Assembly: GCA_963664325.2 (NCBI GenBank)
Contig: CAXXDQ010000007.1
Span: forward strand, 288,001 to 352,000
DNA length: 64,000 nucleotides
From: Desulfomonilia bacterium
GTDB lineage: Bacteria; Desulfobacterota; Desulfomonilia; UBA1062
Reading direction: 5' to 3'
A program made the position numbers and the translations under genes. The first letter of the stretch is position 1. Each line of letters starts with the position of its first letter. Under the pieces are notes generated by a model that saw nothing but the letters and a program-made list of their open reading frames with translations, was not told the origin of the DNA and made no database searches. Of the stretch, positions 1 to 64,000 are shown one piece after another.

Positions 1-1
1 T

Positions 2-814
2 TCCGACAATTCACTTGAAATTCTTAAAGCTCGCGCCAGCGAGAAAATCAGGATAGTCGAACTCACAAGGAATTACGGCCAGCATGCAGCCGTTTTTGCA
101 GGCTTTGAAAGCAGCACGGGACAGATCGTCATCACCATGGACGCCGACCTTCAGAATCCGCCGGAAGAAATTCCCAGGCTCGTTGATACGATGGAGGAGG
201 GAAACTACGAAGTCGTCGGAACAGTGAGGCAGGCCCGCAAGGACTCTATATTCAGGAAGCTGCCGAGCAGGGTTGTAAACGGCTGGGCCAGAAAAATCAC
301 AGGCGTGAACCTGAACGACTGGGGATGCATGCTCAGGGCCTACAGGCGTGAAGTCGTAGATATGATGGTCAAGAGCCAGGAACACTCGACCTTTATCCCG
401 GCCCTGGCCATGACCTTTGCAAAAAATGTCACTGAAATAGAGGTGGCCCACGAGGAAAGGTTTGCCGGTGAATCGAAGTATTCGATAGCAAAGCTCGTAT
501 CCCTGCAGTTTGATCTAGTTACCTCGTTTTCAGATTTTCCCTTAAAGCTTCTGCTTTACACTGGCATATTCCTGGCCATTGCAGGCACTTCGCTGGGTAT
601 AATATTGTTTATCGCAAGGTTTTATTTCGGTGCCGACTGGGCGGCCCAGGGCGTATTCACGCTGTTCGCTGTCCTGTTCTTCTTCATAGGCGCACAATTC
701 CTTGCATTCGGAATCATGGGGGAATATGTGGGCAGGATATACCGTGAGGTCAAGAAGCGTCCGCCGTATTCAATAAGGAGGATATATGAAGGCGATAGTC
801 TTCGCATACCATAA
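2..814 (+). CDS. arnC: Undecaprenyl-phosphate 4-deoxy-4-formamido-L-arabinose transferase (GT2), 5' partial
   Basis: Frame is open from base 2 (..RNYGQHAAVFAGF..VITMDADLQNPPEEIP). Two C-terminal TM helices; lies upstream of the arnA halves. Confidence 0.9.
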   Translation, partial: SDNSLEILKARASEKIRIVELTRNYGQHAAVFAGFESSTGQIVITMDADLQNPPEEIPRLVDTMEEGNYEVVGTVRQARKDSIFRKLPSRVVNGWARKITGVNLNDWGCMLRAYRREVVDMMVKSQEHSTFIPALAMTFAKNVTEIEVAHEERFAGESKYSIAKLVSLQFDLVTSFSDFPLKLLLYTGIFLAIAGTSLGIILFIARFYFGADWAAQGVFTLFAVLFFFIGAQFLAFGIMGEYVGRIYREVKKRPPYSIRRIYEGDSLRIP

Positions 815-1697
815 CATGGGGGTTACCGGGATAACGAAGCTGCTTGAACACGGCTTTTCCATCCCGATGGTTTTCACCCATGAAGACAACCCTGATGAAA
901 ACGTCTGGTTCGGCTCTGTTCAGCAGTTGTGCAAGGACAAGGGCATTGAATTTGTAACGCCTTCAAGCCCTAACACACCTGAATGGACAGGAAAAATCGG
1001 TGAAATGAAACCTGATTATATTTTCAGTTTCTATTACCGCTACATGATTTCCGGAGACATCCTGTCAATACCGCGTTACGGGGCCTACAACCTGCACGGC
1101 TCCCTTCTGCCCAAATTCCGGGGCCGCTGCCCGGTCAACTGGGTTATAATAAAGGGAGAAACCGAGACGGGTGTTACGCTGCATGAAATGGAAGTCAAGC
1201 CCGATGCAGGGGCTATAGTAGCCCAGAGGCGCGTTCCGATCGCATTTGACGATACGGCGCATTCGCTTTTCGGGAAACTCCAAGATGAGGCGGCCCTGAT
1301 GCTGGATGAATGCCTGCCGGACATGGCAAAAGGCATAATAAGCAAAACGCCGCAGGACCTGGGCAAAGGTTCCTATTTCGGAGGAAGAAAACCCGAAGAC
1401 GGAAAGATAGACTGGGATGCACCCGCTGTTCAGATATACAACCTGGTGCGCGGTGTTACCCGTCCCTACCCCGGGGCCTACTCTTCGCTCGGAGAGGAAA
1501 AAATACTTTTCTGGAAGGCCGCGGCCGGAGAAACGGATGTTTCTGCGCCGGGAATGATAGAAATAAATGACACCGTCATTATCGGTTCAGGAAAAGGTTC
1601 TTTAATCCCGATAGAAATAGAAATAAAAGGAAAAACGCTGGCTGGAGATGATCTTCGCCGGTTCTTTAAAAATCATGAAGGAGAAAGATTGACATGA
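786..1697 (+). CDS. arnA: UDP-L-Ara4N formyltransferase (ArnA N-terminal domain as a separate gene)
   Basis: [12 protein letters not shown] start, [35 protein letters not shown]. Confidence 0.9.
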
Positions 1698-2716
1698 GAG
1701 TACTTATTATCGGTGTAAACGGTTTTATCGGCTCGCATTTAAGCGCAACAATCATGCGCGACACGGACTGGGAAGTTTACGGAATGGACCTGCGCGACGA
1801 CAAGCTTGTAATGGCAGGCGTTGCAGGCAACAGCCGCTTCCATTTCGTTGAAGGCGACATAGCCATAAACAAGGAATGGATCGAATACCACATCAAGAAG
1901 TGCGACGCAGTGCTCCCTCTTGTTGCCATCGCCACACCTAAAACATACGTGGAAAATCCGCTGGGCGTGTTTGAACTGGATTTCGAGGAAAATCTGAGGA
2001 TAGTCCGCCAGTGCGTAAAATATAAAAAACGGGTAATATTTCCATCCACCTCGGAGGTCTATGCAATGTGTTCAGATCCCGAATTCAAGGAAGACGAGTC
2101 AAACTTCATCCTTGGCCCCATCAACAAGCAGCGCTGGATATATTCCTGCTCCAAGCAGCTCATGGACAGGGTCATCTGGGCCTACGGGGAAAAAGGGCTT
2201 CTCGATTTCACGCTTTTCAGGCCGTTCAACTGGGTCGGGCCAAGGCTTGATTCCATCGAGACGGCAAAGGAAGGTTCTTCCCGCGTCGTAACGCAATTTA
2301 TTGCTTCCCTTGTCTTCAAGGAGCCGATAGTCCTTGTCGACGGCGGCAAGCAGAGCAGGTCTTTCACCTATATAGATGACGGCATAAATGCACTGATGCG
2401 CATTATCAAAAACGAGGGCGGCAAGGCATCGGGGCAGATATTCAATATCGGGAACCCTGCAAACAACTGCTCGATAAAAGACCTGGCTGAAAAGCTGCTT
2501 GCCATGTTCAAGGATCATCCTGCACACAAAAAGGACAAGAAATTTTCCAATATTGTCATTCAGGATGCCAACAAGTTTTATGGCAAGAGCTACCAGGACA
2601 TACAGACAAGGGTGCCTTCAATTAAAAAGGCAAAGGAAATTCTGGGCTGGTCTCCTAAGGTCAAACTTGATGATGCCCTTAAACTCACGCTGAACGCATT
2701 TCTTGAGGAACTATAG
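1694..2716 (+). CDS. arnA: UDP-glucuronate oxidase/UDP-4-keto-pentose decarboxylase (ArnA C-terminal domain as a separate gene)
   Basis: [51 protein letters not shown]. Confidence 0.92.
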
Positions 2717-2820
2717 AATCCAGTAGACAGAAGACAGGAGTCAGGAGGGAATCATCAGAGAATAAAACATCCGGGAAGTTAAAAAGGTTTTATTCTGACT
2801 TCTGTCTACTTGCTACTGAT
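2717..2820. repeat. Inverted pair of degenerate heptamer tandem arrays
   Basis: CCAGTAG ACAGAAG ACAGGAG TCAGGAG followed by the complementary ATTCTGA CTTCTGT CTACTTG CTACTGA. Confidence 0.6.
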
Positions 2821-2839
2821 CACTTATCAAGGATTATTA

Positions 2840-3694
2840 ATGGCTGATCTGGCGCTGAAAGTTGACATCGATACATATAAAGGATTCAGGGACGGGCTCC
2901 CTTCCCTTCTTAAAACCCTTGGTGAGCGCAGGCTCAAGGCAAGCTTTTTCATAACCTTCGGGCCGGACCGTTCAGGCCTTGCAATATTCCAGATGCTAAG
3001 GCCGCGCTTTTTTATGAAAATGATTAAATCCAATGCCCCCGGTACATACGGCATTGAAACAGCCCTTTATGGTACTCTGCTGAAGGCGCCCCTGATTGCC
3101 TCGGCATATCCCGATGAAGTCCTGCAGATTGCGGAACTCGGCCATGAGACCGCCTGCCATGCATGGGACCACAGGCTCTGGCAGGACTGGCTTTTTCTGA
3201 TGGGCAAAAAGAGCATCCATGAGTGGTTTAAAAAAATGGTCGGCGCATACATTGATGCAACAGAAGCCGTTCCCGAGGCCTTCGGCGCCCCGGGATGGAT
3301 GATGAACACCCTGGCATTGAAAGAGACTGCCGGCTGGGGCTTTAAATATCTGAGCTGCACGCGTGCACAGGTCCCTTTCATCTTTGAGGAAAACGGCCTG
3401 CTCGAGATGCCCTCCAACCTGCCCTGCATTGAGGAAGTCGGAACAAACGGTGTTCTTGCGGCCCTTGAACAGAAAGCGGGAAGCGTTATCCCGCAGGTGC
3501 TGCCTGTACACACCGAGATTGAAGGCGGGGCCTTCAAAAGTGATTTTGAACTGATCCTGGATAAGGCCCTCGGACTTGGATACAGCATCAAAAAGCTATG
3601 TGATGTGGCGGAAACGCTCGACCGTTCAAAACTTCAAATACGCCCTCTCAGAAAAGCCCTGCTTGCCGGAAGGGCATTTGCCTGCTCTGTCTGA
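2840..3694 (+). CDS. arnD: 4-deoxy-4-formamido-L-arabinose-phosphoundecaprenol deformylase (polysaccharide deacetylase fold)
   Basis: LKVDIDT, ASFFITFGPDRSG, LYGTLL, HAWDHRLWQD, VHTEIEG; ATG at 2840 preferred. Confidence 0.85.
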   Translation: MADLALKVDIDTYKGFRDGLPSLLKTLGERRLKASFFITFGPDRSGLAIFQMLRPRFFMKMIKSNAPGTYGIETALYGTLLKAPLIASAYPDEVLQIAELGHETACHAWDHRLWQDWLFLMGKKSIHEWFKKMVGAYIDATEAVPEAFGAPGWMMNTLALKETAGWGFKYLSCTRAQVPFIFEENGLLEMPSNLPCIEEVGTNGVLAALEQKAGSVIPQVLPVHTEIEGGAFKSDFELILDKALGLGYSIKKLCDVAETLDRSKLQIRPLRKALLAGRAFACSV

Positions 3695-3753
3695 ACCTTT
3701 TAGTAGCTGACCCCGTTGTCAGCACCTGATAAATACTTGAACCGGTAATCTGT

Positions 3754-4776
3754 TTAACGGCGCAGTGCTTCCGGAATGCCTGACTCACATGGGACGCCGG
3801 TGGCACAAAGGCCGCAGCCGTAAATAAATATATGATACTTAGAATTGATGTATTCGAGGGAAGCGGCAACCTTCTTATAGCAGGTTTCCTTGTCGTGGGC
3901 CTTTTCTTTCGTAATGGCGTTCGCAGGACACCGTTTTGCGCATTTCAGGCACTCTATGCCCTGATAATGAAGGCAGTGCGCATGGATGTCGTCAGGCCGC
4001 TTATGGTTCGGCTCAAGCTTCAGGTTGACAACAAAGCTGCCGACACGGTGTGCAGAACCTTTTTCCGTAATCAGGAAGTCATGCATTCCGAAAGTGCCTA
4101 GCCCTGCAGCATAAGCGATATGGCGATGGGACCAGGGGGAAGCCCAGCCCACTACGGGATAGCGCTTCTTGTTGAACATGGGGGTCACGTCGGGCGCTAC
4201 GGCCAGGATTCCCTGGCTCATGAGCAAGGCCACGATTTCACGCACGAAAGTCTGGCTGAAAATTTCCCCCAGCAGCCGGCTCTGAGCCCACCGTTCCGAG
4301 GTCCAGTCTCTGGCCGAGGCATTGTCCTGTCTGGTATTCTGCGTAAACGGCATTACAAAAGAGACCACGCTGATATCCTCAGGCTCAGGCGGTTCGACTC
4401 CGTTCCTGTCTGCCTGCCATTTCATGATCTCCCAGGGAGTGAAATGATGCGGCCCGATGATTTTCTTGAACTGTTCAAATATCGGATCATCGCCTCGGAC
4501 AAACCCTACCAGCGGCTCCACATAGACAGGTTCACCGTAAAACGGGAATTCCATTGCATTTTCAGGATGGTCTGCAATCTTGTCCTTAATGGTCCTGATA
4601 AACCAGTCTTCATCAGGCATAAGTATTTCACGGCTTGCACATGCTTTTCTGTTCAGGACCGGCTGTTCGGGCAAAAACAATCCGCGCATCTCGCCCAGCG
4701 CATTTTTCATTCCTCCGATATCCGAAAGGAAGGAGAAGCGCCGGTACCGTTCTTTCATCCTCGGCCGTTTTGTCAT
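3754..4776 (-). CDS. Epoxyqueuosine reductase (QueG)-like 4Fe-4S protein
   Basis: WSHRHIAYAAGLGTFG, CxxCxxxCP and GCGLCxxxxPC ferredoxin motifs. Confidence 0.65.
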   Translation of the reverse strand: MTKRPRMKERYRRFSFLSDIGGMKNALGEMRGLFLPEQPVLNRKACASREILMPDEDWFIRTIKDKIADHPENAMEFPFYGEPVYVEPLVGFVRGDDPIFEQFKKIIGPHHFTPWEIMKWQADRNGVEPPEPEDISVVSFVMPFTQNTRQDNASARDWTSERWAQSRLLGEIFSQTFVREIVALLMSQGILAVAPDVTPMFNKKRYPVVGWASPWSHRHIAYAAGLGTFGMHDFLITEKGSAHRVGSFVVNLKLEPNHKRPDDIHAHCLHYQGIECLKCAKRCPANAITKEKAHDKETCYKKVAASLEYINSKYHIFIYGCGLCATGVPCESGIPEALRR

Positions 4777-4833
4777 GATTTAAATTAACCCCCCGTTCTT
4801 ATGGATACAAACATGCAAATAGTTGCACCAGAC

Positions 4834-5766
4834 CTAAGGTTTCATCCGGGCTCTGAATTTCAGGTAGTCCCGGGCGGTCTCGGCCGGCTGCTCGATCATG
4901 GGCAAATGGCCCAGGCCCTGCATTATGATGACCTCGGAATTCGGCATCAGATTGTGCAGGACTTCGGCCGTGGCGGGATTTATGGCGCGGTCCTTTTCCC
5001 CCCACACGATCAGGGCCGGCGTCTTAAGGCCGGTTACATATTTTTCAACGGAGTCGGTACTGATTGCCTTGAAAATGCGCTCCTCGAGCCTGTAGTTGCG
5101 GATTCGCTCCTGTGCCATCACATTCAGCATGGGCCTGGGGATAAAGGGAGGTTTGGCCATGACGAAGTAAAATATCCGGGCGAACTCGTTTTCGCTTCTG
5201 GCCATGAGTGGGTTTTCTCCTGTCCTGGCCAGTATTGTGTACACCTCACCTTGAGGCGCGCTCCATATTCCGCCCGGGTCCAGCAGCCAGAGGCTCTTGA
5301 CATCCCCGGGATACAATGCGGCATACATCAGTGAAATATGGCCGCCCATCGAGCTTCCCCCGAGGTGCATCCTGGTGATCCCCAGGGCCTGCGTAAAACT
5401 TCTTATCCGCGCCGCCTGAGCACCTGCCGTATAATCGGCATCCTGCGGATGGGATGATTCCCCGAAGCCGATGTGGTCCGGCACGATCACCCGGTAATGC
5501 GGGATCAGGAAGCGCGCGACCCTTGTGAAATTATCCTTGTCGGCGCCGAAGCCGTGCAGCAGCATGAGAACTTCACCCCGGCCGCCTTCCAGGTATGCGT
5601 AATGGAGTCCGCCCGGCAGATCGATCTCCTTGCGTGTGAGCCCGGAACGATGGCGCTCAAGATCCAATGCCAGCTTCGCTGCCTTTTGAGGTGCCAGATA
5701 AACAAATCCGACCACACCGAGCACAAATATTATGAAAAGCGCTACGACCGTTTTCAGAATACGCAT
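4834..5766 (-). CDS. Alpha/beta hydrolase (lipase/esterase) with N-terminal anchor
   Basis: LLHGFG oxyanion motif, GSSMGG nucleophile elbow, WGEKD, GHLP. Confidence 0.85.
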   Translation of the reverse strand: MRILKTVVALFIIFVLGVVGFVYLAPQKAAKLALDLERHRSGLTRKEIDLPGGLHYAYLEGGRGEVLMLLHGFGADKDNFTRVARFLIPHYRVIVPDHIGFGESSHPQDADYTAGAQAARIRSFTQALGITRMHLGGSSMGGHISLMYAALYPGDVKSLWLLDPGGIWSAPQGEVYTILARTGENPLMARSENEFARIFYFVMAKPPFIPRPMLNVMAQERIRNYRLEERIFKAISTDSVEKYVTGLKTPALIVWGEKDRAINPATAEVLHNLMPNSEVIIMQGLGHLPMIEQPAETARDYLKFRARMKP

Positions 5767-5861
5767 ATTCGACCTCCCGTTATAATGGCATACCGGATGT
5801 ATGCATTTTGTTTCATTATGACTTCAACCCCTATAAAAACTTTAATGATATGTCTCCATTT

Positions 5862-7156
5862 TCATTTCTCGGCAAGCAGCGTCTCTCCACTGACCTTATC
5901 CATGTCTGCGGGATATGTTCTGGATGCAATCAGGTAGCAGATTCCACCCAGTATTCCCCCTGATGCTGCTATTATAAGCGCTGTGCCAAGAGCCTTTGCA
6001 TCCTGCCCAAGGGCATCAGAAAGAACACCCACCAGATACGGGCTCCAGCCTCCGCCAAGAATGTTGACGCAGAGCATCGTGACACCCCACACCAGTCCCT
6101 TCTGCGCAACTGGCACCACATCCTGCGTGATCGCGCTCAGGCAAGGCATGGCCATTACGCTGATTACACCGTATACAACGGCCAGCGACATGCCAAGGGG
6201 GCCCTTGAACTTCAGATATACGGCCCCTGTAATCACCAAGGCGCTCATGATCATGGTTATTGCCGGTATGTAAAGCCTTCCCCTCGGGTCCTTTTTGAAC
6301 CACATGTCAGCCAGGAATCCGCCCAGAGGCGAACCGATAATGGCCGCCATGATAATCGGGACCAGGATGCTGTTTGCCGTTTGAACATCCACACCCCAGG
6401 CGCGCCCGATATAGGAAGGCGCCCAGAACAGGAATGACCAGGACATGATGTTGGACAGTCCGTACCCGAGGAAAACCCAGATCAGAGTAGGTATTGTTAA
6501 AAGCTTTGCTACCGATTTCCAGAAAGAGGCTTTTATGCCGTCAAGCCGGATATTATCTGCGCTCCTGTAATCTTTCATGAACAGCGCAAGTACGCCCAGT
6601 ATTACACCGGGGACGGCAAAGACGAAGAAAGGCGCCTGCCATCCTGCATGTTTGGCTATGATGCCTCCAAGCAGTGACCCAAGTGCTATTCCCACCGGGA
6701 TCGCCATATTGAAAACACCCATGACCATGCCGCGCTTCTTCTGGGGGTAAGCTGCTCCGATCATGGCGGTTCCCCCCGGGGCGAACCCGGCTTCGCCCAC
6801 TGCTACCAGGCTGCGGGGTATCAAAAGCGTGATGAAGCTCCTTGCAGTACCAGTAAAAAAGGTAAATGTACTCCAGAAAATTGCCAGTATGGCAATAGCC
6901 TTACGCCTGCTCCAACGGTCGATTATATATGAAAGCGGCGCCGCAAAAAGGGCCAGGCTGATGAGGAATACAGTACCTATTGCGCCGACATTGCTGTCGC
7001 TCAGTCCGAGAGCGGCTTTCATAGGCTCTGCCACTGCCGCTATTACCTGCCGGTCCATGAAATTGACCATGTAAGGAGTGTGCAGATAATGATGATATAT
7101 AACGATGCTCCCCTTCCGGATTTATATTCCTTCGGCTTTTTAAGGTCGGTTTGCAT
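5862..7156 (-). CDS. MFS transporter (spinster-like); 5' end frameshifted near 7073
   Basis: NFMDRQ, DRWSRR, GEAGFAP and about 12 TM. AGGAG RBS + ATG at 7156 encodes TM1 in another frame (MQTDLKKP..IIIICTLL). Confidence 0.8.
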
Positions 7157-7316
7157 GCAAGTCTCCTCTTTCCAGATATAATACGGCAAGTGATTAAAGG
7201 GTCAAGATTAAGTATGAAAGGAAGGAATATCTGCTCGATTTGTATAGAGTTTAATTATTGGACTTCGGCATTCCCGGTTAATAATATTCTTAAAAATAAA
7301 TCGTTCAGGAGATTAT

Positions 7317-7820
7317 ATGAGAAACATAAACATTCTTGCGGTTTCTTTGATCGTGGCTGTCTTTCTTTTTGGTTGTGCGACAGTACAAGGCACTTCTCCA
7401 AAAGGTCTGGAAATCCCGATTGAAAAAGCATCGATAAAATTTTCGTCTGATATAAAAGACGGCGGATATAATATTGTCGATACCGAACAGCTGAAAAAAT
7501 GGATTGCCGACGGCAAGGGCATGACAATAATAAGCACGCTTCCTGTTACGGATGACAAATATCTGGGTACTATCCCCTTGGCGGTTAACGGTGTCATGCC
7601 GAAATCAGAAAAAGACCTGACACAGGCCGACAAGGATAATCTCCTGAAAGCTGCGGGGTTAGACAAAGACAAAACCATTGTTGTCTATTGCGGGTTTGTA
7701 GCATGCAGAAGAAGCCATATTGGTGCCAAGATACTTGTCGATAACGGTTTTAAAAGCGTATACCGCTATCCCGGCGGGATAGTAGCCTGGAAGGAAGCAG
7801 GAAATCCTGTAGTAAAATAG
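7317..7820 (+). CDS. Rhodanese-like domain lipoprotein
   Basis: Lipobox LFGC; VVYCGFVACRRSH active-site loop; YRYPGGIVAW. Confidence 0.85.
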   Translation: MRNINILAVSLIVAVFLFGCATVQGTSPKGLEIPIEKASIKFSSDIKDGGYNIVDTEQLKKWIADGKGMTIISTLPVTDDKYLGTIPLAVNGVMPKSEKDLTQADKDNLLKAAGLDKDKTIVVYCGFVACRRSHIGAKILVDNGFKSVYRYPGGIVAWKEAGNPVVK

Positions 7821-7838
7821 CCATCTGAGTTAGTACGT

Positions 7839-7870
7839 CAAAGGGCTGCCCTAAAGTGGCGGTCTTTTTA
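7839..7870 (+). terminator. Probable intrinsic terminator
   Basis: AAAGGGCTGCC-CTAAAGT-GGCGGTCTTTTT hairpin with U-tract after the rhodanese gene. Confidence 0.5.
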
Positions 7871-7886
7871 TTCATAAGGGTAAAAA

Positions 7887-8345
7887 ATGGAGTTAAAAAC
7901 ACTTACGGCAACACTTGTTTCAGTATTTCTATTGATTGCAGGATGCACAGGCAAAAACATTTATACTGAAAAAGTTAATTCGCAAATAAATGTTTTTGGA
8001 ATCAAACTTCTGACTGATACCGACTACAAAATAATCAATGGAGTACAAGCAGTTGAGGAACCCTGCCTGAAGGGATATGAACGCAGTTTTGACGCCCTGG
8101 ATATTACCATCGGATATGGTTTCAACAAGAAAATAAGGAAGATCACGACCCGCAATCACAACACCAGCATGTTTGAAGTAAGTCCCGGAATGACATTCGA
8201 GGAAGGCAGACAAAAAATAGTAGCAGCTGGTTTCACCGAATATTCGCCCCCTTATATATTCATTTCAAACGGATACACGCTAACAGTGCTGGCTGACGGA
8301 GATAAACGGATATTCGGCCTGACAATTCAGCCTATTGACCATTGA
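7887..8345 (+). CDS. Hypothetical lipoprotein
   Basis: Lipobox IAGC; RBS-like AAGGG upstream. Confidence 0.65.
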   Translation: MELKTLTATLVSVFLLIAGCTGKNIYTEKVNSQINVFGIKLLTDTDYKIINGVQAVEEPCLKGYERSFDALDITIGYGFNKKIRKITTRNHNTSMFEVSPGMTFEEGRQKIVAAGFTEYSPPYIFISNGYTLTVLADGDKRIFGLTIQPIDH

Positions 8346-8450
8346 ACAGTTTGATAAGAGTTTTGATTGGTCAGACTAGGAGCCTTTCCTGGCAAAGAAT
8401 CCTTTCCTATTGTCGTGTCTTACAGCTTGGTTTAACATCCGATTCAGGAT

Positions 8451-9593
8451 ATGCCCGTGAAAGAAAAAGAAAATGCTGTTAATCCCCAGAATGATGTTTT
8501 TCGCAGTGCGCTTAAGGAGCAGCTTGCAAGTATAACAGAAAACTGCACTGATTGCGGGCAATGCATAAATGAATGTGATTTCTTAAGGAAGTACGGCTCT
8601 CCCAGAGCAATCGCCGCCCGGTATGATGCTCAAAAAAAATCAGGACAGGTCATGCCTTTTGAATGCAGCCTGTGCAGTCTATGCGCGGCAGTCTGTCCTG
8701 AAGGCCTCGATCCCAGAAAAATGTTTATAGAAATGAGGCGTGAGGCTGTTGAACGCGGCAAGGGAAAATTTCCTGAGCATTCGTGGCTTTTAATGCATGA
8801 ACGCATGGGCATGTCGAGGTTTTTTTCTCTGTATGCGATCCCTGAAGGGTGCAGACGCGTATTATTCCCCGGCTGTGCATTCCCCGGGATCAGGCCCGGA
8901 ACCACCCGGAAGCTGTTCGATGTATTGAACGCCGGAGATCCGAATCTGGGGATTGTGTTTGAATGCTGCGGCCGCATATCGGATGATCTGGGCCGTGAGG
9001 GATTTTCATCAGGAAGGCTGGCAGAAATGCAGGAGCTCCTTGTCGGCAATAATGTTGATGAAGTCATTGTTGTCTGTCCCAACTGTTATGATATGTTCAG
9101 GGACTATGCAAAAGACCTGAAAGTCAGCATGGTCTACGAGATGCTTCCTAAGAATGCAGCTGCAGTTCAGGCTGAAGGTGAAACTTTTTTGCATGACCCG
9201 TGCGGGGCGCGTTTTAACAGCGGATGCCATTACATGGTAAGATCACTCCTTAAAGAGAAAGGCATCAAGGTCAAGGAATTGGCCCATAACAGGCAGAGGA
9301 CTCTTTGCTGCGGAAACGGTGCTGGCGTCATGCCAATTTCCCCGGATTTCTCCAGAGGCTGGATCAGGCGCATAGATAGAGAAGCCTCCGGCGGGGCTAT
9401 AACAACCTATTGCGCGGGCTGTTCTGAAATGTTTAACAGTTATTTTGAAAGCTACCATGTCCTTGATTTCCTGCTTGGACAGGAAGGATATTCAAAAAAA
9501 CTTAAGGTTTCGAGGCCGCCGCTCACTTATTTGAACAGGCTGATGTTGAAAAGATACTTTAAGAAAAGAATCAGGGGGAAAAATGGGCTTTGA
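8451..9593 (+). CDS. (Fe-S)-binding protein, 2x4Fe-4S plus CCG domains (HdrD/GlpC-like)
   Basis: CxxCxxCxxxC twice, FPGC, ECCG, CPNC, HDPC, LCCG, YCAGC. Confidence 0.85.
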   Translation: MPVKEKENAVNPQNDVFRSALKEQLASITENCTDCGQCINECDFLRKYGSPRAIAARYDAQKKSGQVMPFECSLCSLCAAVCPEGLDPRKMFIEMRREAVERGKGKFPEHSWLLMHERMGMSRFFSLYAIPEGCRRVLFPGCAFPGIRPGTTRKLFDVLNAGDPNLGIVFECCGRISDDLGREGFSSGRLAEMQELLVGNNVDEVIVVCPNCYDMFRDYAKDLKVSMVYEMLPKNAAAVQAEGETFLHDPCGARFNSGCHYMVRSLLKEKGIKVKELAHNRQRTLCCGNGAGVMPISPDFSRGWIRRIDREASGGAITTYCAGCSEMFNSYFESYHVLDFLLGQEGYSKKLKVSRPPLTYLNRLMLKRYFKKRIRGKNGL

Positions 9594-10581
9594 TGAGATT
9601 ATTAGAAAATCCCTTAATGCCGAGCCGTTAAAGAAGAAAGAACTGATAAGTCTGCTTGAATATCCGCAGGATTCCATTGAATCCTACAGGGTAATGGCTG
9701 AAGCCAGCCGTCTATCAAAAGGTCTTACAGGCAACATGGCTGAAGTCCATGCACAGCTTGCGCTAAATCTCGCACCCTGCAGAGGCGGCTGCATGTTCTG
9801 CTCTTTTGCTGATGTTAATGGTGTGTTCACTTCGGAGACGAGGCTTACCCCATTGCAGGCTGTCGAATATGCGAAACAGTTTGAAACAGACGGGGCAAAC
9901 GCAATTTATGTCATGACAACGGCGCAGTACCCTTTCGGTGAGTTTATTGAAATTTCACAGGAGATCAGAAAGAACCTGAAAGCGCAGACCATGATGATCG
10001 CCAATGTTGGAGACCAGACTTTGAAAAATGCCAGGATTATAAAGGATGCCGGATACACAGGCGTCTACCATGCTCTCAGGTTAAGGGAAGGTGTTGATTC
10101 AAAGATTTCACCTTCAAAGAGGATAAAGAGCATACATAATTTTTATGATGCCGGGCTTAAGGTTGGCACCTGTGTTGAGCCTGTGGGTCCGGAACATACA
10201 AATGAGGAGCTTGCCGAGCTTATACTCTTTACCGCATCAATTAATCCATCTTTCAGCGGCGCTGCCAGGCGTATTCCTATTCCAGGCACGGCCATGGAAG
10301 AACGGGGTTACATAAGCGAACTGCGCATGGCCCAGATTGTAGCCGTCACAAGGCTTGGAATACAGGGGACTGTTGCCGGGAACTGCACTCACGAACCCTG
10401 CACACTCGGAGCCATAGCCGGGGCAAACCTGTTCTGGGCCGAAGCGGGAGGCAATCCCAGGGACATTATGGAAAAAACCGAGGAAGGAAGGGGTGAAACG
10501 GTTTCAAGCTGCCGGAAAATTTTCAATGAATCAGGCTGGGACGTCTATAATGGCCCTTCCAGGTATTTTATGGCTGAGTAA
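9583..10581 (+). CDS. Radical SAM protein (BioB-like subgroup, function unknown)
   Basis: CRGGCMFC CxxxCxxC motif; overlaps the upstream stop. Confidence 0.8.
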   Translation: MGFDEIIRKSLNAEPLKKKELISLLEYPQDSIESYRVMAEASRLSKGLTGNMAEVHAQLALNLAPCRGGCMFCSFADVNGVFTSETRLTPLQAVEYAKQFETDGANAIYVMTTAQYPFGEFIEISQEIRKNLKAQTMMIANVGDQTLKNARIIKDAGYTGVYHALRLREGVDSKISPSKRIKSIHNFYDAGLKVGTCVEPVGPEHTNEELAELILFTASINPSFSGAARRIPIPGTAMEERGYISELRMAQIVAVTRLGIQGTVAGNCTHEPCTLGAIAGANLFWAEAGGNPRDIMEKTEEGRGETVSSCRKIFNESGWDVYNGPSRYFMAE

Positions 10582-10590
10582 TATATCAGT

Positions 10591-11292
10591 TCAGCGGTAC
10601 ACGGCCATATCCGTGACATAGGAAACCGCATGGCCCTTTGTGTTGTCCGAGTCGTTCATGATACCTACTGTCGCCTTTTCAGGCGGATTCGCACCGAATG
10701 CACGGCGATAGTCAGAGATTATATTCACGGCTTCAGGCACCCATCTTCCAGCTTTTTTATCTCCTTTTTCCAGGATTATCATTCTGCTGCGTGAAGTATA
10801 TACGCTTGTAAGGATGTCAGGCACCACGGGTTCGCTTGCCCATACATAATTCAGGGAACTGTGCGGCGGATATTCACCGTAAAGAATCCTGATTGAATTG
10901 TACAGGGAGCGCTCGATAATATCAGATTTTTCCGGGTTATAAGCGAATGCAACATAGACCCTTACAGGCGCATCATCGCCTGCCTTCGACCTGAGGTCCG
11001 CACCGGGCAGGATGTTGTCGATCTTCCATTTCCACTTCATCAGAGGATAATCATAAGGGTTAAACGCTTCCTTATATATAACTACCGAGGCTGAAGCCTG
11101 GCTTTCAGCCCTTAAAAAACTCTCCTTTCCGTCATTTGCGGCCGTATAGGTTGTATGCGCAGGTATTTTGGGAAAATAGACTTCCTTCCAGTTTGAAAGG
11201 TTTTTGAAATTCTCCAGGAACAGCGTATTTCCGGCAGCCGAAATGAGCAGCATTAAAACTGACGACAAAATAATGGCTGTAAAATTTCTCAT
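10591..11292 (-). CDS. DUF3047 family secreted protein
   Basis: Signal peptide, WKWKI, GDDAPVRVYV, LNYVWAS, IMNDSDNT. Confidence 0.8.
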   Translation of the reverse strand: MRNFTAIILSSVLMLLISAAGNTLFLENFKNLSNWKEVYFPKIPAHTTYTAANDGKESFLRAESQASASVVIYKEAFNPYDYPLMKWKWKIDNILPGADLRSKAGDDAPVRVYVAFAYNPEKSDIIERSLYNSIRILYGEYPPHSSLNYVWASEPVVPDILTSVYTSRSRMIILEKGDKKAGRWVPEAVNIISDYRRAFGANPPEKATVGIMNDSDNTKGHAVSYVTDMAVYR

Positions 11293-12698
11293 AATAACAT
11301 CCGCATGACATTCCTACATTTATTAATCAAGGCTTCCAATATAATGGCGAACCACCCGGCTAAACCTGCATCAGTCCTGTATAAACCGGCTATCCGCTCA
11401 GGTTCGGCCCCTGATTTGAAACTGATGAAGACGAGCTGGTTTATAAGAAATGCATTCATCACACCAAGCCTTGAAAAACGCCTTGCTGAACTTACCGCTT
11501 TTCCGGGAAGAACAATAATCCTTCCTTTTTTTCTCAATCTTCGCACCAGGTCGACATCTTCCATTACGGGCATTTCGGTAAAGCCACCGGCAGCTTTAAA
11601 ATCCGAACTCTTCATGAAGATACCCTGGTCGCCGTACGGAAGCTCAAATATGCGCGAACGCAGATTCGCCCCAAGTTCAATCAGCTTCAGTGAAAATCTG
11701 TCCGAGCCGAAACTGAGACTGAATGACCCGGCAATATTTCTTGCATCGGCCAGAGATTTGCGGATATCCCTTTCAAAGCCGGGATAAAGCCGGGTGTCTG
11801 CATGCAGGAAAAGCAGTATGTCTCCTTCAGCACAGGCTGCCCCCTTATTCATCTGAAGGGCGCGCCCTTTTTCTGTTCGGATCAAACGGGCCCCTGAATT
11901 CTGCGCAATTGTGGCTGTTCTATCCCTGCTGCCTCCGTCTGCAACAATAACCTCGATATCTTCAGCTGATTTCAGGCTCTTCAGCGTATCTGAAATACTC
12001 TCTTCCTCATCGAAGGCGGGAATAACAACTGATATTTTTGTCTGAATTTTAACGCTTAAATCTTCCCAGAGCCTGACGTCTTCAGGTCTGTCAATATCAT
12101 GTAGCCTGTCAAGAAGTATTGCAGACAGGCCTATTGAGCGGGTTTTTGACATTGTCTGTTCAAGGACGAACTTACTGCTCCAGTCAATAGCTTCAAAGAG
12201 ACCGGCAAAGGGCTTTTTGAGTCCGATCAGATAATAGCCGCCGTCAAATGCCGGGCCGAGCACACAATCATTATTGCCGAGCATATCAAAGGCCTTCCTT
12301 ATTATTGAAGGTGTGATAAAGGGGCAGTCCGAACCTATTATGACGACATTTTCAAATCCGCGTTCAAACGACTTTCTGAAAGCTTGGAGCATTCGTTCCC
12401 CAATGTCCCCCTCGCTTTGTCTATGCATTGCAAAATCGGAACCGAACATTTTTTTCATGGCCGCTTCATCGCTTCCTTCAAAATGTATTTCAATAACCGC
12501 CTCATCGTTGAGCTGACAAACGTTTCTTATTATATGAATGCACATATCCCTTTGCAGTCTTGCTGCCCCGGAGGGTCCCAGCAGGGGAATTAGTCGGGTT
12601 TTAACCTCGCCCGGAACAGGGTATCGGGAGAATATTATGAGCAGATTGCCTGCATCTTTCCGGTCGGAATTAAAGGCTGAACACAGTTGCTCTTTCAT
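11289..12698 (-). CDS. Fused TIGR04282-type (DUF2064) and TIGR04283-type GT2 transferases (arsenosugar-biosynthesis associated)
   Basis: N-half: RYPVPGEVKTRL, IGSDCP, LGPAFDGGYYLIG, DIDRPED. C-half: ISVVIP, DGGSRD, GRALQMNKGA, FLHADT, PYGDQG, MEDV, SARR. Confidence 0.85.
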   Translation of the reverse strand: MKEQLCSAFNSDRKDAGNLLIIFSRYPVPGEVKTRLIPLLGPSGAARLQRDMCIHIIRNVCQLNDEAVIEIHFEGSDEAAMKKMFGSDFAMHRQSEGDIGERMLQAFRKSFERGFENVVIIGSDCPFITPSIIRKAFDMLGNNDCVLGPAFDGGYYLIGLKKPFAGLFEAIDWSSKFVLEQTMSKTRSIGLSAILLDRLHDIDRPEDVRLWEDLSVKIQTKISVVIPAFDEEESISDTLKSLKSAEDIEVIVADGGSRDRTATIAQNSGARLIRTEKGRALQMNKGAACAEGDILLFLHADTRLYPGFERDIRKSLADARNIAGSFSLSFGSDRFSLKLIELGANLRSRIFELPYGDQGIFMKSSDFKAAGGFTEMPVMEDVDLVRRLRKKGRIIVLPGKAVSSARRFSRLGVMNAFLINQLVFISFKSGAEPERIAGLYRTDAGLAGWFAIILEALINKCRNVMRMLL

Positions 12699-12704
12699 GA
12701 GGCC

Positions 12705-13505
12705 TCACAGATGTTTGTCTGAGCCTTCGTTTGTCTCACTCCCGCCCTGTTGATTCAAGCGCCTCTTTGCAAGACGAACAAGGAAAAATAGAGCAAGTGC
12801 TGCAATAGCGAAAACCGAAACCAGTGACCATGTAATTTTGCCGTCTGATATACCTTTTAGAACTACGTCAAAGCCTACTACATAGAGTATGGTTCCAGGG
12901 AGCATAAAGAGCCATGAGAAGAAGACATAAGTAAAGAAGCGCACTTTTGTCAGTCCGAAACCGTAGTTTAACAGATTGAACGGTAAAATGGGGATGAGCC
13001 TGGCCAGTATTACAATAATTGCACCATGCTCTTCACTCAATGAATCCAGTTTTATAAAACGCGGGTTTTTTTTCAGCCATACAGTTACAGCATCCCGTGC
13101 CATGTACCTGGATACGAGAAATGCCAGTGCCGCACCGATCGTCGATCCGATACTGACGAAGACAACTCCATAAAAAGAGCCAAAGAGCGCTGCTGCAATT
13201 ACACTAAGAGCCGTTCCGGGAATTACTGCGACAGTGGCCAGGACATATAAAACTATATATGCAAGCGGCGCAAGGCTGCCGAGAGATGCGATCCAGACGC
13301 GCAACAGCCCTAGTTTTTCTCCAAGCCCGAAGATCCGAGCAAGAATAAAAATCATCGCTATTATCACGACGAAACCGAAAGGTTTCAGCCAATGAGTGAT
13401 TTTTCCTGTGAATGGTTTGCCGGTATCTGATTCTGGCACTGACGTCTCCTTACATGATTTTGAAACAGTGTCTGACATCTTCAATCTTGTTTCTGCATAC
13501 ACCAA
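12705..13505 (-). CDS. TVP38/TMEM64 (DedA superfamily) membrane protein
   Basis: RLIPILPFNLLNYGFGLT, LPGT; start may be ATG 13478. Confidence 0.85.
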   Translation of the reverse strand: MVYAETRLKMSDTVSKSCKETSVPESDTGKPFTGKITHWLKPFGFVVIIAMIFILARIFGLGEKLGLLRVWIASLGSLAPLAYIVLYVLATVAVIPGTALSVIAAALFGSFYGVVFVSIGSTIGAALAFLVSRYMARDAVTVWLKKNPRFIKLDSLSEEHGAIIVILARLIPILPFNLLNYGFGLTKVRFFTYVFFSWLFMLPGTILYVVGFDVVLKGISDGKITWSLVSVFAIAALALFFLVRLAKRRLNQQGGSETNEGSDKHL

Positions 13506-13629
13506 ATTCCAGAGGTATTCCTTTTGTCATCACCAGGATTTGTCAAGTTCTTTTCCGTTTCTGCATTCATTCAATCACAGGGACAAATAAAAACATTCTT
13601 TCTCTCAAGTGGAACGGATTAAATAAAAC

Positions 13630-14979
13630 CTAGAGGTTATCCGGGTTGCATGCAGGAATCAGCAGCCCCGCATCAAAGGCCTGTCTTTCAAGTTCTTCCC
13701 GGAAGTCAGGATGTGCAATGGAAATCATGGCCTTTACCCTGTCGGGCACGGATCTCATGTAGAGGTCAGCCACTCCATATTCGGTTACGACATACATCAC
13801 GTCGGATCTTGGCGTAGTGACCACGGTGCCGGGTGTAAGGTTGAGTACGATTCTTGAGGTGAGTGTTCCGTCTTTCCTCATGGAGGTCGATTTAAGCGCT
13901 ATAAAAGATTTTCCTCCCCTGGATGCGGCAGCGCCCCTTACGAAGTCGAGCTGGCCGCCTGTAGCGCTGTACGGAGTGTGGCCAATGGTTTCCGATGCCA
14001 CCTGGCCGGTGAGGTCCACGGTAAGTCCGGCGTTTATGGAGCACAGGTTGTCGTTCTGTTTAATAATGTCGAGATGGTTAGCCATGGTAATCGGCATGCT
14101 CAGTATTGTCGGGTTGTTGTCCACGAAATCGAGAAGCCTTTCCGTCCCGATGATAAGACCTCCCACGACGATCTTTCCCGGGTACAGGGTCTTTTCCCTC
14201 CCTGTAATAACACCCAGGTCGGCCAGCTCTGCCACTGCATCGCTCAGTATTTCGGCGTGTACGCCCAGGTTTTTCTTGCCATGCAGGAAATAGGCGACGG
14301 CATTGGGGATACCCCCGATACCCAGCTGTATTGTGGCGCCGTCCGGGATATGCCCGGCAATGTTCTCGCCTATCTTTTTCTCCACGTCAGTGATGGTAAT
14401 TTCGGGCACCGGAACAAGATCATGATCGGCCTCGACAATGAAATCAACCTCGTCCACATGAACCAGATTTTCTATCCCGTGAATCCAGGGTGTCCTTGAG
14501 TTGACCTGCACAATGACCTTTTTGCACTTGTTGATAGCGTATCTTCCATACACAACGCCGCACGGTCCCAGGTTCATGTATCCGCGTTCGTCTGGCGGTG
14601 TCACCTCAAGCAGGGCAACGTCTGACACATTGGCGCGGTCCAGTGCGACGGTGCTTTTCGAAAGATGCATGGGGAAAGGAACTACATTCCCCTGAGGGTG
14701 GAACATCCTTTCCAGAGGCCCGAAATAGCCGCTGTAATAGGTAATGTGCCCGACATAATCACCATTAAGGAATGCAAAGGGATAGATCATGAGATTGCTT
14801 GCAATCTTGACTTTTTGAAGCTCTCCCTTGCGGGCCGCAAGCGCGTTCAGGATGTCTATGGGCATGCTGTTGACAGGGGCAAGTAAAATCCAGTCCCCCG
14901 ATTTTATTGCCGCAGCAGCCTCCTGCGCCGGAACCAGCTTTTTCTGATAATCCGCCTTCCAGTCAGTTATGCTGCTCAT
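13630..14979 (-). CDS. Acetyl-CoA hydrolase/4-hydroxybutyrate CoA-transferase family
   Basis: GATIQLGIGGIPNAV, LGVHAE, VDLTGQV, GGQLDFVRGA, VVTEYGVA, IAHPDFR. Confidence 0.88.
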   Translation of the reverse strand: MSSITDWKADYQKKLVPAQEAAAAIKSGDWILLAPVNSMPIDILNALAARKGELQKVKIASNLMIYPFAFLNGDYVGHITYYSGYFGPLERMFHPQGNVVPFPMHLSKSTVALDRANVSDVALLEVTPPDERGYMNLGPCGVVYGRYAINKCKKVIVQVNSRTPWIHGIENLVHVDEVDFIVEADHDLVPVPEITITDVEKKIGENIAGHIPDGATIQLGIGGIPNAVAYFLHGKKNLGVHAEILSDAVAELADLGVITGREKTLYPGKIVVGGLIIGTERLLDFVDNNPTILSMPITMANHLDIIKQNDNLCSINAGLTVDLTGQVASETIGHTPYSATGGQLDFVRGAAASRGGKSFIALKSTSMRKDGTLTSRIVLNLTPGTVVTTPRSDVMYVVTEYGVADLYMRSVPDRVKAMISIAHPDFREELERQAFDAGLLIPACNPDNL

Positions 14980-15105
14980 GCTTGATTCTCCTTCGGCATT
15001 TTTATCTTCTCAGGCGGGGCGATGATGATGAGTGTTAATCATGGATTAAGTTTTTCTGTCAAGAAAATACAGGTCGACTGCGATTGGAATAGGAAGGAAA
15101 TAATT

Positions 15106-16161
15106 TTAACCAGATTGCTGTGCAAACCATTCTTCAGGTCTTAACGCCTTGTCAACGAGCTTGCCGAACCTGTTAATACAGGTATCCCTGATGTAGGCGT
15201 CCACATCTTCGTACATTTCGGGCAGCCTTACAATACGGGTTTCAAGTCCTGTTCTGCCGATAAGATGAATGGCGCGCTTTGTCTTTTCTCTGCCGGACAG
15301 TGCCAGTATTATTTTTTTTGCCCCGAACCCTGCAGAGGTCTTCAGCAGTCCAGCTGTAAGCCCGTCTTTTCCAACTCCGATAACACCCCTGATACCGATG
15401 CAATCAGAGAGCATTGCGTCGAAAAAGCCTTCAACAACAACGAGCTGTTCACAATCTGTCGACTTGTACATCAGGAGGGGCGTGTCTTTAAGATATTTCA
15501 TCGATGTCAGAGGTACATATCCCTCAGGTTCGCTGTCGAATGCCTTTCCATATATTCCCATCAGTCTGCCGCATGCATCCCTGTAAGGTATTGCCAGCAT
15601 CTGGCGGTTATTGTCTGCTGCGAAAACATCATCTGCAGCATTTTCTCCTGGATAATTTTTATCAAGAACCTCCAGGGTTTCATTGTACCCCGGAAACAGC
15701 CCCAACCCCATATGCTCGATTTCCTCACCCATATATCCGCGGTTGTTGAGGTACATGAGTGCTGCCTTGCCTTCATCCGAGAACAGCATTGTCGTGAACA
15801 CAGTCATTGCTGTCTCAAGCAAGCCCGAACGCATGGTTTCGATTTTCCATTGGTTCTCTGAAACAATCCCTCTCACATTTGCGACCCTGGCAAGAGATTT
15901 CAGGGCCTCGCTGGAACTCATGGCTTTATACCTCATCAGATAATCCACCCAGTCGCCATGAGCTCCGCATGCAAAACAAAAATACCTCGGACTTTCAGAT
16001 TTGACGATCAGCGTCGGCATTGCATCATTATGGAAAGGACAGAAGGCGATATACCCTTCAGATTTTCTTTCAAAACCCTTCAGAGCTCCGAATATTTTCT
16101 CCTGGTAATTTATATGCAGCAGTCTGCTGTATAACCTTTCAATATTGGATTGGCCTATCAT
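15106..16161 (-). CDS. DnaG-like CHC2 zinc finger + TOPRIM protein
   Basis: CPFH..CFAC zinc ribbon, YLNNRG, VVVEGFFD; no DnaB-binding tail. Confidence 0.75.
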   Translation of the reverse strand: MIGQSNIERLYSRLLHINYQEKIFGALKGFERKSEGYIAFCPFHNDAMPTLIVKSESPRYFCFACGAHGDWVDYLMRYKAMSSSEALKSLARVANVRGIVSENQWKIETMRSGLLETAMTVFTTMLFSDEGKAALMYLNNRGYMGEEIEHMGLGLFPGYNETLEVLDKNYPGENAADDVFAADNNRQMLAIPYRDACGRLMGIYGKAFDSEPEGYVPLTSMKYLKDTPLLMYKSTDCEQLVVVEGFFDAMLSDCIGIRGVIGVGKDGLTAGLLKTSAGFGAKKIILALSGREKTKRAIHLIGRTGLETRIVRLPEMYEDVDAYIRDTCINRFGKLVDKALRPEEWFAQQSG

Positions 16162-17196
16162 TTATCCGCCTATTAATGGACCCCTGACTGGCCATACATA
16201 TGATGTAGCTGCTTTGGATTGAATTTCTATTGAACCATCCATGAAGTCGACTGTCCATGCATACGACGAACTTGCTGCAAATGCAGTCGATGTCCAGTAT
16301 TTGACACTTGCGTACCCGATAAAAAAACCGACTGCCGAAGAAGTTATTGCAGGATCATACACAGATGCATCAAGTAAAGTCTCAAGCTCGGTAACGGTCG
16401 GCAAACGCCATTCTCCATCGGTCAGGTTCTTGCAGTATAAGTCCGCATCCCCCCATGTCTTGGCGATATCAAGGGGCTCTTCAAGCCATACGAGTTTTGT
16501 CAGATTATCTTCGATCATGCCGGTGGTATAGTCGGTGAACCTTACTGAAGGCCATGCTTTTCCAAATCTGAGGTATCCGTCCTGCTGCCTGCAGTTGCTG
16601 CCAGATGTGCACGCTGAAGGATCATTTTCCAGCGGATTATAGACATTCAACTGGCCGGTTACCGTAACCGTGTTGCCGGCAGCGCTTGGAATCCTCACAA
16701 GCAGCATGCTTGCGGCAACACTGGATTTTGAAATTGATTTTTTTGTGCCGTCGTACAAGTCTATGCACCAGGCGTTCTCAATCGCGCTCTCGTCGGTCGT
16801 TGACGTCCAATAGTAACTGCCTTCTGTTATCAATATATTCAAGAAAGGATATTTGCTGGCCAGCGCAGGACCATATTTTGTATAATCCATAAGGCTCATC
16901 ATTTCCCTTACATTCGGAAGATGCCAGGCCAGAGTTGGATCCTTCTGGTAATTCGTATAACTGAGATCCAATGCAACTCCCCAGCTCTTCAACCCGTAAA
17001 GACCGGTTATGTCCTGAGGGTCTTTCAACCATATCAGGGTGGTGTAATTATCCGTAACAGTCCCATCCCCGTTATCTGTAAACCTCGGGGGTTGGGGAAC
17101 CGGACCCGGTCCGCCGCTACTGCCACCGCCTCCACTCCCGCATGAGGCAATGAGAATAAACAGTAAGGGCAGCATCAGCCTTCTGAATCTGTTCAT
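16162..17196 (-). CDS. Lipoprotein with two DUF1566 (Lcl C-terminal) domains
   Basis: Lipobox IASC; RFTDNGDGTVTDNYTTLIW, WHLPNVREM, YYWTST, repeated in the second half (WRLPTVTEL, YWTST). Confidence 0.85.
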   Translation of the reverse strand: MNRFRRLMLPLLFILIASCGSGGGGSSGGPGPVPQPPRFTDNGDGTVTDNYTTLIWLKDPQDITGLYGLKSWGVALDLSYTNYQKDPTLAWHLPNVREMMSLMDYTKYGPALASKYPFLNILITEGSYYWTSTTDESAIENAWCIDLYDGTKKSISKSSVAASMLLVRIPSAAGNTVTVTGQLNVYNPLENDPSACTSGSNCRQQDGYLRFGKAWPSVRFTDYTTGMIEDNLTKLVWLEEPLDIAKTWGDADLYCKNLTDGEWRLPTVTELETLLDASVYDPAITSSAVGFFIGYASVKYWTSTAFAASSSYAWTVDFMDGSIEIQSKAATSYVWPVRGPLIGG

Positions 17197-17392
17197 ATGT
17201 GCACCCCCGCTAATATATTACAGGATATCCTTTTGCCGGACCTGTAATGTCCTGATCGGTTTTCATAAGTGATTTGTTTACTGAAATATAGGTTAACTGT
17301 TTGCTAGAGATCGGATTTAATTTATCAAGAAATTTCAGGTTCTTTTCCCTGGTGAAGCGACTATTGGCACACCAGTTACAGACTCATTGTTT

Positions 17393-18598
17393 TCAGGCGT
17401 TTATGGCCGAAGAAACAAAACAGCTTCCTGAACCGCCGGAAGAACCTGAATCTCCATTGCCGTTGAAAGAATCAGTCCCAGTAACTGTCTGCTGCTGAGG
17501 CGTCTCGGATATCCTGAACCTGCCGAGAGTCTTTGTTGTAAAAACAGCCTTGCCGTTATCCGTTTTTGCTCCATCCTTGATATCGACCCACTTTTCTGTT
17601 GTAAAATCAAACATCTCAACAAAAGGGTTTTCACCGGAATATGGAACGGCAATCCTTGCCGGCTGCTTAAGTATTCTTCCATAAGGAAGTATGTCAAAGA
17701 CATATGCGGAGGTTCCGGTAATGCTCTGTCTTCCTGTCTGCGCCAAACTCAGTCCGATACCGACTTCAAGTTCCTCTGATGATGACCCGTCGGGAATATT
17801 CAGCTCTATTCCGGTTGTATTGTCGACGACTGACAGTGGTTCTCCGGAAGAAGTTCCGGCAACCAGGAGGATATTGCCGGTAACTGATATATTAAGTTTG
17901 TACTTAACCGACCCTGCCGCATCAATGAGGTTGTAGAAATAAAGACCTTCATTCTGAAAATTAAGGATAAGCCCAACCGGCACCGGGAATTCAGAGGATA
18001 TGGGGGTTACCTTCAGGGAATTATCAGGTAGAATCCCGTCAAGAGAATCAGAGGCACCCTGCTCCGTTATCATATAAATCATATACCCGTCATTATCAGG
18101 AAAGCTGAGGAAGTCGTTCATGTCGGTATGTGATTGATATTCTGTAAAATTGCTGAACCCGTCAAGATCATTGTCATACACTGCATCGAATGGATTTAAA
18201 GGATCAAGACCCATTGAAACTTCAACCATATCGGGTATGCCGTCTGAATCCGAATCCATTATGATCTGGGATTTGGGTATCAGGATATTGACCTCATCCG
18301 AAAAAACGCTCTCATTCCCTGAGGCATCATATGCCGTAACTGCAAAATAATACGTTACGCCTTCCTGAAGGCTATTTATACCAGCCTGTGTGACAGGTCC
18401 TTCGTCATCCACATGGATATATCTTCCCGATGCCGTTCCGTAATAGACCCTGTACCCAGCTACTTCATCTCCTGAAGGGTTTGCCTGCCATGAAACTTCA
18501 ACGGTGGCTGCATATGCTTTTCCGCCGACAATCAAGCCAAAAAAAACGTACACCATTACCCAGAATAAACCAATCCTCAATAAATTCATGATATACAT
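17393..18598 (-). CDS. Secreted fibronectin type III protein with Ca-binding repeats and a CFI-box-like C-terminus
   Basis: GYRVYYG..YYFAVTAYD..GNES (FN3), DSDSDGIPD/DNDLDG repeats, GS-rich linker + CFVSSAINA; start uncertain. Confidence 0.75.
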   Translation of the reverse strand: MYIMNLLRIGLFWVMVYVFFGLIVGGKAYAATVEVSWQANPSGDEVAGYRVYYGTASGRYIHVDDEGPVTQAGINSLQEGVTYYFAVTAYDASGNESVFSDEVNILIPKSQIIMDSDSDGIPDMVEVSMGLDPLNPFDAVYDNDLDGFSNFTEYQSHTDMNDFLSFPDNDGYMIYMITEQGASDSLDGILPDNSLKVTPISSEFPVPVGLILNFQNEGLYFYNLIDAAGSVKYKLNISVTGNILLVAGTSSGEPLSVVDNTTGIELNIPDGSSSEELEVGIGLSLAQTGRQSITGTSAYVFDILPYGRILKQPARIAVPYSGENPFVEMFDFTTEKWVDIKDGAKTDNGKAVFTTKTLGRFRISETPQQQTVTGTDSFNGNGDSGSSGGSGSCFVSSAINA

Positions 18599-18600
18599 GT

Positions 18601-18616
18601 TACAAATGTTGTGCCA
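18601..18616 (-). promoter_or_regulatory. Sigma-54 -24/-12 promoter candidate
   Basis: TGGCAC-AACAT-TTGTA versus consensus TGGCAC-N5-TTGCW, immediately upstream of the FN3 gene. Confidence 0.55.
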
Positions 18617-18717
18617 TTATAAATAATCTTTATTTTCAATATATTAACGAGTTTGTCTGGCTTGCAGGCGTACATTTACGAACGGTGCTGTTACAAATGC
18701 GTACGTCATCTGAAATG

Positions 18718-18752
18718 AAAGCCCCCGCACAAAAATCGTGCAGGGGCTTTTT
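18718..18752. terminator. Intrinsic terminator after secF
   Basis: AAAGCCCCCGCAC..GTGCAGGGGCTTTTT. Confidence 0.7.
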
Positions 18753-18760
18753 GAAGACTA

Positions 18761-19672
18761 TCAGGAACTTTTATTTCCTTTGCTCATGAACAGAACAACC
18801 GGGCTTGCAATGAATATAGAGGAGTAGCATCCGACGATTACACCTATCAGCATAACAAAGGCAAAATTATGAATTACTGCTCCGCCTTTTAGGAATAAAA
18901 CAAGAACGACCAGAAATACGGTGAAGGCGGTCAGCAATGTCCTGCTGAGTGTCTGGCTTATGCTAAGACTCATGATGTGGCCCAGGTCATAGTTTGGAGA
19001 TTGCTGTTTCCTTATATTTTCCCGGATTCTGTCAAAAACAACGACAGTATCATTCAGTGAATATCCTATCAATGTAAGTACAGACGACACGACTATGAGG
19101 TCGACCTCCTTTCTAAACAAAGACAGTATCCCGACAACAACAATGACATCATGCAAAGTAGCTACGATGGCACCAATTGAAAACCTGAATTCAAAACGCC
19201 ACCATACATAAATAAGTATACCAAGGCATGCATATATCATTGACAGGAGGCCTTTTGTTTTTATGTCCTTGCTCACAGTGCCACCTACCATGTCAACACT
19301 GTTGATTTTGACATTCCCCTTTCCGAATGAGGCCGCAAGGGCATTCTGGATATTCTGGGAAAGACCCTTCTCAATCTCCTCGTTTTTCGCAGTCCGTATA
19401 AGGAACTCGTTGTTCACGGACGGGCCTACTCCCTGAATCCTCTCATTCTGAAGACCCATCGGCGTCAGCGATTTCCTTATGTCGTCCGCACTGACATTTG
19501 TGAGAAATTTGACCTGAATCACAGTGCCGCCTGCAAAGTCGATTCCATAATTGAATCCGTGTATGGCTACACTTGCTATACCAGCAAGAGAGATGATTAT
19601 GGAAAAGGTGATCGCATACCACCTGTATTTCATGAAATCGATAAATGTTCCCGGTTTTACAAATTCTAGCAT
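18761..19672 (-). CDS. secF: Protein translocase subunit SecF
   Basis: GIDFAGG, HDV, GYSLNDTVVVFDRIREN, TLSRT. Confidence 0.95.
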   Translation of the reverse strand: MLEFVKPGTFIDFMKYRWYAITFSIIISLAGIASVAIHGFNYGIDFAGGTVIQVKFLTNVSADDIRKSLTPMGLQNERIQGVGPSVNNEFLIRTAKNEEIEKGLSQNIQNALAASFGKGNVKINSVDMVGGTVSKDIKTKGLLSMIYACLGILIYVWWRFEFRFSIGAIVATLHDVIVVVGILSLFRKEVDLIVVSSVLTLIGYSLNDTVVVFDRIRENIRKQQSPNYDLGHIMSLSISQTLSRTLLTAFTVFLVVLVLFLKGGAVIHNFAFVMLIGVIVGCYSSIFIASPVVLFMSKGNKSS

Positions 19673-19684
19673 GACTGGCCTCCC

Positions 19685-21274
19685 CTATATGCTGATGTGT
19701 TCAACATTCTTCTTGTTGACAAACCATTCCATGACCCATCTGCACATGACCAGTGTAGTGAACAATGTTGTAAGAATACCAAAACACATGGTTATGGCAA
19801 AACCCTTGACTGGTCCTGTTCCGAACTGGAAAAGAACAATACCGGCAATAAGGGCGGTGATGTTTGAGTCCACAACTGTCGGAAGCGCATGCTTATATCC
19901 GGCCTCAACAACCATTTTGGGCGTCCGCCCAAGACGTATTTCCTCCCGCATTCGCTCGAAAACCAGTATGTTTGCATCAACCGCCATACCGATTGTCAAC
20001 ACCATGCCGGCAATACCAGGAAGGGTAAGAACCGCTCCGAAGAGAGACATGATCGCCAGAATCAAAATAAGATGTATGGCGTCGGCAGCGCTGGCGAGAA
20101 GACCGGAGGCCCTGTAATAAACAAGCATGAATATTATTACCAGAATACCACCTATGCCGCATGCAATGACTCCCTTATGAATGGAGTCCTTACCAAGTGA
20201 TGGGCCGACGGTCCTTTCTTCCTGTATTTCGACAGGAGCCAGCAATGACCCGGACCTCAGGACAATAGCCAGATTTTTTGCTTCCTGATCGGTGAATCTG
20301 CCCGTTATCGACGCCTTGCCTCCTGATATTCTGTCCTTTATTACCGGGGCTGAGTAGACTTTGTTGTCGAGAAGTATGGCAAGTCGTTTATTGACATTAT
20401 CACCTGTGATCCGTTCAAAGTCCCTGGCCCCCTGTGTATTGAAATCAAGAGAAATGTAGGGACTGGCGCGGTCTATCTTTACCCTGGCATCATTGAGGGT
20501 GTCCCCAGTTAATTCGACCTGCTGTTTCAGCAGTATGGGTTCATTCGTTTCCTTCATATATGCAATGTAACTGCCCTGCGGTATATCACCCGCCTGGGCG
20601 TTTGACAGGGAATGCTCCTCATCTACAAGCTTGAATTCCAGAACAGCCGTTTCCCCGATAAGCTTTTTGGCCCTTTCGGGGTCCGTAATTCCGGGGAGCT
20701 GTACGTTGATGCGATCTCTGCCCTCCGTTATGATAGACGGCTCGCTCACACCCAGTTGGTCTATCCTGTTCCTGATGGTCTCAAGGGCCTGGCTTATCGA
20801 AGAATCCTTGATCTTTTGGGCCTCGTCTCTCTTTATGGTAAATTTCAAGGCGGTCATACCACCAACTGTCTCGGTAGACGGATCAGTAAAATATGGATAC
20901 TGTTCCTTTATTGCACCTGAAAGCTTATCCTGATCGGCAGGATCCCTTAATACCGCGACAATGGCATCCGGTGCTACCGATTCAATTTTTGTATAATGTA
21001 TTCTTTTCTGCTGCATCTCCGATTTCAGTGATGAAGCGATGATATTCAACTTGCCAGCAACCGCTTTGTCGGTGTCCACTTTGAGGACCAGATGCATGCC
21101 GCCCTGAAGGTCAAGTCCCAGTTTAACCTGTTTGACATATTTCCCGACAGGCCCAAGCCAGTTGTCGGCCAGCTGATACGGTGTGAGCAGCGAGACCATA
21201 GTCGGCAATGAAAGTATCAGTCCAAGGACCAACACGACTGCTATTATGATCCCACGCATTCTGAAATTGTTCAT
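19685..21274 (-). CDS. secD: Protein translocase subunit SecD
   Basis: LGLDLQGG, RNRIDQLGVSEP, VGPSLG, GMAVDANILVFER. Confidence 0.96.
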   Translation of the reverse strand: MNNFRMRGIIIAVVLVLGLILSLPTMVSLLTPYQLADNWLGPVGKYVKQVKLGLDLQGGMHLVLKVDTDKAVAGKLNIIASSLKSEMQQKRIHYTKIESVAPDAIVAVLRDPADQDKLSGAIKEQYPYFTDPSTETVGGMTALKFTIKRDEAQKIKDSSISQALETIRNRIDQLGVSEPSIITEGRDRINVQLPGITDPERAKKLIGETAVLEFKLVDEEHSLSNAQAGDIPQGSYIAYMKETNEPILLKQQVELTGDTLNDARVKIDRASPYISLDFNTQGARDFERITGDNVNKRLAILLDNKVYSAPVIKDRISGGKASITGRFTDQEAKNLAIVLRSGSLLAPVEIQEERTVGPSLGKDSIHKGVIACGIGGILVIIFMLVYYRASGLLASAADAIHLILILAIMSLFGAVLTLPGIAGMVLTIGMAVDANILVFERMREEIRLGRTPKMVVEAGYKHALPTVVDSNITALIAGIVLFQFGTGPVKGFAITMCFGILTTLFTTLVMCRWVMEWFVNKKNVEHISI

Positions 21275-21288
21275 TTAAATCCCCCTTT

Positions 21289-21620
21289 TTAAGCCTTGGT
21301 TACGGCTTTACTGTCCTCGGAGCCCTTTTTATAGGAAATAAACTCTCTGGATACCTTTATCTTAACGTTCTGTGCAATTTCAATCGTAAGGACGTTTTCA
21401 GCAACACCCACGACCTTGCCGTGAATACCTCCCGTCGTAACCACTTCGTCTCCCTTGTCGATCTTGGAAAGCATCTCCCGGTGCTGTTTAGCCTTTTTCT
21501 GCTGGGGCATTATAAGCAGGAAATAAAAAATTACAAAGATAAGAATCAGCGGGGCAATGCTCATCAGCATCCCCATTGTTCCTCCGACGCCGCATCTGCA
21601 GCATAAGCAACACTAATCAT
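21289..21620 (-). CDS. yajC: Preprotein translocase subunit YajC (apparent 5' frameshift near 21585)
   Basis: FYFLLIMPQQKK, GDEVVTTGGIHG; typical MISVAYAADAA N-terminus starts at 21620 in another frame. Confidence 0.9.
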
Positions 21621-22728
21621 TGTACATCTCCTTTATGCTTGATCTTAATTTATCAAAATATTGGTTCTCTACGGAATGCCGCATCTTTAACATTAATTCA
21701 AGATAGAAATGCAGGTTATGCATGGTAGCAAGGACAGAAGACAGTATTTCACCCGACATGAACAGGTGTCTGAGGTATGCAAGCGAGAAATTTCTGCATG
21801 TATAGCAGGTACAGCTTTCGTCAGGCGGTCCTTTTTCAAGCTTGTATTTAGCCTGTTTTAGGGTGATTTTGCCTTTCCATGTAAAAAGCTGGCCGTTTCT
21901 TGCATTCCTTGTTGGAAGCACACAGTCGAACATGTCGATTCCGCGGGCTACGGCTTCAACGATATCAAGCGGGGTCCCCACGCCCATAAGGTAATGCGGC
22001 CGATCGGATGGCAGCAGCGGTAAGGTATATTCAAGCACCTCCATCATCGTGTCATGGCTTTCTCCGACAGACAGTCCGCCTACAGCAATGCCGTCAAACC
22101 CCAGTTCGCTTATCTGGACAGCACTCATTTCACGCAGATTCCTGAAAACACCTCCCTGAACAATTCCAAAAAGTGCATTTTCACCATGCCTTGCATTAAC
22201 GCACCGCTTTGCCCAGAAGGATGTTCTTTTTACGGCATTAAAAGCCTGCTCTTCGCTGCAGGGATAGGGCACGCATTCATCAAGGACCATCATGATATCG
22301 GAACCCAGTTTTTCCTGGATTTGAACGGCCTTTTCAGGAGTAAGACACCTTGTGCTGCCATCGATGTGAGACTGAAACTCGATGCCGTCGTCGGTGATTT
22401 TCCTTAGTTTGGCCAGACTGAAAACCTGATATCCCCCGCTGTCGGTAAGAATCGGACCGTCCCATGCCATGAATTTATGCAGCCCGCCGATCGTTTCTAT
22501 AAGGTCTTCACCTGGGCGCAGATGAAGATGATAGGTGTTTGAAAGTATAATCTGGGCCCCAGTATTTTTCAGATTCTCAGGGGTCATGGCCTTGACCGTG
22601 CCCTGAGTGCCCACAGGCATGAATGCCGGGGTGTCAACTGTCCCTCTCGAGGTATAGAACCTGCCTCTCCTGGCATTGTCGGATTCCGCCAGTACATCGA
22701 ATCTAAATGATGAACATTGCGTCTCCAT
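21613..22728 (-). CDS. tgt: tRNA-guanine transglycosylase
   Basis: TPAFMPVGT, NTYHL, TDSGGYQVFSL, YLMGVG, DMFDCVLPTR, CxCxxC. Confidence 0.97.
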   Translation of the reverse strand: METQCSSFRFDVLAESDNARRGRFYTSRGTVDTPAFMPVGTQGTVKAMTPENLKNTGAQIILSNTYHLHLRPGEDLIETIGGLHKFMAWDGPILTDSGGYQVFSLAKLRKITDDGIEFQSHIDGSTRCLTPEKAVQIQEKLGSDIMMVLDECVPYPCSEEQAFNAVKRTSFWAKRCVNARHGENALFGIVQGGVFRNLREMSAVQISELGFDGIAVGGLSVGESHDTMMEVLEYTLPLLPSDRPHYLMGVGTPLDIVEAVARGIDMFDCVLPTRNARNGQLFTWKGKITLKQAKYKLEKGPPDESCTCYTCRNFSLAYLRHLFMSGEILSSVLATMHNLHFYLELMLKMRHSVENQYFDKLRSSIKEMYND

Positions 22729-23710
22729 AACTGAAGAACCTGTACCTTTCCCTAACGGCTTCCTTATATGCTCTCATGATCAGGTCATATCCGCCGAACG
22801 CACATGCCAGCATGATAAGGGTGGAACATGGCAGATGGAAATTCGTCAGCAGCGCATTAACGCATCTGAATTCAAACCCCGGTCTTATAAAAATATCCGT
22901 ACTGCCGTGACATGCCCTTATTCTACCTTTTTCACGCATCAGGTGTTCAAGAACACGCGCGGTGGTAGTTCCAACCGATACTATCCTTGTTTTATTATTC
23001 ATTGCACTATTTATTTTTTTCGATACATGGCCCCCGACAAAAAATTCCTCATCATGCATTGTGTGTTCATCAATATTGTTGACCCTTACCGGCTGGAAAG
23101 TACCGAGCCCCACATGCAGCGTTATATAAACCGTTTCGACCCCTTTTCTTGGAAAACCGGACAGCATTTTTTTAGTAAAATGCAGTCCCGCAGTTGGCGC
23201 CGCTACCGAGCCGTCATTATTTGCATAAACTGTCTGATAATATTCCTTATCGAGTTCTTCAGCCTTTCTCGAAATATACGGCGGCAAGGGCATACTACCC
23301 GTCGTAAGGATAAGTTCCGGTCTGTCAAATTCGACAATACATTTCTCAGATTCCCTTTCAAGAACTAAAGCCTTGAGGCCGCTTTCAAAGTGCACTGTTG
23401 TACCGGGACGTGACGGTTTTGAAGATCTGACAAGACTCTCCCATTTCCCGGTTTCAATTTCCTTCAACAGGAATATCTCTACATTTCCACCCGTTGTTTT
23501 TTTGCCGTTTAATCTGGCCGGTATTACCCTGCTGTCGTTGAGAACAACCGTATCTCCGGGTAAAAGATATTTATTCAGATCTTTAAAATGCAAATGTGAT
23601 ATTTCCGCCTTTGACCGTTCAACGACCATAAGCCTTTCTGTACCGCGTGAAAGCGGGTATTGGGCAATAAGTGCCTCAGGAAGGTCGTAATGAAAATCTT
23701 TCAGTTCCAT
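22703..23710 (-). CDS. queA: S-adenosylmethionine:tRNA ribosyltransferase-isomerase
   Basis: LIAQYP, PLPPYI, YQTVYA, AAPTAGLHF, TNFHLP, YRFFSYGDAM. Confidence 0.97.
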   Translation of the reverse strand: MELKDFHYDLPEALIAQYPLSRGTERLMVVERSKAEISHLHFKDLNKYLLPGDTVVLNDSRVIPARLNGKKTTGGNVEIFLLKEIETGKWESLVRSSKPSRPGTTVHFESGLKALVLERESEKCIVEFDRPELILTTGSMPLPPYISRKAEELDKEYYQTVYANNDGSVAAPTAGLHFTKKMLSGFPRKGVETVYITLHVGLGTFQPVRVNNIDEHTMHDEEFFVGGHVSKKINSAMNNKTRIVSVGTTTARVLEHLMREKGRIRACHGSTDIFIRPGFEFRCVNALLTNFHLPCSTLIMLACAFGGYDLIMRAYKEAVRERYRFFSYGDAMFII

Positions 23711-23716
23711 CGGGTT

Positions 23717-23920
23717 CTATCCGAGATTCCTGCCCCAATAGATTATTGCAAGCCCCGACGCTGCGCAAACAATTCCTGCAATCTGAATCCATATTTCAGG
23801 TATCTTGTCAATATGCCTGGCTGCAAGCTTCAACCCTTTCGGAAAGATCATGTACGGCAAGGCTTCGATGATAAAAACCATGCCGATAACGCACATAAAA
23901 TATGCAAGATCGAATTTCAT
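23717..23920 (-). CDS. DUF2065 family small membrane protein
   Basis: GMVFIIEALPY..P, two TM helices, upstream of queA. Confidence 0.75.
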   Translation of the reverse strand: MKFDLAYFMCVIGMVFIIEALPYMIFPKGLKLAARHIDKIPEIWIQIAGIVCAASGLAIIYWGRNLG

Positions 23921-23933
23921 GAAAGACCCTCTA

Positions 23934-24968
23934 TCATGTATGTGACGACTTAATCAAATCTTCATCAATGACATGGACATCAATTGACTTGTCCATCTTT
24001 TCCGGCGATTCACCCCAGGAAGCACTGTTGCCTTCCGTACCCCTGGCCTTGGTGTAGCTGAGACATATGGATGCCGCGAGTTCAAGGTTTTCCGTGTTGA
24101 TGTCTCCCCTGATAACGCCTGTGGGTCCGGGTATGTTATCTATCTTGACAAAGACGTTCCCTTTAAATTTCAGCGTTTCGGCAATAACATTTTCATGCTC
24201 ATCCCTTGGAACTATCATCACAGTATTTCTATCGATTGTAAATTTTCTTCCGATGACATCCATCACCAAATCCGCCCTTGAGGGTACTTTCGGGCTGAAC
24301 CTGTCAATCGTCCGCCTGACCTTTTCGGCAATCTGAACGTATGTCAGAAGGCAGCCTCCTGCCGGTGACGGAATATCATCCTTAAGAATACCATAAGAAA
24401 AAGCGAGTTTTTCCTGCCTTTTCCTGCCCCGGCCTGTAATATCGAGCATATCTTCTTTATTTAAGATGCCTTCTTTTTCCGGTAAAGATGGCGGCATATT
24501 CCTGGCGCATAGAGGCCTGACCAGGAGTCCCTTCAGTCCCGAGTCCCTTTCTATAACATTCATTGCATCCCTTCTCTGAGACATGGGCCTCTGTCCGAGT
24601 ACTTCTCCTGTTATCACAAAAGATGCATTATAATCCTTTAAAAGTTCTTTGGCTTTTCTCAACATTCCGATCTTGCAGTCTATGCATGGGTTCATATGCT
24701 TGCCGTAGCCGTGTGCGGGATCGGCAAGTATTTTTATGAACTCGTCAGTGTAATCGATTATCTCAGGCACTATGCCAAATTTGCTGAGATGCTTCTCTTT
24801 GAATTCTGCAGGAAATAACAGGGTGTTAAATCCGAAAAATGGTGTTGCAAAATAAAGGGGAACAACATCAATTCCCAGGTCCCGGACAAATCTTACACAT
24901 ATCAGGCTGTCAAGCCCTCCGGAATAAAGTGCCAAACAGCGCTTATGCATATACAAGGCCCTTTCCAT
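23934..24968 (-). CDS. PP-loop tRNA thiolation enzyme (ThiI/MnmA-like, no THUMP domain)
   Basis: SGGLDS, NPCIDCK, TGEVLGQRPMSQ, PAGGCLLT. Confidence 0.75.
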   Translation of the reverse strand: MERALYMHKRCLALYSGGLDSLICVRFVRDLGIDVVPLYFATPFFGFNTLLFPAEFKEKHLSKFGIVPEIIDYTDEFIKILADPAHGYGKHMNPCIDCKIGMLRKAKELLKDYNASFVITGEVLGQRPMSQRRDAMNVIERDSGLKGLLVRPLCARNMPPSLPEKEGILNKEDMLDITGRGRKRQEKLAFSYGILKDDIPSPAGGCLLTYVQIAEKVRRTIDRFSPKVPSRADLVMDVIGRKFTIDRNTVMIVPRDEHENVIAETLKFKGNVFVKIDNIPGPTGVIRGDINTENLELAASICLSYTKARGTEGNSASWGESPEKMDKSIDVHVIDEDLIKSSHT

Positions 24969-24991
24969 TATTTCAGGGTTCTAATTAACAT

Positions 24992-25026
24992 AAAAAAGAT
25001 CCATACCGCTATTGCAGTATGGATCT
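24992..25026 (-). terminator. Terminator downstream of the tRNA pair
   Basis: AGATCCATAC..GTATGGATCT stem followed by a U-tract on the minus strand. Confidence 0.65.
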
Positions 25027-25032
25027 GGAATC

Positions 25033-25109
25033 TGGCGGGAGCGACGGGACTCGAACCCGCGACCTTCGGCGTGACAGGCCGACGTTATAACCAACTTAAC
25101 TACGCCCCC
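25033..25109 (-). tRNA. tRNA-Asp(GTC)
   Basis: GGGGGCGTAGTTAAGTTGGTTATAACGTCGGCCTGTCACGCCGAAGGTCGCGGGTTCGAGTCCCGTCGCTCCCGCCA folds as a cloverleaf; CCA encoded. Confidence 0.97.
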
Positions 25110-25129
25110 CGCGTGTCTGTTTATTTTCT

Positions 25130-25204
25130 TGGTAGGCGGAACAGGGTTTGAACCTGTGACCCTCGGCTTGTAAGGCCGATGCTCTCCCGCTGAGCTACCC
25201 GCCC
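25130..25204 (-). tRNA. tRNA-Val(TAC)
   Basis: GGGCGGGTAGCTCAGCGGGAGAGCATCGGCCTTACAAGCCGAGGGTCACAGGTTCAAACCCTGTTCCGCCTACCA. Confidence 0.97.
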
Positions 25205-25217
25205 TGAACCTTAAAAG

Positions 25218-25496
25218 CTATTTCTTGTTTACTGCATCCTTGAAAGATTTACCTGCCCTGAAGCGGGGAGATTTCGATGCTTTAATCTTTATAGGTTTCC
25301 TTGTCCTCGGATTTACACCCTGACGTTCTGCCCTTTTTACAACCTCGAACGTTCCAAAGCCAACCAATGTTACTTTATTCCCTTTGGCAAGCGCTTCAGT
25401 GACCGCCTCTGTTGCAGCGTTAATAGCTTTCTCTGCTGCTGCCTTCGGCAAACCGGCTTTTCCTGCAACGACCGCTATCAGTTCAGTTTTAGTCAA
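25218..25496 (-). CDS. hup: HU family DNA-binding protein
   Basis: MTKTELI, VTLVGFGTF, GVNPRT, FRAGK; TTG start with GGAGG RBS. Confidence 0.95.
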   Translation of the reverse strand: MTKTELIAVVAGKAGLPKAAAEKAINAATEAVTEALAKGNKVTLVGFGTFEVVKRAERQGVNPRTRKPIKIKASKSPRFRAGKSFKDAVNKK

Positions 25497-25654
25497 AACA
25501 TACCTCCTATGAAATCTATGATTTTTTTATTATTGCTTTCACCCGCGACAGTAACTAACAGCTATTGCAGGTGGTGTCAATATCTTAAATGCCCTGTTAA
25601 TCACATTTTACAGACAAAATGATTGGACGATTATTTGTCTGGTTAATGCAACTC

Positions 25655-26908
25655 TTATGCCTGTTTCGTATTTCTTTCGAAAACAATCAGAGGCAATATG
25701 CCCTTTAATATTACTTCCTGCGATATATGGCATTCCTTGACCCCATCCATGTCGGGAATGTCGTACATGATATTGAGCATCACATTTTCCATGATCGATC
25801 TGAGTCCTCTGGCACCCGATTTACGCTTCATTGCCTGTTCGGCAATTGTTTTAAGCGCATCCTTGCTGAAAGAGAGATCGACACCTTCCATTTTCATCAA
25901 CGCCTGATACTGTTTGACCAGGGCATTTTTAGGTTCGGTAAGTATGGCAATCAGGGCTTCCTGGTCAAGCTCATGCAATGTGGAGATAACAGGTACACGG
26001 CCGACAAATTCAGGAATCATCCCGAATTTGATCAGGTCTTCAGGCTGGATGTTTCTCAATATCTCACCGATGTTTTTATCTTTCTTTCCCTTGATATCTG
26101 CAACGAAACCAATGGTCTTCTGATCCATCCTCTGAGAAATTATCTTGTCAAGTCCGATGAAAGCCCCTCCGCAGATAAACAGAATATTTGAAGTATCGAC
26201 CCTGATGAATTCCTGCTGGGGGTGCTTTCGGCCGCCCTTAGGGGGAATCGATGCAAGCGTGCCCTCAATGAGCTTTAAAAGCGCCTGCTGAACACCTTCT
26301 CCCGACACGTCCCGTGTAATTGATGGATTGTCACTTTTAGAGGCAATCTTGTCAATTTCATCGATATAGACTATTCCCCTCTGTGCGCGTTCTATATCGT
26401 AGTCTGCATTCTGGAGAAGGTTTACAATTATATTCTCGACATCCTCTCCAACATATCCCGCTTCTGTGAGAGTTGTGGCATCGGCAATGGTGAAAGGAAC
26501 GTCCAGTATTTTTGCCAATGTCTGTGCAAGGAGCGTCTTGCCCGAACCGGTGGGCCCGATCAGCATTATATTGCTTTTGTTGATTTCAATCCCGCCGATA
26601 TTGGTCCCTGCTTCGATCCTTTTATAATGGTTATATACCGCAACAGAGAGGATTTTCTTGGCATGCTCCTGCCCTATGACATATTCATCAAGGACGGTCT
26701 TTATCTCGGAAGGTTTCGGTATCTGGGATGAAGAGGAGAAATGCGTGTACTCGCCTTCTTCTTCAGTCAGTATCTCGTTGCACAGGGATATGCACTCATC
26801 GCAGATATACACATCGGGACCGGCAATGAGCTTCCTGACTTCTTCCTGTGACTTGCCGCAGAAAGAGCATCTCAGGCCCGGCCTGAAATGGTCATTTATC
26901 TTTGGCAT
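25655..26908 (-). CDS. clpX: ATP-dependent Clp protease ATPase subunit
   Basis: CSFCGK..CDEC zinc finger, [21 protein letters not shown]; ATG at 26908. Confidence 0.97.
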
Positions 26909-27515
26909 CTGCCTTGCCTCCTTCTGTTGCCAGTTCTCTCTTTGAAATGACATTGTCCAGTATACCATATTCTTTGGCGTCTTGTGGAGTCATGAAATAA
27001 TCCCGGTCCGTATCCAGAATGACCTTTTCAATCGGTTGCCCGGTATGGTTCGAGATGATTATGTTCAACTCGTCTTTCATTCTCTGCATTTCTCTGGCCT
27101 GGATGGCAACATCTGTCACCTGTCCCTGCACACCCCCCAGAGGCTGGTGAAGCAAAATACGGGAATGCGGCAGGGCATACCTCAATCCAGGCTCGCCCGC
27201 GGCCAGCAACACCGCCGCCATTGATGCCGCCTGGCCAATGCATATCGTTGAAACCTTTGACTTAATGAACTGCATCGTATCATAAACAGCCATCCCCGCA
27301 GTCACCGAACCGCCGGGTGAATTGATATAGAAGTATATATCCTTGTCAGGGTCTTCAGACTCAAGGAAAAGAAATTGAGCCACCAGCAGGTTGGCTATGT
27401 CATCGTTTATCTCGCTTCCAAGGAGGACGATCCTGTCCTTTAAAAGCCTTGAATATATGTCGTATGACCTTTCCCCCCTGTTAGTTTGTTCCACTACTAT
27501 CGGAACCAGCATCAC
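26892..27515 (-). CDS. clpP: Clp protease proteolytic subunit
   Basis: DIYSRLL, YINSPGG, AASMA, HQP, DRDYFM. Confidence 0.97.
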
Positions 27516-28815
27516 CCGCTCCTTCTTCGGAATTTGTAGTATCTTCAGTTACATTTGAATTTTCAATTACGTAGTCAATCACCTTTCTTTCCATAAGCTG
27601 GAAACGTATCTCGTCAAGCCTGCCGTTCTCTTCAAGTCCTTTTTTCACATCTTCAACCGGCATATTGTAAGTATCGGCCATCTCCTGTAATTCCTTATCG
27701 ACATCGCTCTCATCAATCTTAACATCAAGTATTTTTGCTATAGCTTCAACAAGAAGCGATTGTTTCAAGATCTGTTCCGCCGATGAAAGAGATTCTTCTC
27801 TGAGGGCATTCGTGTCCGGGTAAATATCCTGGAGTTTTACACCCTGGGATGCAAATCTCTTGGCCATACCCTGAACCATCATGGTTGCCTGAAGTTTAAT
27901 CATTGATTCGGGAACTTCCACTTGGTTCGCCTCGACAAGTTTTTCTGCAACTCTTGAATTCAAAATGGCTTTTTGTTTTTCAGCTGCCCTTTTTTCAAGC
28001 TCGGTTTTTATCATCTTTCTGAGGTCTTCAACGGTTGCGGTATCTTCTCTCACCTTTTTTGCAAACTCATCGTTCAACTCAGGCATGGCCCTGTGTTTGA
28101 TGGAAATGACCTTCAGGTTGAGTTTTACGGCCTTGCCCCTTAACTCTTCGATATAATGATCATCCGCTATGGTTGTATCATATTCCTTTTCCCCGCCCGT
28201 CTTCATGCCGAGGACCGCATCCATTGCACCGGGAACGAAGCTCCTGTTTCCCGCGTCAACCGTAACTTTGGTCCAGTTGAGCTTTTCGTGATCCTTTGAT
28301 GAGATGTCGGATATTACATAGTCACCCTTTTTAATCTCGTACCCCTCATCCGTAATATCCTCCATCGTTGAGTATGATTCCCTCAATGAAGTTATGGCTG
28401 TATCAATATCCTCATCCTTTACTTCGAACACAGGCTTCTTTATATCGAACCCGGTATATTTTTCAGGTTTGATTTCGGGTTTTACATCAAATTTTGCGGT
28501 AAAAGTGAAATCTTCATCGTCTCCGGGATCTTTGCTGTCGATCTCAGGCATTGATACTACAAACAGTTCCTGCTCCATAACAGCTTTTTCATAATTCTCT
28601 GAAACAAGTTTTTTTGTCAGTTCGCCCTTTATATAGCTGCCATAATATGTATCTATTATGTTCTTAGGGGCCTTGCCTTTCCTGAATCCCTTTATGACAA
28701 CTTCCTGGGCAACTTCCCTGTAAATATCATCCTTGATTTTTTGGACGTCTTCCTTTGGAACCGTTACTGTCATTTCCTTCTTGGTGCCGGTTATATCCTT
28801 GATTTCTACCTTCAT
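27481..28815 (-). CDS. tig: Trigger factor
   Basis: GFRKGKAP signature; tig-clpP-clpX synteny. Confidence 0.93.
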
Positions 28816-29089
28816 TTTACATCCTTTCGATTTATTCTTTACAAACCGCTTGAGACTTACACCTACTATTTATATTTGGTGCCGAGGTCAAGGTTTTTTC
28901 AGTGTTTTCTGAAGATATTATTTTCCTGCCACGCCCCGGCTGGCAGAGCATCGTACATTTTTAAAAGGCAGGAAATATCCTGAAAAAGGATTGATAGCTT
29001 GAAAATACTGTTCATCGAACCCGCAGAAGATCAGTTCCAGTAATATCTTGAGTCCTTAAGAAAAGATAACCCCTATAAAGAAACGCCAT

Positions 29090-29827
29090 TTAGGTAATTG
29101 AAAGAGTCCTGAACAGGTCTTTCATCCGGGCGGTATATTCATTCCTCGCTTCACGGACAAAGAGCGGTGGCTCGACAAACAATTCCCTGCCCGAGCCCTT
29201 GATTCCCTTGACCAGAAACAGGCTTGCGCGGCTGCGGGCATGTGAATGGACCATAACTATTTTCTTGGGTTCGATATTGTTATTCCGCATCACGCTGAGC
29301 ATGTCCGGCAGGCGCCAGACAGGATAAATTGAATAGAACCTGCCGCCGTCATTAAGCAGCCGGTTTGTGCAGGAAAACATCTGTTCGAGCGTAAGCATTA
29401 TTTCGTGTCTGGCAACTGCCTTTTCATCGTGAGGATTAATCCTTCCGCTGCCAACGGGCCGGTACGGCGGATTCACAACAACCGCATTAAATCCCGCGCT
29501 TGTATAATCCTTTATGTCGGCGTTTATGATCCTGAGCTTTTTCTCAAGCCTGTTCATTACAACCGAGCGCTTTGACATCTCCGCAAGCGCAGGCTGAACC
29601 TCGACGCCTGTCATACCGATATTCTTGACGCCGGCAAGAAGAATCGAAACAACACCCGAGCCTGAGCCTATTTCAACAGCCGGCGTCCCTTCTGGTTCAT
29701 CAACAAATGCGGCAAGCAGATATGAATCGATGGAAAAACGGTAGCCTCTGTTTTTCTGGATTATATAAAGGCCGCCTGTAGTAAGCTTATCGGCGGCCTC
29801 ATCCTTCAGGATATCAGGGTTTTGCAT
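29090..29827 (-). CDS. tRNA1(Val) adenine-37 N6-methyltransferase family
   Basis: GYRFSIDSYLLA, EIGSGSG, NPPY, ARHE; start uncertain (29827-29878). Confidence 0.85.
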   Translation of the reverse strand: MQNPDILKDEAADKLTTGGLYIIQKNRGYRFSIDSYLLAAFVDEPEGTPAVEIGSGSGVVSILLAGVKNIGMTGVEVQPALAEMSKRSVVMNRLEKKLRIINADIKDYTSAGFNAVVVNPPYRPVGSGRINPHDEKAVARHEIMLTLEQMFSCTNRLLNDGGRFYSIYPVWRLPDMLSVMRNNNIEPKKIVMVHSHARSRASLFLVKGIKGSGRELFVEPPLFVREARNEYTARMKDLFRTLSIT

Positions 29828-30275
29828 CGATAAAGATGACATCATCCAGTTTTTTGTGATGTGGAAATATCTCGGCATCCCTGAAAAAACGCTTCAGTTC
29901 GATTTCTGCAGTTTCGATGCTGTCCGAGGCATGGACAAGGTTGGAACGTATGCTCATGGACATGTCGCCCCGGATCGTACCCGGAGAGGCCTCCCTGGCA
30001 TTGGTCACGCCGCACATTGACCGTGCAATGCTTACGGAATCGATGCCTTCAACGCAGACGGCGACAATCGGTGCTGACATCATGAACTCTGCTATCTTCG
30101 GGAAATAGGGTTTATCCTTGAGGTGAGAATAATGCTCCTCAAGAAGCGGAAGATCGACCCTGAGCATTTTCATGCCGGTTATTTTCAGGCCCTTGTCTTC
30201 AAACCTGGATATTATCTTTCCGATAAGGCCTCGCTCGACGGCATCCGGTTTAATGAGCAGCAGCGTCTTTTCCAT
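29814..30275 (-). CDS. ndk: Nucleoside diphosphate kinase
   Basis: LIKPDAV, EHY, PGTIRGD, NLVHASDS. Confidence 0.95.
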   Translation of the reverse strand: MEKTLLLIKPDAVERGLIGKIISRFEDKGLKITGMKMLRVDLPLLEEHYSHLKDKPYFPKIAEFMMSAPIVAVCVEGIDSVSIARSMCGVTNAREASPGTIRGDMSMSIRSNLVHASDSIETAEIELKRFFRDAEIFPHHKKLDDVIFIDAKP

Positions 30276-31021
30276 TATACCTCACTTGTCTTGAGTTCTT
30301 TGTTGATAAGATACTTGGCTACTATGGCTTCATAAGGCGTTGCCGAAGGCTTGCCCTTGCTCAAATCGACCAGGGAGTCGTAGTCGGTTTTCCATACGAT
30401 GTCTCCCGGGGCGATAAAGCACAGGCTGTCAGGTTCGTAATTCTGATACAGGTTTCCGTCCTTGAAATAAAAATGCTCCTTGCTTACTATTGCAGGATAA
30501 GGCTGCATAAGCGGTGGTATGTCATTTGGCTTAAACCAGAGCTTGATCTCCCTTTCGGCGTCTTCCCTGTTTGCCGAAGCGTGAATAAGGTTGTCAAGAC
30601 GATCGCTTATTATATTGCCAGCAGCATCCTTTATAGGCACTACGGTTCCCAGCGCTCTGATGCACCCGGGCTTCTGATCGCGTGCAATGTGCGGATTGGT
30701 GTTTCCCGCGATATCCCTGATCTTCTGAATGGCGTTTTCTCCCTGATAGACGAAGGCAACGACCCTTCTTTTCCAGGGATTGTCAGGATAATGGATCTGG
30801 CCTGTAATGTATTCCAGCAATGAAGGGAAAAAGGGTTTTCCCTTGTGCTCGGCATAATGCTCTTCCGCAAGCATCCTGTTCACGCTCACTATTTTTATTG
30901 CAGCAAATCTCAGACCCGTGTGAAATTCCGACAGCATGGACAGGATGTACCCTGTCAGGGAGTTTTTCAGGGCATCGGGCTTTATCAGCACCAGGGTCTG
31001 TTCGAGATCTTTTGTCGGCAT
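30275..31021 (-). CDS. Second NDK-family protein with insertions and a C-terminal extension
   Basis: LIKPDAL, EEHYAEHKGKPFF, PGCIRA, NLIHASA; about 85 extra C-terminal residues. Confidence 0.85.
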   Translation of the reverse strand: MPTKDLEQTLVLIKPDALKNSLTGYILSMLSEFHTGLRFAAIKIVSVNRMLAEEHYAEHKGKPFFPSLLEYITGQIHYPDNPWKRRVVAFVYQGENAIQKIRDIAGNTNPHIARDQKPGCIRALGTVVPIKDAAGNIISDRLDNLIHASANREDAEREIKLWFKPNDIPPLMQPYPAIVSKEHFYFKDGNLYQNYEPDSLCFIAPGDIVWKTDYDSLVDLSKGKPSATPYEAIVAKYLINKELKTSEV

Positions 31022-31077
31022 ATATTTATTACCTCCGGAAATTTTTTAGTTTTCCTTATATCCCGATTAAGGCCATG

Positions 31078-31785
31078 TCAATCAGCCATATCATCAAACA
31101 GGCTAGGCGTCTGCTCCATGACATTGTTGAACATGAGAAATGCAAGCCTTCTTATTTCCCATTCCGCGGATTTTTCCAGCCTGAGTCCGAAGAAGTGCCT
31201 CAAGGAGCGTGCGTTTGTATAGACATAGGCGGATGTTGACCACCCGACAGGCATCAGCCTCCTTAATTCCTGATTGCGGACACCCAGAGCAGACAGACTC
31301 TCGTAGACCTCCATTACCCTTTTATGCTCGGCCTCATAAACGGCATACGCTTTCTTAACGGTATCTTCGCTGTCGATGTATTCCAGCGCCGGATAGATGA
31401 AGCAGTTCTTGTTCGCCTTGACATAACGTGTAGAGCGGAATGTCCAGCCTATGCCTATGCGGTGCCTTGTCCACTGTCCTGCAAGGGATTTTGAAACGCC
31501 TGATATGTGAAAAACAAACTGGGCCGCCTCAAGCGGTGTTTGATGTCCCCATTTGATAAGTTTTCTGTTCAGTTTCAGGTCATCCTCGTATGTTCCCTCA
31601 GATTCATGGCTCTGCCTGCCCGTATATGCGGGCAGGGTCTCGGGTGTGACGCCTGACGCTGCAAACTCGGGTGTAGGCATAGTCATTCCAACCAGCTTTA
31701 CAAGCGGTTCCTCGTTCCTGAAAAGACCTTGCCTCAGTTCCTTCCATCTTTCGATATGCTCAAGTTCCCCAGCAAAATATATCAA
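31078..31785 (-). CDS. thyX: FAD-dependent thymidylate synthase-like protein
   Basis: GHQTPLE, ISGVS, RHR..STRY, NARSLRHFFGLR..AEWEIR. Confidence 0.85.
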   Translation of the reverse strand: MIYFAGELEHIERWKELRQGLFRNEEPLVKLVGMTMPTPEFAASGVTPETLPAYTGRQSHESEGTYEDDLKLNRKLIKWGHQTPLEAAQFVFHISGVSKSLAGQWTRHRIGIGWTFRSTRYVKANKNCFIYPALEYIDSEDTVKKAYAVYEAEHKRVMEVYESLSALGVRNQELRRLMPVGWSTSAYVYTNARSLRHFFGLRLEKSAEWEIRRLAFLMFNNVMEQTPSLFDDMAD

Positions 31786-31808
31786 CTCTTTCTCCTCTTT
31801 TAATATTT

Positions 31809-32393
31809 TTAATAAGGCCTTTCAATCTTGCCGTCGGTTGAAACCCTGTCACCCTGCCAGACCCCACGGTATGGTACGGCAACGCCTTCTATGGGCATGA
31901 ACGCTATGCACAGAATCCTGAATCCCATCTGTATATCAACATCGTTATGACCCTGATGCTTCATTCCGACCGTGAGCCTGCCCTGATAGTTTGGTGAAAT
32001 AAAAGCGGTTTCAAGCGGAATGCCGGAGCGTATCAGAGTCGTGCGCGGTCTTATGTAGGCAAACAGGCCGGCCGGAAGGTTTACACGTTCGATTGTCTGG
32101 AAAAGCAGATATTCTCCCTCTTTAATCGTATAGATGCCGTCCGGTGCGGATTCAATATCCATGAGCTTCTCGATTTCCGGGGTAATCCTGGTGTCCCGCA
32201 AAAGTTCCGCCCTGCCGAGAGGTTTGAAAATGGCCCCCAGCCTGAGGTCAAGGGTTGTCCCCTCGATCCCTTCCGTCTGATCCGGTGAGAGCAGCTCGAC
32301 AAGCGGCTTAAAGGTCATTTTGCCCGTTTCATGGTCTTCGACTTCAACTCCGTTCTTCACAAGGTCGAGAATCCTGTCCGCACCCAATATCAC
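31809..32393 (-). CDS. dCTP deaminase/dUTPase-fold protein (atypical)
   Basis: MILG, LDLRLG, RPRTTLIRSG, ISPNYQG, YRGVWQG. Confidence 0.75.
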   Translation of the reverse strand: MILGADRILDLVKNGVEVEDHETGKMTFKPLVELLSPDQTEGIEGTTLDLRLGAIFKPLGRAELLRDTRITPEIEKLMDIESAPDGIYTIKEGEYLLFQTIERVNLPAGLFAYIRPRTTLIRSGIPLETAFISPNYQGRLTVGMKHQGHNDVDIQMGFRILCIAFMPIEGVAVPYRGVWQGDRVSTDGKIERPY

Positions 32394-32950
32394 TGAATCC
32401 TCCTTCGTGATGTGTCTGGCTGCAGGAACTCAACCGCGTATTTAATTATATTTTCAGTCAATTTTTTCTCTTCAAGTTTTACCTGACTAAGGGATAAGAC
32501 TTTTTTCCAATAATTATCCCGTTTTGCAACAGGAGACTCATATCCATACTCATAAATGATTTTTGAAATTCCTGACATGACAATAAGTTTTGCGCAGGTG
32601 ATGCAGGGCTCCAGCGTACAATAAATGGTGGCTCCTTCAAGCGAGACTCCTATTTTAGCAGCAAGGGCTATAGCATTTGCTTCAGCATGAGCCGAACGGC
32701 ACATATCATATTTATCAGATTTTATTGCCTTGGTATGGGCACGTCGAAAACATTTATTTTCCTCAGAACAATGTGCTTGCCCCGGCAGGGAACCGTTATA
32801 TCCTGTTGTTAAAACCTGTTTATCCTTGACGATGATTGCACCTGTTGGCCTGGATAAACAAGTTGAACGTGAAGCTGCAAGCTTGGCCAGCATCATGAAA
32901 TACTCATCCCATGTGGGTCTCTTCACTTTAGGCTCTCCTGAACTGGGCAT
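32390..32950 (-). CDS. dCMP deaminase (ComEB-like)
   Basis: RPTWDEYFM, RSTC, TGYNG, HAEANA, PCITC. Confidence 0.92.
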   Translation of the reverse strand: MPSSGEPKVKRPTWDEYFMMLAKLAASRSTCLSRPTGAIIVKDKQVLTTGYNGSLPGQAHCSEENKCFRRAHTKAIKSDKYDMCRSAHAEANAIALAAKIGVSLEGATIYCTLEPCITCAKLIVMSGISKIIYEYGYESPVAKRDNYWKKVLSLSQVKLEEKKLTENIIKYAVEFLQPDTSRRRIQ

Positions 32951-33084
32951 TCTATCCCGGAATCGGATATGTAAAAAAAATCATGTGCAGTCATTCCGGG
33001 AAATAATTCCATAACTCTATCAGAACTGGATATCAAAGCAAGTTTTAGGTTGAAATTTTTTCTTAAAAAAAAATATTTTAGTGC

Positions 33085-33098
33085 TTGACTCAAGTCAA
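33085..33098. promoter_or_regulatory. CRP/FNR-family (HcpR-type) binding palindrome
   Basis: TTGAC-TCAA-GTCAA perfect palindrome upstream of cupin-hcp. Confidence 0.7.
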
Positions 33099-33154
33099 AC
33101 CTGTTACCATCCACTCGTGTTATTTAAATGTTAATAAATTAAAGGAGAGAGAAA

Positions 33155-33481
33155 ATGATCAACCTGTATAAAGATATACCCTATGAATCCGAAACCATGG
33201 GTAAAAGGTTTCTTGTAATGAGGGATGACCTCAGGATCGTCCAGGTGGCTTTGAAGGCAGGCCAATCGATACCTGAACATGTCACGGACGGCAATGTCAG
33301 CATCCTTGTACTTAAAGGTGAACTCAATATATTTGCATCAGGCAAAAGCGAACCTGCCGCCGAAGGGTCTTTCACCGGCATCCAGTCAGATACGAAAATG
33401 CGGGTAAGCAACAACTCGGTCAATGACGCGACATTCATGATCATAAAAACGCCAAAACCCGGAACCAAGCTGCAGATATAA
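33155..33481 (+). CDS. Cupin domain protein
   Basis: LKAGQSIPEH, VLKGEL; AGGAG RBS; upstream of hcp. Confidence 0.8.
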   Translation: MINLYKDIPYESETMGKRFLVMRDDLRIVQVALKAGQSIPEHVTDGNVSILVLKGELNIFASGKSEPAAEGSFTGIQSDTKMRVSNNSVNDATFMIIKTPKPGTKLQI

Positions 33482-33503
33482 AAAATCAAGTAAGGAGGAA
33501 TAT

Positions 33504-35126
33504 ATGTTCTGTAACCAGTGTGAGCAGACGGCCAAAGGAACCGGATGCAACATATCCGGAGTGTGCGGGAAGAAACCAGAGGTATCAGCCCTAATGGATA
33601 ATCTGATTTTCGGTCTTAAGGGTTTGTCGGTTTACATGGCCATTCTAAAAGAACAGGCCGGGATATCCGATGATGCAATCAACCGTTATACTCTCGAAGC
33701 CCTGTTCAGCACCGTAACGAATGTGAATTTTGACCCTGAAAGGCTTGTGGAAATACTGAAAAATTGCCGGACCATGATCAATGCCGCAAAAAAACTCTGT
33801 GAAAGTTCAGGCGTAAAGGTCCCTGCAAACGAATATACCTCATGGGATCCGGGAACCGGTACGGATGCAATGATTGAGCAGGGTAATGCACATGGCCTGA
33901 GCACATGGAGTTCCGATCCAGATATTCTTTCGGCTATCGAAATTCTGCTTTTCGGAATAAAGGGCGTTGCAGCTTACACGGACCATGCATACCTGCTCGG
34001 GAAAAAAGACGATGAGATATTCGTCTTCATACACAAGGCCCTGGCTGCCATGACTGACAGATCGCTGAGCCTTAATGATTATGTTGAGCTTATCCTGGAG
34101 TGCGGGAAAATAAATATAAGGGCCATGGAAATTCTTAATAACGGCCACAAAGAGCATTTCGGGACCCCGGTTCCCACTTCTGTCAGCCTCGGTACCAAGG
34201 CCGGCAAGGCTATCCTTGTATCGGGCCATGATCTGCTGGATCTTGAATGCCTGCTAAAACAGACCGAAGAAAAAGGCATAAACATCTATACGCATGGAGA
34301 AATGCTGCCGGCGCATGCATATCCAGGACTTAGGAAATACAGTCATCTGGCAGGCAACTATGGCAGCGCCTGGCAGAACCAGCAGAAGGAATTTCCTGAA
34401 TTCCCGGGTGCAATTCTCATGACGACCAACTGCATTCAGAAACCTCAGGAAAGCTATTTGGAAAATATCTTCACGACAGGTCTCGTAGCCTGGCCTGGTG
34501 TGAAACACGTCACAAGGGATGATTTTTCCGCCGTGATAAACCGCGCCCTTGAACTGCCGGGTTTCACAGAACAGCCCGGCAGAAATATCACGGTGGGTTT
34601 CGGGCATGACGCAGTGCTGGGCGTCGCGGAAAGGGTCATTGCCGCAGTAAAGGACGGAGATATTAAACACTTCTTTCTAGTCGGAGGCTGCGACGGAGCA
34701 AAACCGGGCAGGAATTACTTCACGGAATTTGCCGAAAAGGTGCCTAAAGACTGTTTAATACTGACACTTGCCTGTGGCAAATACCGCTTCAACAAACTGG
34801 ATTTCGGCGACATCGGGGGCATTCCCAGGCTTCTTGATGTCGGCCAGTGCAATGATGCCTTCTCTGCTGTTCAGATTGCGCATGCTCTGGCAAACGCATT
34901 TAAATGCGGGGTAAATGATCTTCCGCTGTCATTTGTCCTGTCATGGTATGAGCAGAAGGCGGTCGCAATACTGTTGAGCCTGCTTTTCCTTGGTATTAAA
35001 AATATCAGGCTCGGTCCCACACTGCCGGCATTTGTTTCGCCAAACGTGCTTGAATTTCTGGCAAATAACTTCAATATCATGCCGATTACGACACCGGATG
35101 AGGACCTGAAGACAATCCTTGGATAA
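33504..35126 (+). CDS. hcp: Hybrid cluster protein (hydroxylamine/NO reductase)
   Basis: MFCNQCEQT..C..GVCGK, SGHDL, YTHGEMLPAH, GGCDG, GQCND, SWYEQKA. Confidence 0.97.
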   Translation: MFCNQCEQTAKGTGCNISGVCGKKPEVSALMDNLIFGLKGLSVYMAILKEQAGISDDAINRYTLEALFSTVTNVNFDPERLVEILKNCRTMINAAKKLCESSGVKVPANEYTSWDPGTGTDAMIEQGNAHGLSTWSSDPDILSAIEILLFGIKGVAAYTDHAYLLGKKDDEIFVFIHKALAAMTDRSLSLNDYVELILECGKINIRAMEILNNGHKEHFGTPVPTSVSLGTKAGKAILVSGHDLLDLECLLKQTEEKGINIYTHGEMLPAHAYPGLRKYSHLAGNYGSAWQNQQKEFPEFPGAILMTTNCIQKPQESYLENIFTTGLVAWPGVKHVTRDDFSAVINRALELPGFTEQPGRNITVGFGHDAVLGVAERVIAAVKDGDIKHFFLVGGCDGAKPGRNYFTEFAEKVPKDCLILTLACGKYRFNKLDFGDIGGIPRLLDVGQCNDAFSAVQIAHALANAFKCGVNDLPLSFVLSWYEQKAVAILLSLLFLGIKNIRLGPTLPAFVSPNVLEFLANNFNIMPITTPDEDLKTILG

Positions 35127-35132
35127 ATGATC

Positions 35133-35161
35133 TTCATCTCCCCTTTATGAGGGGAGATGAA
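35133..35161. terminator. Hairpin between the convergent hcp and lipoprotein genes
   Basis: TTCATCTCCCCT-TTATG-AGGGGAGATGAA perfect 12-bp stem. Confidence 0.65.
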
Positions 35162-35202
35162 TCTCTCCCCCTGAATGTTTCTCCAGCCATCGACATGCGT
35201 CT

Positions 35203-35619
35203 TCAGGATGGCAGAACAACTGTTGTAAAAGTGCTGGTATAACGCTCTCCAAACACGTTACCAAAAACATCTTCAACCACGGCAGTTATAATGATGGTAT
35301 ACTGAGTATCACCTTCAAGATCATCATCGGGTGTGAACAATATCGCATTTGCAGATGCCTCGGTCAGGATTCCGCTGACAGGCACTCCTGTTGCGGTGTT
35401 GAGAACATTGAAGCCAGCTCCCAGAACGATCGTATCCCAATTCAGATTGCTGTTGAACGTCACAGTTATCGCTTGATTCAATGGAACATTCGTAGCACCG
35501 TCTGGCGGATCTACTGATGTAATCCCGAACTCCCAGCTAGAAGAATCCGTTCCGCAGGAACTTGTTATGAAAGCAAAAAATACAAGGAAAATAATATGTC
35601 TTATCTTCATATGAGACAC
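35203..35619 (-). CDS. Lipoprotein with a bacterial Ig-like (Big_5/SbsA) domain
   Basis: Lipobox TSSC; PPDGATNVPLNQAITVTFN, FTP..L..DTQYT, DVFGN. Confidence 0.8.
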   Translation of the reverse strand: MSHMKIRHIIFLVFFAFITSSCGTDSSSWEFGITSVDPPDGATNVPLNQAITVTFNSNLNWDTIVLGAGFNVLNTATGVPVSGILTEASANAILFTPDDDLEGDTQYTIIITAVVEDVFGNVFGERYTSTFTTVVLPS

Positions 35620-35725
35620 CTCCTTTAATATATGTTTCTGTTATCGGAATTTACCTGGCAATTAGTTAATACTTTTTGGGATTGAAATGACGGCCACCGG
35701 TTGTACCGGCGGCCGGTTGGAAGGT

Positions 35726-37531
35726 TTACGCGTAAAGCGAATCGATCATGTCCATATACTTCTTTAAAACCTCACGGCGCTTGAGCTTCAGTGTGGGTGT
35801 AAGCATTCCGTTCTCTGTAGTGAAGCCTTCACTCAGAAGTAAAATCTTTTTAGGAAGCTCGTAACTGGCAAATGCGTCTTTCAGATGGTTGTATATCTCT
35901 TCCTCATACATCTTGATTACGGCCGGATTCTTGACAAATTCATTCCTGTCCGCTGGCAGCCCTTTTTCCTTGGCTACCTTTTCCATAACCAGAAAATCAG
36001 GAACTACCACGCAAACCGTAAAAGGTTTGTTGAGCCCGAAAATCATCGCCTGCTCTACACTGGGCAGTAATTTTACATGCTCTTCCATTGCAGAGGGATA
36101 AACAAATTTTCCATTTTCAAGTTTGAACTGCTCCTTGATCCTGCCAGTTATATAAAGGAACCCATCCTTGTCGACAAAGGCCCTGTCACCTGTCCTCAAT
36201 CCTCCGTCTTCAGTCATTGTAGCCTTTGTTTCCTCCGGTTTGTTGTGGTAGCCCTGCATGACATTCGGACCGTAGACAACGAGCTCTCCCTCTACTGAAT
36301 CATCATCCATGCCGGTCCTGTCTATTACCAGCCTGACCTTGTCAATCGCCTTGCCGCAGCTGCCTATTTTGTAATCGGCAGGTGTGTTGACTGTCCCGGC
36401 AGGAGAAATCTCGGTCATTCCCCAGGCCTCATAGACAGGGATGCCGATATCAAACATGAATTGTGCTATATGTGCGCTGAGCGCCGCGCTTGAACTGATG
36501 GAAAGCTGAAGGTTCCCGCCGAAAAGCTCCCTCAGTTTGCTGTAAACGATCTTATCAACAATAGCCAGCTTGATAGAGTTTATCAGGCTTGATTTTCCCT
36601 GTTTAGCAAGTTCACGTTTCTTCTTGTGTTCCTCTATACCCATGTTGAAGAGCTTCTGTGCAAGACCTCCCTTATCGCTGATTTTTTTCTGGATTCCGTC
36701 ATACACCCTGTTAAATATGCGCGGAACAGAAACGAGCATGGTCGGTTTTACAAGCTGCAGATCGCCTACTATCGTTGCAGGACTTTCCGCAAAACCCGTT
36801 GAACCGCCTAGCTTGAGCAGTGTATTAAGCTCGGCGGTCTGTCCGTACGAATGCGCCCAGGGAAGGAATGACAGGGTACTGGTTTTATCATTAAGCATAT
36901 GGAATGATTTGCACAGGGCATGCACCTGGCTTGAGAAGTTGCCATGGGAAAGCAGGACCCCTTTGGGATCGCCCGTTGTCCCTGATGTATAGATCAGTCC
37001 CGCTATGTCGTCAGCTGTCGGCCTTATTGCAGGAACGATTTTTTTCAAGCCGTTATCCATGAGCTCCTGGTAGCTGTTGGGACCTTTTTCGTCGATGATT
37101 ATTACATGTTTGAGAGTTTCGATCTCTTTCATCCACGCCTGAGCGCTTTCATATATTGTCCTCTTTGACACAAACAGCACCTTCACTCCGCTGTCCTTGA
37201 GTATATATTTCTGAACCTTCTCAAGCTCGGCCTCGTACATGGGCACGAACAGGGCTCCCACACCGTAAGAGGCATAGCAGCAGACCGCCCACTCGGTACG
37301 GTTGTTTGCGATTATGCCCACAGCATCGCCCTTTTTGACTCCAAGACCTGCAAGCCCGCTTCTGATGCCGTCAACCATACGGCTGACATCCGAATAGGTT
37401 ACCCATTCATAAACCTGGCTGCTGTTTTTTGTCCCGAAAAGACGGTTGTTTGCATACTTTTTAACGCTGTCTTCAAAAATCTCAACAAGGTTATCCGGTT
37501 TATCCAATACGTACATATTTATATCCTCCAA
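35726..37531 (-). CDS. Long-chain fatty acid-CoA ligase
   Basis: IYTSGTTGDPKG, FLPWAHSYG, YEAWGMTE, RTGD, LTPTLKLKR. Confidence 0.92.
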   Translation of the reverse strand: MEDINMYVLDKPDNLVEIFEDSVKKYANNRLFGTKNSSQVYEWVTYSDVSRMVDGIRSGLAGLGVKKGDAVGIIANNRTEWAVCCYASYGVGALFVPMYEAELEKVQKYILKDSGVKVLFVSKRTIYESAQAWMKEIETLKHVIIIDEKGPNSYQELMDNGLKKIVPAIRPTADDIAGLIYTSGTTGDPKGVLLSHGNFSSQVHALCKSFHMLNDKTSTLSFLPWAHSYGQTAELNTLLKLGGSTGFAESPATIVGDLQLVKPTMLVSVPRIFNRVYDGIQKKISDKGGLAQKLFNMGIEEHKKKRELAKQGKSSLINSIKLAIVDKIVYSKLRELFGGNLQLSISSSAALSAHIAQFMFDIGIPVYEAWGMTEISPAGTVNTPADYKIGSCGKAIDKVRLVIDRTGMDDDSVEGELVVYGPNVMQGYHNKPEETKATMTEDGGLRTGDRAFVDKDGFLYITGRIKEQFKLENGKFVYPSAMEEHVKLLPSVEQAMIFGLNKPFTVCVVVPDFLVMEKVAKEKGLPADRNEFVKNPAVIKMYEEEIYNHLKDAFASYELPKKILLLSEGFTTENGMLTPTLKLKRREVLKKYMDMIDSLYA

Positions 37532-37675
37532 TCATTTATTGATTTCTGTTGTTATCATATTTCCTGTTCACGGTAATGCTATTTTAACAACTGATGATTC
37601 CAACCTGGGTTTCATTGGATCTTAAGCCTTCACTAAAAATAAGACATCTTATCAAAAAAGGAAGGGGCAGACCTA

Positions 37676-38602
37676 CTATTCTTTTATCCGCCCTGAGCTT
37701 TTCATTTTATCATACACATCCGGATAAAGTCTATTAAGACAATCAGGACACAGGCCATGTGACATATCCGCATATGAATGGTTCTGTATGTATACTGCTA
37801 CATCCTCCCAGAATCCTTCGTCGTTTCTGATTTTTTTGCAGTACATGCATATGGGTACTATGCCGCGCAGGGTTTTTATCTCCTCCAATGAAACCTGAAG
37901 TTTACGTTTTTCCAGGACAAGCTGTTCTGCATTTTTTATTATATCATCGGTACTTCTTTCGGTATGAAGCACATAAACGGTTATCGGCATAAGGCTGGCG
38001 AAAACAACGCTTATGAGAAAATACAGGGACTGTACTGTTGTCTGGGAAATGTAAAAATGTTTTTCCCAGGCGATATCAAAAGAGGCGTATATCGCCCTTA
38101 CAATCCCTATGAAGGCATAGATGGCAAACACTAAAATCCCCACAAGCCTACCCGAACCATATATCTTTTTATCCAGCCTGGACAGAATGTATGCCCCGTA
38201 ACCAAGACCGAAAACCATCGATGCCGCACTGCTTTGAAGTGCAATTATATTCTTTTTGAAAAGCACCACACCTGAAAGTGATATCAGGGAAAAACCGGCC
38301 GCTGACAAAACGTACATCCTAACCCTTGTGCCGGGGTTTTCAAAAACATTTACTGCAAAGGCAAAAAACGGCCATAGAAACGTCAGCAGGCAGATATATA
38401 TTTTCCAGATTACCGGAATTTCTGTGTATGAATAATAAAAACCGACAATATTTACAAAAATCATATACATGGTAGCAAAACTGAATATCAGTGCGGTTTT
38501 AGAATTCGTGTTCTTCCAGAGTATCAGGTAATAAATCAGCGAGAACAGCTCTATTATGTAAAGGACAACTGTTAAAGTCGGTATACTTAATTGCTGCAAC
38601 AC
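37676..38602 (-). CDS. 7-TM membrane protein with a C-terminal Cys-rich signalling-type domain
   Basis: Seven hydrophobic segments, coiled coil, IVPICMYCKKIR..W..SHGLCPDC. Confidence 0.7.
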   Translation of the reverse strand: MLQQLSIPTLTVVLYIIELFSLIYYLILWKNTNSKTALIFSFATMYMIFVNIVGFYYSYTEIPVIWKIYICLLTFLWPFFAFAVNVFENPGTRVRMYVLSAAGFSLISLSGVVLFKKNIIALQSSAASMVFGLGYGAYILSRLDKKIYGSGRLVGILVFAIYAFIGIVRAIYASFDIAWEKHFYISQTTVQSLYFLISVVFASLMPITVYVLHTERSTDDIIKNAEQLVLEKRKLQVSLEEIKTLRGIVPICMYCKKIRNDEGFWEDVAVYIQNHSYADMSHGLCPDCLNRLYPDVYDKMKSSGRIKE

Positions 38603-39169
38603 AGGAAACGTCCTTCCCCCCGGTAAAGTTTTTTAATGTGCGGCAATCATCGTGGATGTTTCAAATTCCGCATTGTATAAAGCTTCCGAGCGCCCGGTCC
38701 GGCAATCGCCAATATATTCTTTCAAAATAAATTTGCCTGTTTCCTCATCATCGCCGGGTGCTGATGAATCGCCAGGGTATGTTTTAACATAAGCTGCAAA
38801 AATGTCTTCAAGATTCTCCCATTCGATTTTCTCATCCTCTTTCAGGAGAGCTCATGTACCGATATATTCAAGCTATTAATAAAGCCCTGAAGCCCATTCA
38901 AAAATCGAGTTTAAACGTTTATGATGGTAGTGGATCAAATAAAACCATCTTGGATAAATTTCCCGTGGTTGTTATACAATCGACAAACCTATTGGTATGA
39001 AGCTCATAAGCTCTGTTAAGCCTGTATTTGACCTGGGCCTTCGGAACAAATACAAACTTTCCGCTTGTTTCTACAGAATCTAGCACTTTTCTTTCTCAGA
39101 ACGGTTGCCGTGCAATTGCTCACTTTCCAGGTTAGACACTCATTGCTTTACTACGAATAATTACAAGCA

Positions 39170-39478
39170 TCATTGAACAAAAATTATCCATGTCCTGTTC
39201 TGAGAGCTGCCACGAGGGTCTGTCACTTCAAGCTTCATCTGGTATGCGCCCTCCTTGTCAGGCGTGAATGTATAATGAAGTCCGTTGGCAGTATCCTCGA
39301 CATCCCCATAATACAGTGTCCATAAAGCATTGCTTGATTCCGGAAATACAGAGACACTGAATTCAAGGGTATCTCCCTTATCCATTGTAATAATAAAATC
39401 AGAAGGAGATGTTGAAACTATGCAGCCGTTAAGAATTAACAATGAAAGGACCAGCACCATCAGAGTAACTCTTTTCAT
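39170..39478 (-). CDS. Small lipoprotein, PKD/Ig-like
   Basis: Lipobox LNGC; YTFTPDKEGAYQMKLEVTD; GGAGG RBS. Confidence 0.7.
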   Translation of the reverse strand: MKRVTLMVLVLSLLILNGCIVSTSPSDFIITMDKGDTLEFSVSVFPESSNALWTLYYGDVEDTANGLHYTFTPDKEGAYQMKLEVTDPRGSSQNRTWIIFVQ

Positions 39479-39588
39479 TGGATCCTCCTGTTAATGTAAT
39501 TGAATACTCGGATGCAGACTTACCGTTTCACATATACCATATGGCTCAGGCATATGCAAAAAATATATGATCTTTAATTCATAATATT

Positions 39589-41055
39589 CTACTGATGCTG
39601 AACCTCTTTCATTATCTGTGCATAGAACTGGATCATCTTTATATAGCTTTCAACCGGCGTACGTTCATTCGATGAATGTTCGGAATCTATCTCCTCGTCG
39701 GTAAGATATAGAGGCAGAAAGCCATAGACATCCGGAGTCAGATCTTTGTAAAACCTTGAATCCGATCCGCCGTTGTTTATGTAGGGCGAGAATACCAGAT
39801 CACGGTTATCTTTAAGAATCTGACATGTTGTTTTGACGATCAACCTATAGGCTGGCGAAGTAACGCTTGAGATGGGAGTCGGATCGTTTTTTACAGGTCT
39901 GGAAGAGATTTTCACCCTAGGGTCATCAATTACCTTTCTGGTCCTTGCGATCACCGAATCCATTGTGTCGCCCGGTTTGATCCTGAAGTTAACCGTTGCA
40001 CTGACCCTCTGGGGAAGGACATTCTCGGCGACGCCACCTTCAAGCATCGTTATTGCCGTTGTCGTTCTCTGCATGGAATCCATGAACGGGTCTCCCGACA
40101 GTATCGACTTTACCAGGGGGCCGGTCAGCCATGTGTTGTTGAGAACAAAGCTCAGGTAAGCGGGCATCTGGGGCGTCAATGGAGTTATCATGGTTTTAAC
40201 GGCCTTCAGGTCAGCAGGAAACTGGTTTTCCTCAAGCCTGATTATGGCCCTTGCAAGTATGGCGGCAGGCCCGTGCTGGCCGGGTACGGACGAATGGCCT
40301 CCCTTGTCTTCGACAACAAGATCCAGGGTCAGATAGCCTTTTTCCCCGATTGCAATGCCTGCTATCGGGCATCTAACGCCTATATCGGGAAATCCGTCAG
40401 TCTTTACCGCCCCGCCCTCATCAATGACAAACTCGGGGCTGACACCCTCGTTTTTAAGACGTTCGACAATCTTTGCAGCCCCGCCATATCCGCTGGTCTC
40501 CTCATCATAACCGAAACCCAGATAAATGGTACGGTCCGGTTTTAATCCCTCTTTCAAAAGTGTTTCCACCGATTCAAGCAGACCGGTCAAACAGGCCTTG
40601 TCATCCTGAGACCCTCTCCCCCATACAAAACCTTCTGCGGCTTTTCCGCTGAATGGGGGATATTTCCAGGTACTTTCAGTACCCCGTTCGACTGGCACTA
40701 CATCCATATGGGCAATGAAGATTCCAGGCTTTAATGCCGGGTTGCTCCCCTGCCATTTGAACAGGAGCGCATATTTGTTGATCACTTCAAGCTTCAGGTT
40801 GGCGTTTACCAGCGGGAACGCGCTTTTCATCCAATTTTGCATGTCTATGAAAGGCTGCGCATCGAATGCCTTGCCTTCTTCAGGCGAAATTGTTTTGAAT
40901 TGAACAGCCTCGCTCAGGTGTTTTATCGCAAGGTCTTTATCTACCTTTACCGTGTCGACCTTCGGATATTCCTCAACTTTTGCCGTATGGGCACAGCCTG
41001 CAATCAGTAAAGCCGCCAATAACGTCAAAAAGATATTTCCAACCGTATTTTTCAT
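39589..41055 (-). CDS. M20 family peptidase/amidohydrolase lipoprotein (PM20D1/CpS-like)
   Basis: Lipobox IAGC; AHMDVVP, GRGSQDDK, DEE, DEGG, GGHSS, HSSNER. Confidence 0.9.
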   Translation of the reverse strand: MKNTVGNIFLTLLAALLIAGCAHTAKVEEYPKVDTVKVDKDLAIKHLSEAVQFKTISPEEGKAFDAQPFIDMQNWMKSAFPLVNANLKLEVINKYALLFKWQGSNPALKPGIFIAHMDVVPVERGTESTWKYPPFSGKAAEGFVWGRGSQDDKACLTGLLESVETLLKEGLKPDRTIYLGFGYDEETSGYGGAAKIVERLKNEGVSPEFVIDEGGAVKTDGFPDIGVRCPIAGIAIGEKGYLTLDLVVEDKGGHSSVPGQHGPAAILARAIIRLEENQFPADLKAVKTMITPLTPQMPAYLSFVLNNTWLTGPLVKSILSGDPFMDSMQRTTTAITMLEGGVAENVLPQRVSATVNFRIKPGDTMDSVIARTRKVIDDPRVKISSRPVKNDPTPISSVTSPAYRLIVKTTCQILKDNRDLVFSPYINNGGSDSRFYKDLTPDVYGFLPLYLTDEEIDSEHSSNERTPVESYIKMIQFYAQIMKEVQHQ

Positions 41056-41085
41056 ATTGAATCCTCCAAAATTATTAAAAACGAT

Positions 41086-41844
41086 TTATATTACTTTTGC
41101 AAGAAACGACTTTATACGCGGATGTTCCATTCTCACGGAGAAAATATCATCAGGATGCCCCTCGAATATGAAGCGGCCGTTATCCATGAATATCACCCTG
41201 TCGGCAAGCTCCCTTGCAAAACCCATCTGATGCGTCACTATCAGCATGGTCATCCCGTCTTCGGCCAGGCCGTGTATAGTGTTCAACACCTCACCGACAA
41301 GCTCGGGGTCCAGAGCCGAGGTCGGCTCGTCAAAAAGCATTATCATGGGCTGCATGGCCAATGCCCTTGCAATTGCCACGCGCTGTTTCTGCCCTCCAGA
41401 GAGGAACGCCGGGTATGCATTCTCCTTGTCAAGCAATCCGACCTTGCCGAGCAGTCCGAGTGCGTTTTTCCTTGCATCTGTCCTGTTCACCTTTTTGACC
41501 GTCACCGGGCCTTCCATGACGTTTTCAATTACGGTCATATGCGGGAACAGGTGAAAATGCTGAAATACCATTCCTATTTCCGAACGCAGCCTGCAGATGT
41601 TTTCCTGCCTGTCAAAAACAAGCTTTCCGCGCTTGTCAATTTTATATCCTGCTTCCCTTCCGTTCAGAAATATCTTCCCGTCATCAATTTTTTCCAGGAA
41701 ATTGATCATCCTTAACAGTGTCGATTTCCCGGAGCCTGAAGGGCCTATGATTACTATCTTCTCACCCCTGTCTATATTCAGGCTTACATTATCTACGGCC
41801 GTAACAGTGCCGAAGCGCTTGACGACATTTCTGAGCTCAATCAT
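41086..41844 (-). CDS. Polar amino acid ABC transporter ATP-binding protein
   Basis: [35 protein letters not shown]. Confidence 0.95.
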
Positions 41845-42878
41845 CGGTTTTCATAGACCCCCAGCCTGTCTTCGATCCTTTTAAAAATAAGGGTGAAGAT
41901 GCTCGTCATGATAAGATAGATGATGGCAGCCTGAATGAGAATGAAGATGTTGAATGTCGCATTGAAAATCTGGTCCGCGGAACGCATAAGTTCAACCATT
42001 GCAATAGTCGAGACAAGCGCAGTATCCTTGATCAGCGCAATAAATTCGTTTCCGACCGGGGGTACGAGCCGCTTGTATGTCTGAGGTATGATGATCCGCC
42101 TCATGGCCTGCGGGTATGTCATGCCGATTGATTTTGCCGCCTCCATCTGTCCGGGATCGATGCTCTCGATTGCTCCCCTTATTATTTCGGCCAGGTAGGC
42201 CGAATAATTGATCCCTAGTCCCAATGCCGCCGCCGTAAAAGGTTTCAGCGTGATCCCCAGCTGCGGCAGTCCGTAATAGATGAAAAACAGCTGGAGCAGC
42301 AGGGGGGTTCCCCTGAATATCCATATATAAAGCCAGCAGGCATATGAAACGGGTCTCATCCGGCTGATCCGGCCCAGTGCCGTGAAAAGCCCTCCGAGAG
42401 GCGATATCAACATGGTCATGAAAACCAGGATCAATGTCATTGCCGACGCCTTCAGCAAGGTCGGCAGATAAGTTTTCATGTCTTTTAAAAACTTGAGCCA
42501 TCTGGGCATGCTGGCCGCATCGATCTGTGACATGAGATTGTTTGCTTCAATGTTATCGGGATAAAGACGCATCACTTCCCGGCAGACATCAGCTGATTTT
42601 GAATATTCCTCACGGCTGAAATATATCTTGGCCGCTTCCATTCTTGCACGGACATAGGTCCCGGGTTCTTCACTATCACGGGGTGCAGGAACAGCCTTGA
42701 AAAATTCCAGCGCTTTATCGAGCCTGCCTTCCTGCTGGGCCTTTGTCCCCTCTCCCAGCAGTTCACCGGGAGTCGGGGCAGCATATGCATGAATTGAAAG
42801 AAGGCAAAGAACTATTAATAAAGCAAAAGGCGTGAAAGATATCACGCCCTGATAATTACCTCTTTGTCGTGATGTCAT
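41841..42878 (-). CDS. Polar amino acid ABC permease with an N-terminal TPR-like extension
   Basis: [35 protein letters not shown]; N-terminal signal + helical repeats. Confidence 0.9.
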
Positions 42879-43650
42879 CCCCGAACCATTTTATCGAAAG
42901 CTTTTTCATCGTCCCGTCTGCAAACATACCATCGAGTGTTTTCTGTATTTGATTTCTGAGCGCCAGATCCGGTTTTCTGAAACCTATTCCGATAGGTTCC
43001 GAAGTAAGGGGCTCCGGCAGGATTGTATATTCACCGGGACGCTGTGAAAGATAGTACCGTCCGACAAGTTCATCAACGGCAAGGGCTTCAATCCTGCCGA
43101 TCTTCAGGTCCATAAAGGCCGAAGTGTTCTTGTCGTAGCGTTTGACTTCCTTGAATTTTTTATTCAGCTTCTTTAATGCCTCTTCGGAAGTGCTCCCCAG
43201 CTGCACGCCAACGACATTCTTTTCACTCAAATCCTTGACGCTCTTGATTTTTTTGTTTCCCGCTTTTACAACCATGATCTGTTTTTCCAGGATGTATGGC
43301 CTTGAAAATGAAATTTCTTTTTCCCTTTCACGGGTAACCGACATCCCCGACCATATGATGTCGAACTTGCCTACCTTGAGTGACATGATAACACCTTCCC
43401 ATGCCGTCGGGAGATGTGTAACCCTGATGCCGAGACGCTTTCCCAGTTCTTTTGAGGCATCTATGTCAAACCCGACAAGTTCGTTTTTATCGTTGCGGAA
43501 TTCCATGGGGGGGAAGGAATCATCAATCCCGATAACGATTTCCCCCTTTGTCTTGACCTTGTTCCATGAATTGTCGGCTGCCTGAATGTTTCCCGAGACA
43601 ATCACAAATACGAAAAAGCTGAAGACCGTGATTGCAATCTTTTTATTCAT
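42856..43650 (-). CDS. Polar amino acid ABC substrate-binding protein
   Basis: DDSFPPMEF, GFDID, GVQLGS, SIKWFG. Confidence 0.92.
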   Translation of the reverse strand: MNKKIAITVFSFFVFVIVSGNIQAADNSWNKVKTKGEIVIGIDDSFPPMEFRNDKNELVGFDIDASKELGKRLGIRVTHLPTAWEGVIMSLKVGKFDIIWSGMSVTREREKEISFSRPYILEKQIMVVKAGNKKIKSVKDLSEKNVVGVQLGSTSEEALKKLNKKFKEVKRYDKNTSAFMDLKIGRIEALAVDELVGRYYLSQRPGEYTILPEPLTSEPIGIGFRKPDLALRNQIQKTLDGMFADGTMKKLSIKWFGDDITTKR

Positions 43651-43849
43651 AAAGATTTCCCCCTCGATTTAGTATCAGTCGTTCATAAAACAATTATTAT
43701 TTCTTTTCAATATATTGAGCAAGATGCCTGCAATGCAGTGCATTCAAGGATGCGGTTATGTCCATCAACATACAGGGGTTCATCCCCGCGAACTGCCCGG
43801 CAACATAATGGGTGTCCATCCTTATTTTTCCGTCCCTTCCAGTTTCATA

Positions 43850-44746
43850 TCACTTAATTCTCCCGTCCATCCTCAGTTTATCGATGATGGATTGAATCTG
43901 AGGAAGGGCTGCCTGGGCGGCTTTTTCGCCTTCGAGTATTGCTTCGCCCCTTTTTTCTATCTCAGCCGAACCTATCTGGCCTACCTTCGGCCTGATAACG
44001 ACATCGGCATTTTTAAGCTGATACGTGGATATTTTAGCATACATTATATCTATTGCCTGCAGGATTATATCCATAATTCCTTGAGGGACCGAATCCGCAA
44101 CACCACCCGATATGTCGACTGCTATTACAACATCCGCGCCTATCCTCCTGGCAGCATCCACCGCAACTGGACTTACGACGCCTCCATCTACATAAGTCCT
44201 GCCTGAAATCCTGACTGGCTGGAAAATACCGGGGATAGACGAGCTTGCCCTGACGGCCTTCCCTGCATTTCCAGACCCGAAAACAACCTCCTCGCCTGTT
44301 ACAAGGTCAGTAGAAACCGCATAAAATTTTATCTTGAACTTTTCAATAGGCGTATTGCCAAGAGATCCGTTGACAAAATTCTCAAGCTTTTCACCTTTTA
44401 TAAAACCGTTCTGGGGAATCGTCAGATCTACCACGTCGCTTTTTTCAACTTTCATTGCCAGAGCCTGGAGGTCATAGGCATTATACCCATAAGCATAAAA
44501 AGCCCCAGCAACACTGCCTGCACTTGTACCTATAATAAAATTAATCGGTATTTTATTTGCCTCCAGGACCTTCATTACCCCGATGTGCGCAAATCCCTTT
44601 GCGGCGCCTGCACCAAGGACAAGGGCAACTTTCGCAGGTTTCGGAGGAGTGACCTCCACCTTGACGGGAGTCTCTTTAAGTGCACAGGCGGAAATCAGAA
44701 CCATAACCATGCATAAGATCAAACCTGCAATCTTTTCCTTTTTCAT
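43850..44746 (-). CDS. Patatin-like phospholipase lipoprotein
   Basis: Lipobox ISAC; GAGAAKG, GTSAG, DGG. Confidence 0.9.
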   Translation of the reverse strand: MKKEKIAGLILCMVMVLISACALKETPVKVEVTPPKPAKVALVLGAGAAKGFAHIGVMKVLEANKIPINFIIGTSAGSVAGAFYAYGYNAYDLQALAMKVEKSDVVDLTIPQNGFIKGEKLENFVNGSLGNTPIEKFKIKFYAVSTDLVTGEEVVFGSGNAGKAVRASSSIPGIFQPVRISGRTYVDGGVVSPVAVDAARRIGADVVIAVDISGGVADSVPQGIMDIILQAIDIMYAKISTYQLKNADVVIRPKVGQIGSAEIEKRGEAILEGEKAAQAALPQIQSIIDKLRMDGRIK

Positions 44747-44761
44747 ATCGTATAACCCTCC

Positions 44762-45829
44762 TTATTCTGCAGCATATGCAGCGGCTCTGTCCCCGACCTC
44801 GCTTGTCGTTATGCCCATCTGTCCTGCATACTGCGATTTCATATCTCGCGATATGACCTTTTTGATTGCGTTTTCCATTCTGGCCGCTGCCTTCTCCTCT
44901 CCAAGAGTCTTCATCATCATCTGCGCGGCGCCAATTGCCGCAAGCGGGTTGATTGAATTCTTGCCGGTCCACATCGGAGCCGTACCCCCTATCGGCTCAA
45001 ACAGGCTTACACCCATGGGATTGATGTTACCCCCGGCAGCAATGCCGAGCCCGCCCTGGGTTATGGCACCCAGATCGGTGATTATATCTCCGAACATGTT
45101 TTCAGTAACAATGACGTCAAACATCTCGGGACTGGAGACCATATAAAGGCATGTCGCATCCACATGGTAATATTCACGCTTTATATCGGGATATTCCATG
45201 TCACCCATCTCACTGAACACCCTGTTCCAGAGGCCAAATACATTTGTCAGGACATTGGATTTCCCAACAAGCGCCAGGGTGTTGCGTTTGGAGTGTTTCC
45301 TCGTATATTCGAATGCATATCTCAGGCATCTTTCAACCTGGAAGTAGCTGTAGACCATTTCCTCAACGGCTATTTCCTGTCTGGTTCCCTTCAGGCAAAC
45401 GCCTCCCATACCTGAATAGAGGCCGCCGGAATTCTCTCTTACAACTACATAATCGATATCGGCAGGCCCTTTGTTCTTGATCGGTGTTTCAACATTGGGA
45501 TAAAGTTTTACGGGTCTTAAATTTATGTACTGATCGAGCCCGAACCTTAATTTTAGCAGAATCCCTTTTTCGAGAATCCCCGGTTTAACGTCAGGATGAC
45601 CTATCGCCCCAAGATAAATGGCATCGAATTTCTTGAGTTCATCGAGTGTACTTTCAGGAAGAGTTTCACCGGACTTCAAATATCTCTCTCCACCGAAATC
45701 ATAATTTGTGAAATTGATTTTAAGGCCTTCGACCATGGTAACGGCATTGAGAACCTTGACACCTTCCGCAATGACTTCGGGGCCTGTCCCGTCACCGGGG
45801 ATCACGGCAATATTGTATGATTTCAGCAT
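44762..45829 (-). CDS. leuB: 3-isopropylmalate dehydrogenase
   Basis: PGDGTGPEV, NLRP, VRENS, NMFGDI, FEPIGGTAP. Confidence 0.85.
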   Translation of the reverse strand: MLKSYNIAVIPGDGTGPEVIAEGVKVLNAVTMVEGLKINFTNYDFGGERYLKSGETLPESTLDELKKFDAIYLGAIGHPDVKPGILEKGILLKLRFGLDQYINLRPVKLYPNVETPIKNKGPADIDYVVVRENSGGLYSGMGGVCLKGTRQEIAVEEMVYSYFQVERCLRYAFEYTRKHSKRNTLALVGKSNVLTNVFGLWNRVFSEMGDMEYPDIKREYYHVDATCLYMVSSPEMFDVIVTENMFGDIITDLGAITQGGLGIAAGGNINPMGVSLFEPIGGTAPMWTGKNSINPLAAIGAAQMMMKTLGEEKAAARMENAIKKVISRDMKSQYAGQMGITTSEVGDRAAAYAAE

Positions 45830-45921
45830 GAATTCTCCTTCTGGTTTCCGGTAATGAGAAAATGATTCTGCAAAATGCTGATACTCGAAAACCTCTTGAA
45901 ATTACTTTAATGGGCTATGCT

Positions 45922-46605
45922 TCATCTTGGATAATTGTCAAGATAACTTTGAATATACTTTTTCACTCTTTCCCCAGGCGAGAATATTCCGAAATGGCCT
46001 TCACACAATATATCCGCCTCAAGCCGGAGAACCTTTCCCATGGATTCCCGCCATTTTAAAATGTCAGAATCGAAGTCAGGATGGAACGGCCCGTGAATAT
46101 CCTGGCCGAAAAGTATTCTCTGCCCGGCCTCATCAATATAAACTACAATCGAACCCGGAGTATGACCCGGGGTATGAAGCCAGTTGATCTTTCTGTCACC
46201 TATTTCAATCATTCCATCAGGCCCTTCAAGCCTGACGTCAACCCTGGTCCCGGGCAGCCTGACACCATACCAGTTTGATGCTGTTTTTTTAGGATCACCG
46301 GATTCGATTGCATCCGAATCAAGGCTGTGCGCCAACACTCTGGCCTGATATTTTTCCTTGAAAAATGTGGCTGCGCCGATGTGGTCGACATGACAGTGCG
46401 TAAGTATCAAAGTTTTTATTTTGGAAACATTCAGGCCGGTTTCTTCAATATTCTCGATTATGAAACCGGCGCTTTTGCCTGCCCCGCAGTCGATCATGCA
46501 GAGTTCACTGCCGCAGTCTACTATAAAAACCGATGCGTCCTCGGGGTTTGAAATATCAGACCCGCCGACCATGTAGATGCCCTGTGAAATTTTTTCCGAT
46601 TCCAT
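45922..46605 (-). CDS. Metallo-beta-lactamase fold hydrolase
   Basis: THCHVDHIG, TPGHTPG, EGH. Confidence 0.9.
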   Translation of the reverse strand: MESEKISQGIYMVGGSDISNPEDASVFIVDCGSELCMIDCGAGKSAGFIIENIEETGLNVSKIKTLILTHCHVDHIGAATFFKEKYQARVLAHSLDSDAIESGDPKKTASNWYGVRLPGTRVDVRLEGPDGMIEIGDRKINWLHTPGHTPGSIVVYIDEAGQRILFGQDIHGPFHPDFDSDILKWRESMGKVLRLEADILCEGHFGIFSPGERVKKYIQSYLDNYPR

Positions 46606-46616
46606 GACCTGTACGC

Positions 46617-46646
46617 AAAAGGGAGGCTTTCACGCCCCCCTTGTTT
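46617..46646 (-). terminator. Probable terminator after the S8 gene
   Basis: AAGGGGGGCG-TGAAA-GCCTCCCTTTT on the minus strand. Confidence 0.5.
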
Positions 46647-46650
46647 ATCC

Positions 46651-49600
46651 CTAAAGACTTACAGCTGAATTAACAAAGCACAACCCTGAAGAACCGCCGC
46701 CTCCCCCACTGTCAGAAGAAGCCTCTCCCGCCGCCTTGATCTGCTCCTTTGTCATCGGCCCGCCTTCAAGCATCAGCTGGCTTGTATTGCCTGCTTCATC
46801 TTTTGCAATAACCGCATAGTAGGCAAAATCATTTGGCATGTTTACATAGACAAGCTGATTGCCTGCCGCCGGATTTGCTATTGTTTTCAATACGGTAGCC
46901 TCATTGAAGTTACTGACATTTATCGGAGAAGAATATCCCAGAACCTTTATTTCCTTAGCCCTTCCATTTAAACCGTCATCACCGGGGCACCTGAAGGTCA
47001 GACCATCGCTTGTCCATTCGTATTCGGTTATGCCTGCCGGCGCCACCGCGTCATAGCCAAGATTCGAGGTATTCATGTTATCATGCCCGAAGGTAGGCCA
47101 CGTCTGAGGCTTTCCATTGCTTCCAGCCGTATATTTGCCTTCGGTGTCCCATATGAATATTCCGCCTTCCCTTGTGACTGCGGCGACTTCATTTTTGCCG
47201 TCATTGTCAATATCAGCAACAGCAGGCGTCATCATTATCCAGCCTGCAGTCAGTTTCGGAAACACGCCCCTGTCAAGACCATCCGCGCCGATTGCATGGA
47301 GAAGGTAAAGCCCCGAACCCGTAAGAACCTCATTGACGCCGTCACCGTCAACATCAGCGATTGCAGGCTCCGCATAAAGCGAGAAATCATCAATCGGTCT
47401 CGGGAAAGCATCTTCGAAACTGCCGGATTTTGAGTCCCATACCTGCATGACATGGTTGAACGGGAAGTTCTGTCCGGCTATGAACAGATTGAGTGCCCCG
47501 AAAAGAGAAAGCCCTCCCTGTGCGATCTCTATGTTGTCGTCCCTGTCCAGATTTCCCAAAGCGACGCTGCTGAAAAGGTTTAGAGAAACCGATTTGTCAT
47601 CAAGATATTCTTTCGCTTTGCTTCCCATGGGTGCACGCTTCATTTTGTTCAATATTTTTCCGTCACCGTCAATGATGGCTGTCTGGGATGATGTCGCGCA
47701 TGCAACAATCTCATCCGCTTTGTCATTGTCATAATCAAACGCCGCAGGTTTGGTTGATGGCCCGAGGAAGGGCAGTATATCGGGAAGCAGCGCTTTCAGG
47801 CTAACAGGCCAGCCTGTTACAAATGACCTTTTGCTGAAATTGTAATCCCTCCCTCCATCACTGTAATCCCCGTTGCCCGCACCCTGGATTGCATAAACAA
47901 GGCAGTCTTTTCCTGCCACATTTGTTATCGTATCAAGAGTTGAAGCCAGAAGCGTACCTCCGGGCTGGCTTGTGCTTGAGCCCGCCAGAACACTTTGGCC
48001 AAGCATCGCACTGCGGACATTATTTATGAGTGATTTCTGTTCGCTTGTTGTAACAGGCGTATCATCACCAGCTCCGACGACCTCGTTTGTCGCTACGACC
48101 AGTTCGGGTTTTCCATCCCCGTTGAGATCGGCTATACAGGGCGAATATATGATTTTCTGGCCGGATTTTTCATATGCCCTTGCATAAACAGGCCATCCCG
48201 GGCACATCCTGCCGTATTTATCCCATGCATATATTCTCTGGTCACCGGCCGCTACTATGATTTCCTTGAACCCGTCGTTATTGATATCAAAAAGAACAGG
48301 CGGTGCCATGGCGCCCGGAGAAATCGGATTTTCAGTACTGTTGCTGTTTTCATAACCTGGGTAATCGGGGTCATGATCGGCGTTGTGCACCTTTCCCTGC
48401 AGAACATCCAGTTTGAAGTTTGCGCTTATGTCGAACTTCATCGGGGGCCTGTCTGGATCGAGATAGAAACAGTAGACCGTCCCGCCGGCAACATCGACAA
48501 TCTCTTTGACTCCGTCATTGTCGATATCCGCAATTGCCGGCGTTACAAATGAAGGCCTGTAAACCGGCAGACGTCCAAGCGACCTGTACATGTCTGAACG
48601 GATATATTCAATATCGACCTTTCCATTACCGGCAAAATTGATTTCGTCGGCCGCAAATTCGATTTTCCTGCCCTTGTATGTAAACGGAGAGCCGTCATGC
48701 CTGTATATCAGTATCCTGCCGTCCGATGTGGCGATAATGACTTCTTTGAGGTTGTCTCCATCAAGGTCTTCCAGCCTGGGCGCGGATTCCCCTCCTACGC
48801 CCAAGAATTTGGGCCATCCTGCATGAAGGTCCTTGTCTTCGCACATGAAGAACGCCCTGCGGTCTTCGGCAAGCACTTTATCTTTCCTGGGATTATTCGG
48901 GTCTGTTCCCATGACCCTGAGCCTGATTGTGAACATGTGCCTGTTGGCCTGGATGCTGGCGCTTCCCCTGTAAGTCGTGTCAGGCTCCTTCGAATACCAG
49001 CCCATGTCAAGACCTGAGGGCATAACTTTCTGCCTGATGTCTGCAAGGCTGATCGGCCCGCCGAAGTCGATATCTTCACCCTGAGATGATCCTTTTCTTA
49101 TTTCCTGAAAAGCACTGTTGTCGGGTTCAACACCATATCCTGATTCGATTACCCAAGATTTTGCGGAAGTATCTGCAAAGAGAATATCCCCCTTCAGCTC
49201 AAGGAGGTCCTTCCTGGGATCAAGATACTGCGACCACTGAGGCGCGGTTATCCTTGCGACAGGCGGTATCTTCCCGTCATTCAGCATCTTGACAGCCCAA
49301 TACAGATTTACCCTTCCGTAACCGAAATGCTGGTCCCAGCCGACCTGAGACGGATCAGGTGTTCCCGTGCCCTGTGTATCTTCAGGCACAACATCCTCGG
49401 CAGACATTGTCAGTAGCTGTTTTATCTGGTCAGGATGGACAGGCATGCCGCTGCCGTAGCTGAACTGCTTTTGGATTTCCTTATTTTCGAGCATGCGCCT
49501 TGCATGCGATATCAGAAGCCCTCCTGCACCTGATGACAGGGCCGTGGAGTGTGAACCGGAACTTACCTCAAAGGAAATATGGTTTTTGGCGCCGAACTGA

Positions 49601-50838
49601 CACAAACCCGAATTTCTGAACCATGTGTTCACACCTGAAAGGGGAACTCCTTCAATATATGTGTCAGGTACGACCCCTGTGCAGTATATGGGTTCATTAA
49701 GGTACGTCGGCCAGTTGTGGTTTGCGCTGTTTATGTCGGAAGAAACCATGAATACTGCCATGCCTTTTTTGTAGGCATACTCGACCGCATCTCTGCATAA
49801 CCCGGAATTGCTCAACCCGCCGAGCGCCCCTTCAATTACATGGGCTCCATTGAAGGCTGCATAAAATACCGCCTGTCCGTAATAATTTGTATCCTGGACA
49901 AAGGAATCCCAGGTCTTGAGAGGCATTATCATGCAATTGGGACAAGCCCCTATTTCATCTATCGATTCGGGATCGTCGAAAAATTCCCCGCCTGCCGCAA
50001 GGGACTGGCCCGTACCATGATACAGGGCAGTACTGGTATAGCTGGACACATCATCGGCGTCATTGTCGCCTGCGAAGAAATCCCAGCCGCAGATATCATC
50101 CGCATAGCCGTTCAGGTCATCATCAATTCCGTCACTGAAAGCCCTGATGAGGTGCTGGGGGGTGTACGGGAGGTCTGGTATCGTTCCGTTGAACGACCCC
50201 TTGCCGTGTTTTTCTTCATAATCCCTGATAAAATTGAACTCATAGTGACTCTTGTCTTCCTGATAGTATTTATTGCGTGCATCAATGATCTTATCAAGCA
50301 CATCATCAGTTAACTGGGGATTAATTTTCTTCATTTCCTGATAGCTTTTGATCGCATCCACATAATCCTGCATGTTGAAGACGCCGTCATTGTTGTAATC
50401 GAATACAGGGTTTCCATCATTGTCTCTGGAAGGAGGATAGTTTTTAAGCTCGCCCCTGTTAAGATAAAACTTGTTGACCAGCCCCGGTTTGTACCACTGT
50501 ACACCGGTATCGATTATTGCGATTATGGTCCTTGGATCGCCGGTCTCGATAGTCCAGGCCTTGTCAACCGAGGAGCCGGCCGGAACAGTTTTACCTTTCA
50601 TTGAATTTCCATCCGGATCCCTGACATAATCGGTTTTATATTTTTGGGAAGCGCCGAATGAATCGCTTGTCAGCCAGTACTGGTCGCCTATAATTTTTTT
50701 GAAACCGTCATTAAAACCTTTTCCGATGTCATTGGGATCAACCAGATAATAGATGATATTCTTTGTTTCAGGAAATGATGCGAATACTATCCCGGATGCC
50801 GTTATCAAAAATACTGTTACTACGATCAATCTCCTCAT
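46651..50838 (-). CDS. Large secreted S8 subtilase-like protein with FG-GAP repeats and a CFI-box-like C-terminus
   Basis: IAIIDTG, HGT, GWDQHFGYGRVN, many ADxDGDGxxE repeats, GGGGGSSGLCFVNSAVSL. Confidence 0.8.
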   Translation of the reverse strand: MRRLIVVTVFLITASGIVFASFPETKNIIYYLVDPNDIGKGFNDGFKKIIGDQYWLTSDSFGASQKYKTDYVRDPDGNSMKGKTVPAGSSVDKAWTIETGDPRTIIAIIDTGVQWYKPGLVNKFYLNRGELKNYPPSRDNDGNPVFDYNNDGVFNMQDYVDAIKSYQEMKKINPQLTDDVLDKIIDARNKYYQEDKSHYEFNFIRDYEEKHGKGSFNGTIPDLPYTPQHLIRAFSDGIDDDLNGYADDICGWDFFAGDNDADDVSSYTSTALYHGTGQSLAAGGEFFDDPESIDEIGACPNCMIMPLKTWDSFVQDTNYYGQAVFYAAFNGAHVIEGALGGLSNSGLCRDAVEYAYKKGMAVFMVSSDINSANHNWPTYLNEPIYCTGVVPDTYIEGVPLSGVNTWFRNSGLCQFGAKNHISFEVSSGSHSTALSSGAGGLLISHARRMLENKEIQKQFSYGSGMPVHPDQIKQLLTMSAEDVVPEDTQGTGTPDPSQVGWDQHFGYGRVNLYWAVKMLNDGKIPPVARITAPQWSQYLDPRKDLLELKGDILFADTSAKSWVIESGYGVEPDNSAFQEIRKGSSQGEDIDFGGPISLADIRQKVMPSGLDMGWYSKEPDTTYRGSASIQANRHMFTIRLRVMGTDPNNPRKDKVLAEDRRAFFMCEDKDLHAGWPKFLGVGGESAPRLEDLDGDNLKEVIIATSDGRILIYRHDGSPFTYKGRKIEFAADEINFAGNGKVDIEYIRSDMYRSLGRLPVYRPSFVTPAIADIDNDGVKEIVDVAGGTVYCFYLDPDRPPMKFDISANFKLDVLQGKVHNADHDPDYPGYENSNSTENPISPGAMAPPVLFDINNDGFKEIIVAAGDQRIYAWDKYGRMCPGWPVYARAYEKSGQKIIYSPCIADLNGDGKPELVVATNEVVGAGDDTPVTTSEQKSLINNVRSAMLGQSVLAGSSTSQPGGTLLASTLDTITNVAGKDCLVYAIQGAGNGDYSDGGRDYNFSKRSFVTGWPVSLKALLPDILPFLGPSTKPAAFDYDNDKADEIVACATSSQTAIIDGDGKILNKMKRAPMGSKAKEYLDDKSVSLNLFSSVALGNLDRDDNIEIAQGGLSLFGALNLFIAGQNFPFNHVMQVWDSKSGSFEDAFPRPIDDFSLYAEPAIADVDGDGVNEVLTGSGLYLLHAIGADGLDRGVFPKLTAGWIMMTPAVADIDNDGKNEVAAVTREGGIFIWDTEGKYTAGSNGKPQTWPTFGHDNMNTSNLGYDAVAPAGITEYEWTSDGLTFRCPGDDGLNGRAKEIKVLGYSSPINVSNFNEATVLKTIANPAAGNQLVYVNMPNDFAYYAVIAKDEAGNTSQLMLEGGPMTKEQIKAAGEASSDSGGGGGSSGLCFVNSAVSL

Positions 50839-51107
50839 ACCATTAAACCCCCATTAGATAATTGAAACATGAGTGAATATATATACGATTTTTCTTATAA
50901 AAAATCAACTTTATTATATAATTACCTTGGAATGAACACATGTCATAAAATGCAGTATAATTCAACGGGATGACGACAGCACCTCTGCTCAAAATCATAC
51001 GGCAATACAGCCAATATCTTGAATTGGAATGATCGTTTTTAAAATGCGCTTTTAAACGCATATTTTACAGGTTTACCTGACTGCAGATTTGATATAAAAT
51101 TATTTTC

Positions 51108-51449
51108 ATGACAAGCTTTCTCATCAAATGGGCCGTATCTGCCATATCGCTTGCAGTTGCGGCCAAATTAATCAAGGGCATCAACATCGACAGCGGATGG
51201 ACGCTTCTCATAGCCGCGCTGGTAATAGGACTCCTTAATGCCACGTTGAGATGGGTCCTGATTATCCTGACGCTGCCGATAAACATTCTTACGCTCGGGC
51301 TTTTCACCTTTGTCATCAACGCCGTCATGATCATACTGGCTTCCAAACTGGTCAACGGATTCCAGGTCGATGACTTCTGGACCGCTTTTCTGGCAGCAAT
51401 ACTGATGTCGATCGTGGGCTTTTTCCTGAATATCCTTTTTGATTCCTGA
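51108..51449 (+). CDS. 4-TM phage-holin-family (YvlD/DUF360-like) membrane protein
   Basis: LTLPINILTLGLFTFVINA signature. Confidence 0.85.
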   Translation: MTSFLIKWAVSAISLAVAAKLIKGINIDSGWTLLIAALVIGLLNATLRWVLIILTLPINILTLGLFTFVINAVMIILASKLVNGFQVDDFWTAFLAAILMSIVGFFLNILFDS

Positions 51450-51455
51450 TGCCGG

Positions 51456-53728
<2,273 letters not shown>

Positions 53729-53903
53729 TTATAAATCTTGGTTGAACATGTAAACCCGATAAAAATAAAATATTACATTAAAGAAAGAATGGTTTTTGGC
53801 CGAAAGGTATTTTTTAAATAAAATAAAACAGCTTGATTTTGTTGTGCGCTTGATGAATAGAAGAAAAGCGTTTATTACAATCTATCAAGATAAGGAGATT
53901 GTT

Positions 53904-54140
53904 ATGGCAAAAGTTGTATTCAATGTTCAGGACCAGTTTTTAAATCAGGCACGCAAGGAAAGAGTGTCCATCGTGATAACGCTTCTTGATAACGTAAAAA
54001 TGGAAGGGCATGTAAAAAGCTTCGACCCGTTCTGCATACTTCTGCAGACAGATAAGCCAGTCCTGATTTACAAGCACGCAGTAGCAAGCATCGAGCCGCT
54101 TGAGGTGAATTCCAAGTTAAAGGATTTCCTGGCAGGATGA
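53904..54140 (+). CDS. hfq: RNA chaperone Hfq
   Basis: NVQDQFLN..RKE, SFD, LIYKHAV; AAGGAG RBS. Confidence 0.9.
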   Translation: MAKVVFNVQDQFLNQARKERVSIVITLLDNVKMEGHVKSFDPFCILLQTDKPVLIYKHAVASIEPLEVNSKLKDFLAG

Positions 54141-55228
54141 GCTTGCCAAATGGTTTGAGGGCGGCCGTTATTCTGGCCGCCAGCCTGTTAATATCCTTAC
54201 CAGCCTACCCTGCTGAAACAACCCTGACCTCACAAGGCACGGGTATAATCAACAGTCCGAATATTCAGAAGGCGGAAGAGGCGGCAAAACAGGACGCATA
54301 CACAAAGGCCCTGACGCAATATGTTCTTAAACTCGTCCCTCAAAGCTCGGCTTACGCCGTTCTGAACAAGCTTCCGGGGCTTATAACCGAGCGCGGCATG
54401 CAGGATGCCACGGTAATAAGACTTGTTTCAAAAAATCAGCAGCTGAATTTTGTCTATGCCACCTATGAATTCACCGTGAAAGATGACTTCCTTAAGCAAT
54501 GGATTTCAACAAACAGGTTTGATGTGGCGGCCGAATTCAGACCAAGGGTCATGCTTGCCGTGACAACAACGGCACCGGGAGAAAGCAGCCGCGAATGGTG
54601 GAACTCTCCCGGGAAAAAGAAATATTCGGGTTTTGAATCAAAACTCGCATCCGAGCTGGCCCAATGGGGTGAAAATATTTTTACCGAGGCCCCCGAATCA
54701 AGGGCCGGAGGGGTAGAGGCCATAACAATAGCATCATTGTTCAAGGCCGACCTGCTTTTATCCGGCAGCATACGGATTCAGCCTCTGGGCGGTACTATGA
54801 ATCAATGCACATTGAAATTGAACCTTGTTACAGTACCGGGCAAGGCGGTAATAGGCTCATGGAATCTCTCAAAAAAGGCGGAACTGCCTGTCAAGGACAT
54901 GTACGGCCTTGTAATTTCATCCATCCTTGACGAACTCAGACAAAAGATAGACCAGAAGATAACAACAGCATCGATCCCTTCATTCGAAACAACAATCTGC
55001 ATCGATAATATAAAAAATCATGAATCGTATCAGAAGGTTTATGACGCCGTTGCCTCGACTAATGGCGTACTCGAGATTCAGATAAGCAGCATATACTCCC
55101 ATTCCATCTGCCACAGGGCAAAAATCAGGGGCACCCTTGATGAAATAATGCAGAACTTCAAAAGCAAAAACATCCCCGGTGTAGATATCCAGATAAAAGA
55201 CGATTCCGCCCGGCTTGTAATCGAGTAG
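54137..55228 (+). CDS. Secreted hypothetical protein
   Basis: Signal peptide; ATGA overlap with hfq. Confidence 0.7.
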   Translation: MSLPNGLRAAVILAASLLISLPAYPAETTLTSQGTGIINSPNIQKAEEAAKQDAYTKALTQYVLKLVPQSSAYAVLNKLPGLITERGMQDATVIRLVSKNQQLNFVYATYEFTVKDDFLKQWISTNRFDVAAEFRPRVMLAVTTTAPGESSREWWNSPGKKKYSGFESKLASELAQWGENIFTEAPESRAGGVEAITIASLFKADLLLSGSIRIQPLGGTMNQCTLKLNLVTVPGKAVIGSWNLSKKAELPVKDMYGLVISSILDELRQKIDQKITTASIPSFETTICIDNIKNHESYQKVYDAVASTNGVLEIQISSIYSHSICHRAKIRGTLDEIMQNFKSKNIPGVDIQIKDDSARLVIE

Positions 55229-55433
55229 AAAAACCATATTCTTTTAAGCCTGTTGTATAGATAACCTGCCATCACCTATATTCTTGCTGGGTTTGCTTTC
55301 AGTGCATATCTGCGGCAGCGATATATGATTTATAAACTGTCTGAAAATGAAGATATCATCAAGTAATTTTGATAACTATTGCAGGATCCATGTAGTATCC
55401 TGAAGTATTCATTGTTGCAGGCGACATGGTTAG

Positions 55434-55562
55434 TCATATTATCATGAACGTCCCCAAGTCACACCACCAAGTCACACCACATGCCAGACGCTGCTCCAGT
55501 GATGCTTTTGGTGGCATTCTGTTTTCTTTATGCCAGTCTTTGTTTAGTTTGGAATTCTTCAT
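55434..55562 (-). pseudogene. Small ORF coupled to the CMD gene, apparently truncated by the 13-bp duplication
   Basis: TAATG overlap; MKNSKLNKDWHKENRMPPKASLEQRLA then runs into the repeat. Confidence 0.4.
55454..55479. repeat. 13-bp perfect tandem duplication
   Basis: CCAAGTCACACCA x2, preceded by GAACGTCC. Confidence 0.85.
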
Positions 55563-55894
55563 TATGGGCCTTTTGGGGAATCATAAGCCTTGATTGCTGC
55601 CGGCAGAGAGCGAGTGACAATGTTGCCTGCAGCGGGGAGACCTAACAAAACCGCACTGATGACTTCTTCTCGTGATGCTCCTACCTCTCTTGCCTGCATG
55701 ACATGGAAGGGAATACCACTGTCGAGACCTAATACTGCAAGGACGGCAATGTACCCAAGGTATTCTGTCTTCTTGTCCAGTGCACAGGCTTCATCGAGGT
55801 TCTTCGCTGCAGTCATCCATGCCTTAGCGTGTTTAGGTGCTTCCATCATGAATAACTGAAAGGCATTGCTCATTAGTTCTTGATTGTCGGACAA
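55562..55894 (-). CDS. Carboxymuconolactone decarboxylase (AhpD-like) family protein; integron cassette gene
   Basis: ALDKKTEYLGYIAVLA..GIPFHV..GASREE; AGGAG + TTG start just after the attC R' box. Confidence 0.8.
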   Translation of the reverse strand: MSDNQELMSNAFQLFMMEAPKHAKAWMTAAKNLDEACALDKKTEYLGYIAVLAVLGLDSGIPFHVMQAREVGASREEVISAVLLGLPAAGNIVTRSLPAAIKAYDSPKGP

Positions 55895-55912
55895 ATTTCT
55901 CTCCTTTCTGGT

Positions 55913-55976
55913 CCCCAACGCCCCGGTTCAGCGGCGGGCCGCGCAGCGGACCGTCCGCTGCAACCGGTTGTTAGGT
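55913..55976 (-). mobile_element. Integron attC site
   Basis: R'' ACCTAAC, spacer AACCG, L'' GTTGCAGC, central palindrome, L' GCTGAAC, R' GTTGGGG; 6 nt after the TIR gene stop. Confidence 0.9.
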
Positions 55977-55982
55977 CGCCGG

Positions 55983-57395
55983 TCATTTGTCCCACGACAC
56001 CCATGATTGAGCACCATCGCCCTGATCAAAGTTCGGCATCTTGAAAAACTCCCGCAGCTCCGGCATGTCACGGAAGATCTGCGGGAGGTCGTTGCCTTCG
56101 TCAGCCGCAAGTACCTGGTTAACGAAGAGCTGGAGACGGTTCTCAGGTTTATTGGAGAGCCCGCACAGTCCTCCAATGGCTTTGGCCAAATCCTCGATGG
56201 CGTGCTCGAGACTGCGGCGACCACTCCCCGCCTTGTCGGCTTCTTCCCCGTACGTCCGACGGACATGCAGAAGCGCCCTTAGCGAGTGGATGCTCTTCTC
56301 GACAACATGCCTGTTCTCCTCCGGTGAGCCTGCAGGGAAAGGAGCTTCAAGGTGCCGGCCAAGAGCGCGTGAGAATTCAGCGGCAGCCTGCGAGACGTTA
56401 CCGGACCGAAGATCAATGTACTTGACGTCGCGTAGCACCGGCGGGAGATCAACGTCATCGAGCAGAATCGGAATTACTATCGGCCCCTTGCCGTGCGCGG
56501 AGAGTCTCTCTGCCGTGACGATGCTCAACTCCTGCAGCACCCACCGACTTCGGACCGACGCTTCCGACATGAAGAACGCTAGACACTCGGCCGAGCGAAG
56601 GCCATGTGAGATTGTCTCCAGCAGGCTATCACCTGGCGAGATGCGTTCCTCGTCCATCCACACCTCGACACCGTGGGATCGGATCGCGTCGGCAAACGGG
56701 CGGATCCGTCCTTTGTCGGTATGTGTATGACTGAAAAACACGAGCGGATGTCGTTTGCCTTCCGACCTCGCAAGCCGATCAACAGCCCGCCGTATCTCCG
56801 CAGATAGCAAGGCTTCGTCGATCCCCTGCTTCAACGCCGAGGTGACAATGTCATCGAGGTGATCGAGCACTGGTCGAGGCTCGGGCAGGTGCTGCTCGGC
56901 CTGCAGCCTGGCGGCCTCCTGAAGGTCCTGGACCGTGCGGGAGAGGTCGGCCACGACGCCAACAGCAAGGTCGTCAGGTGCCTCAAACGGGGCACACGTA
57001 TGGCGTTCTCGAAGAGTGACCTTCAGCCGCTCCAAGGCACGAATACCATCGGGATCGCGCTCGACGTGCCGCGGCAAGACCGGGACGTCATCTCCTCGAA
57101 TGTAGATCAAGCAGGGTTTCCGGAGGCGATGGCCCTCTTGGTACTCAGACTCGGTGTAGGAGATCTTCTGGCCCGGTACAAAGGTGCCGTATCGGTGCCC
57201 GACCACGACGACCAGGATGTCGCTCTTGCGCACTTCCTCGAGGCACGTCTCCAAAGGCCTGCCCTCTCGCGCACCGAAGAACTCCATAGCGTCGTGCTGC
57301 AACTGGAGGCGCCTTACGGCAGCAAGCACCGCCTCGCGTTCGGGCCCCAGGTCTGCCTGAGTGCTACAAAGGAACACTGTCAGCGTTTGTGCCAT
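55983..57395 (-). CDS. DUF4062 + TIR domain protein (integron cassette)
   Basis: N-term VFLCSTQADL..ER..ME.F..CLEEV..SD..VGHRYG..SYTESEY; TIR VFFSH..VWMDE..PGD..S..SRWVLQEL..IPILL. Confidence 0.85.
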   Translation of the reverse strand: MAQTLTVFLCSTQADLGPEREAVLAAVRRLQLQHDAMEFFGAREGRPLETCLEEVRKSDILVVVVGHRYGTFVPGQKISYTESEYQEGHRLRKPCLIYIRGDDVPVLPRHVERDPDGIRALERLKVTLRERHTCAPFEAPDDLAVGVVADLSRTVQDLQEAARLQAEQHLPEPRPVLDHLDDIVTSALKQGIDEALLSAEIRRAVDRLARSEGKRHPLVFFSHTHTDKGRIRPFADAIRSHGVEVWMDEERISPGDSLLETISHGLRSAECLAFFMSEASVRSRWVLQELSIVTAERLSAHGKGPIVIPILLDDVDLPPVLRDVKYIDLRSGNVSQAAAEFSRALGRHLEAPFPAGSPEENRHVVEKSIHSLRALLHVRRTYGEEADKAGSGRRSLEHAIEDLAKAIGGLCGLSNKPENRLQLFVNQVLAADEGNDLPQIFRDMPELREFFKMPNFDQGDGAQSWVSWDK

Positions 57396-57408
57396 GTCTC
57401 TTCCTTCG

Positions 57409-57497
57409 ACTTAACGGCGAGTTGAGCGGTTTGGAATCGGGCTGGCGAGCTTGCTCGCCAAGTCCGAGGACGAATGTGCTCGAACGATTTGTTCGGG
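57409..57497 (-). mobile_element. Integron attC site
   Basis: R'' CCCGAAC, spacer AAATC, L'' GTTCGAGC, central GGCGAGCAAGCTCGCC hairpin, L' GCTCAAC, R' GTTAAGT. Confidence 0.85.
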
Positions 57498-57553
57498 CGT
57501 GCGAATCAGCACGCATCGGAACAAATCGGGCGAGTGCGTCCGTGCAACTCACC

Positions 57554-57580
57554 GTTCCGGCGCGTGCAGCGCGCCGGAAC
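57554..57580. repeat. Perfect 11-bp inverted repeat at the cassette-array boundary
   Basis: GTTCCGGCGCG-TGCAG-CGCGCCGGAAC. Confidence 0.85.
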
Positions 57581-57801
57581 AATTAATATACCCTGTGGTA
57601 CTTTTTAGTATTTTTTTGAAATTTTATACTATATGACGAAGAAATGGAAAGATAAATATGTCATAAAATCAATATAAACAAACTTTCACCAGCGAGTAAT
57701 TTTTGTTAATAACAAAAGGTGCTTGGCCTTGATCCATGACAAATTGATTATTTGTACCATTTCATGGCATGACACGGGATTTTTCTCTGGTTCGTTAAAA
57801 T

Positions 57802-58140
57802 TCATAACAGAATACCTCTATTAAAGAACAAGTCTTTAATTTGATTTTCTTCCATGTATTTGAACATTTTCTTTGCTGTTTTTGTCCCAATAGGGAAACC
57901 AAGCATTAATATGTAGAGATAGAACTTCAAGAGATAGAAACCCCAAATTTTTCTTATGATAATACCAACTCCAGTTAAAAGATGCCAAGCAACCATGCAT
58001 ATAAAAAAAACTTTGAATGGTGACACAAAGTTAGGACTATTGTGCATCAGGAAATAAATAAATACACCAGCCGCACCAATAAAAAGCAAAGAGATCCCGA
58101 AAGTTTGAATTGGTTTAAACTTTGTTAGATCGAAGATCAT
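57802..58140 (-). CDS. Small AT-rich hypothetical membrane protein
   Basis: Three hydrophobic segments; AAGGA RBS. Confidence 0.6.
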   Translation of the reverse strand: MIFDLTKFKPIQTFGISLLFIGAAGVFIYFLMHNSPNFVSPFKVFFICMVAWHLLTGVGIIIRKIWGFYLLKFYLYILMLGFPIGTKTAKKMFKYMEENQIKDLFFNRGILL

Positions 58141-58169
58141 ACGAAATCCTTTTACTGGTGTTGCCTTTT

Positions 58170-58200
58170 CTCACCACTCACAACTGACCACTCACCACTA
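58170..58200. repeat. Degenerate heptamer tandem repeat
   Basis: CTCACCA CTCACAA CTGACCA CTCACCA abutting the SDR stop codon. Confidence 0.7.
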
Positions 58201-58950
58201 GTTCCTGATCGTCATCCCTCCGTCAACCACCATCGAATGACCAGTTATAAACGATGAATCTTCAGAGGCAAGGAAAAGAGCGGCCCCTGCTATATCCTCA
58301 GGCCTGCCGAGGCGTTTGAGCGGCACGGCCTTTACCATCTTCTGTCTGTATTCGTCAGAGCTTATAAGAGGGGCCAGCATGTCGGTCTCGATGGGCCCAG
58401 GACAGATCGCGTTGACGGTGACCGAGAATTTTGCAAGTTCCATGGCATTGGCCATAGTAAGACCGATGACACCGGATTTCGTCACGCAGTAGACCGGAAG
58501 GAAGGCTGAACCGCGTATGCCCTCAACGGAAGACATGTTTATGATCCTGCCCCTGCCGCTTTTTTTCAGGTAAGGCACACACGCCCTTGTTACACGCATG
58601 ACCCCGGTCAGATTGACCCCGAATGCACGGTCAATCTCGGGGTCGGATATCTGCTCCATATAGCCTATGGTACCTGTTCCTGCGTTGTTCACGAGAACAT
58701 CTATGCCTCCCATGGTTTCTGCAGCCAATGCTGCAAGACGCCTGACATCATCCTCTTTTGAAACGTCGGCGATAGTGCCGGAGGCTTTCCCTCCGGATGC
58801 GTTTATCTGGTTAACGGTATTTTCAAGCCTCTCGGTGTTTATGTCAGAAATGAACACATGCGCCCCTTCCGATGCAAACCTTACAGCAATAGCCTTTCCA
58901 ATGCCTGATGCGGCGCCGGTTACAACTGCCTTGACTCCTGAAAGTTTCAT
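58198..58950 (-). CDS. SDR family oxidoreductase (FabG-like)
   Basis: TGAASGIG, NNAG, YCVTK, VDGG; ATG at 58950. Confidence 0.92.
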   Translation of the reverse strand: MKLSGVKAVVTGAASGIGKAIAVRFASEGAHVFISDINTERLENTVNQINASGGKASGTIADVSKEDDVRRLAALAAETMGGIDVLVNNAGTGTIGYMEQISDPEIDRAFGVNLTGVMRVTRACVPYLKKSGRGRIINMSSVEGIRGSAFLPVYCVTKSGVIGLTMANAMELAKFSVTVNAICPGPIETDMLAPLISSDEYRQKMVKAVPLKRLGRPEDIAGAALFLASEDSSFITGHSMVVDGGMTIRN

Positions 58951-58960
58951 TACGCCATCC

Positions 58961-60034
58961 TTATAATTTTGTTTTATCGACAATATCCTTTGCCGTCTCT
59001 TCCAGTATCTGCACGGCGAATTTAAGCATGCCGAAACGCTCGTCCTTTGTCTGGCCGTTATAGAAGCGGTAATAGATCTGCTGGGCAATGACCGCGAGCC
59101 TGAACAGCCCGAAACAGTAATAAAAATCAAAATTATTGATTTTTATGCCGGACCGTTCGGAATATCGCTCTATTATCTCCTTCCTGCTCATCATGCCGTC
59201 GATATTGCTCGGCATCATTCTTATCATGAGCATGTTCGGCGAATCGTTCTTTTCAACCCAGTATGCGAGAGAACTGCCAAGGTCCATCAGCGGGTCGCCT
59301 ATTGTCGCCATCTCCCAGTCGAGCACGCCAACGATCGTCAGAGGATCATCCTTGTCAAGCACCACATTATCGAACTTGTAGTCATTGTGGATTATGCCCG
59401 GCTTAGCACTTTCAGGCTGCATCTTTTCAGCAAGCCAGGCCATCACATGTTCGAAATCAGGCACATCCGGCGTCCTTGCCTTCCTGTATCTTTCGCTCCA
59501 ACCTTCAATCTGACGCTTTACGTAACCCTCTGGCCTGCCGTATGATTCAAGGCCTATCGCATGGTAGTCAATTGAATGCAGCTCGAGCTGGATATCAATG
59601 AGATTTTCAGAGAGCTTCCTTGCCTGCTCTGCCGAGAGGTCCATACCCCTGGGCAGGTCTTTCCTGAGGATAATACCCTTAAGACGCTCCATCACATAAA
59701 ACGGGCAGCCCATAACACTTTCATCTTCCGAATAGAGAAGGGCCTCTGGACAGTACGGAAATACGGGTTTCAAGGCCTTCAGCATCCTGAATTCCCGGCC
59801 CATATCGTGTGCCGATTTTGCCTTTGTTCCGAAAGGAGGCCTTCTTAAAATCATCTCCTTTCCGCCTGAAGTGACAAGATAGGTAAGGTTTGAAAACCCG
59901 CTGGGGAACTGTTTTATCTCAAGCTCTGAGGTAAGCCCGGGGATCGAGTCCCTGAGGAAAACGCCGACCTTTTTAAGGTCTATCTCCTCACCCTGCCTTA
60001 TATCCTTCGGCTTGTCGATATAGTCATCCGTCAT
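58961..60034 (-). CDS. Phosphotransferase family protein (APH; ACAD10/11 N-terminal-like)
   Basis: GFSNLTY, LRRPP, SAHDMGRE, HNDYKFDN, VLDWEMATIGDPLMDL. Confidence 0.9.
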   Translation of the reverse strand: MTDDYIDKPKDIRQGEEIDLKKVGVFLRDSIPGLTSELEIKQFPSGFSNLTYLVTSGGKEMILRRPPFGTKAKSAHDMGREFRMLKALKPVFPYCPEALLYSEDESVMGCPFYVMERLKGIILRKDLPRGMDLSAEQARKLSENLIDIQLELHSIDYHAIGLESYGRPEGYVKRQIEGWSERYRKARTPDVPDFEHVMAWLAEKMQPESAKPGIIHNDYKFDNVVLDKDDPLTIVGVLDWEMATIGDPLMDLGSSLAYWVEKNDSPNMLMIRMMPSNIDGMMSRKEIIERYSERSGIKINNFDFYYCFGLFRLAVIAQQIYYRFYNGQTKDERFGMLKFAVQILEETAKDIVDKTKL

Positions 60035-60046
60035 CTAGCATCCCTT

Positions 60047-61240
60047 TCAGGCATAGGCCTTCAGCGCCCTTCTGCCGAAGGACACCTTATGCACCTCATC
60101 CGCACCGTCATAGATCCGCGCCGCCCGCTCATGGCGGTAGAAGTACGCCAGTATGGTGTCATCGGTCATGCCGAGTCCTCCATGCACCTGCAGGGCCCGG
60201 TCCACAACGCGCTGCATGGCGTTGGCGACAACGAATTTTATAAGGCCGATTTCATCCCTGGCCGCCTTTGCGCCCTCGGTCTCGATCTTCCAGGCCGCAT
60301 GCAGTGTCATAAGCCTTGCAGCCTGGATATCCGCCGCACTCTCGGCTACCCAGGACTGGATGATCTGTTTTGAGGCAAGCGTCTTTCCGTCAGGAGATAT
60401 AAGCCTTTTGGCCGCCCTGCTGCACATGAGGTCATAGGACCTGGCGCATATGCCCAGCCATCTCATGCAGTGATGGATCCTGCCGGGTCCGAGCCTTTCC
60501 TGCGCGATCACAAAGCCCCACCCTTCCGGGCCAAGCAGATTTTTCTGCGGGACCCTGCATGACTGGTAAAGGATCTCGGCATGGCTGGCATAATCGCTCC
60601 CCTCATGTCCCATCACAGGGATGTTCCGCACAAGGTTGAACCCCGGCGTATCGGTCGGGACGATTATCATGCTCGCCCTCATGTATGGCGACTCGGACGG
60701 GTTTGTCACAGCCATGACTATGGCGAATCTGGCCCCGTCGGCCGAGCTCGTATACCATTTCTGGCCGTTGATGACATAGTCGCTGCCGTCTTTGACTGCG
60801 GTCGTATCCATCATTACCGGGTTCGAGCCGGGGAGCTCGACTTCGGTCATCGAAAAGCAGCTTCTTATCTTTCCCTCGATGAGGGGTTTGAGATATTCCT
60901 TTTTCTGTTCTTCCGTCCCGTACTTGTGAAGGATTTCAATATTGCCTGCATCGGGAGCCTGGCAGTTGAAAACGTAATGTCCCAGGGGTGTGCGGCCCAG
61001 CTCTTCGGACACAAGCGCATGTTCCATCAGGTCGAGCCCCATGCCGCCATATTCTTTCGGGTGGTTCGGAGCCCACAGCTCCATCTGTTTGACTGTCCGG
61101 CGCTTTTCTTCAAGAACGCCCAGCATGTCCCTGAATTCCTTTTTGACAAATTCGGGTTCAAGCGGAATGAGTTCCCTGTCCACAAATTCGCGGATCATGG
61201 AAAGGATTCTCTGCATTTTTTCCGATACCGAAAAATCCAT
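60047..61240 (-). CDS. Acyl-CoA dehydrogenase (ACAD10/11, FadE2-like)
   Basis: FNCQAPDAGNIE, FSMTE, QERLGPGRIHHCMR, QVHGG, RIYDGADEVH; ATG at 61240. Confidence 0.92.
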   Translation of the reverse strand: MDFSVSEKMQRILSMIREFVDRELIPLEPEFVKKEFRDMLGVLEEKRRTVKQMELWAPNHPKEYGGMGLDLMEHALVSEELGRTPLGHYVFNCQAPDAGNIEILHKYGTEEQKKEYLKPLIEGKIRSCFSMTEVELPGSNPVMMDTTAVKDGSDYVINGQKWYTSSADGARFAIVMAVTNPSESPYMRASMIIVPTDTPGFNLVRNIPVMGHEGSDYASHAEILYQSCRVPQKNLLGPEGWGFVIAQERLGPGRIHHCMRWLGICARSYDLMCSRAAKRLISPDGKTLASKQIIQSWVAESAADIQAARLMTLHAAWKIETEGAKAARDEIGLIKFVVANAMQRVVDRALQVHGGLGMTDDTILAYFYRHERAARIYDGADEVHKVSFGRRALKAYA

Positions 61241-61410
61241 TCTGACCTCCATGCGGTTGATCTGACAGATGATATGCCTATGATTATTTTTGCGCAAGCC
61301 CCGCATGAGGCATGTCCGAATAAATCTCCGGGAGAAACAATATGAGCGGCTCGAAGGTAACCACAGTGTACGGTAGCGTCAATATGGGATAATACCCTGT
61401 ATAGTCCGGT

Positions 61411-62118
61411 TTACCTGAACGTCACCATATCTCTATGCCCTGTTTCCAGATGGGGCCATGCGTTGAATGAACGCAGCGTGATGCGGTCCTCGCTGTAAAC
61501 CAGAGTTGAGATTGACGTGTTTGCCATTTGCCAGCAGAGGTGCTGCGCAGTTTCATCGCTGATGCCGGTCACGTCCTGAATGCATGCCGAAATCGTCCCG
61601 CCTGATGCGACAATCAGTATGGTCTTGCCGCTGCCCATTTCAGCTGCTATCCTCGATACAGCCAGTGAAACGCGGGTCTTCACTGAATTCCAGCTTTCAA
61701 TGCCTTCCACCGCGTCTTCTTTTGAAACCCACCTGAGCATCGAGCTTTCGAATATCTTCTGAAAGGCCTTGCGGCTGGTAAATATCTTTTCAAATGCACT
61801 TTTTAACGCCGGGTCTTCTTCAAGGAGTTCAGGCGCAAGTGCTGTTATGATGGCCCTTGAGTCATACTCATTGAATTCCGGCATTATTTTAAGCCCCGGC
61901 AGGATATTCCTGTTTGATCTGAACCCCTCCATAACGATTTCTGCCGTGCGGGTTTGCCTGTCCATGCTCCCGGAATAAACGGCATCAAATATAATCCCCG
62001 CTTTCATGAAATATTGTGCAAGGAGCCTTGACTGTTCTGCCCCTACATCCGAGAGCACATCATAATTTTCTTTCCCGAATGACGCCTGGCCGTGCCTGAC
62101 AAGATATATTATGCTCAT
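61411..62118 (-). CDS. Histidine phosphatase family protein
   Basis: LVRHGQASFG, RQTRTA, FNEYD, SGG, NTS; ATG at 62118. Confidence 0.88.
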   Translation of the reverse strand: MSIIYLVRHGQASFGKENYDVLSDVGAEQSRLLAQYFMKAGIIFDAVYSGSMDRQTRTAEIVMEGFRSNRNILPGLKIMPEFNEYDSRAIITALAPELLEEDPALKSAFEKIFTSRKAFQKIFESSMLRWVSKEDAVEGIESWNSVKTRVSLAVSRIAAEMGSGKTILIVASGGTISACIQDVTGISDETAQHLCWQMANTSISTLVYSEDRITLRSFNAWPHLETGHRDMVTFR

Positions 62119-62206
62119 TGGATGCTTTTGCGGCAAAGGGCCGTTTATGTCAAGCAACAGCTCATAAGCGCTTGCCTTTTAATCATTACAATGAGAACAT
62201 CCACCC

Positions 62207-62968
62207 ATGAAAATCCTCGCATGCATAAAACAGGTTCCCGATACCGGCTCACTCATAACGATCGGCTCCACAGGCAAATGGATCGACGAATCAAAGGCCT
62301 CCTTCAGGATGAACCGCTATGACGAACACGCCCTTGAAGAGGCCCTTAAAATCAAGGACAGCCACCCGGGAACACTTGTACATGCATTGTCAGCAGGGCC
62401 TCAGAGAGCTTCGGCCGTTGTCAGGAGGGCGCTGGAGATGGGCGCGGATGATGGCTTTCATATTATTGCACCGGCCGGATTCATCGACCCGCACGCAACG
62501 GCGTCGCTGATCGCCGGTTATGCGGACAGAAATTTCTATGACCTGATCCTGTGCGGGCAAATGGCTGAGGACGACATGCTCTCCCAGGTCGGGCCCATGA
62601 TTGCCTCGATTCTGGACCTGCCGTTTTCGACATCGGTGATTTCCCTGAACATAAACATCAGAGAAAAGACGGCCCTTGTCGAACGCGATTTGTCCGGCGC
62701 AAGAAGGCAGAGACTCGATATAGAGCTGCCGTGCCTGCTTGCAGTCCAGACCGCCATCAACCGCCCGAGATACCCGTCCTTGAGCAATGTCATGAGGGCG
62801 AAAAAACAGTCGATAAAAACCCTTGAATCAACAGGGCCTGAGGTGCTCCAGAATATGTTCACCTTGGACTATCCTGAGAAATCGGCTTCAGGCATATGTC
62901 TTGAGGGAGACATCAGCAGCAAAGCCGGACAGCTCGTGCAGATTCTGCATGAGCATTCGCTGATATAG
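62207..62968 (+). CDS. etfB: Electron transfer flavoprotein beta subunit
   Basis: CIKQVPD, MNRYDEHALEEA, ALEMGAD, QVGP, PRYPSL. Confidence 0.92.
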   Translation: MKILACIKQVPDTGSLITIGSTGKWIDESKASFRMNRYDEHALEEALKIKDSHPGTLVHALSAGPQRASAVVRRALEMGADDGFHIIAPAGFIDPHATASLIAGYADRNFYDLILCGQMAEDDMLSQVGPMIASILDLPFSTSVISLNINIREKTALVERDLSGARRQRLDIELPCLLAVQTAINRPRYPSLSNVMRAKKQSIKTLESTGPEVLQNMFTLDYPEKSASGICLEGDISSKAGQLVQILHEHSLI

Positions 62969-62976
62969 GGATCGCA

Positions 62977-63912
62977 ATGCTTGCCGCAATCATATCTGAA
63001 ACAGCGCAAGAAACTGGTGAACTCGCAGGCTTCGCCTCCATGCTGAATGCCGGTGAGCTGAAGATATTCAGCCTGCCTGTTCATGAAGAGTGTACGCCTG
63101 AGACGTATTTAGATCTGCTTACGGCTCATCTTAAAGAATTGAGCCCAGATGCCATTATAGTGCCGGAACTTCCGGCCTTCTCCGGTATAGCCCCCGCACT
63201 TGCCGTCAAGCTCGATATGCAGTGCATTACTTCAGTAGAGGGAATAATTAAGAATGGCGGCTCACTGAAACTAATGCGGTCGGTTCTGGGCGGCAAGGCT
63301 GTCATGGAAATCATCCCGGAATTTCCTGCCGTCATAACCGTGCTGCCGGGGGCGTTTGAAAAATCCGAAGCTTCCTGTTCATTGAATATGCCGGTCATCC
63401 GCCTCTTGCCATCTCTATTTACAGAAGGGGGCAAGCAGCCCGTCAGGATCAATAACCTGGGGACAATAGAATCGGAAATGCAGCAATCAGGTTTGCCCAT
63501 CACCGAGGCCGAGGTTCTTGTTGCAGCGGGCCGCGGAATCGGAAAACCTGAGAACCTGGAGCTGATACGCTCTCTTGCCGGACATTTCAGACATTCAACG
63601 TTTGCCGGCTCCAGGGCCGTTGTCGACGCCGGATGGCTTCCCTACAGCGCACAGGTGGGATTGACCGGCAAGGCCGTAATGCCGAAGCTTTATATCGCAT
63701 GCGGCATTTCAGGTTCGCCTCAGCATATCGCTGGCATGAAGAATTCGCACCTCATCATCGCAATAAACAAAGACCCCAATGCAGCAATATTCAATTACTC
63801 TCATTACTGCATTGTCGAAGACCTGCTAGAGTTTATTCCGGCACTGATTGAGGAATTGGAAAAACAGGTGGTGGGTCGTACTGGGATTGAACCAGTGACT
63901 TCTACCGTGTGA
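62977..63912 (+). CDS. etfA: Electron transfer flavoprotein alpha subunit
   Basis: AAGRG, SRAVVDAGW, QVGLTG, GISGSPQHIAGM, AINKDPNA. Confidence 0.92.
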   Translation: MLAAIISETAQETGELAGFASMLNAGELKIFSLPVHEECTPETYLDLLTAHLKELSPDAIIVPELPAFSGIAPALAVKLDMQCITSVEGIIKNGGSLKLMRSVLGGKAVMEIIPEFPAVITVLPGAFEKSEASCSLNMPVIRLLPSLFTEGGKQPVRINNLGTIESEMQQSGLPITEAEVLVAAGRGIGKPENLELIRSLAGHFRHSTFAGSRAVVDAGWLPYSAQVGLTGKAVMPKLYIACGISGSPQHIAGMKNSHLIIAINKDPNAAIFNYSHYCIVEDLLEFIPALIEELEKQVVGRTGIEPVTSTV

Positions 63913-63943
63913 AGGTAGCGCTCTCCCGCTGAGCTAACGACCC
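63869..63943 (-). tRNA. tRNA-Val(CAC)
   Basis: GGGTCGTTAGCTCAGCGGGAGAGCGCTACCTTCACACGGTAGAAGTCACTGGTTCAATCCCAGTACGACCCACCA. Confidence 0.96.
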
Positions 63944-64000
63944 GTTCAACGATTCCTCGTGTTTAATCAGTACGGCTTTTTTATGTCAAGGATATTTTAG

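What the first reader, a model, noticed from the sequence alone, without database searches (positions are those of the whole stretch)
55913..57497. attC-bounded cassette encoding a double TIR-like (DUF4062+TIR) protein: candidate undescribed anti-phage effector
Seen: a visibly GC-rich 470-aa ORF lies exactly between two attC sites. R' GTTAAGT is followed by an RBS and the ATG; the stop is 6 nt before R'' ACCTAAC, which complements R' at 6 of 7 positions, as expected for one mobile cassette. The protein joins an N-terminal DUF4062 domain (SYTESEY, Glu retained) to a TIR domain with the catalytic Glu intact (SRWVLQEL), followed by an unassigned helical C-terminal region of about 125 aa. Known: bacterial TIR domains are NADases or signal generators in Thoeris, CBASS, Pycsar and SPARTA, DUF4062 is a TIR/nucleoside-deoxyribosyltransferase-like effector fold, and integron cassettes are enriched in single-gene phage-defence functions. 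Inference: a stand-alone defence gene with two nucleotide-cleaving domains and a possible C-terminal sensor, with no NTPase or ThsA partner in the cassette.
Basis: partly seen in the sequence, partly recalled or inferred. Interest (0 to 1): 0.8.

Follow-up and report, generated by a model that had tools for sequence, protein, structure and literature searches.

The report
Integron cassette encoding DUF4062–TIR protein
A foreign, GC-rich integron gene cassette sits in this chromosome and encodes one protein with two NAD-cleaving-type domains (DUF4062/NIR plus TIR), most likely a single-gene anti-phage suicide switch of a kind first described in 2026.

Summary
A 470-aa ORF (55,983-57,395, minus strand; 60% GC against 48% for the genome) carries DUF4062 (residues 7-86) and TIR_2 (219-340), with both putative catalytic Glu residues conserved. 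It ends 6 nt before a canonical attC (55,976-55,913). That attC scores 60.8 bits on a model built from attCs, five of them beside a real integron integrase in a same-family genome.

The upstream "attC" belongs to a 165-nt ORF-less cassette. Both cassettes (1,661 nt) sit at G|TT of a 14-nt core that also lies beside all three intI genes found in relatives. This genome has no intI.

Relatives are often cassettes themselves: 9 of 23 genome loci and 2 of 8 metagenome loci have an adjacent attC. Others lie beside defence genes.

"Undescribed effector" is now only partly true. Three 2026 preprints show DUF4062 (NIR; Swarozyc, Evangelion, Vulcan, Vesta, Avs2) is an anti-phage NADase. Their text does not mention a DUF4062-TIR fusion or integrons; figures and supplements were not seen.

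Best reading: an autoinhibited, single-gene, NAD+-depleting abortive-infection protein carried on a mobile cassette. The function is inferred, not tested. It is a new variant of a known kind.

The parts
57580..57713 (-). AT-rich attI-like element (class 2). It ends in the core GGGTATATTAATTG, with the crossover G at 57,580.
   Evidence: Repeated in G000 (C4:902100, C6:96697, C7:1019313) and in G001:C116. No secondary structure: z -0.6 and 0 consensus pairs in 5 copies. The 14-mer GTATATTAATTGTT or a 1-2-nt variant lies beside all 3 intI loci of relatives, in divergent orientation.
57621..57650 (-). Promoter-like site TTTCCA-18-TAAAAT inside the attI-like element, reading towards the cassettes.
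   Evidence: 9 of 12 matches; 4 sites found in the region against 1.9 +/- 1.3 in shuffles, so the evidence is weak. The block is partly conserved in the 5 copies aligned.
57415..57579 (-). Cassette 1: ORF-less, 165 nt, from TTCCGG to the final G. It consists almost wholly of a branched attC-like hairpin (R'' CCGGAAC 57,560-57,554; R' GTTAAGT 57,415-57,409).
   Evidence: Folds at -56.8 kcal/mol, z -6.8, 0 shuffles as good. R'' is the exact complement of G+TTCCGG, its own first bases. It is 81% identical to G001:C116, where homology stops at the R' box and a different gene follows; there R''/R' carry a compensatory AAC/GTT to AAA/TTT change. Against: model R1 does not detect it.
55919..57414 (-). 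Cassette 2: the DUF4062-TIR cassette, 1,496 nt, from TTAAGT to the G of GTTGGGG.
   Evidence: The homologous cassette L092 (79% aa identity) starts GTTAGGT + RBS + ATG and ends ACCTAAC...GTTAGGC.
57396..57408 (-). Ribosome-binding region CGAAGGAAGAGAC before the ATG.
   Evidence: Read directly. Conserved in L092 and L093 as CGACAGGAGA....
55983..57395 (-). ORF of 470 aa, including the stop codon.
   Evidence: It has the same length as relatives P0003-P0007 at 78-83% identity.
56985..57395 (-). Residues 1-137: DUF4062/NIR TIR-like domain. Putative catalytic E84 at 57,144-57,146.
   Evidence: Pfam. Profile match to the KpSwz DUF4062 structure 10wc_A, E 1.1e-14. E84 aligns with the Ala of the E97A mutant chain. 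E84 kept in 45 of 45; mean pairwise identity 65%.
56751..56984 (-). Residues 138-215: long helices (stalk and linker).
   Evidence: Model helices 140-166, 177-189 and 194-211. The KpSwz profile match runs to residue 184. This is the most variable part: 26% identity over residues 167-215.
56346..56750 (-). Residues 216-350: canonical TIR domain. Putative catalytic E289 at 56,529-56,531.
   Evidence: Pfam TIR_2. PDB profile hits 7uxr_A E 1e-17 and AbTIR E 3e-16. Fold Z 17.2 to SPARTA TIR-APAZ (rmsd 2.5, 133 aligned) and Z 16.6 to AbTir (rmsd 2.2, 127 aligned). E289 kept in 43 of 45.
55986..56345 (-). Residues 351-470: helical tail of no known family, shared by about a dozen close relatives only.
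   Evidence: Model pLDDT 76. Best fold match Z 6.5 and none at Z 8 or more among 48,161 chains. The protein atlas gave no usable hit.
55913..55976 (-). attC of cassette 2: R'' ACCTAAC, imperfect hairpin, R' GTTGGGG. Crossover between G 55,919 and T 55,918.
   Evidence: 60.8 bits, E 6e-13. It is 81-83% identical to attCs in G024 and G033.
55562..55873 (-). Co-oriented CMD-family (AhpD-like) gene that followed the attI-like site before the insertion.
   Evidence: Pfam CMD, E 7e-11. Joining AATTG to TTGGGGACC... restores the sequence seen at the paralogous site C7:1019313, AATTGTTGGGG. No attC was found after it.

Best explanation
This is a horizontally acquired integron gene cassette (57,414-55,919, minus strand). 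Together with a 165-nt ORF-less cassette, it was inserted by an integron integrase at the G|TT of an attI-type core (GGGTATATTAATTG|TT) in a chromosome that now has no intI. It is probably transcribed from the promoter-like AT-rich element upstream. Its single gene encodes a stand-alone protein of the DUF4062/NIR defence kind. The N-terminal NIR domain (catalytic E84) is the conserved NAD+ hydrolase effector, as in Swarozyc, Evangelion, Vulcan and Avs2. The position that relatives fill with sensor modules (HEAT, TPR, NB-ARC, GAF) is filled here by a catalytically competent TIR domain (E289) plus a lineage-specific helical tail. Proposed mechanism: the protein is autoinhibited in uninfected cells. 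A phage cue, sensed through the TIR and tail half, drives self-assembly. Assembly opens the NIR active site, and probably the TIR site too. NAD+ is hydrolysed and the infected cell stops growing (abortive infection). Shown here: the cassette anatomy, the domains, the conserved Glu residues, and the integron and defence-island context of relatives. Inferred: NADase activity, the trigger, assembly, and anti-phage protection.
For: CASSETTE. The downstream attC scores 60.8 bits on a model built from 9 attCs, 5 of them from the array beside an IntI that scores 453 bits against a 265-bit cut-off. The boundaries fall at G|TT, and R'' matches the complement of the circular-form R' at 7 of 7 positions (cassette 1) and 6 of 7 (cassette 2). 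A homologous cassette, L092, has the same start and end. GC is 60.7% against 40-44% in the flanks. The sister species G003 has only 238 nt between the conserved flanks. The attI core 14-mer occurs 6 times in G000 against 1 for the reversed control, and beside 3 of 3 intI loci in relatives.

STAND-ALONE GENE. Three relatives (L047, L048, L054) have an attC hit on both sides of a single ORF, and 9 of 23 genome loci plus 2 of 8 metagenome loci have an adjacent attC on the gene's strand.

DEFENCE. DUF4062 is shown experimentally to be an anti-phage NADase that needs the conserved Glu (papers read). E84 aligns with the mutated E97 position of KpSwz. In 3 of 5 non-cassette loci examined, relatives are flanked by defence genes: CAP12/Pycsar-type TIR and bSEFIR; BrxC-like and PD-Lambda-2_B; an OLD/AriA/GajA-like ATPase. 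Other attI-like sites in this genome carry NACHT, Mrr, DUF4145, FRG and zinc-finger-TIR_2 genes.

NIR AS EFFECTOR. The NIR core is 65% identical across 45 relatives, against 42% for TIR and 26% for the linker. The same NIR subfamily (46-57% identity in 9 of the 10 proteins tested, 35% in the tenth, P0248) is fused elsewhere to HEAT/Arm, NB-ARC+TPR, GAF, TPR or beta-propeller repeats.
Against: No activity was measured. No PADLOC or NCBIfam model matches the whole protein: the best are PDC-S66, E 6e-14, over the TIR part only, and Retron_TIR at 59.5 bits against a 600-bit cut-off. The upstream attC is not recognised by my narrow attC model, and the genome has no intI, so the insertion route is reconstructed, not observed. 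No empty-site variant was seen in contigs of the runs that hold the locus. A protein with two effector-type domains and, in most relatives, no obvious sensor does not fit the usual effector-plus-sensor scheme. 14 of 23 genome loci and 6 of 8 metagenome loci gave no attC hit. In 2 of 5 non-cassette loci the neighbours were not defence genes.
Confidence: 0.6

Rival explanations
1. One-polypeptide Thoeris-like relay. The TIR domain is the sensor and signal generator, like ThsB. On infection it makes a cyclic or modified ADP-ribose signal from NAD+, and that signal switches on the NIR NADase in the same protein or oligomer.
For: The TIR is of the AbTir/ThsB-like bacterial type with its Glu kept in 43 of 45 relatives. 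There are weak ThsB hits: PADLOC ThsB1 E 4e-8, Pfam ThsB_TIR 18.3 bits. About three quarters of relatives are only about 350 aa with no further domain, so sensing must lie in NIR or TIR. The TIR sits where sensors sit in relatives.
Against: No signal-binding domain (SLOG, Macro, SAVED, CARF) was found. ThsB_TIR is below its cut-off (21.2 bits). The characterised DUF4062 systems I read about are triggered by proteins or infection products, not by nucleotide second messengers.
Confidence: 0.15
2. Defence protein in which the TIR is only a scaffold. TIR-TIR contacts nucleate the assembly, and NIR alone is the NADase.
For: TIR domains form filaments and higher-order assemblies in solved structures matched here: MAL, MyD88, AbTir, Cat1. 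The TIR is less conserved than NIR, 42% against 65%.
Against: The catalytic Glu and the S..W...E motif are retained in nearly all relatives (43 of 45). A pure scaffold would not need them.
Confidence: 0.15
3. Not a defence gene. It would be a cassette-borne NAD-consuming toxin or regulator with another role, such as array stabilisation, interbacterial antagonism or metabolic control.
For: Function is untested. Integron arrays also hold addiction modules (recalled, not from a call). Some relatives carry AsnC-type ligand-binding or HTH_8 tails (8 and 3 of the 120 listed), which hints at small-molecule or DNA-linked regulation.
Against: There is no antitoxin or immunity ORF in the cassette, and Pfam found no secretion-related domain (no dedicated signal-peptide search was run). 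Every DUF4062 protein tested in the three preprints acted in phage defence. Relatives have defence-gene neighbours.
Confidence: 0.08
4. The GC-rich island is not an IntI-made insertion. It would have arrived by another route (transposon remnant or homologous recombination of a larger accessory segment), and the flanking hairpins only look like attCs.
For: No intI in the genome. The upstream element is not detected by model R1. The whole 55,273-58,184 region is accessory in the genus.
Against: The downstream site is of the same attC type as those beside a real IntI. The junctions lie at G|TT, and joining the flanks restores a paralogous site. No transposase or terminal inverted repeats were found around the island. 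Relatives are cassettes in arrays.
Confidence: 0.05

Closest known systems
Swarozyc (KpSwz), single-gene DUF4062 NADase defence (bioRxiv 10.64898/2026.05.01.722283; PDB 10wc/11cq/11cv)
   Same: N-terminal DUF4062 TIR-like domain followed by helical stalk. The profile match covers query residues 3-184 and chain residues 4-182, E 1.1e-14. The catalytic Glu position is shared. Both are single genes and spread horizontally.
   Different: The KpSwz auxiliary domain (chain residues about 183-326) is not matched. Here the C-terminal half is a TIR_2 domain plus a helical tail. Single-sequence similarity is low (E 9e-4). Nothing here tests portal sensing.
Vulcan, Vesta, Avs2-NIR (bioRxiv 10.64898/2026.09.04.749371) and Evangelion (bioRxiv 10.64898/2026.06.25.731849)
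   Same: NIR/DUF4062 as an N-terminal effector with an E-Y catalytic motif, joined to a variable C-terminal region. Close NIR relatives of this protein are fused to HEAT/Arm (Vulcan-like) and to NB-ARC+TPR (NLR/Avs-like).
   Different: The protein itself has no HEAT repeats, STAND NTPase or alkaline-phosphatase partner. S. aureus plasmid DUF4062 genes, which I take to be the Evangelion lineage, match only residues 7-136 at 26.9%. 0 of 359 plasmid records with a match cover 80% or more of the query.
Bacterial TIR NADases: AbTir, SPARTA TIR-APAZ, ThsB of Thoeris, Cat1
   Same: Residues 216-350 have the TIR fold (Z 16-17), sequence motifs and the Glu.
   Different: No Argonaute, ThsA, CARF or other partner is present. 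The TIR is C-terminal to a second, different NADase-type domain.
Integron cassettes that encode phage defence (bioRxiv 10.1101/2024.07.02.601686, abstract and word search; 10.1101/2024.07.02.601719, listing only) and cassettes outside integrons (attG/SALIN, bioRxiv 10.1101/2022.09.11.507474, abstract)
   Same: A compact single-gene candidate defence function within one attC-bounded cassette, in a genome without a neighbouring intI.
   Different: The insertion site is not an arbitrary attG. It carries the attI core found beside intI in relatives. The words TIR, DUF4062, NADase and Thoeris do not occur in the main text of the 2024 biobank preprint.

Membership tests
Integron gene cassette | 3' attC: an imperfect palindrome with R'' RYYYAAC and R' GTTRRRY | tested here: met
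   ACCTAAC...GTTGGGG, 64 nt. Hairpin z -4.2. 60.8 bits, E 6e-13 on model R1. Aligns with 5 attCs beside a real IntI.
Integron gene cassette | One promoterless ORF facing the attC; boundaries at G|TT; cassette start complementary to its own R'' | tested here: met
   6 of 7 positions complementary. The homologous cassette L092 shares both boundaries.
Complete integron | intI gene next to attI and the array | tested here: not met
   No TIGR02249 match over the cut-off in G000 (best 84 bits against 265). tblastn with the G024 IntI finds only Xer-like genes at 21-26% identity. The genome is 95.6% complete, so a copy in the unassembled part is not excluded.
attI site | Double-stranded, unstructured site with a GTT core beside intI | tested here: inconclusive
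   The 14-mer is identical to the one 531 nt from the G001 intI and 12 of 14 identical to the one beside the G024 IntI. No structure. But there is no intI here, and the flanking 130 nt (class 2) differ from the intI-adjacent class 1.
DUF4062 / NIR NADase domain | Pfam PF13271 over its cut-off and the conserved catalytic Glu (E-Y motif) | tested here: met
   78.7 bits against 24.7. E84-Y85 invariant in 45 of 45. Aligns with KpSwz position 97.
DUF4062 / NIR NADase domain | NAD+ hydrolysis to ADPR and nicotinamide | not testable with these tools
   Needs an enzyme assay.
TIR NADase | TIR fold, and Glu in the S..W...E motif | tested here: met
   TIR_2 96.5 bits. Z 17.2 and 16.6. E289 in 43 of 45. 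It aligns with the Glu of the AbTIR YEL motif. That this AbTIR Glu is the catalytic one is recalled, not from a call.
Swarozyc | DUF4062 plus the Swz-type auxiliary domain | tested here: not met
   The profile match stops at chain residue 182 of 326.
Vulcan | NIR fused to HEAT repeats | tested here: not met
   No HEAT or Arm hit in the protein. Such hits do occur in relative P0181.
Vesta | Small NIR protein in an operon with an alkaline phosphatase | tested here: not met
   Single-ORF cassette. The next gene is CMD family.
Avs / NLR-like | Central STAND NTPase | tested here: not met
   No NTPase domain.
Thoeris | ThsB TIR with a ThsA (SIR2 or Macro, SLOG) partner | tested here: not met
   No partner in the cassette. 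ThsB_TIR scores 18.3 bits, below the 21.2 cut-off. ThcB4 scores 19.4 against 220.
Evangelion | Single gene with a DUF4062 core plus a required auxiliary region, in the Eva lineages of the authors' tree | tested here: inconclusive
   The architecture fits the loose definition. Only 26.9% identity over residues 7-136 to S. aureus plasmid DUF4062 genes.
PADLOC PDC-S66 | Full-length match to the candidate family model | tested here: not met
   Only profile positions 145-240 of 282 match residues 213-310.

The most novel reading that the evidence does not exclude
The DUF4062-TIR tandem is a self-contained two-enzyme immune relay. The TIR half senses infection and converts NAD+ into a signalling nucleotide, and that nucleotide (or TIR filament formation) switches on the NIR half. 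This would amount to a Thoeris-like pathway compressed into one roughly 350-aa core, small enough for an integron cassette. In this genus such cassettes would be stocked at several orphan attI sites served in trans by an integrase.
Probability: 0.12. Interest if true: 0.75.

Novelty: new variant of a known kind. Interest (0 to 1): 0.5.

Why it matters
DUF4062/NIR was recognised as an immune NADase only in 2026. This family joins it directly to a second, canonical NADase or signalling fold (TIR), often with no separate sensor domain. That raises the question of how such a protein senses phage and why it needs two NAD-acting sites.

The family is sizeable. 30 of the 150 best 50%-identity representatives span both domains. 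It is spread over many phyla and repeatedly packaged as an integron cassette, so it is a cheap, portable candidate for experimental defence screens.

The locus is also a clean natural example of cassettes at an attI-type site in a genome without an integrase. It is one of about six such sites in this genome, several of which hold defence-like genes.

Tried and rejected
RNA families: Rfam on 55,000-58,500, both strands, E up to 1, gave no match, so the flanking hairpins are not a known RNA family.

AT-rich element as an AT-rich attC: rejected. There is no long-range pairing (z -0.6 and -0.4) and 0 consensus pairs in 5 copies.

Region after the CMD gene (55,230-55,570) as an attC: no structure (z 0.38) and no R1 hit.

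Model R1 with filters off on 57,300-57,750: the best hit was 5.4 bits. The upstream attC therefore rests on other evidence. R1 is narrow, being built from one attC type.

C-terminal tail: no Pfam, NCBIfam or PADLOC family. The protein atlas gave no usable hit. The wide fold search gave a best Z of 6.5, which is noise level for helical bundles.

PHROGs: only unnamed families matched, over the separate domains.

Whole-model Foldseek matches to two-Rossmann-domain proteins (GKRP, acetyl-CoA synthetase; rmsd 11-22) were discarded as domain-pair artefacts.

Complex prediction, two copies of residues 1-215: no verdict.

Sequencing runs: no RNA holder is listed. Contigs of X1 and X3, probably the source sample, span the locus with no joint. 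X6 laid no reads, so it is no test. X5 holds only short pieces. Hence there is no evidence on expression or on an empty-site allele.

Supplementary files and figures of the three DUF4062 preprints could not be seen. Fig. S1D/E of 10.64898/2026.05.01.722283 lists auxiliary enzymatic domains and may already show a DUF4062-TIR architecture.

Basis for 'not in print': the paper search for 'DUF4062' found 15 papers and listed 12. Word searches for TIR fusion, tandem and integron in the three preprints found nothing relevant.

Rows left out: 27 of the 50 genome loci (L063, L065-L069, L071-L091) matched only the N-terminal domain and were not searched for attCs.
Full report
THE OBSERVATION

The window is G000:C7:288001-352000. 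A 470-aa ORF lies on the minus strand at 55,983-57,395. It sits in a sharply bounded GC-rich island: 60.7% GC over 55,919-57,579, against 43.6% and 40.2% in the 1-kb flanks and 46-50% for the nine contigs.

Pfam gives DUF4062 at residues 7-86 (78.7 bits, cut-off 24.7) and TIR_2 at 219-340 (96.5 bits, cut-off 28).
- GTTAAGT, then an RBS, then the ATG;
- the stop 6 nt before ACCTAAC;
- 6 of 7 complementarity between ACCTAAC and GTTAAGT.

THE DOWNSTREAM attC IS GENUINE

On the gene's strand, 55,976-55,913 reads ACCTAAC ... GTTGGGG and folds into an imperfect hairpin (z -4.2). A same-family genome, G024, has an integron integrase well over the NCBIfam cut-off (453 against 265 bits). The array next to it holds attCs of the same build.

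I aligned five of those attCs, three further copies from G024 and G033, and the window's site, and built covariance model R1 from the alignment. The window's site scores 60.8 bits (E 6e-13). Because it was part of the training set, the independent support is its visible likeness to the IntI-adjacent sites. Further support comes from R1 finding new sites elsewhere, as described below.

THE UPSTREAM SIDE IS AN ORF-LESS CASSETTE AT AN attI-TYPE SITE

Upstream of GTTAAGT lies a 152-nt branched hairpin (57,560-57,409; the 186-nt stretch 57,405-57,590 that contains it folds at -56.8 kcal/mol, z -6.8). Its closing arms are CCGGAAC-GGTGAGTTG and CAACTCGCC-GTTAAGT. R1 does not detect it (5.4 bits), so I rely on four other observations.

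1. It is preceded by AATTG|TTCCGG. G+TTCCGG is the exact complement of its own R'' CCGGAAC, as cassette circularisation requires.
2. A copy 81% identical in the sister species G001 (contig C116) is followed by a different gene, a methyltransferase, and homology stops at the R' box.
3. In that copy R''/R' read AAA/TTT instead of AAC/GTT. This is a compensatory change that keeps the pair.
4. Joining AATTG to the TTGGGG left after the TIR cassette recreates AATTGTTGGGG, the sequence of a paralogous site at C7:1019313.

The island therefore consists of two cassettes: 165 nt without an ORF, and 1,496 nt with the gene. They are inserted at one G|TT.

The target is not an arbitrary site. The 14-mer GTATATTAATTGTT, or a 1-2-nt variant, lies divergently beside all three intI loci found in relatives:
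- 173 nt from the full G024 intI;
- 172 nt from a degraded G024 intI;
- 531 nt from the partial G001 intI.

It occurs 6 times in G000 (reversed control 1) and 10 times in G001 (control 0). The surrounding AT-rich element has no secondary structure, as expected of an attI rather than an attC. It contains a weak promoter-like site that reads into the cassettes.

G000 itself has no intI. The sister species G003 has only 238 nt between the conserved flanks, so the whole 55,273-58,184 segment is accessory.

THE PROTEIN

A database search returned 152 relatives, of which 120 were listed, and all 120 carry both Pfam domains. Twelve of them cover 97% or more of the query, at 49-88% identity. Most of the others cover only the first 350 residues or so and are 350-450 aa long. 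Some have other tails: an AsnC-type ligand-binding domain in 8 and HTH_8 in 3 of the 120.

An exhaustive HMMER scan found 146 clusters at E below 1e-30. Thirty of the 150 best representatives align over 300 or more residues spanning both domains. Many more match only residues 1-160, at 50-60% identity. Ten such longer proteins were tested:
- DUF4062 fused to HEAT/Arm in 1;
- NB-ARC, one of them with TPR as well, in 2;
- GAF in 1;
- TPR in 2;
- beta-propeller repeats in 1;
- no other recognised domain in 3.

In a 45-sequence alignment, the NIR core is 65% identical on average, the TIR 42% and the linker 26%. E84 is invariant (45 of 45) and E289 nearly so (43 of 45).

Against solved structures, a profile of the family hits the KpSwz DUF4062 structure (10wc_A, E 1.1e-14, query residues 3-184). 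Its TIR part hits 7uxr_A, AbTIR, Cat1 and PdTIR (E 1e-17 to 5e-14). E84 aligns with the Ala of the deposited chain, which the paper describes as the E97A mutant.

The AlphaFold2 model has pLDDT 78 and pTM 0.55. Its residues 217-351 superpose on SPARTA TIR-APAZ (Z 17.2, rmsd 2.5, 133 residues) and on AbTir (Z 16.6, rmsd 2.2, 127 residues).

The tail, residues 351-470, is a small helical bundle with no informative match. The best Z is 6.5 and none of 48,161 chains reaches Z 8.

CONTEXT OF RELATIVES

I took the 23 of 50 genome loci whose match spans both domains. R1 finds an attC on the gene's strand within 75 nt of the gene in 9 of them. In 3 of these (L047, L048, L054) a hit lies on both sides of a single ORF. 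Of the 33 hits at E up to 1, 32 are on the gene's strand.

Of 8 metagenome loci, 2 have an attC 5-6 nt after the stop. L092 (79% aa identity) is a whole cassette with the same start (GTTAGGT, RBS, ATG) and end (ACCTAAC ... GTTAGGC). In L093 (78% identity) both ends have decayed.

Hosts range over Desulfobacterota-type lineages, Chloroflexota, Cytophagia, Gemmatimonadota, Gamma-, Beta- and Alphaproteobacteria, Acidobacteriota and Brocadiaceae.

I examined five loci, three without any attC hit and two with one (L055, which has an upstream attC hit 9 nt from the gene, and L093, with a weak, decayed one), two neighbours each. Three have defence-type neighbours:
- L093: a CAP12/Pycsar-type TIR protein and a bSEFIR protein;
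- L044: a BrxC-like protein and PD-Lambda-2_B;
- L043: an OLD/AriA/GajA-like ATPase.

The other two have none (L049; L055 has an IS110 transposase).

In G000, R1 finds 8 further sites at E up to 1. Genes at the other attI-like sites include NACHT, Mrr_cat, DUF4145, FRG and a zinc-finger-TIR_2 protein.

WHAT IS KNOWN

Three 2026 preprints show that DUF4062 is a TIR-like NADase used in phage defence.
- Swarozyc is a single protein, activated by the phage portal, and E97 is essential.
- NIR acts in Avs2, Vulcan (NIR plus HEAT) and Vesta (NIR plus alkaline phosphatase), all Glu-dependent with NAD+ depletion and abortive infection.
- Evangelion is a single gene on S. aureus plasmids, with a DUF4062 core plus an auxiliary region and an E-Y catalytic region.

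None mentions a fusion to a TIR domain, or integrons, in the text I could search.

That integron cassettes often encode compact defence systems is stated in the abstract of 10.1101/2024.07.02.601686. That IntI can insert cassettes outside integrons is stated in the abstract of 10.1101/2022.09.11.507474.

In the plasmid collection, 359 records match one domain or the other, and none covers 80% of the protein.

MECHANISM

Shown:
- a mobile single-ORF cassette;
- two TIR-superfamily domains with conserved Glu residues;
- the NIR half conserved and recombined with many sensor-type modules in relatives;
- integron and defence-island contexts.

Inferred:
- NIR is the NAD+ hydrolase effector;
- the TIR-plus-tail half takes the place of the sensor or auxiliary region and is probably catalytic as well;
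- activation is by phage-induced assembly;
- the outcome is NAD+ depletion and growth arrest.

I put this at about 0.6. The rest is shared among a cis Thoeris-like relay, a scaffold-only TIR, a non-defence role and a non-integron origin.

VERDICT

What remains new is the DUF4062-TIR tandem family, its frequent carriage as an integron cassette, and its presence here at one of several intI-less attI-type sites. It is a new variant of a known kind, with interest 0.5.

Noticed in passing
G000 C3:697861-697874, C5:61597-61610, C4:902098-902111, C6:~96697, C7:1019311-1019324, and window 57,578-57,591: About six attI-core sites (GTATATTAATTGTT) lie in a genome with no intI. Each is followed by cassette-like genes, and some by R1 attC hits. 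Two classes of upstream sequence exist. Class 1 (C3, C5) is homologous to the intI-attI spacer of G001:C83. Class 2 (the window, C4, C6, C7) shares only the core. G001 has 10 copies.
   Followed up: partly
L103 (G000:C3:688000-700000), L104 (G000:C5:59000-75000), L100 (G000:C4:900500-904500): Genes behind the other attI-like sites look defence-related: NACHT NTPase (407 aa), Mrr_cat fragment (110 aa), DUF4145 (227 aa), FRG-domain protein (332 aa), and a 251-aa DnaJ-type zinc finger plus TIR_2 protein that follows an attC hit at C4:902617-902679.
   Followed up: partly
L019 3898-4070 (G001:C116): The homologue of the ORF-less cassette has R''/R' changed together from AAC/GTT to AAA/TTT. The pair is kept but the canonical cleavage triplet is lost. 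It is followed by methyltransferase and DUF7000 genes.
   Followed up: partly
window 55,262-55,460: A roughly 200-nt repeat with copies at G000:C4:122845-123044 (97-98%) and C4:170532-170723 (88%). It shows no structure, and contigs of the source runs break here. Its nature is unknown (possibly a MITE).
   Followed up: no
window 57,707-57,779: A roughly 70-nt element repeated at several places in G000 (C5 x3, C3, C4), G002 and G003 at 82-97% identity. It has no Rfam match and its function is unknown.
   Followed up: no
L093 1558-7142: In a 13.5-kb metagenome contig the 78%-identical homologue sits between a 753-aa CAP12/Pycsar-type TIR protein (PDC-S35, E 5e-56) and a 501-aa bSEFIR protein (E 7e-63). 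That makes three TIR-superfamily genes in a row, with the homologue's attC decayed.
   Followed up: partly
window 57,802-58,140 (-) and 54,137-55,228 (+): A 112-aa predicted membrane ORF with no family lies between the SDR gene and the attI-like element. A 363-aa protein of no Pfam family, with a hydrophobic N-terminus (possibly a signal peptide), lies on the other side. Both were left uncharacterised.
   Followed up: no
L024 (G002:C21:59300-64800): The orthologous locus in sister species G002 holds about 5 kb of different genes and one weak R1 attC hit (1891-1965, 21.3 bits). The site may therefore be a variable hotspot in the genus.
   Followed up: partly
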